Source: Candidatus Midichloria mitochondrii IricVA
GTDB taxonomy: Bacteria; Pseudomonadota; Alphaproteobacteria; Rickettsiales; Midichloriaceae
Length of the DNA stretch: 32,000 nucleotides
NCBI RefSeq assembly: GCF_000219355.1
Contig: NC_015722.1
Coordinates: forward strand, 810,001 to 842,000
Reading direction: 5' to 3'
Shown: piece by piece, positions 1 to 32,000 of the stretch
How the letters are laid out: the number at the start of each line of letters is the position of its first letter
Numbering within the stretch: the stretch's first letter is position 1
Made by a program: the position numbers and the translations under genes
The notes under the pieces: model-generated
What the model was told of the DNA's origin: nothing
Seen by the model: the letters and a program-made list of their open reading frames with translations, nothing else
Database searches by the model: none

Positions 1-1699
1 TGCTACAGTCTGCACCACCGAACTTCGATCTCCAGAAAGCAAGTGAATTTCGTAACCATTTTTTCGTAGCTCTTCTATAACTTCCAGCGCTTCTTTGCGT
101 ATACTATCTTCAAAAATCACACGAGTTAAACGATTTTTTATACTTAAACCAAGCCTCAAGATGGTTATATTATTATCAATCGAACTTTCCACCCCACACC
201 AAGCTCTGCTGACTATTCTTACTTCTTCTCCATTTACTATCGCACTTAATCCCATGCCCTTTTGTTCTTCTACCTCCATTGGTAGAATCGCAATATCTTG
301 AGTCACTCCAGCGATTGTTGGAATAGCAAGGCCTAAAGCGCATGGACAAGTAACGATTAGAACCGCTATAGCATATAGAAGTGATTTTGTAATTGGCACG
401 GCTAAAATAAAATACCAAATAAAAAAGGTGAAAGCTGACACCGTAAACACTACAGGTGTATAAAAAGAAGCAACCCTATCTGCAACGTTAATATACTGAG
501 ATTTAACTTGTTTAGCATTTTCTACTAATTTTATAATTTCATTTAGGGTTGTGTTATCACCTGCTTTAGTAATCTTAATTTTTAAAACACTGGATATATT
601 AATGCTACCTGCAAAAACATTGCTGCCTGCTCGCACCTTAACCGGCATGGTTTCGCCATTTATTATACTATTATCAACCTCGCTTTCACCTTCAACAACT
701 ACTCCATCAATTGGAATTCTTTCTCCAAGCGTAACCAAGGCTATTTGTCCAGGCAAAGCTTTTTTTATACCGATTAATTTATACTTATTATCTTCGATTA
801 TAGTAACAGAAGTTGGTTGACTTAAAATAAGATCGCAGGCCTCAGCATTTGCTTGATTCCTCACTTTTAAATCCAAATATCTCCCTATTAATAAAATAAA
901 TATAAGACTAATTGCCGCATCATAGTAGGTATAATCGCTATGATAAAGCGTTTCTTGAATACTAATTAATACTGCAGTTATTGTGCCAACAGAAATTGGG
1001 ACATCCATATTACTGCGCTTATTCTTTATCGCAGTAATCGCCGACCTAAAAATGGCAAGCCAGAATATATAACAGCAGGTATAGTAATAATTGCAATCAA
1101 TAGATGAAGTAATAACCTTGCATATTCGCCTATAGACGACTGTAAATTTCCAGCCCAAATTGCTCCTGATAACATCATCACTTGCGCTGAAGCTGCCCCA
1201 GAGACTGTAAGACGTTTTAACAAATCTTTTTGCTGTTCCGATAAATCTTGCAAGCATCTGATCAGCCGCAAATGGGGTAGCCTTATATCCAAGCTTTTCT
1301 ATTACTGGAATTAGATCTGAAATTAATTCTTTATCACCAACCCATCCAAGGGCTAATCGATTAGTTGATAAATTAACCCTAGCGTTAGTAACTTCTTGCT
1401 GTTTTTTTAGGGTATTTTCAATCAACCAGACGCAAGCTCCACAATGTATACCCTCTACCAGTAATGTTATTTTTGCTTCATTTCCCTTAGTTTCTACATA
1501 TTCTAGATAGTCTAAATTATTTTCTATTTGATTCACTTTCATAGGATTTTTTACCGTAGATATTTCTGCAATAATCATAATATTTATCTAGTTTCAGTTT
1601 ATTGATAAAGGAATACGCAGCGCTGCATCCAAAGCAACAGAAAGCACTAGATTCTTGAGTAGGCAGTGCTGTTTTACAGTGAAGGCAGTACTTTTCCAT
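1..1699 (-). pseudogene. ccoI: FixI/CcoI-type Cu-translocating P1B-ATPase, disrupted by about 3 frameshifts and loss of the DKTGT phosphorylation segment; 3' end runs off the window
   Basis: The ORF at 1699-1517 (MEKYCLHCKTALP..FCCFGCSAAY..YY) is the Cys-rich FixI/CcoI N-domain. The HMA domain (ITLLVEGIHCGACVWLIENTLK..NLSTNRLAL) follows in another frame. The TM region (LLKRLTVSGAASAQVMMLSGAIWAG, ORF 1292-1026) is in a third frame. An unlisted open frame from 1008 to 1 then reads MDVPISVG..GETMPV..CPCALGLAIPT, with the CPC codons near 340-348. It jumps directly to VEEQKGMGLSAIVNGEEVRIVSRAWCG..LLSGD, with no DKTGT in between. Confidence 0.8.
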
Positions 1700-3086
1700 A
1701 ATCTTGAAGAAAACAATTTTTTGAATCTAAGCCGCAAATAATCTTTTCTAAGCCTTCGGCTAAATTATTTCTATTAGTTTTAGCTTCACTATAAGAATTA
1801 TTAACAACTGCTACAATGCTATAGATAGGTACACTATTACAATCCATTATATAACCCGCAACTGCATTAACTCCATCTATAAAACCTGTTTTAACTAAAA
1901 TTCTCTCTGGAGGTAATTGATTAAACTTAAAAGCTCTTGGTACCATAAAATCCTTAAGTATAAATTTGTCATCCAACTCAATCCTGCAATTTTGATTCAT
2001 TGGAGCGGTACTATACAAAGAAAAGCGGTAGTTTGTTAGGGCTAACTTGCTCAATAGTAGAGAAAATGAATTAATATTTATTAAATTTTTTCGAGAAAGC
2101 CCACTTCCATCCGCAATATTTATGTCATTTTCTAAAGTATGTATTTGCCGCTGTAAAAATGAATTCATTACTCGGAGGCCATTTTTCCAAGACCCTTCAT
2201 CATATACAGCGCCTATTTTTTTTACTATCACCTCTGATAATAAATTATCTGACCTAGTTAATACTTCTTTTGCTATCGCCCAGAGCGGTCTCGATTTTAT
2301 CGAGAAGAGGCAGTGCTCTGCTTTAGCCGGAGAATTACTTACTATTAGCTTTCTGTATCTAATACCTAGCTTTTGAAAATTCTTCTCTAAAAGCTGTCTT
2401 ACAAGCAAAATAGGCTCTCGCACGGCTATCTTAAATTCAGTTTTATTTTTAATATTACAAGATCCAGTTAACAAATATTTATTACCACCCTTATACTCAA
2501 GATCTAGGTCACAATCCTCCAGATGATACTTGGCCTTTGAATTAATTTTTATAAAATCATTCAAGCTGCTAGCAATAAGTTCCTCTCCCTTCCTTTTTAT
2601 AGAGATAGCGCTACAATTTTTATTAATTATTACAGCTGAAAATGGAGCAGCATAACACATATTTTGATTCTCAATAGTCCAACCATGTGGATAAGGTTTG
2701 TTATCAAATTCTGAGATATCTAATATAATGTTTCCCTGAATTTCATTGATATCAAGACCTTTTAGTTTTTGAGAAATGTACAACATAGTACTCTCCCTTA
2801 GATCTGGATTGCCATCAAATTTTATGTAAAGATTTCCAAGCAATTTACCGCCCTTAGTGGTTCCATCTGTTAAAATTTTAGTATCAAACTGAAAATCACT
2901 GCCCAAAATACTTAATCCTGAAAACACAGTAAATATTTTCTGGCTACTAGCAAACATTAAATGGTGGGTACCTCTTGGGTAAGTGGTAATCTCTCCGCTT
3001 CTTAAATCCATAACTTGAGCATAAAATGTAGCTAGAGATTCTTTATAAAAAGAGAATATTAGTAAAGGAATAAAAATTCTATACAT
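1674..3086 (-). CDS. dacB: D-alanyl-D-alanine carboxypeptidase/endopeptidase, PBP4 family (peptidase S13)
   Basis: 470-aa ORF with a hydrophobic signal-like N-terminus. The three penicillin-binding motifs occur in order: SxxK (ASSQK), SxN (RSDN) and KTG (VKTGF). Confidence 0.85.
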   Translation of the reverse strand: MYRIFIPLLIFSFYKESLATFYAQVMDLRSGEITTYPRGTHHLMFASSQKIFTVFSGLSILGSDFQFDTKILTDGTTKGGKLLGNLYIKFDGNPDLRESTMLYISQKLKGLDINEIQGNIILDISEFDNKPYPHGWTIENQNMCYAAPFSAVIINKNCSAISIKRKGEELIASSLNDFIKINSKAKYHLEDCDLDLEYKGGNKYLLTGSCNIKNKTEFKIAVREPILLVRQLLEKNFQKLGIRYRKLIVSNSPAKAEHCLFSIKSRPLWAIAKEVLTRSDNLLSEVIVKKIGAVYDEGSWKNGLRVMNSFLQRQIHTLENDINIADGSGLSRKNLININSFSLLLSKLALTNYRFSLYSTAPMNQNCRIELDDKFILKDFMVPRAFKFNQLPPERILVKTGFIDGVNAVAGYIMDCNSVPIYSIVAVVNNSYSEAKTNRNNLAEGLEKIICGLDSKNCFLQDYGKVLPSL

Positions 3087-3104
3087 ATAAAGTTAATTGA
3101 TAGA

Positions 3105-3180
3105 TGGTGCCGTCGAAGGGGATCGAACCCCCGACCTACGCGTTACGAATGCGCCGCTCTGCCTACTGAGCTACGACGGC
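3105..3180 (-). tRNA. tRNA-Thr (anticodon CGU), CCA encoded
   Basis: The reverse complement gccgtcgtagctcagtaggcagagcggcgcattcgtaacgcgtaggtcgggggttcgatccccttcgacggcacca folds as a 76-nt cloverleaf. The anticodon loop is ttCGTaa. It closely resembles E. coli tRNA-Thr(CGU) as I recall it. Confidence 0.9.
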
Positions 3181-3234
3181 TTAATACATTAATTATCACT
3201 TCGATCTTGGAAAATCTTTCTATTTTTCGCAAAA

Positions 3235-3588
3235 TTAATTACAAATTACAGAACATTTGTCACTCTTTACATTCTCTAACAACTTTTTAGAATGGTGTGG
3301 CAAGTATTCTACTTTGACCTTAGCAAGTCCTATACATTTAAACCCTAGGCTTTCAGCAGCTTGTTCAGGTACATCTAAAATTCTGTCTTTTGGTACAGGC
3401 CTCCCGTCATTCACTATCAAAACGGTTTGTTTACCATTTTGTAAATTTGTTACTCTAATCAAACTCCCAAAGGACAAGCTTTCTATGGGCTGCGGAATAT
3501 AAATTTTTATTAGAAATAGTCCCACTTGCGGTCAAACGGCCATGAAAAGACGTCCCATACCATGAAGCTTTTCCAACCGCAATATACT
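3235..3588 (-). pseudogene. rlpA: RlpA-like (DPBB domain) lytic transglycosylase remnant, N-terminally truncated and frameshifted
   Basis: One minus-strand frame gives GKASWYGTSFHGRLTASGTISNKNLYSAAHRKL near 3570-3475. It continues in a second frame (ORF 3525-3235) as SFGSLIRVTNLQNGKQTVLIVNDGRPVPKDRILDVPEQAAESLGF. Together these form the RlpA double-psi beta-barrel signature (ASWYG..FHG..TASGE..TAAH..LPFGS.V.VTN..NG). The first frame opens only 3 codons after a TAG next to the fdxA stop, so no signal or lipobox region remains. Confidence 0.6.
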
Positions 3589-3591
3589 AAT

Positions 3592-3924
3592 CTATTCATC
3601 ATTTTCAGCAAAATATTTCTCAAATTTATTTTTTTCATTTAAATGTTCGTTTGCACCAGCTGGCGGATCTTTCTTTTTAGTAATTACAGGTGATATTTTA
3701 GAATATTTTGCATTAATTTCGCTCCACTTCAATCCTTCTCCAGATTTTGGCTCCGGAATAATGGCTTCTGCAGGACATTCTGGCTCACAAACCCCGCAAT
3801 CTATACACTCTGTTGGATTAATAAATAGCATATTCTTTCCTTCATAGAAGCAGTCTACCGGACAAACTTCAACACAATCAGTATACTTACACTTAATGCA
3901 ATTTTCTGTAACTACGTATGTCAT
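3592..3924 (-). CDS. fdxA: 7Fe ferredoxin (3Fe-4S plus 4Fe-4S)
   Basis: The N-terminus [29 protein letters not shown] and the second cluster [16 protein letters not shown] are the classic FdxA pattern. Confidence 0.92.
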
Positions 3925-4074
3925 TATTTTGTCCTTAATTTTTTAAATTTAAATATACAAACAGTTTATTCTTGATTTTATCTAAGAGACCATATATTGT
4001 CTTGCCCTGCAGACACTTATATATTGGATAAGCTGTTTTTACAATAATTTCTTTTGGTTCTCTTAGAACCAATT

Positions 4075-4159
4075 GCGGGTGTGGCGGAATTGGCAGACGT
4101 ACTAGACTTAGAATCTAGCGCCGCAAGGCTTGTGGGTTCAAGTCCCACCATCCGCACCA
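4075..4159 (+). tRNA. tRNA-Leu (anticodon UAG), long variable arm, CCA encoded
   Basis: gcgggtgtggcggaattggcagacgtactagacttagaatctagcgccgcaaggcttgtgggttcaagtcccaccatccgcacca. The anticodon stem-loop is ctaga-ctTAGaa-tctag. It has a class II variable arm, and the acceptor stem pairs with one G-U. Confidence 0.9.
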
Positions 4160-4175
4160 AAATTCATAATTACTT

Positions 4176-4622
4176 ATGGCAAAGATACTTATACTAGAAT
4201 CAATACAAAATGAATATTTAGCAAGCAAAGTGTTAAGCACTGTTAACGACATTTTAGAAGAAAATAAATTTACCATAGATACTATTTCTGTTAACGAGCC
4301 ATTCAGCTTGTTATGCTCAGCAAGCACTAGCCTGGAATTGCACGATTATGATGGAGTAATTATCTTAGGAACTGTCTTCAAGGATACACCCCTAGAAAAT
4401 AAACTGATCTATCAAGAAATTCTTAGATGCTTTTGTGATTTGAGTGTGCATTACGCCCTGCCAGTGGGTTTTGGTATGGTTTTAGCAACTGACAAAGGAG
4501 CAGCATTTTCATCAATCGAAAAAAAAGCAAGAACCGCAGCTCACTCATGCGTAGATCTAATAAAGCTCAAAAATCAATTCGGATTAATAGAAAATGAATC
4601 ATTTGCAAGATACAACAATTAA
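4176..4622 (+). CDS. ribH: 6,7-dimethyl-8-ribityllumazine synthase-like protein (divergent RibH fold)
   Basis: 148 aa, located immediately upstream of and overlapping nusB, which is the conserved ribH-nusB arrangement. Fold landmarks are retained: YDGVIILGTV and LPVGFGMVLATD. The canonical active-site motifs are substituted (see findings). Confidence 0.7.
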   Translation: MAKILILESIQNEYLASKVLSTVNDILEENKFTIDTISVNEPFSLLCSASTSLELHDYDGVIILGTVFKDTPLENKLIYQEILRCFCDLSVHYALPVGFGMVLATDKGAAFSSIEKKARTAAHSCVDLIKLKNQFGLIENESFARYNN

Positions 4623-5070
4623 AAGTCCCTCCCCACCTTTCGCCGGCAAAAGGCGAGCACGAGTACTGGCGGTGCAGTGCTTATATAATATTGCCTTAAC
4701 TCCTGAAAACGTAAAGCCTGCAAACCACATTATAGCTGACATTTTGGCTTATGGAGCAAATGCTAGCGAAGAGCTTGATCAGCAATACTTCTTAAGTCTG
4801 ATTAAAAGCGCTTATAGTAATATCTCTTCTTTACACAAAAATTTACAAAAATATTTAGCCAATGGCTGGAAAGTAGGTAGACTGCCAGAACCAATACAAG
4901 CTATACTTGTTCTTGCAGCTTACGAGCTCATCTACAATTTTGAAGTACCAGTCCGTATCCTAATTAATGAGTATATTGAAATCACTAAAATTTTTAATCA
5001 TCCGGGAGAAGCCGGATTTGTTAACAGTATCTTAGACAAAATATCTAAAGAGTTTTCACGCGAACAGTAA
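4594..5070 (+). CDS. nusB: transcription antitermination factor NusB
   Basis: 158 aa. It has the RRARVLAVQCLY N-terminal motif and NusB-like helical repeats, and sits in the expected position after ribH. Confidence 0.88.
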   Translation: MNHLQDTTIKSPSPPFAGKRRARVLAVQCLYNIALTPENVKPANHIIADILAYGANASEELDQQYFLSLIKSAYSNISSLHKNLQKYLANGWKVGRLPEPIQAILVLAAYELIYNFEVPVRILINEYIEITKIFNHPGEAGFVNSILDKISKEFSREQ

Positions 5071-5072
5071 TT

Positions 5073-5204
5073 ATGGAAGTCTTACTATACCTCATACACT
5101 TAGCACTCTTAATTGCAGGTTTGGGCATATATGGTGTATTTTGGTCAATAAAAAATAACCAATTTGATGACACAAAAGGCGCTTCCACTCGAATTCTTTA
5201 TTGA
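5073..5204 (+). CDS. ccoS: cbb3-type cytochrome oxidase maturation protein CcoS/FixS (43 codons; not in the ORF track)
   Basis: The ATG at 5073 lies 2 nt after the nusB stop. The product is MEVLLYLIHLALLIAGLGIYGVFWSIKNNQFDDTKGASTRILY*. This matches the CcoS pattern: a single TM helix, then W..(K/R)sGQ(F/Y)DD..G...RIL. Confidence 0.75.
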   Translation: MEVLLYLIHLALLIAGLGIYGVFWSIKNNQFDDTKGASTRILY

Positions 5205-5236
5205 TCATGATGATAATAATTTAAGGTCTGACGACT

Positions 5237-5688
5237 CTTGATTGCTCAGTGTTTTTGCTTATATACCACCGATCTCCGAATAGAAGGCCTGTCAAATATT
5301 GAGTCAGTTTTTTCGACAACGGCTCGATCATCTGTATTACTGGGGTCAGTGTGAATGACATAATCTCTCCTTGATCATTGAGAACCACTTAAAGCCAAAG
5401 AAACCATCCGGGTCGACGTTTTCCCACGCTGAGCGGTGCCTTTAAAGATCTTATTACGCTAATACGTAAAAGTTATGACAAAACTGCTTCTTGCAGGGCA
5501 TAGATTGATTGAAACAGCCATCAGACAATTGAAAGAGATTTGCCAAATCCAGCACACACAAGACACCGCTCACCAAATAATTTCTTGGCAGACCTCTTCT
5601 CAGGGCTCTTGGGCTTATGTCTTCAAACCCAATATATCTCATGGAAAAATAGGCTCACGGGCCCTACTCCTTACGTCAAACTGAGGTT
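5237..5688. mobile_element. Scrambled IS982-family-like transposase remnant: mid-gene segment on the minus strand fused to the C-terminal/right-end segment on the plus strand
   Basis: 5237-5482 matches 31700-31935 in the same orientation. On the minus strand it encodes ..GFFGFK..NDQGEIMSFTLT.GNTDDRAVVEKLTQYLTGLLFGDR.YISK. 5483-5688 is the reverse complement of 31467-31680 and of 7478-7683. On the plus strand it encodes LLLAG.RLIETAI.QLKEICQI.HTRHRSPNNFLADLFSGLL. It has frameshifts and stops throughout. The common terminus is ..ACGTCAAACTGAGGTT at 5688. Confidence 0.75.
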
Positions 5689-5865
5689 AATTAGAGAGAT
5701 AAGTAAGTCCTTATTTTCCTCAACACCAGAGATCTTTTTGAAAGCTAAATCCACTCTGGGAGTAATCTTTTCCATTTTACAACTGCTACTATTTAAGTTT
5801 GTTTATTATATCATATATGTGAAAATCTATACGCACGGCCAGGCAATTAATTTGGATATAATAAC

Positions 5866-6627
5866 TTAGTTAAAGTTAATCTTTAAGCCATCGAATGCGG
5901 GGATCATATTTTGTGGCAATATTTTTCTAATTTCTTCATATTCTATATCATGTGCCATATGGGTTAGAATGGTCAATTCTGGCTTAATCTTATCACTCCA
6001 GCTTATGGTCCTCTCAAGATATGAGTGGGTTGGTGTCCAAGCGTAGCGTAAACAATCAACTATCCAAATTTTAATGCCGGTCAGCGCTTCAACTGCTTTA
6101 GTGGATAAATCATTTAGGTCAGTTGAATACGCAAGCTCTCCAAATCTAAAGCCTGTTGAAACAATTTTGCCATGGACTTGCGGGAAGGAAATTATATTGA
6201 TATCGCCCACTTGAAAACCCTTGTCATACTCTAAGACATTAGCTCGTAGTCTAGCTAGATATAGGGGCGATGTCTGTTTAAATATGTAAGGGAATCTTTG
6301 GAGTAAGGTGCTATAAGTAGATTGGTTTAAAAAAGTTGGAATTGTGTGGCCGTTTCTTGCAAAACTTTTTGTATCGTCGATTCCGCAAATGTGATCACCG
6401 TGGTCATGAGTATATAATATGGCATCTAAGTGTTTTATACCATGTGCTAAAGCTTGTTGCCTAAAGTCGGGCGAGGTATCGACCAATATGGAGGTAGTTT
6501 TTGATTGTATATGGATCGATGAGCGTAATCTTTTATTTTTTGGATTAGAAGAAACGCAAGTAAAACAATCACACCCTATTTCTGGTACACCAGAAGAGCC
6601 GCCACAGCCAAGGATCGTACAAATCAT
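5866..6627 (-). CDS. MBL-fold metallo-hydrolase (PhnP/GPMB-like)
   Basis: 253 aa with the N-terminus ILGCGGSSGVP and the metallo-beta-lactamase motif HDHGDH. Confidence 0.8.
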   Translation of the reverse strand: MICTILGCGGSSGVPEIGCDCFTCVSSNPKNKRLRSSIHIQSKTTSILVDTSPDFRQQALAHGIKHLDAILYTHDHGDHICGIDDTKSFARNGHTIPTFLNQSTYSTLLQRFPYIFKQTSPLYLARLRANVLEYDKGFQVGDINIISFPQVHGKIVSTGFRFGELAYSTDLNDLSTKAVEALTGIKIWIVDCLRYAWTPTHSYLERTISWSDKIKPELTILTHMAHDIEYEEIRKILPQNMIPAFDGLKINFN

Positions 6628-7032
6628 ATTTCTTTTTTTAAAGCCCAGTAGTTTTATAAAGCATATTATAGCACCAGAGCCAATAAATCATCAAAATTAT
6701 GAATATAAGCCGGAGGCTCGTAAGTAGGAATTTCTTCACATAGAGTGAAATTTGTACTAGGTAATAAGGTCCTCCCTCCCCCAGAATTTAAGGCTATTAT
6801 TCCTAGTGTATCCAAATCCCCAGTGCTTTAACTAAATCTTTTGCAAATGCTTCATGATAATGGTAGTTACAGTAGTAAGAGCTGTAGCTGCCATTACAAA
6901 ACTGGATAAAGATAAGTAAGTTAATGAAGCTTCTAATGGTGGTTGTTTTAAAAAAAGTGCATGAGACTGCGGTAAGTGCGCTAATACTTCCTTTCCTTGT
7001 GACATATAATCAAAATCTCTAGTACATTGAGC

Positions 7033-7308
7033 TTAGTTAGAGTGCTCTTCGTTTAGTAGGTCCTTGCTACAATAATCTAATAATCTCTTAAATATTTTAC
7101 TATCTCCTGATATTGCTCCTAATTGAAGCAAATTAAAGTTTACTATAGGGAGCGCATCGCACCGTGGTCCATGTTTTGTGATCACCGTGTTTAGGGTCTC
7201 TATATCATGATTGATAATTGCATTTACTGTTTGGACTTCATAATCATGGTCGAGAATAGACCCGATTCTTAAAATCTTATTAGTATATTCTTCTAGAGTC
7301 ACATCCAT
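7033..7308 (-). CDS. hypothetical protein (weak ankyrin-like helical repeat resemblance)
   Basis: 91-aa ORF with no recognisable catalytic motif. The segment NLLQLGAISGDSKIFKRLLDY loosely resembles an ankyrin repeat core. Coding status is uncertain. Confidence 0.3.
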   Translation of the reverse strand: MDVTLEEYTNKILRIGSILDHDYEVQTVNAIINHDIETLNTVITKHGPRCDALPIVNFNLLQLGAISGDSKIFKRLLDYCSKDLLNEEHSN

Positions 7309-7477
7309 ATTTTTTACATATTGTATGCTTAAGCGGCCTTGATATAATAAGCTTGCTTGAATATGGATGATATCACCAAACTCTTCCTGTATTTCCCTTA
7401 TTAGGGACAGTAAATGTACATAAATAGAGTAATAATGACAACTGGTGGCAAGTCAGGTATCCAGCACAAAATAATAT

Positions 7478-7683
7478 AACCTCAGTTTGACGTAAGGAGT
7501 AGGCCTGTGAGCCTATTTTTCCATGATATATATTGGGTTTGAAGACATAAGCCAAGAACCCTGAGAAAGAGGTCTGCCAAGAAATTGTTCGGCGAGCAAT
7601 GCCGTGGTGTGCTGGATTTGGCAAATCTCTTTCAATTGTCTGATGGCTGTTTCAATCAATCCACGCCCTGCAAGAAGCAGTTG
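7478..7683 (-). mobile_element. Solo right-end fragment (about 206 bp) of the same IS982-family-like element
   Basis: Roughly nine-tenths identical by eye to 31467-31680 (same orientation) and to the reverse complement of 5483-5688. It starts at the shared terminus AACCTCAGTTTGACG. It ends within 2-3 nt of the internal breakpoint seen in the other two copies. Confidence 0.8.
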
Positions 7684-8566
7684 TAACGGTTGTATGGGCT
7701 GTAGTTGGAGTTGTAATAGTGGACGTTGTAGAAGTAGTTGCGCATATATTATATACGCATATCTTGAACTGCAAGTTCTGCAGGGCCAGAGCCAACAGCA
7801 ATGTCTATTTTAGGCTCGAATCCTCCATTTTACAATCTCCTAGCAATATTGAAACAGGGTTTGAGCTGCCGTTTGAAGCTATTATATCTTGTTTGCCGTC
7901 AATATTTATATCTGCGATTACAACCCCCACTCGGCTGGTTACCGACCGCAAAATCTTTGTTCTTACAAAATTTCTCCTAGGCCATTTCCTAATTGCATTG
8001 AAACGGTTCCCTGATCATTAGCAGTTACTATATCTTGATTAGGGTACAAACTTAACTTGATAAGAACTAGACGGTTGAACAGTACCGCTTATATTACCTA
8101 ACAAGATTGAAACAGTGGCTATACCGATGTTGGTGGTCACCACCATATTTGGTCTTCCCCACATTTCCATCAAAATCTCCTATTGCTAATCCTCCAGGCT
8201 GTGGGACCCAACTGCAAAGTCTATTTTGGTTCCAAGAAAGAGGGCTCCTACAATATTCCCATTCCCTACTAATATAGAAACGGTATTAGACCCCTGATTA
8301 GTGACAGTTATATCTTGGAGATCATCATCCCCATATTTAGATCTTTGATTTTTATTCCAGTGGGGTTTGTACCGACGGCAAAATCTGTTTTTGCACTGAA
8401 TTCTCCATTTCCAGTTCCCAATGGTATAGAAACAGTATGGGGGGGACCATTGGTTGGTAACCGCAATATCCCACCTGAGCCACCATCTCCATTAAAGTCT
8501 GCTAATTGCTGCTCCCACAGGGCTATTGCTAACAGAATAACTTATGGCATTTTTAAACTTCAACAT
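7684..8566 (-). pseudogene. FG-GAP/VCBS-type repeat protein gene, heavily frameshifted
   Basis: The minus strand has AAAGGAGAG followed by an ATG at 8566, giving MLKFKNAISYSVSNSPVGAAI, with the first stop at 8494-8492. Across shifting frames, units of about 60 aa recur: ADFNGDGGS, DIAVTNQ.SPHTVSIPLGTGNGEFSAKTDFAVGTNPTG, DITVTNQGSNTVSILVGNGN..DFAVGS, LAIGDFDGN, TVSILLGN, VVIADINIDGKQDIIASNGSSNPVSILLGD, DIAVGSGPAELAV. It ends in a Thr-rich stretch (TTSTTSTITTPTTAHTTVT) that abuts the IS fragment. Confidence 0.7.
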
Positions 8567-9043
8567 CTATTCTCTCCTTTTAAAGTATATTAACATTTTA
8601 AAGTTTCGAGCAATCTCCAGCACAACAATCCTTGAGCTGTTCTTGGAAACATATTATTCATAAATAATCCAGTAAGTTAATCAATATAAAGATTTTTCTA
8701 GAGTATTTCAGTGAAGAAAATTGAGCTATCCTCTCTAAACTTACAAGCACCGGCATGACTATCAGTGGTGTTGCAGCTGATGATCGTATAGGGATGGCCA
8801 GCTTGTTGGCAATAAAGTAACCAAGCAGATTTATATAAAGTCTGTAAGAAACCGTTTCGTATTTGTAGAGCTGCTTAGTGGAATTGATTTTTAACTGGGG
8901 ATAGGTCTGATAGTAAGATACCCCAGATTAGAATTTTTTATCCTCTTTTTTAAGAGCCACCGTAGCTGCTTTCAGGCAAAATCCGGCTTGTACTGATCTT
9001 ATTCATATTAAAATACTTGTTCCCTAAACCGATTTTCAAAGAA

Positions 9044-9565
9044 TTAAGCTCTTTCTTGAAATTTCAATGATTTTTTTAAAGCGAAATCTTTTTTTAATTT
9101 TGAAAGGTAATCAATAAATACTATTCCGTTAGTATGATCTATTTCATGTTGGACACAAACCGCAAGCAAGCCGTGAGGAATGTTAAGCCCTTCTTCTTTT
9201 CCTTCATAGTTAATAAATTTTACCGTAATATCTGCAGGCCTCGTTACTTCTGCAAAAAAGCCCGGCACTGACAAGCATCCTTCTCTAAATTCTGCTAAAT
9301 CTTCTGATCTTTTAACTATTTCAGCATTTACCATAAAGAGGGGCATCGGCACACCATTAGCGAATTCCTTACCCACATCTATAACGATAATTTTTTTTAA
9401 AACTCCAACTTGAACAGCAGCAAGACCAACACCATTATTATGGTGCATTGTGGCAAGCATATCACCCATAAAACCTCTTAAGCTGTCATCTACAGAATCA
9501 ACAGGTAGCGACTTTTTATGCAGCAACGGATTGGGTTCTACTATTATATCCAGTATATTAGGCAC
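9044..9565 (-). CDS. def: peptide deformylase
   Basis: 173 aa with the three deformylase motifs: GVGLAAVQVG, EGCLSVPG and QHEIDH. Confidence 0.93.
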   Translation of the reverse strand: MPNILDIIVEPNPLLHKKSLPVDSVDDSLRGFMGDMLATMHHNNGVGLAAVQVGVLKKIIVIDVGKEFANGVPMPLFMVNAEIVKRSEDLAEFREGCLSVPGFFAEVTRPADITVKFINYEGKEEGLNIPHGLLAVCVQHEIDHTNGIVFIDYLSKLKKDFALKKSLKFQERA

Positions 9566-9625
9566 TTATTATATGTCCTTTGATTTATTCTATTGCATTT
9601 TTCATGTACTAGCAATTCCTATTTT

Positions 9626-10831
9626 CTAAATTAATTTTTCGCATGCTTCCTTTATCCTCTTTAGTGCAATATCCAGGTTTGATTCAGAAGTTGCATAGGA
9701 TATTCGGAAAAATCCTTCCATTCCGAAAGCAGACCCAGGAACCACTGCTACTAAAGCTTCCTCTAAAAGATACGCAGCTATATCAACTGACGAAGCTATT
9801 AAAGCCCCTTTTGGAGATTTCGTTCCAAGCAGCGCTGAACAGTTTGGAAAGAGGTAAAACGCTCCACCTGGCTTAGAACAAGATAAGCCTGTAATATCAT
9901 CTATTCTATCCAAAACTAAGTCGCGACGTTTTTGAAATATATTAGCCTTTTCTCTTACAAATTCTTGTGGACCCACGAGAGCTTCAACCCCAGCAGCTTG
10001 ACTGATAGAGCAGGGATTTGAAGTGCTTTGAGATTGAACAGTTGAAATTGCTGCGATAAGTTCTTTAGGTCCACCAGCGTATCCTAATCTCCAACCAGTC
10101 ATTGAATATCCCTTCGATAAACCATTGACGGTTAATATCCTGTTAGATAATTTTGGTTCTATTGTGGCGAGGCTGTTAAACTGAAATTGGTCAAATGTTA
10201 TATGCTCATATATATCGTCGCACAGTATATAAACTTGCGGATACTTTAAAAGCGCTTTAGCGATTTCCTGTAGTTCTTGGGGTGAATAAACTGCACCTGT
10301 TGGATTGCTCGGAGAGTTAAGAATCAGCCATTTAGTGCGAGAAGTAATAGACTTCTCCAAGTCTACTGGCTTCAATTTGAAGCCGCTGGACATAAGGCAT
10401 TCTACTATCACTGAAGTTCCACCAGCAAATATCACCATTTCTGGATAAGAGACCCAATAAGGAGCTGGTATTATAACTTCATCTCCAGGGTTAATTGAAG
10501 CCAGTAGAGCATTAAAAATAACCTGCTTGGCTCCACTTCCAACTGTGATTTGGTCCAAATCAAATTTTAAATTATTTTCTCGGACGAATTTATCTTGAAC
10601 TGCTTGTTTAAGAGCTCGGGTTCCATCAACTGGAGTATATTTAGTATTTCCATTTTGAATTGCCTTAATAGCTGCTAACTTAATATTATCTGGTGTATCA
10701 AAATCCGGTTCTCCTGCACTTAGTGAAATAACGTTAATACCGGCTGCTTTCATAGCCATTGCCTTTTCTGTTATAGCTAGTGTAGGGGAGGGCTTTATCT
10801 GGTTTACCAAGCTCGAAATAATTTTAGCCAT
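9626..10831 (-). CDS. aatA: aspartate/aromatic aminotransferase (class I PLP enzyme)
   Basis: 401 aa with a PLP-lysine context of SKGYSMTGWRLGY. Other class I landmarks present are NPSNPTG, and GEPDFDTP near the N-terminus. Confidence 0.9.
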   Translation of the reverse strand: MAKIISSLVNQIKPSPTLAITEKAMAMKAAGINVISLSAGEPDFDTPDNIKLAAIKAIQNGNTKYTPVDGTRALKQAVQDKFVRENNLKFDLDQITVGSGAKQVIFNALLASINPGDEVIIPAPYWVSYPEMVIFAGGTSVIVECLMSSGFKLKPVDLEKSITSRTKWLILNSPSNPTGAVYSPQELQEIAKALLKYPQVYILCDDIYEHITFDQFQFNSLATIEPKLSNRILTVNGLSKGYSMTGWRLGYAGGPKELIAAISTVQSQSTSNPCSISQAAGVEALVGPQEFVREKANIFQKRRDLVLDRIDDITGLSCSKPGGAFYLFPNCSALLGTKSPKGALIASSVDIAAYLLEEALVAVVPGSAFGMEGFFRISYATSESNLDIALKRIKEACEKLI

Positions 10832-11206
10832 ATCTATATAAAAATAAAAATCTCATAAATTAGAATATAAGTAAAATCACAACAGTCAATCTATTGATTG
10901 TATCGAAATTTATTGTAAATATATTTAACCTCTTATTAATATTTTACTCTTTACTCTAATTACATAAGTATGTTAAATACTGCAGAGAATTTTAAGAACC
11001 AAGATATATTAAATAGGGAGGGGGCTGCGAGCGGCTATCATTGAGTTGATTTTAACCAAAGCTGGAAAATGAACCAAAGAAGGAATAGAGCAGGCCATAA
11101 AATCAAGGCTCAAGTTCTAGTACCACTGAGAAAGAGAGCCATGCAGATAAAACGCTTTAGAAGAAGAGAGATCAAAGAGAGGTTTGAGCATCGGATAAAA
11201 GATCAT

Positions 11207-13912
11207 TCATTTGGCAACTGGAAGAGTGATTAAGAATTCCGTATACTTTCCATACTCGGAGTTACATTCTATAGTTCCTCCCATATTATGGATTAATATC
11301 CCACAAAATGCTAATCCAATACCTGTACCTTTAGTGCCCTTTTCATGAAAGGGCTTAAACAAGTTCTTCATATACTCCGGCTCAATCCCAATACCGTTAT
11401 CTCTTACACATAAGGAGTTTCCTTCAACTAATATAGTGATTTTTGCGTCTTCTCCCGCATATTTAAAGGAGTTGTTAATAAGATTTTTTAGGACCTGCTT
11501 CATATATTGTTTAGTTCCAAAAAACTTGAAATCATTAACCTGTTTTAAAATAATTCGATTCTTTTTCTCAGCCTCAAGCATATAATCATCCAATACTTCT
11601 TGGATAACTTCAACCATTGAATAAACTGAGCCATATTCAGTACCTCGATGTCTTAGGAGCATTAGTAACACATCAACAACTCTTTTAGCTTCTTTTGAAG
11701 TTTTTACTAAATCATACGGTAGGCTCTCAAATATCATCTCGTATTCTGCTTCTGGTATGGTAAGGACATAGTTAATAGAGCCATCAGGTTGCTCTTTTTT
11801 TACTACTTCTTTGCTTGAAGTTGCGGCTAAATCAGATAAAGTCATAGCAATCATTTGAATTGTGGCGATAGGGGTATTAACTTCATGTGCTATAGCGCCG
11901 CCAAATAACTCCATATGCTCTAATCTTTTTTCTTGGATTTTCTCTTTATCCCTAATAAAGAGGAACATTATGATTAACAAAAAGCCGTAAAGATAGAATA
12001 AAAGTAAGATATCTCCCGAGTGAGAATAGTGGGGATAGACTTGATGAGATAGCGAAGTATATAATAGATAGCCAACAAAGGGTCCGGAAAGCATCAGTAT
12101 ACCAAAGCTAATCCAATCAGTTATGATGAATAGTAGGATAATGGATAAGATCGCATTTAGCAGCCAAAATCCACTCGTATAAGTAACAAAGATGGTATAG
12201 CTAGCAGTAAACGGTATGCAGAAGAATAAGCAAAAATACCAGTAGAGCGCATAATATCTGTTTTTAGATTTTCTCGTCCAATATTCGGCAAATAGCAATA
12301 TAAGGCATAACAAGATAGATATAACACGTAAGTATATAATTGAATCATGTAGAACATTTCCTGTTACATTCACTACGATTAAAGGCATGAAATAATTTAC
12401 AGCTATAAATAAGCAAAAAGAGTGGCTTTTGGTGCCACTTTTTTCAATTTGACTCTTCATAAATTGAGCAATTACGCCATAAATTTTTTCTATCTTTCTT
12501 CGAGATACGATATTAAATATCTCTAACTGCTCATGTCCATATCGTTTTTCCCCATATTTTTGTAAATAGTGAACAGCGAATAAACTAACTCCGCTTCCTA
12601 AGATTCCTAAGGTTAAGCTAATTATTGAAAATTCCCCAGTTATCGAACGCCCTGCTAAAATGAAAAATATAGCTAGAATTGTCGAGATCACAAAAGATAA
12701 GCTATTAGCTCTGAACCCTAAGAAACCAGCTGCTAAAGGAACTAAAATAACTGGTTGCCAAAAATTATCTGCCATCCACAACAGCGAGAAAATGTTACTT
12801 TTTGATAATGCTAAAAGCGTAGATAAGATAGTAATTGCAAATGTTGAAGTATATAGTACGGATAGCTCTTGCCTTACAGTGAGATCTGGGAATATTTTTT
12901 TTATAATATTCTCTGTACATACCAAACCCGCGTAACTAAGCCATGAACTAGCTGAGGACATTATAATAGCGATCAAGCCTACCAGCACTAATCCTTCGAT
13001 TCCAGCGCTGGTATAACTTGAAATAAAGTGCATGAAAGCAAACTTTGGCTCTAGGTCTGGAGATTGTGCTTTTATTAGAAAGGCGATAATGCAAGTTAGG
13101 ACAGTAAACGGAATTGCTACAGCCATTACTATTTTTAGGGATTTTATAAGCCGAATTCTATTGTAAGCCATTAAGAATCGTTGTACGTGAATGCTTTCTG
13201 CCGCAGGCACCATACTATAGAGTACCAAACTTAAAAATACCCATATATTTGATAAATTGAGATCTAATTTAAATAAACTTGCATGGGCGCTGCTAGTCAG
13301 GGTTTTATATTCATCATGATAAGCTGTATAGCAAGCCATTGGGAGCGCAACCAGAAAGATACATAAGTGAGATACCTTTATAAACTCGACCTGCTTTGCT
13401 TTGTCTATAATTGAGTAGAGGGTTAGTAGAAAAAAGCCTACTGTAATACTTAATCCATATGAAAGATCGAAAAAATAACTAAAAATATAACCAAGAGCCG
13501 CTAGTTGACAGGCTACCATCCCTTTTCCAAAGAGCACTGTTGCGATATCGGTAACCCACCTGCCAGGAACCCCATAGAGTCTCTGCATTATATCACTTAT
13601 TGATAGACAGCCTTTAAATTCTCCGGTGCGCTCTGCATATACTTTAAGTATAAGCAGCCAGGATAGGGGCGCCACAATTCTAGGAATTGCAAAAAATAAT
13701 CCGTATAGATAAATATTTTCCATTGCACCAATTGTAACCGTGCTGATCGAGACGGCAAGCATAGCTGAGACAGCAACAACATCACGCCATATACTGTGAT
13801 CATTAATAGAATATTCATTATTGATGCTTCTTGCTTTATAAAAGGTTGTTGCCAAATAGCCTGTTATATAAACAAAAACGACAACTCCATCAACAAGCCC
13901 TAGAGATCCCAC
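11207..13912 (-). CDS. Sensor histidine kinase with a very large polytopic N-terminal domain resembling a sodium:solute symporter (SSS/SLC5-like)
   Basis: 901 aa with a GTG start preceded by GGGGGA. About 650 aa form consecutive hydrophobic segments. The first part has an SSS-like opening (YITGYLATTFYKARS..Y..ND.SIW....VSAMLAVSISTVTIGAMENIYLYG). The C-terminus carries an H-box (GGAIAHEVNTPIATI), N-box (LINNSFKYAG), G1 (VRDNGIGIEPE) and G2 (GTGIGLAF). Confidence 0.8.
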   Translation of the reverse strand: MGSLGLVDGVVVFVYITGYLATTFYKARSINNEYSINDHSIWRDVVAVSAMLAVSISTVTIGAMENIYLYGLFFAIPRIVAPLSWLLILKVYAERTGEFKGCLSISDIMQRLYGVPGRWVTDIATVLFGKGMVACQLAALGYIFSYFFDLSYGLSITVGFFLLTLYSIIDKAKQVEFIKVSHLCIFLVALPMACYTAYHDEYKTLTSSAHASLFKLDLNLSNIWVFLSLVLYSMVPAAESIHVQRFLMAYNRIRLIKSLKIVMAVAIPFTVLTCIIAFLIKAQSPDLEPKFAFMHFISSYTSAGIEGLVLVGLIAIIMSSASSWLSYAGLVCTENIIKKIFPDLTVRQELSVLYTSTFAITILSTLLALSKSNIFSLLWMADNFWQPVILVPLAAGFLGFRANSLSFVISTILAIFFILAGRSITGEFSIISLTLGILGSGVSLFAVHYLQKYGEKRYGHEQLEIFNIVSRRKIEKIYGVIAQFMKSQIEKSGTKSHSFCLFIAVNYFMPLIVVNVTGNVLHDSIIYLRVISILLCLILLFAEYWTRKSKNRYYALYWYFCLFFCIPFTASYTIFVTYTSGFWLLNAILSIILLFIITDWISFGILMLSGPFVGYLLYTSLSHQVYPHYSHSGDILLLFYLYGFLLIIMFLFIRDKEKIQEKRLEHMELFGGAIAHEVNTPIATIQMIAMTLSDLAATSSKEVVKKEQPDGSINYVLTIPEAEYEMIFESLPYDLVKTSKEAKRVVDVLLMLLRHRGTEYGSVYSMVEVIQEVLDDYMLEAEKKNRIILKQVNDFKFFGTKQYMKQVLKNLINNSFKYAGEDAKITILVEGNSLCVRDNGIGIEPEYMKNLFKPFHEKGTKGTGIGLAFCGILIHNMGGTIECNSEYGKYTEFLITLPVAK

Positions 13913-13972
13913 AAATCCCCCTATTATATAGTATGGCCGCCTGTTCTAAAAGGCCGATGTCATAAATCGTAC

Positions 13973-14854
13973 TCAAGATTTATTTTGTATAATTTGTAGA
14001 AGAGTCTTACCTATCAAGCCAGGAGACTCTGATATAACTACTCCCGCACTTTTCAGGATTTCAATTTTACTTTCAGCGCTATCGCCTCCCCCAGAAATGA
14101 TAGCGCCAGCATGTCCCATCCTTTTACCAGGCGGGGCAGTACGCCCAGCAATAAAACCAACCACGGGTTTTTTTACCTTGCTATTTTTTATAAAATGAGC
14201 AGCATCAGCCTCAGCATTTCCACCGATTTCTCCAATCATCACAACAGCTTCGGTTTCTGGATCGTTAAAAAACATTTCAATAGTGTCAACGAAATTAGTC
14301 CCATTTATCGGGTCACCGCCGATTCCCACACAAGTTGACTGTCCCAAGCCAACTGCAGTAGTCTGCGCTACTGCCTCATAGGTTAGAGTACCAGATCGTG
14401 AAACGATGCCGACTTTCCCTTTTTTATGTATATACCCTGGCATAATGCCGATTTTGCACTCTTCTGGAGTAATAACGCCTGGGCAATTAGGGCCAATTAA
14501 CCTGGCTTTAGATCCAACTAGCGCTCTTTTTACCCTCATCATGTCGAGAACTGGGACACCTTCTGTAATACAAATAACCAGCCTAATGCCTGCATCAATT
14601 GCTTCCAATACGGCATTTGCTGCAAATGCAGGAGGAACATATATCACGGAAGCATCAGCACCAGTTTTAAGAACTGCTTCTTCAACTGTATTAAAAACTG
14701 GTAAATTTAGGTGGGGCGTACCTCCCTTTCCAGGGGTCACTCCTCCGACCATTTTTGTTCCATACTCTATGGCTTTTTCAGAGTGAAATGTACCTTGTTG
14801 TCCGGTAAAACCTTGGCATATTACTTTGGTCGTGGAATTAACTAATATCGACAT
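13973..14854 (-). CDS. sucD: succinyl-CoA synthetase alpha subunit
   Basis: 293 aa with [22 protein letters not shown] and the phosphohistidine loop MGHAGAII. Confidence 0.95.
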
Positions 14855-14858
14855 AATC

Positions 14859-16028
14859 TTATTTTACCCCAATTGCCTTAACTATCTTTTCAGCAGCATC
14901 AATTAAATCACTAGCAGATTCTACAGCTAATCCAGAATTATTGATGATCTCTCTACCTTTTTCTGCATTCGTGCCTTCTAAACGCACTACAACTGGTACC
15001 TTAATGCCAACTTCTTTTGCAGCAGTTACAACACCACTAGCAATAACATCACAGCGCATTATACCACCAAAGATGTTAATTAAAATGCCCTTAACTTCCT
15101 GGTCTGCGGTAATAATCTTAAATGCTTCGGTCACTTTTTCAGTAGTTGCACTTCCGCCAACATCAAGGAAATTCGCGGGCTTTCCCCCGTGCAGCTGTAT
15201 AATATCCATAGTTGCCATTGCAAGGCCTGCACCGTTGACCATACAACCTATATTACCGTCCATTTTTACGTAGTTTAGGTCAAAATCTGCAGCTTGAACT
15301 TCCAGGGGATCTCTTTCATCAGGATCGTCTAGAAGGGCAATATCTGAGTGCCTATAAAGAGCGTTGGGATCAAAATTAAATTTTGCATCTAACGCCACAA
15401 ATTCGCCATCGTTAGTTTCAATTAACGGATTTACTTCAATTTGACTCGCATCAGTTTCAATAAAGGCCTTATACAAAGATTTAACAAATGGCGCAAATCT
15501 TTTGCCTTGAGCAGGAGTAAATTTAAATGCCGAAATGATTTTTCCAATATGAAAATCTTGTAAACCCATAACAGTATCTATTACAACTCTGATGATTTTT
15601 CCTGGAGATTTTGCAGCCACTTCCTCTATATCCATTCCACCTTCTGTTGAAGATATCAGTACTACGGAGCTAGTATTGCGATCAACGATGATGGAGAAAT
15701 AATACTCCTTCTTAATGTCGGAGCCTGCCTCAATATATACTCTTTTAACTATTTTGCCTTCTGGTCCAGTCTGCTGGGTAACAAGCCTCATACCCAACAT
15801 AGACTCGGCAGTTGGTTTTACTAAAGCGATATCCCTGAGCACCTTTACTCCGCCAGCCTTACCACGTCCGCCCGCATGTATTTGTGCTTTAACCACCCAA
15901 ACTTTGGTATCCAATTTCTTAGCTACAGACTCTGCCTCAGAAGGTGAAAAAGCTACGCGTCCCCCAGGAACCCTAACCCCATATTTTGAGAGAAGATCTT
16001 TAGCTTGATATTCGTGTATGTTCATCAA
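14859..16028 (-). CDS. sucC: succinyl-CoA synthetase beta subunit
   Basis: 389 aa with (M)[12 protein letters not shown], an ATP-grasp region and GGIMRCD. It lies 4 nt upstream of sucD. The true start may be the second Met at 16025. Confidence 0.95.
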
Positions 16029-16159
16029 AATTCCCCAAAATTACGTCTCATCAACCAAGACTAACACGCCCATTCTACATGTGACGACAACTAATTTCAA
16101 CTCGATAATAAATACATTCTATGATTTTTCTTACATTTTTACCATTTTTTGTATTTAAA

Positions 16160-16187
16160 TTGACTTTCTGAAAGATTCTTGTAAAAT
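16160..16187 (+). promoter_or_regulatory. Sigma70-like promoter for ssrA
   Basis: TTGACT (16160-16165), a 16-nt spacer, then TAAAAT (16182-16187). This would place the transcription start near 16193-16195, at the beginning of the tmRNA acceptor piece. Confidence 0.45.
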
Positions 16188-16190
16188 GAG

Positions 16191-16485
16191 GGGGCTCAAT
16201 AGGCTATGGTGATAAACGTAACTTATAATGGGTATTTTGGACTCGGGGGCGGTACCCGGCACCTCCACCTGCGAAGTTTATGGGGGGTGAGCTAGCTTCG
16301 ACAGATATTAAAAAAAGTTACTTTTACTCGGTAAGATACCGCCGTAATGGATCAAAAAAAGTAAATGCAAACAATAAGTTTGTACCTGCTAATAGCGACT
16401 TTGTGCCAGCTCTTCAAGCAGCATAACATGAGCTAGTTAGCGCGGTTTGGGCTTGCCGGGCAACAGAAAAGCCCACAAATTTTTG
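16191..16485 (+). ncRNA. ssrA: Two-piece (circularly permuted) tmRNA: acceptor piece to 16269, about 13-nt spacer, coding piece from about 16283
   Basis: The acceptor piece ends ..GGAC-TCGGG-GGCGGTA-CCCGG-CACCTCC-ACC (16269). The coding piece starts GGGGGTG at 16283 and pairs with CACCTCC to give G3:U70, the Ala identity pair. This is followed by GCTTCGACAG (compare the conserved GGAUUCGACGGG). The tag frame at 16367-16426 is GCA AAC AAT AAG.. = ANNKFVPANSDFVPALQAA*, preceded by the A-rich GTAAAT. A terminator hairpin closes the gene. The 5' boundary is approximate. Confidence 0.8.
16448..16484 (+). terminator. Rho-independent terminator of ssrA
   Basis: The stem TGGGCTT (16448-16454) pairs with AAGCCCA (16469-16475) around a 14-nt loop. 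It is followed by ACAAA and a T5 run (16480-16484). Confidence 0.55.
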
Positions 16486-16492
16486 TGTGAGT

Positions 16493-16873
16493 ATGAATAT
16501 GACTTACGATCAGCGGAACATATTTGCAAAAATATTAAGGAATGAAGCTCCTTGTAGAAAAGTTTATGAAGATCAATATACTCTAGCTTTTCATGATTTA
16601 CATCCATCGGCACCGGTACATGTACTTGTCATTCCAAAAGGAGAATTTATTTCTTTTAGTCATTTTATTAGTACCGCTAATCATGATTTTATGGTTGGCT
16701 TTTTTATTTCTGTCCAAAAAGTTATTGAGATATTAAAAATTGAAAATTCTGGCTATCGAATGATATCCAATTGTGGGGCTGATGGCATGCAAGCAGTACC
16801 GCACTTTCATATTCACATTTTGGGTAAAAAACGGTTGGGTGTGTTGGTTGCTGGCGACAATTTTCATACTTAA
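16493..16873 (+). CDS. HIT-family (HinT-like) nucleotide hydrolase
   Basis: It has the histidine triad HFHIHILG and the N-terminus NIFAKILRNE.PC.KVYED. I prefer the ATG at 16493 to the tracked GTG at 16487, which sits inside the terminator tail. Confidence 0.88.
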   Translation: MNMTYDQRNIFAKILRNEAPCRKVYEDQYTLAFHDLHPSAPVHVLVIPKGEFISFSHFISTANHDFMVGFFISVQKVIEILKIENSGYRMISNCGADGMQAVPHFHIHILGKKRLGVLVAGDNFHT

Positions 16874-16907
16874 AAACTGGACCCTTTCATCTCTATTAAA
16901 CTCAACA

Positions 16908-17246
16908 ATTTTTGCCGCGCGCTGTTGATGGCATCACGGCTGGTGATTATGCAGGCATGTCTGTTGTAGCGTCTGGAGATATGAATGGTGATAGCAAAAG
17001 TGATATCATTATTGGTGCTCCTGGTGCTTGATATACTAGATGGAGATCTGGGTAAAAGCCGTAGCGCAGGTCGCGCATATGTGGTGTTTGGCAGATCTTC
17101 TTTTACTAGCGCCTCAGACATACTTTCAATGGTAAAAATTACATTGTCATGGGGGCCCCCACCCCCCTCTTGGCAGAACCGATGCAGGACAAGTTTACAT
17201 AGTTCACGCAGAAGCATTATATGAATATTGGTATTATGAATATTGA
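16908..17246 (+). pseudogene. Integrin-alpha-type FG-GAP repeat protein fragment (stops and frameshifts)
   Basis: Across frames it reads AVDGITAGDYAGMSVVASGDMNGDSKSDIIIGAPGA*, then ..GDLGKSRSAGRAYVVFGRSSF, then ..IVMGAP..GRTDAGQVYIVH. These are consecutive G.SV..(A/S)GD.NGD..D.IIGAP....G.AYVVFG units. There is no start codon, and the fragment is wedged between the HIT stop and the dprA remnant. Confidence 0.65.
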
Positions 17247-17253
17247 TCTGGTA

Positions 17254-18129
17254 TCATGGAATCCTGACTATATTATTTCCATATATCCTTGAAACCCTGC
17301 CAGCCAGTTCTAATTCTAAAATAATAAAATTAACTAGCATAATTTACGCGTATCGGATCATAGGGTATAAGCTCTAATACTTTTTCTCTGTATTTACTTA
17401 GCTCAGCGTCTGAAGGGGTGTTCGTTCTTAGTTGCAGAGCTTTTCGTAGTGTGAAATTTGGCATCCTTATCTTTGAATGCTAACGGGTTACATTTATTTG
17501 ATTCTAATTCCTCTATAACATCTTCTGCTTTTTCAACTAGAATTGCGCCGTTTTTTATTAATGCATTAGTACCAGAGCAGCATATATCAAACGAAGAACC
17601 GGGTACCGCAAATACTTCTCGAGCTTGTTCTTGCGGGGTAATTTTAAAGTGCCGGAGCTTTTTGCCGCTTCTATGGACAACTACACCTGAAGATAGGCCA
17701 GATATTATTCTATTTCTTTGAGGAAAATGTTGCGGAACAGCTCCGGCTCCAAATTTTTGAGTGCTGCTGCGTCAATTCCGCGTGCTAATCCAAAAATAAT
17801 AGTGTACACCCAGCGCTACTTAAATTAGAAGCCAGCTCTTCAGCTAATGTAAGTAACCCTTCAAATGCACATATAATCGAAGTATTATAACTTTCACATT
17901 GGGAAATCTCTAATTCGATTGCTGCATCGCTTGGGATTTCTAGGTTCTTTTTGCTGCCACCTGCTCTTGCCATAGAATTCAAATTTGAAAGCGCAAGTTC
18001 GCTTGAACCAAAAATATTGATTAATTCAAAAAACGTTTTTGCTGAAACTCCAGGAGTACGAGCCAGTTTTAGCCATGACACAAGCTTTAACTGCTCTTCA
18101 TAAACACTCTCAAAAAACTTTGACATCAC
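17254..18129 (-). pseudogene. dprA: DNA-processing protein DprA/Smf, multiply frameshifted and shortened
   Basis: The N-terminal ORF (18129-17785) contains LKLARTPGVSAKTFFELINIFGSSELAL. Downstream, in other frames, are RNRIISGLSSGVVV, IEAAKSSGTL, EQAREVFAVPGSSFD..SGTNALIKNGAILVEKAEDVIEELE, and the C-terminal LVNFIILELELAGRVSRIYGNNIVRIP* (stop at 17256-17254). The total span is about 290 codons, against the 370 or more that I recall as typical. Confidence 0.75.
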
Positions 18130-18223
18130 TTGTATTTCAAACCTAATTTATTGCAATCAAGAGAAAAAATCACTATCATTGGGATAATTTCACTGAGCCC
18201 AATGTTAAAGAAATTTTAATAAA

Positions 18224-19815
18224 ATGCAAGATTCATTATTTATTCAAGAAGAGTTAAACAAAAATAAATCCTATAAGGTATTGGCACGAAAGTATCGACC
18301 TAAGTCTTTTAACGAGTTGATTGGTCAAGATATTTTAGTTAGGACTTTAACTAATGCTATAAAAATGAATAGGTTCCCTCATGCTATATTATTAACTGGG
18401 ATTAGAGGGACGGGGAAGACTACCACAGCAAGAATTATCACGAAAATAATGAATTGCCAAAGTATTGATCTGCAAAATGAAAGTCTTAGCCCCTGCGAAA
18501 GGTGTGATAGTTGTGTTAGTATTGCGTCTTCTCAACATACAGATATTTTGGAGATGGACGCTGCAAGTCATACTAGTGTTAATGATGTAAGGGTTATAAT
18601 AGAAAATGCCTATTACGCTCCTGTATCATCTCGTTTTAGAGCATATATAATAGATGAAGTACATATGCTTTCAACAAGCGCATTCAATGCTTTATTGAAA
18701 ACTTTAGAGGAGCCGCCGCAGCATTTAATTTTTATATTTGCAACCACTGAAATTCAGAAGATTCCGCTAACAATTCTATCGCGCTGCCAAAGATTTGATT
18801 TACGACGCGTTTCAACAGAAGTTTTAAAAAGCCATTATCTAAATATTCTAAAACAAGAGAATATCAGTATAGAGAATGAAGCAATTGATCTTATAGTAAA
18901 AGCAGCTGATGGATCAGTAAGAGATGGGTTGTCTATTTTAGATCAAGCTATTGCTTTGAGCCATGGGACTATAAAGGGTGAGTTAATAAGGGATATGCTC
19001 TGTATAAATAATAAGGTACAGATAATTGAACTGTTCATGTATTTGATTGCAGGAGATGTAGAAGAGTTATTAAATTTAGTTGCTAACCTTTACAATTCTG
19101 GCGGTGATCCAGTAATGATTGCTAATCAATTATTAGAATTGGTTTATGAAATATCTAAATTTAAAACTCTAGGTGACGCTAATTATATTACAGGCTTTAG
19201 TCAGTCGCAGTTAGAAAAAATACAATTACTACAAATATCTTTTTTAGCACGAAGTTGGCAAATGTTGCTGAAAGGCCTTGAGGAGGTTAAAACCTCTATA
19301 ATGCCTTTGCAAGCTTTAGAAATGGTATTAATTAGATTATGCTACTTAAATGCTTCCATAACGCCTGAAGAAATTTTGAGCAAATTAGAGAACAGTAAGC
19401 TAGATGACGATAAGCCGAGTGAAAGCAAACCAGCTCCAGTTCAGGATACTGGACCTAGCCCGAAAGTTAATGATGTAGACAACCTGTTAACTATCTTATA
19501 CGAAAAGAACGAATTAGATCTTTATTATATGCTACATAATGAAGTTGCTATAGTAGAATTTGAGGAAGGGATGATGAAGATTAATCCACTAAATTATTCG
19601 CCTCATGGTTTGGTGAATATGCTGAAAAAGAAGCTAAAAGAGACTACAAAAATAGAGTGGCATATTGAGTTGGTTAAAGATAAGGCTTTAACGGTAGGGT
19701 TGCAAAATAAACAACAACAAAAGGAAAAAAAGAAGCTATTGCCAGCAATGATATGGTAAAGGAAGTTTTGAATCACTTTACAGGAAGCAAGATAATTGAT
19801 ATTAAAGTTCGTTAA
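18224..19815 (+). CDS. dnaX: DNA polymerase III subunit tau (DnaX); the conserved last 27 codons are reachable only by a -1 shift at 19726-19732
   Basis: AAA+ clamp-loader motifs are present: GIRGTGKTT (Walker A), a Zn module (CQS..C..C..C), IIDEVHML and SRCQRF. The zero frame stops at 19759. The -1 frame over 19732-19815 encodes EAIASNDMVKEVLNHFTGSKIIDIKVR*. Confidence 0.9.
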
Positions 19816-19836
19816 CCGTTAAATCTAAGAGGAGAT

Positions 19837-20142
19837 ATGAAACACATGATGAAACAAGCACAGATGCTTCAAAAAAAAATGAATGATATGCAACAACAAC
19901 TTGAAAATGTAGAGGTTATAGGATCAGCAGGAGGAGGGCTTGTTACTTGTGTGACAACTGCAAAAGTAGTGATCAAAAAGGTTAACATAAATAAAGATTT
20001 AATGAATCCTGAAGAAGTTGAGGTTCTTGAAGATTTAATATGTGCAGCGCTCAGTGATGCTAGAAGAAAAGCAGACGAACTTGTTAATCAAAGTATGAGC
20101 AGTTTAGGGCTGCCTCCGGATATGATGAAAATGATGTCTTAG
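19837..20142 (+). CDS. ybaB: YbaB/EbfC nucleoid-associated protein
   Basis: 101 aa. It has MMKQAQMLQKKM..Q..L, G.AGGGLV and a typical acidic/hydrophobic tail. The RBS AGAGGAG lies upstream, and the gene follows dnaX in the conserved order. Confidence 0.9.
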   Translation: MKHMMKQAQMLQKKMNDMQQQLENVEVIGSAGGGLVTCVTTAKVVIKKVNINKDLMNPEEVEVLEDLICAALSDARRKADELVNQSMSSLGLPPDMMKMMS

Positions 20143-20145
20143 CTA

Positions 20146-21413
20146 ATGCTATATTTACACTTATATAGACTTGTATCTCTTTTGTTATATCCAATTTGGC
20201 TTCTACTGCTTAAAAAGAGAATCAAAAAGGGGAAAGAGGAAGAGGGACGGTACCTAGAGAAATTAGCAGTGGTATCGGTTAAAAAAACCTGAAGGAAATT
20301 TAATGTGGTTTCATGCGGTTAGTGTGGGCGAGATCAGTATTATAACACCCCTTATTAAGCTTTATCATAAGAAATTTCCTACAGAGAATTTTTTTGATTA
20401 CCACCACTACCGTTACTGCAGCAGAGGTTTTCAAAAAAGCTAAGATACCGAATTCGATACATCAGTATTTGCCAATAGATGTACCCTTCATTGTTGAAAA
20501 ATTTTTTAAGCATTGGAAACCTAATTTGTCGATTTTTACTGAGTCAGAAATTTGGCCTAATCTGTTGTTAACGGCAAAGAAGCACAGTCCTGTGTTGTTG
20601 ATTAACGGAAGACTTTCGGATCAATCGTTTTCTAAGTGGAAGAATATAAAATCTTTAATGACTAGTTTGCTCAAAGTTTATGATTTAGTGTTACCTGGTA
20701 CTTCCATAGATTTAAAAAGATTTAGCTTTTTTTATCAAGATAATATTCACTATCTTGGAAATTTGAAAAATGCAGCTCCTCCGATGTCTTATAATTCTTC
20801 TTTACTCAAAAAATTAAAGGAAAATATAGGAAACCGTAAGGTAGTAGTATATGCAAGTACTCATAGAGGCGAAGAAGAGATAATTATAAATGTGCACGAA
20901 CAGTTAAAGCAACATTATAAAGATCTTTTAACTGTTATAGTTCCTAGGCATATAGACAGAACGGCCGAGATACTTAGGATGACCGCTCGTCATAAGCTTA
21001 ATGTTTCGTTGTATACTGACAATAATCATATTATTAATAGTAAAGATGAAGTATATATCGGTAATGTGGTAGGGGAGCTAGGCACCTTTTATCGGTTAGC
21101 GGAAATAGCATTTGTTGGCGGTTCCTTAGTTGAAGGAGGAGGGCATAACATACTAGAGCCGGGTAAACTTGGGCTAGCTGTACTAGTTGGACCGCATACT
21201 TTTAATTTTACTGAAATTGTACAGAGTTTTCTAAAAGAAGGAGCAGTAATCATTGTTTCTAATCAGAAGGAACTTTATGAGAGAATTAAAAGTTTGTTTA
21301 ATGATAATGGATACCTCAAGAAAGTGCAGAAAAACGCTTTGAAGGTCTCAAAAAGTCAAGACGAAGTGATGAATTTATATATCGAAACTATTAATAAATT
21401 TCTTATTTCGTAA
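20146..21413 (+). pseudogene. waaA: 3-deoxy-D-manno-octulosonic acid (Kdo) transferase WaaA/KdtA, split by two +1 frameshifts at homopolymers
   Basis: Frame 1 (20146-20292) gives MLYLHLYRLVSLLLYPIWLLLLKKRIKKGKEEEGRYLEKL.., stopping after an A7 run (20281-20287). Frame 2 gives PEGNLMWFHAVSVGEISIITPLIKLYHKKFPTENF, up to a T7 run (20389-20395). Frame 3 is the tracked ORF at 20394-21413 (LITTTTVTAAEVF..ESEIWPNLL..). The joined sequence is collinear with the E. coli WaaA N-terminus as I recall it (HSVSVGE..TTMTPTG..ETELWPNL). Confidence 0.8.
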
Positions 21414-21426
21414 TTCATGCGGGACA

Positions 21427-22281
21427 TCACGGCAGTCTAGCCAAGTTTTTGATAAGAGAACTTCTTGCTTCATTGTAAACTCTTTTTTCACTGTTTGCTA
21501 TAATTCCTGTGTTACTGCCATATATGAAAGGGTAGTTATAATAACCATGTCCAATCATTTCAGTTTTAAAAACTGGTACAGATTTATTTTCTAGCACTAA
21601 CGCTATTCTATTTAAAGCATCTATTACTTTGTCTCCGCATTGATGAAAAGCCCCAAAAACTACTGCTTTTAAGCTATCTAGTTTTTTTGCTTGGTATAGA
21701 TGTTCAAGCATTCTATCAATTCTGTATGGTGGTTCAGCTACATCTTCTATAATTAAAATTTTATCTGCGGTACCAATTTCCCAATTTGTACCAATGCTAG
21801 TCTGCAAAATAGAAAGATTACCTCCAGTAATTTTTCCAACAATTTCTTTGGAAGTTCTTGCATTATTTTTTCCATCCATTGAGTCAGATATTTGATTATA
21901 GTTTAATCCATGAATTACTGTATTCCAACCAAGCTTTTGGTATAAAAACAAGCTAATAGCGGTAGCATCACTAAATCCAACAAAAATTTTTGTTGGGCGT
22001 TGCTTTAATTCTTCTACTAATTCATCTAATTTGGTAAAGATCCGAGCTGAGCCGTAGCCGCCTCTCAAACACCATATAACCTGAAAAGTAGTATCATTAA
22101 CTGTTTCAACTAAGTTATTCAATCGGTATTCACTGGTGTTTGCACAAAAAAGGGTAGGAGCAAAAATATCTTTAGCTATATAGCTTTTATACCCATGCTT
22201 TCCATAACCTTCAAAGAGCCAGTTAAGCTTTTTTGGTTCTCTAAATAACTGCTGAGAGCAACCACTCTTATAAACATACAC
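21427..22281 (-). CDS. ldcA: LD-carboxypeptidase (peptidase S66, LdcA/MccF family)
   Basis: 284 aa with LRGGYGSARI, the nucleophile context VGFSDATA, IIEDVAEPPYRIDRML and GHG. The GTG start and the first 10 or so residues are uncertain: an upstream ATG (MPMIRV) is in another frame. Confidence 0.8.
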   Translation of the reverse strand: MYVYKSGCSQQLFREPKKLNWLFEGYGKHGYKSYIAKDIFAPTLFCANTSEYRLNNLVETVNDTTFQVIWCLRGGYGSARIFTKLDELVEELKQRPTKIFVGFSDATAISLFLYQKLGWNTVIHGLNYNQISDSMDGKNNARTSKEIVGKITGGNLSILQTSIGTNWEIGTADKILIIEDVAEPPYRIDRMLEHLYQAKKLDSLKAVVFGAFHQCGDKVIDALNRIALVLENKSVPVFKTEMIGHGYYNYPFIYGSNTGIIANSEKRVYNEARSSLIKNLARLP

Positions 22282-22415
22282 ATACTCTTATCATGGGCAT
22301 TTAAAATTGCATTAAAATTAAATTTTTAATTAAGGTTTTAAAAGAGGTGCATTGCGGCTAGCGCCTCAAAAAACATGATAATATATATTATGGAAAACAT
22401 ATACATACATTTAAT

Positions 22416-23168
22416 TTAAATTTTGACTTTATAGCCCAGGTGTATCGCTACAATCCCAGACGTTAAACGAGAGAACTTAACAAATTCGAAGCCAGCTTTT
22501 TCAATCATATCAGCGAACTTTTGTGCTTTGGGAAAGATCTTTATACTTTCTGAGAGATATAAATAATGGCCCTCGCTTTTTGCAACTAATTTACCTATTT
22601 TAGGAATTATATTAAAGGAATAAAATTCATAAAATCTGCGTAAAAGCTCATTATCTACTTGAGAGAACTCTAAACATAAGAACCTTCCCCCGGGCTTTAG
22701 AACCCTCCTCACCTCCTCTAGAGCTTTTGGTATATTGGTAAAATTTCGAATTCCAAACGAAATTGTACAGCAATCAAATGTGTGGTCCTGAAAAGGCAGA
22801 TCTTCGGCATTCGCATAAATGGTTTCTAATGGTAAATCATACAACCCTTTATTGAAGCGTTTCTTGTTGCCATATTCCAGCATTTCCTGGTTTAGGTCGC
22901 ATATTATAGCTTTTTTGCCACCCTTTTGAACAAATTTAAGAGCAATGTCCCCCGTACCTCCTGCAAGATCTAATAATATTTCTTCTCTTCCTGGTCGGAG
23001 TTCTGATATAAGTTTTTCTTTCCAAATTCGATGCAACCCGAAGCTCATCAAATCATTCATCAAATCATATTTCTTTGCAACATCACTGAATACTTTTTGC
23101 ACTTTTTCTTGCTTTTGGCTTTCCTTAACGATTTGAAAGCCAAAATTCACTTCTTTTTCTTCTGCCAT
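22416..23168 (-). CDS. ubiE: demethylmenaquinone/ubiquinone C-methyltransferase
   Basis: 250 aa with YDLMNDLMSFGLHRIWK and the SAM motif LDLAGGTGDIA. Confidence 0.93.
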   Translation of the reverse strand: MAEEKEVNFGFQIVKESQKQEKVQKVFSDVAKKYDLMNDLMSFGLHRIWKEKLISELRPGREEILLDLAGGTGDIALKFVQKGGKKAIICDLNQEMLEYGNKKRFNKGLYDLPLETIYANAEDLPFQDHTFDCCTISFGIRNFTNIPKALEEVRRVLKPGGRFLCLEFSQVDNELLRRFYEFYSFNIIPKIGKLVAKSEGHYLYLSESIKIFPKAQKFADMIEKAGFEFVKFSRLTSGIVAIHLGYKVKI

Positions 23169-23197
23169 AGATTTAATTTGGAAAAGATTTAATTTAT

Positions 23198-24181
23198 TTA
23201 ATTTTTTTCTATATTTATTAGATAATCCATGCCCATTGCAACTAAAATATCTTTATAAGGAGAGAAGTACGCCCGTAAAGGATTATATTTTTTGATTTTC
23301 TCTGTATCTATTTCGATTTTTAGCTTACAGTTAGCATAATCTTCTTTTGCTTTTAATAGCTCATTTATAATCACTTGACTATTGCTAGTCCAACAGCCTT
23401 TCAGCGCGCTATTTATATATTCATCAGGTGCATACCTTCTTTGAAAAGATTCTACAATCGATTTCATTCCTTCATCAAAAATACCATCTGCCTTTAAGTA
23501 CCTATAGCCCCACATTAATAAATCATTTTGAACCGCTCTTACAGTTTCATTATTATCTTCTTCTTTACACAGTATTTCGTCTGTGCCTCTTTTTAAAGGA
23601 AAATAACCCAAGCCATAGTCGGCTAAAAGCTTCCAGTTAAAGTGATGACTTGGATCTGATTTTCTATTTGGAGCGATTTCTGCATGTCCCAAAAGATTAA
23701 ATGGGCTAATATCATAGGCCTTTTTTAAACCATGCAGTAAAACTATAAGAGAGGCCATCTGTGCATTAGAAAAAGCTTCAGTAAAACCATTATTATTAAT
23801 TTCTATGCCAATAGAAAGATCGTTAAGATTAATGTCGTCCGCCCACTCGCTACTTCCAGCATGCCAAGCTTTTTTACCATCACCCACTAAATTTATTATT
23901 CCCGCTATATATTTATATTTCACGGACTCCTCAGCTCTTAAAATTAAGTAATGAGAACTAACCCCGTCTGGGCGGTCTGAGTTTGTTAATAAGTATAGTG
24001 AATGGAAATTGCAATCTTGCTCCTGTGTTGTTTCTGTGTGGTGTAAAATGATATATTTTTTTAATTCGCTTGCGGATTTTTCACTAAAGTTTAGCGAAGG
24101 TACATGAAACATTTGCCAGTCAAGGTCTAAATTTTTGGCAAAATCGGGTACTATTCTCTTTAAAAAGTCGAATGTGTGCAT
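23198..24181 (-). CDS. N-acetylmuramoyl-L-alanine amidase (amidase_2/AmpD-AmiD type) with C-terminal peptidoglycan-binding domain
   Basis: 327 aa. Amidase_2 landmarks are ILHHTE, HYLI, AWHAG.S.W, NDLSIGIEI and LLGHAEIAPNRKSDP. These are followed by VRAVQNDLLMWGY..ADGIFDEGMKSIVESFQRRY, which is PG_binding_1-like. Confidence 0.8.
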   Translation of the reverse strand: MHTFDFLKRIVPDFAKNLDLDWQMFHVPSLNFSEKSASELKKYIILHHTETTQEQDCNFHSLYLLTNSDRPDGVSSHYLILRAEESVKYKYIAGIINLVGDGKKAWHAGSSEWADDINLNDLSIGIEINNNGFTEAFSNAQMASLIVLLHGLKKAYDISPFNLLGHAEIAPNRKSDPSHHFNWKLLADYGLGYFPLKRGTDEILCKEEDNNETVRAVQNDLLMWGYRYLKADGIFDEGMKSIVESFQRRYAPDEYINSALKGCWTSNSQVIINELLKAKEDYANCKLKIEIDTEKIKKYNPLRAYFSPYKDILVAMGMDYLINIEKN

Positions 24182-24281
24182 AAAAATATTTCTGTAGTAG
24201 CTGCTAGATCATAGCAAAAATTATTTTGATAGGAAAAATTTTCTTGCCCATTTCATTCTATTTTAATAGAATGCGGAGGTA

Positions 24282-24689
24282 ATGTTTAATATATTGGGTA
24301 ATAAGTTTATGCTAAATTTGTTCGTTGTTGAAGCTTTTGCTGCAGAGGCCGCGTCATTATCAAGTGGTTCTCTCTTAAGCAATTTAATGCCAATTGCTTT
24401 AATAATGATTGTTTTTTATTTTTTATTACTACGCCCTCAACAGAAAAAAATGAGGGAACATCAAAATATGATAAAGGCCTTAGAAAAAGGCAGCACCATG
24501 GTTTTTGGTGGTGGAATAATTGGGACAATCGTAAAAAGTGATGAAGAGCATATATTAAGCGTTGAGATTGCTCCAGATGTTAAAATAAGGATCCGTCGAG
24601 AGTCCGTTACTGAACTGATTAAAGATGAAGTGGCGAAGAAACTTGTTGCTTCAGAAGAGAAACTAGTAGGGAAAAAAGCAAAAAAATAG
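24282..24689 (+). CDS. yajC: preprotein translocase subunit YajC
   Basis: A single TM helix is followed by [40 protein letters not shown]. The start could instead be the ATG at 24309. Confidence 0.88.
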
Positions 24690-24691
24690 GT

Positions 24692-25024
24692 ATGGCAAGA
24701 GTTAATTTTATAAACAAGGATGGTTCCATTTCAACGGTGGAAGCCCCTGTAGGGCTTTCTGTATTAGAAATTGCTCACAAACATAAGGTAGACTTAGAAG
24801 GAGCATGTGAAGGGTCTCTAGCTTGTTCTACTTGTCACGTAATAATTGACGAAAAAGATATAAAAAAGCTTGACCCAGCGAAAGAAGAGGAGGAAGATAT
24901 GTTAGACTTTGCCTTTGGGTTAACAAAAACTTCTAGGTTAGGTTGTCAGATTATAATGACCGAAAAGCTGGATGGAATAACTGTTAGATTGCCAGCGGCA
25001 ACGAAGAATATAATGCTTGGTTAG
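24692..25024 (+). CDS. fdx: 2Fe-2S ferredoxin, adrenodoxin type
   Basis: 110 aa with [12 protein letters not shown] and a distal Cys in SRLGCQI. Confidence 0.9.
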
Positions 25025-25037
25025 AGGAGGAGTTTAT

Positions 25038-25406
25038 ATGAGTGGCCTGCCATACCAATACATGCCGATATTAATATTTCTGGTTATCGCTTTCGCCCTT
25101 GCCTTTGCTCTATTGATAGTTCCATTTTTTGCAGCTTCGATAAGGGATGATAAGGAAAAGTTATCTCAGTATGAGTGCGGATTTGAGACTTTTGACCCTA
25201 ACAAACAGTCACGGTTTGATGTGAGGTTTTATTTGGTCTCAATTCTTTTTATTATATTTGATTTAGAAATCGCATTTTTGTTTCCGTGGGCCTTAGTAAT
25301 GCAACAAATTGGGATCGTGGGTTTTGTTTCTATGATGGTCTTTCTGTTTATTTTAACCATAGGTTTTATTTATGAATGGAAAAAAGGGGCTCTTGATTGG
25401 GAGTAG
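25038..25406 (+). CDS. nuoA: NADH-quinone oxidoreductase subunit A
   Basis: The ATG at 25038 is preceded by AGAGGAGGAG; the tracked start at 25017 is a TTG inside the fdx stop region. Three TM segments, plus YECGF..F.....[18 protein letters not shown] and [10 protein letters not shown]. Confidence 0.92.
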
Positions 25407-25412
25407 GTTTTT

Positions 25413-25946
25413 ATGTTAAATCCAACGAAATTTTTTATTCAAAAACAACAAGATACGATGCTGAACCAAGCGGTTGAAGAAATTCAGGATCGGGGGTTTA
25501 TTATTGCTCAAATAGATAAGGTCGCTAACTGGGCGAGGAGTTCGTCTTTATGGCCCATGACCTTTGGGCTTGCATGTTGCGCCGTTGAAATGATGCAAAC
25601 AGCAGCAAGCAGGTATGACATGGATAAATACGGTATGCTTTTCAGACCAACTCCTCGGCAATCTGATGTTATGATTGTTGCTGGAACGCTAACTAACAAA
25701 ATGGCCTCTGCGCTCCGTAAAGTTTATGATCAAATGCCTGAACCCCGTTGGGTTGTTTCAATGGGCAGTTGCGCTAACGGTGGAGGTTATTATCATTATT
25801 CCTATTCAGTGGTTCGAGGGTGTGACAGGATAGTTCCAGTGGATGTATATGTTCCAGGTTGTCCACCAACTGCTGAGGCACTCTTATATGGGTTATTTGT
25901 GTTGCAACGCAAAATTAAAAGAGCTGGTTCTATAATCCAGCGGTAA
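25413..25946 (+). CDS. nuoB: NADH-quinone oxidoreductase subunit B
   Basis: 177 aa with the N2 cluster ligands [17 protein letters not shown] and PGCPP. Confidence 0.95.
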
Positions 25947-26205
25947 TATAATTCATCTCGTTTCCTTTGTCTCTGCGAAGTTTCTTAGAGATCCTCTTTG
26001 GTGCGTGAGTTATTGCTTGCAAAAATCATCAATCAAACAAGATATTTCTACTAGGGGAACCACTTTTCTTATTTATCGTGAAATTGAGAAGAACTTAACG
26101 GTTACACAGCTTCTTTAAAACCATATCAGACAAGCTGCAACGGTGCCCACGGCAACGGAAATTATTTCTTGAGATGTAGACTTTTCTTGAAACCCTAGTG
26201 AAATC

Positions 26206-26282
<77 letters not shown>

Positions 26283-26405
26283 TCAATTAGGTGAGGAACT
26301 TATATCACTGAAAGGGCCTTCTATCAAGAAGTATTATTTGAATATTTATTATTAATTTTTATAAGATTTGTTTTCCTTCTCTGCAACGTAAGGTTATTAA
26401 AGGTA

Positions 26406-26807
26406 TTATATAAAGCTGTGCACGAAACGCATTATAGCGGATTTTATTTCATATGTAGCCCTATGAATTATAACGTGCTGTCCTTTATGTAAGAATCCCA
26501 AAAGGTTTGGTAGACTATTCTTGCTTCTACGCCGGTAAACTTGAGATCCAACTCTTCTTCCCAGGCTTTTAAGTGGCTCAAATAACAACCTACAGTCCCG
26601 GGCTCCGGATAATGAGCAATGAAATTTCTATAAGATTTATAATTTATAATCCACCACTGAGTCGATATACTCTTTAGGCAATTCTTTGCCATCAACCGCG
26701 GAAATTCTAGTTACAGGAAAACCCACAACTTCTATTAATGGCAGAACTTTTCGCAACCTACCTTGAGCTCTATCTAAATTGACTAGGTAAATTCCAACAG
26801 AACCTTT
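26406..26807 (-). pseudogene. Family-25 glycosyltransferase (LOS/LPS beta-1,4-galactosyltransferase-like) remnant, frameshifted and without a start
   Basis: The minus strand first gives IYLVNLDRAQGRLRKVLPLIEVVGFPVTRISAVDGKELPKEY..*, matching the GT25 N-terminus pattern (I.L.rs..R.......l......AvdG..L). A second frame gives YPEPGTVGCYLSHLKAWEE (GEIGC.LSH). A third frame follows (ORF 26588-26406). About 135 codons remain, against roughly 250 expected. Confidence 0.6.
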
Positions 26808-26943
26808 TTAGCACCCAAGCTCAGTCAAATAATTGTCCTTTCTTTTAAAACGAAAGCCCCTCCTATAAAAGATAAGGACGCCAAAAATAACCACACTGCT
26901 AATTTGAGTCTTTCCATTTTATGTATAGAGATGCACAGAGATG

Positions 26944-27020
26944 TGGCGATCCCGACGCGATTCGAACGCGTGACCTACTGATTAAAAGTCAGTTGCTCTA
27001 CCGGCCTGAGCTACGGGATC
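26944..27020 (-). tRNA. tRNA-Lys (anticodon UUU), CCA encoded
   Basis: The reverse complement is gatcccgtagctcaggccggtagagcaactgacttttaatcagtaggtcacgcgttcgaatcgcgtcgggatcgcca. The anticodon stem-loop is actga-ctTTTaa-tcagt, with a canonical TTCGAAT T-loop. Confidence 0.9.
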
Positions 27021-27109
27021 AAACCTGGCCTGGCCTTTATAACAACTTCAAAACAATAACACAAGTTTATTTTAGCTATAAAGGCAAATTTCTCTGACTT
27101 TTTACCACA

Positions 27110-27126
27110 CCCCCCCCCCAAAAAAA
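27110..27126. repeat. C10-A7 double homopolymer tract
   Basis: Read directly: C at 27110-27119 followed by A at 27120-27126. It lies inside a 590-bp G-poor non-coding spacer upstream of petC. Confidence 0.9.
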
Positions 27127-27613
27127 CCTACTCTTTTGGGATTTATACATAATAAGCCAACGTATACATCTTCACACACTTGAACTACACTGCGATCTCC
27201 TTTATCGAGAAAGCTTTAAACTTTAAAAGAAAACCCTGACCAAGACAGCACTTCAACACCTTATAGTGAATTAAAAACACCAGACACGACAAAAAAGACA
27301 TAGCTCAAATTACCAAAGCACAACTCCCCCTCCTTACTGCTCTAGCAGATTTAGAATAAACATACATAGCCGGAATTATTTCTGTTTATTTGCCTTCTCA
27401 AATCCGTCAGTGGCCATATTCATTTTATTGCTATATGCCTCAAATAAATTCTTGAGCAAAATTTGCGTAAGCATTAATCATAATTTTTACCAATTCTTAG
27501 AAAACATACATATAGGATCATACTACAATTTGCTGCAATGCAATATGAAAATTTTTCCTCTCCATTAAAATAATATACTAAATAACACCTAATGAATATT
27601 TATTGAATTTAAA

Positions 27614-28378
27614 ATGGCAAAAAACATTTTTTATTATCTACTTTTTATCATCTTCAGTATTAACGCCAATGCAATGGAGGATGTTGCGAAGCCAAAACAA
27701 ATTGAATGGCCTTTTGACGGAATAACTGGAACATTTGATAGACAGTCCATTCAAAGAGGCTTTAAAGTCTTTAAAGAGGTGTGTTCTGCCTGCCATTCGG
27801 TAGACAGACTAGCGTTTAGGAATTTTGCCGAAATAGGGTTTTCTGAGGCCGAAATCAAATCGCTAGCTGCCGAATACTCAGTGAATGACGGGCCTAGCGA
27901 TGATGGCGAAATGTTTGAAAGACCCGCAAGACCTTCAGACCAAATCTCAGGTCCTTATGCTAATGAAAAGGCGGCAAGAGCTGCTAATAATGGCGCATAT
28001 CCACCTGATTTGTCATTGATAATCAAAGCACGAGCTGATGGAGCGAATTATGTATACTCCCTTTTAACTGGTTTTAGCACTCCTCCAGCAGGCTTTCATT
28101 TAGGTGAGAATATGTATTATAACCCTTATTTTGCAGGTGGCGGTAGCCAGCTTGCTATGGCCCCTCCCCTAACCAAAGATGGACAAGTTTCTTATTCTGA
28201 TGGAACGGAGGCAACTATAGAGCAAATGGCAAAGGATGTAGTAAACTTCTTACAATGGGCAGCTGAGCCTGAAATGGAAAAACGAAAAAATATAGGAATA
28301 AGTGTTATGATATTCCTTGCAATATTTACATTTTTATTTTACTTGGCTAAGAAGCGTATCTGGAAAAACGTTAAGTAA
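27614..28378 (+). CDS. petC: cytochrome c1 (bc1 complex)
   Basis: 254 aa with a signal peptide, the heme motif CSACHS, PPDLS, MAPPL and a C-terminal TM anchor. Confidence 0.92.
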   Translation: MAKNIFYYLLFIIFSINANAMEDVAKPKQIEWPFDGITGTFDRQSIQRGFKVFKEVCSACHSVDRLAFRNFAEIGFSEAEIKSLAAEYSVNDGPSDDGEMFERPARPSDQISGPYANEKAARAANNGAYPPDLSLIIKARADGANYVYSLLTGFSTPPAGFHLGENMYYNPYFAGGGSQLAMAPPLTKDGQVSYSDGTEATIEQMAKDVVNFLQWAAEPEMEKRKNIGISVMIFLAIFTFLFYLAKKRIWKNVK

Positions 28379-28382
28379 TTTA

Positions 28383-29684
28383 ATGCAAGTCTTGTTAAAC
28401 ACCTTCAGATTATATTCACTCATTTTTACCATAGTAACAGAAGGTTTGCTTATTGATTTTATCAGATTAAAGCGTATTAAAACTCCAGAAGGAAAAAAAA
28501 TACTCCTCGACAAAATAAGCAAGAAAATTGTCTCCATCTTACCAAAATTTGGTCCAGCCTTTATAAAAACTGGCCAATTCTTAGCTACAAGGCCAGATAT
28601 AGTGGGAGATATTGTAAGTAGAAACTTAGAGAAACTTCAAGATAGCCTTCCAACTTGCGATTTTAGTCAAATAAATGCAATTCTTTCTAAATCTATTGCA
28701 ATCAATGAATTTAAATATATAGACCATGTTGCAGTAGCAGCAGCTTCTATAGCGCAAGTTCATAAAGCTGAAACCATAAATAATGAGGTAGTCGCAATCA
28801 AGGTGCTGAAGCCAGGTATCGAGGCAAAATTTAAGAGTAATTTATCTTTGCTTAGATTTGTAGGAAGGTTAACTCAAAAGATCTTTAATGTAAAAAGGTT
28901 AAAAATTGAGGAAGTTATTTCAAGAATAGAAAAAACCTCATTACTTGAAATGGACCTGCGGATAGAGGCCGCGTCTGCTGACAAATTAAGGGAAAATTTA
29001 ATTCATGATGAAAATGTTTACGTCCCCAAAATATTTTGGAAATATACCACTAATAACATTCTTGTGTTAGAGTGGATCGACGGTATACCATTGTATGACC
29101 GTGAGCGTCTCCTGTCTGCAGGCTTTAATATAGAAAGTATTGTTAAAAAATTTGCTGTTACTTTCTTCAATCAAGCTTATAGGGACGGGTTTTTCCATGC
29201 TGATCTACATCCAGGCAACGTTTTAGTTAACGCCAATGAAGATATAATATTTCTAGACTTTGGTATAATGGGGCACCTTGACCATATGAATAAATTATTC
29301 ATTGCTGAAATTCTCAAAAGTTTTTTGGAGCGCAATTATGATTTAGTTGCTAAATTGCATCTAGAGGCAGGATATTTTCCAAAATCCGAATCCATCAATG
29401 TATTTGCACTCAGTTGTCGTAGTATTGGTGAAACAGTTTTAAATAAGCCCCCAAATCAAGTTTCGATATCAGCTCTGTTGAAGCAGCTATTTGAAACCGC
29501 GAAAAACTTTAATATGGAAATCCAAGCTCCTTTACTTTTATTACAAAAAACCATGATGACAGTTGAAGGCATTAGTATTTACTTGGATGATCAGACTAAT
29601 ATTTGGTTATTGATCAAACCGTGGATAAAGAAATGGGCTAAATCAAATCTTGGAATTAGAGGGCGCTTGCTCCAAAAATACTAA
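28383..29684 (+). CDS. ubiB: ubiquinone biosynthesis protein kinase UbiB (ABC1/ADCK family)
   Basis: It contains GPAFIKTGQFLATRPD, AAASIAQVHKA, EMDLRIEA and FHADLHPGN. I prefer the ATG at 28383, 4 nt after the petC stop, to the tracked start at 28317, which overlaps petC by 62 nt. Confidence 0.9.
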   Translation: MQVLLNTFRLYSLIFTIVTEGLLIDFIRLKRIKTPEGKKILLDKISKKIVSILPKFGPAFIKTGQFLATRPDIVGDIVSRNLEKLQDSLPTCDFSQINAILSKSIAINEFKYIDHVAVAAASIAQVHKAETINNEVVAIKVLKPGIEAKFKSNLSLLRFVGRLTQKIFNVKRLKIEEVISRIEKTSLLEMDLRIEAASADKLRENLIHDENVYVPKIFWKYTTNNILVLEWIDGIPLYDRERLLSAGFNIESIVKKFAVTFFNQAYRDGFFHADLHPGNVLVNANEDIIFLDFGIMGHLDHMNKLFIAEILKSFLERNYDLVAKLHLEAGYFPKSESINVFALSCRSIGETVLNKPPNQVSISALLKQLFETAKNFNMEIQAPLLLLQKTMMTVEGISIYLDDQTNIWLLIKPWIKKWAKSNLGIRGRLLQKY

Positions 29685-29913
29685 CAATGCAGAGAATTTT
29701 GTTAAAGACATTGTGGATATAGTTTCGCTTGGAAAGAAGCACCTGATTAGATTGCAGCAGAAGCACACTAAGTCTCAAAAACTTTACTGAAAAATATTTT
29801 GACTTTTAAGATTATAAGTGCGACTTATAGTTTGAAATCCCAGTAATGCTTGTTGCGTCGCAACATAGTCTACGTTAAATTTATTAATATAGGCAAACTA
29901 AAATATTCATTTT

Positions 29914-31230
29914 ATGGCAAAAGATAACGTCTCCAATCGTGCTAGTGTTAGGATAAGTGTTCCCTTTACAAATCAAGAGATTGAACTGCCTGTAATACAA
30001 GCCTCAGAAGGACCAAGTGTTATAGATATAGGAGAGCTGTATGCAAAAACTGGCCTTTTCACCTACGACCCAGGCTTCATGTCGACCGCCTCATGTAGGT
30101 CAACAATTACTTATATAGATGGAGACAATGGGATATTAAGGCATCGAGGATATGATATTACCGATCTTGCCACTTCCGCAAATTTTACGGATGTGGCCTA
30201 TTTGCTATTATATGGAGAGTTGCCTAATAAAAGCGAAGCAGAAAAATTCGCTACAGAGATAAAGCAGCATTCTATGGTGCATGAACAACTGCATTTTTTA
30301 TATAGGGGTTTTCCGCGCCACTCCCACCCTATGGCAGTAATGGTAGGCGCCGTTGCGTCATTATCAGCATTCTATCACGATTATTTAGATGTCAGAGACC
30401 GCACCCAAAGAGAAATTTCTGCAATTAGGTTAATTGCTAAAATCCCAACGTTAGCTGCAATGGCGTACAAATATTCTATAGGACAGCCCTTTGTTTATCC
30501 TGATAACAACTTAAGCTATAGTGAAGATTTCTTACACATGATGTTTGCAGTTCCGGCTGAAAAATATAAAGTTAACCCGGTCATGGCAGATGCTTTAAAT
30601 AAATTATTTATTTTGCATGCTGATCATGAACAAAATGCTTCCACTTCTACCGTGCGGCTATCTGGCTCTTCTGGAGCTAACCCGTTTGCGGTCATAGGCG
30701 CAGGTATTGCTTCTCTTTGGGGGCCTGCACACGGCGGGGCTAACGAAGCTGTAATAAAAATGCTAGAAGAAATAGGGCACGCTTCTCGAATACAAATTTA
30801 TGTAAACAAAGCGAAGGATAAGGGTGATCCTTTTAGATTAATGGGCTTCGGTCATAGAGTTTATAAAAATTATGATCCAAGAGCTACTGTGCTTAAAGCT
30901 TCTTGCTATGAACTAGTAAAAGAACTAGGAATTAAGGACGATCATCTTTTAGATATCGCTCTAAAATTAGAAGAGATCGCCCTAAATGATCCTTATTTTA
31001 TAGAACGCAAGCTTTATCCAAACGTAGATTTCTATTCTGGTATTATATATAGAATGCTTGGTATTCCAACTCAAATGTTTACAGTGATGTTTGCGGTGGC
31101 AAGGGCAACAGGCTGGATGGCTCAATGGAAAGAAATGATGGATGATCCAGAACAAAAAATTGGCAGACCAAGACAGTTATATGTGGGTCAAACAAAGAGG
31201 GAATTGCGTGATACCCCTTTTGGCAAGTAG
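29914..31230 (+). CDS. gltA: citrate synthase
   Basis: 438 aa with [15 protein letters not shown] and [14 protein letters not shown], and it aligns along its full length. Confidence 0.96.
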
Positions 31231-31466
31231 GTTGCTAAAGTAATAAAACCCATACCTTAGTAGGTAAATTATAAGAACTTAACTTAGATATAAAAAGTAT
31301 GGGCCGGCCTTGCATTTATCTCCTAAATAGCACAAGCAATGCTATATTATTTCGCTATAACTTGGTGATCTGAAAAAATCCTCTATAAAGAAGACCACAA
31401 AGATGATAAAATCTTTACCAAGCGATGAATAAAATGTGGGAGGGCTCTCTTTGATACTTCGTAAGA

Positions 31467-32000
31467 AACCTCAGTTTGACGTTAAGGAGTATGCCCGTGA
31501 GCCTATTTTTCCATGAGATAATATTGGGTTGAAGACATAAGCCAAGAGCCCTGAGAAAGAGGTCTGCCAAGAAATTGTTTGGCGAGTGATGCCGTGTGGT
31601 GCCGGATTTGGCAAATCTCTTTCAATTGTCCGATGGCTGTTTCAATCAATCCACGCCCTGCAAGAAGCAGTTGTTTAAAAGCCGCAAGCGGGTTTTGTCC
31701 TTGATTGCTCAGTGTTTGCTTATATACCACCGATCTCCGAATAGAAGGCCTGTCAAATATTGAGTCAGTTTCTCGACAACGGCTCGATCATCTGTATTAC
31801 CCGAAGTCAGTGTGAATGACATAATCTCTCCTTGATCATTGAGGCCAAAGAACCATCGGGTCGACGTTTTCCCACGCTGAGCGATGCCTTTAAGGATCTT
31901 ATTACGGCTAGTACGTGAGTTATGGCAAACCTTTTCCAGCTTTTTGTTGAGTCAAGGTACCTGTTTGTTTCCCTTTGCAGCAATTCAGCAGAATGACCAA
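31467..32000 (-). mobile_element. Degenerate IS982-family-like element (most collinear of the three copies), truncated by the window edge
   Basis: The minus strand reads, with frameshifts, ..LDSTK..CHNSRTSRNKILKGIAQRGKTST.WFFGLNDQGEIMSFTLTSGNTDDRAVVEKLTQYLTGLLFGDR.YISK..QGQNPLAAFKQLLLAGRGLIETAIGQLKEICQI.H.RH.SPNNFLADLF.GLLAYVF. It ends at the shared terminus (31467). The motifs IDST.L.VC.N.R, GWF.GFK, GN.DD, GD.GYIS and QIEH.RHRS are IS982-like from memory. Confidence 0.75.

Follow-up and report, generated by a model that had tools for sequence, protein, structure and literature searches.

The window, meaning the whole stretch of 32,000 nucleotides from Candidatus Midichloria mitochondrii IricVA (NC_015722.1) that was analyzed, has a GC content of 36.8% and contains the dnaX gene followed by ybaB (Table 1). 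The zero-frame product of dnaX is identical to the IricVA database entry AEI89165.1 / WP_013951365.1 / UniRef100_F7XWW6. The N-terminal clamp-loader ATPase module is present in this protein (TIGR02397 dnaX_nterm, 415.6 bits at a cut-off of 250; PF13177, 138 bits; PF22608; PF12169, 114 bits). The zero-frame protein ends in ..KEKKKLLPAMIW, which in a longer form reads ..QNKQQQKEKKKLLPAMIW, and its final 8 residues, KLLPAMIW, are an out-of-frame translation. In the -1 frame a TAA is located at 19708-19710, and thereafter the frame reads ..KGKKEAIASNDMVKEVLNHFTGSKIIDIKVR through 19815; in its longest form the same reading is TTTKGKKEAIASNDMVKEVLNHFTGSKIIDIKVR. The codons at the A run are GAA (19724-26) AAA AAG AAG CTA, and the heptamer A_AAA_AAG is placed in the X_XXY_YYZ phase relative to the ORF that starts at 18224. 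Joining the two frames gives a slip-fused DnaX of 530 aa with the junction peptide EKKEAIASNDMVK, the zero-frame counterpart of which is KKKLLPAMIW. The stop codon of the -1 frame is separated from the start of ybaB by 21 nt. In the initial annotation the end of the zero frame, the limits of the -1 frame and the in-phase heptamer had been described, and it had been concluded that the two frames must be joined within 19711-19756. Direct reading bore out all of these sequence statements, and the junction falls at the A run.

Directly upstream of dnaX lies a remnant of dprA, which is fragmented in all assemblies examined (a DprA_N part of 113 aa, with a separate 100-aa DNA_processg_A piece in some of them). 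This gene is a real pseudogene and not an artefact. The window also contains a tmRNA of the alphaproteobacterial two-piece (permuted) form, whose tag peptide is ANNKFVPANSDFVPALQAA (Rfam RF01849, 190.5 bits).

Table 1. Coordinates of dnaX, its neighbors and the sites of difference between the window and other M. mitochondrii assemblies
Feature	Position	Strand	Remarks
tmRNA, two-piece (permuted)	16156-16517		Rfam RF01849
Length difference	17127-17330		segment present in the window, L006 and L007; about 150 bp missing in L008 and L009
dprA	17785-18129	-	only the DprA_N part remains as an ORF
dnaX, zero-frame ORF	18224-19759	+	511 aa; TIGR, Pfam and NCBIfam DnaX matches
A7 homopolymer, probable site of a missing base	19725-19731	+	A8 in 5 of 5 other M. 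mitochondrii assemblies read and in 3 other Midichloria lineages
dnaX indel	19725		window A7, others A8
Heptamer A_AAA_AAG	19726-19732	+	in phase with the zero frame
dnaX, probable true 3' end	19732-19815	+, -1 frame relative to 18224	codes for EAIASNDMVKEVLNHFTGSKIIDIKVR*, the conserved terminal part of the tau C-terminal domain PF12362 (DUF3646)
ybaB (YbaB/EbfC), conserved 3' neighbor	19837-20142	+	101 aa; identical in other assemblies
waaA	20146-21413		421 aa elsewhere; three ORFs in the window
waaA, first extra base	20281-20287	+	window A7, A6 in four other assemblies
waaA, second extra base	20389-20395	+	window T7, others T6
Peptidase_S66 gene (LdcA-like)	21378-22281	-	two frames in the window; 301 aa in L006 and L007
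Peptidase_S66 indel	21483-21488	-	window T6 (+ strand), others T5
Peptidase_S66, segment deleted in L008 and L009	21824-21947		real deletion of 124 bp
Length difference	26431-26592		window agrees with L008 and L009; L006 and L007 lack 162 bp
C/A junction between tRNA-Lys and the cytochrome c1 gene	27110-27126		window C10A7, other assemblies C9A8 or C8A8
ubiB (ABC1 family)	28383-29787		468 aa elsewhere; frame changes near the 3' end
ubiB indel	29672-29673	+	window CC, others C

The peptide encoded in the -1 frame was compared with known DnaX families. Without this peptide, the profile PF12362 ('DNA polymerase III gamma and tau subunits C terminal') was matched over positions 2-90 of 114 with 43.5 bits. 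With the peptide joined, the match covered positions 2-114 of 114 and the score rose to 67.9 bits. For NF006585, the NCBIfam equivalog of alphaproteobacterial DnaX, scores of 592.7 bits without and 613.8 bits with the peptide were obtained at a cut-off of 604. Thus, a complete C-terminal domain was obtained, and the NF006585 cut-off reached, only when the -1-frame peptide was joined. The peptide also aligned with the motif V-[KQ]-E-[VI]-L-x-x-F-x-G-x-x-I-x-D-I, which is conserved in 21 relatives. In a profile search with the 22-sequence alignment, the matches listed were only distant Alphaproteobacteria, and they reached query residues 526-530. The likeness to the C terminus of alphaproteobacterial tau, which had initially been proposed, is real by the evidence of PF12362, NF006585 and the motif shared by the 21 relatives.

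A search with the slip-fused protein of 530 aa retrieved a DnaX of M. mitochondrii (P0001, 530 aa) that differs from it in a single residue (R40K; 529/530 residues identical). In other M. mitochondrii assemblies, 14 contigs, 8 of them larger than 1 Mb, carry a contiguous gene for this protein. The DNA at the site was read in five of these other assemblies of the species (GCA_030068755.1, GCA_030068765.1, GCA_030073385.1, GCA_963853935.1 and GCA_963853985.1). All five have GGAAAAAAAAGAAG, that is, A8. They also share the wider context ..CAACAAAAGGAAAAAAAAGAAGCTATT.., in which A8 as opposed to the A7 of the window is the only difference around the site. Among the genomes compared, the complete ones are hybrid assemblies from Nanopore and Illumina reads (PMC12282096). 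At the protein level, the members P0122-P0128 of the 90% cluster, which come from several tick hosts, all end in ..EKKEAIA[SN]NDMVKEVLNHFTGSKIIDIKVR. Truncated forms in the cluster were confined to the IricVA record and two Hyalomma runs, and the Ixodes ricinus A7 allele was found in no other dataset.

The same site was then compared among lineages. The reading GAA AAA AAA GAA, an A8 run in frame, was shared by the other strains of M. mitochondrii, the Midichloria of Hyalomma, the P0125 lineage and CP094379 (86% identical). Two more distant relatives, both 67% identical, have GAT AAA AAA AAA GCT with an A9 run in frame (P0003) and GAC GCT AGA AGA GCT with no A run (P0004). In all six lineages compared, dnaX is a single ORF and is followed by ybaB. 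Because all relatives compared have a single ORF, a dnaX arrangement that requires frameshifting is not conserved. The initial annotation had named two observations that would speak against recoding. Relatives with an unbroken frame and no conserved frameshift-requiring heptamer were indeed found. An A8 run in independent reads was found for other individuals of the species but not for the IricVA DNA itself.

To place the dnaX difference in its surroundings, positions 8224-29760 of the window (21.5 kb) were aligned with four other M. mitochondrii assemblies (L006-L009). Five 1-nt indels were private to the window, and all five are changes of homopolymer length. Only four substitutions were private to the window over the same 21.5 kb, one of them being the C10A7 versus C9A8 junction. 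The local rate of private indels is about 1 per 4.3 kb. A tblastn search was performed against the window with the 18 products predicted for L007, 17 of them from coding genes and one a cut DprA_N piece. The genes broken by the five indels are dnaX, waaA (twice), the Peptidase_S66 gene and ubiB, each of which is a single ORF in L007. Twelve of the 13 remaining coding genes were 100% identical at the protein level, and so was the DprA_N piece. In waaA (Glycos_transf_N + Glycos_transf_1) the three ORFs result from two extra bases, which probably reflect sequencing errors like the one proposed for dnaX, and in ubiB the change of frame results from the extra C. The four comparison assemblies fall into two lineages, between which there are about 10 clean SNPs, several 120-160-bp indels and almost no 1-nt indels. 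Two such length differences, for which the window agrees with one or the other pair of assemblies, are given in Table 1. Separately, L008 and L009 carry a real 124-bp deletion in the Peptidase_S66 gene, so that in some of the population this gene may be undergoing real decay.

The IricVA reference was presumably sequenced with 454, as indicated by one parenthetical remark in PMC12282096. Relative to this reference, each of 11 genomes sequenced with Nanopore and Illumina showed 170-191 deletions and 92-117 insertions, or roughly 260-300 indels per genome (PMC12282096, Table 2), whereas the number of SNPs varied two-fold, from 317 to 625 (PMC12282096). Near-constant indel counts together with variable SNPs are as expected of errors private to the reference. 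The rate of private indels in the window agrees with these published counts, and the authors of that study mention possible '(454) sequencing artifacts' in the IricVA reference (PMC12282096).

Truncated DnaX was also obtained from the Midichloria of Hyalomma rufipes, in Logan assemblies of two runs (P0129, 511 aa, from SRR16203938; P0130 from SRR16203937). For the same symbiont, the runs SRR16203939 and SRR16203940 as well as two NCBI assemblies have A8 in dnaX. Compared with these four A8 sets, the contigs of the two truncated runs (L010, SRR16203938; L011, SRR16203937) show exactly three 1-nt deletions in the stretch common to all six, each in an A run: dnaX A8 to A7, ybaB A7 to A6 and waaA A5 to A4. 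According to PMC9323704, two ticks were sequenced with Illumina NovaSeq, Illumina NextSeq and MinION R9.4.1. The table of that paper names SRR16203935, 36, 39 and 40, and by its methods the non-enriched runs are Illumina NovaSeq (PMC9323704). Apparently, SRR16203939 and 40 are these NovaSeq runs, with one run for each tick. This leaves SRR16203937 and 38, which the paper does not assign, as the probable MinION runs. If this assignment holds, the same DNA gives A8 by Illumina and A7 by a platform prone to homopolymer errors. Apart from the three A-run deletions, the Logan contigs, probably MinION R9.4.1, are the same as the Illumina-derived contigs. The possibility that SRR16203937 and 38 are RNA-seq runs showing transcriptional slippage was considered and rejected, as only DNA libraries are described in PMC9323704.

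In E. coli, a -1 frameshift in dnaX takes place with an efficiency of about 50% and yields gamma, and an SD-like element is located about 10 nt upstream of the shift site. The window has the same gene, the identical heptamer and the same codon phase. Programmed recoding would mean that -1 ribosomal frameshifting or transcriptional slippage at A_AAA_AAG produces full-length tau and that the zero-frame product is a shorter isoform, with a polarity that is the reverse of that in E. coli. The exact heptamer, in phase and in the gene of the E. coli paradigm, speaks for this reading, as do candidates for reversed-polarity dnaX frameshifting that were proposed for a few bacteria (PMC5009743); since the reversed polarity has already been proposed, the concept would not be new. 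However, the E. coli shift is stimulated by an upstream SD-like element and a downstream stem-loop (PMC5009743), and the window has neither at a stimulatory position. For the 83 nt downstream of the heptamer (19733-19815), the minimum free energy was -10.7 kcal/mol compared with -11.0 ± 2.5 kcal/mol for shuffled sequences (z = 0.12), and 105 of 200 shuffles folded at least as well. A downstream hairpin is thus no better than chance, in agreement with the initial annotation, in which no convincing stimulatory hairpin had been seen. By direct reading, no SD-like stimulator was seen upstream of the shift site at the E. coli spacing of about 10 nt, and positions 19706-19718 read ATAAACAACAACA. The sole SD-like element, AAGGA at 19721-19725, lies immediately next to the heptamer and not at that spacing. 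The heptamer is not unusual in this DNA, with 31 occurrences of AAAAAAG in the window compared with 24 ± 4.5 expected. Furthermore, the E. coli shift occurs after domain III, whereas the A run of the window lies at residue 503 of 530, inside PF12362 and 27 residues from the C terminus, and not at the gamma/tau boundary. With the shift placed within the last domain, the zero-frame product would not correspond to gamma. A single dnaX ORF is found on at least 15 contigs of M. mitochondrii and in several other lineages of Midichloria, the arrangement of the E. coli type is absent from all Midichloria relatives compared, and the A run itself is absent in P0004. With a single A8 ORF elsewhere, A9 or no run in the more distant relatives and no stimulatory structure, programmed recoding is not supported and is extremely unlikely; as a conserved mechanism, it is effectively refuted by the comparative sequence data.

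A real, recent deletion in IricVA, which had been put forward as a second explanation, retains the standing of a minority possibility. It would leave the strain with a tau that lacks the last 27 conserved residues and carries 8 wrong ones, either tolerated or as a sign of incipient decay, or else a small fraction of full-length protein would be made by unprogrammed slippage ('savior indel'). Homopolymers are natural hotspots of 1-nt indels, AT-rich endosymbionts included; endosymbionts keep such indels, which are partly corrected by transcriptional slippage, and A_AAA_AAG is intrinsically prone to shifting for tRNA-Lys (PMC5009743). Poly(A) slippage rescues frameshifted genes in Buchnera and Blochmannia, and slippage is also described for dnaX of Thermus thermophilus (PMC5009743). 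Like Buchnera and Blochmannia, Midichloria is an intracellular symbiont that is AT-rich and passed on vertically, and here too the apparent indel affects a poly(A) run in a coding gene. In contrast to these systems, the run in the window comprises 7 nt and is shorter than those for which efficient slippage of bacterial RNA polymerase is documented, from about 9 nt upward (PMC5009743), and the indel is present in no other assembly of the species. IricVA stands for an Italian population and the complete comparison genomes are Dutch, so that a deletion private to the strain is formally possible. However, it would require that four genes, with waaA hit twice, were frameshifted within 21.5 kb in one strain that has four private substitutions over the same distance. 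Such a number of frameshifted genes beside only four substitutions, in an essential gene set, makes a real deletion implausible. In addition, dnaX is essential, conservation within PF12362 is highest in the segment that would be lost, and the I. ricinus A7 allele was reproduced in no other dataset. We therefore consider a real deletion unlikely. Still more improbable is the variant in which the IricVA DNA truly has A7 and enough full-length tau is made by -1 frameshifting at A_AAA_AAG or by RNA polymerase slippage, as a very recent savior indel. If it were true, it would be a savior indel in an essential replication gene, sustained by decoding infidelity in a tick endosymbiont.

The break in dnaX is very probably a homopolymer undercall in the IricVA reference, in which A7 was recorded for A8, and not a case of recoding. 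One A is taken to be missing from the reference, since in all other assemblies of the species the run is longer by one A and the gene is intact. The A8 of the other assemblies and the excess of ORF-breaking homopolymer discrepancies in the reference were observed, and from these we infer that the A7 arose in sequencing and not in the IricVA bacterium. The third explanation of the initial annotation, a homopolymer sequencing error, accordingly gives the best fit to the A8 found elsewhere, the private indels, the Hyalomma runs and the data of PMC12282096. The case shares several features with known homopolymer errors of 454 and Nanopore R9.4.1 sequencing: a one-base homopolymer discrepancy that is contradicted by Illumina-corrected assemblies of the species, further ORF-breaking discrepancies in the same assembly, and miscalling of the dnaX site in the probable Nanopore runs of a sister lineage. 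No feature that differs from such errors was found in the window.

According to the undercall explanation, one A would have been dropped from the 2011-era IricVA reference by an error of the pyrosequencing type, either in base calling or in assembly. The real dnaX would be an uninterrupted ORF of 530 codons (..GAA AAA AAA GAA GCT..) encoding a normal alphaproteobacterial tau, and neither frameshifting nor slippage would be necessary for the full-length protein. The poly-A run would be a chance outcome of Lys-Lys codons in a genome of 37% GC, and the in-phase A_AAA_AAG would be what remains after the loss of one A from GAA AAA AAA GAA.

The result calls for caution, as an exact and in-phase copy of a famous heptamer, in the very gene in which it is known, arises trivially when one base is dropped from GAA AAA AAA GAA. 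The Hyalomma data carry a related warning: systematic homopolymer undercalls are not removed by k-mer assembly and reach protein databases, where they appear as truncated 'variants' such as P0129 and P0130. The useful outcome is a correction of the reference annotation. WP_013951365.1, which is still active in RefSeq, is a truncated DnaX, and at least three neighboring genes, waaA, the Peptidase_S66 gene and ubiB, have false frameshifts in the widely used IricVA reference. Counts of pseudogenes, metabolic reconstructions and claims of 'gene loss' that were built on this reference are therefore inflated, and all three should be worked out anew on the more recent complete genomes. For the biology of Midichloria the weight of the finding is small, as there is no evidence of recoding in its dnaX.
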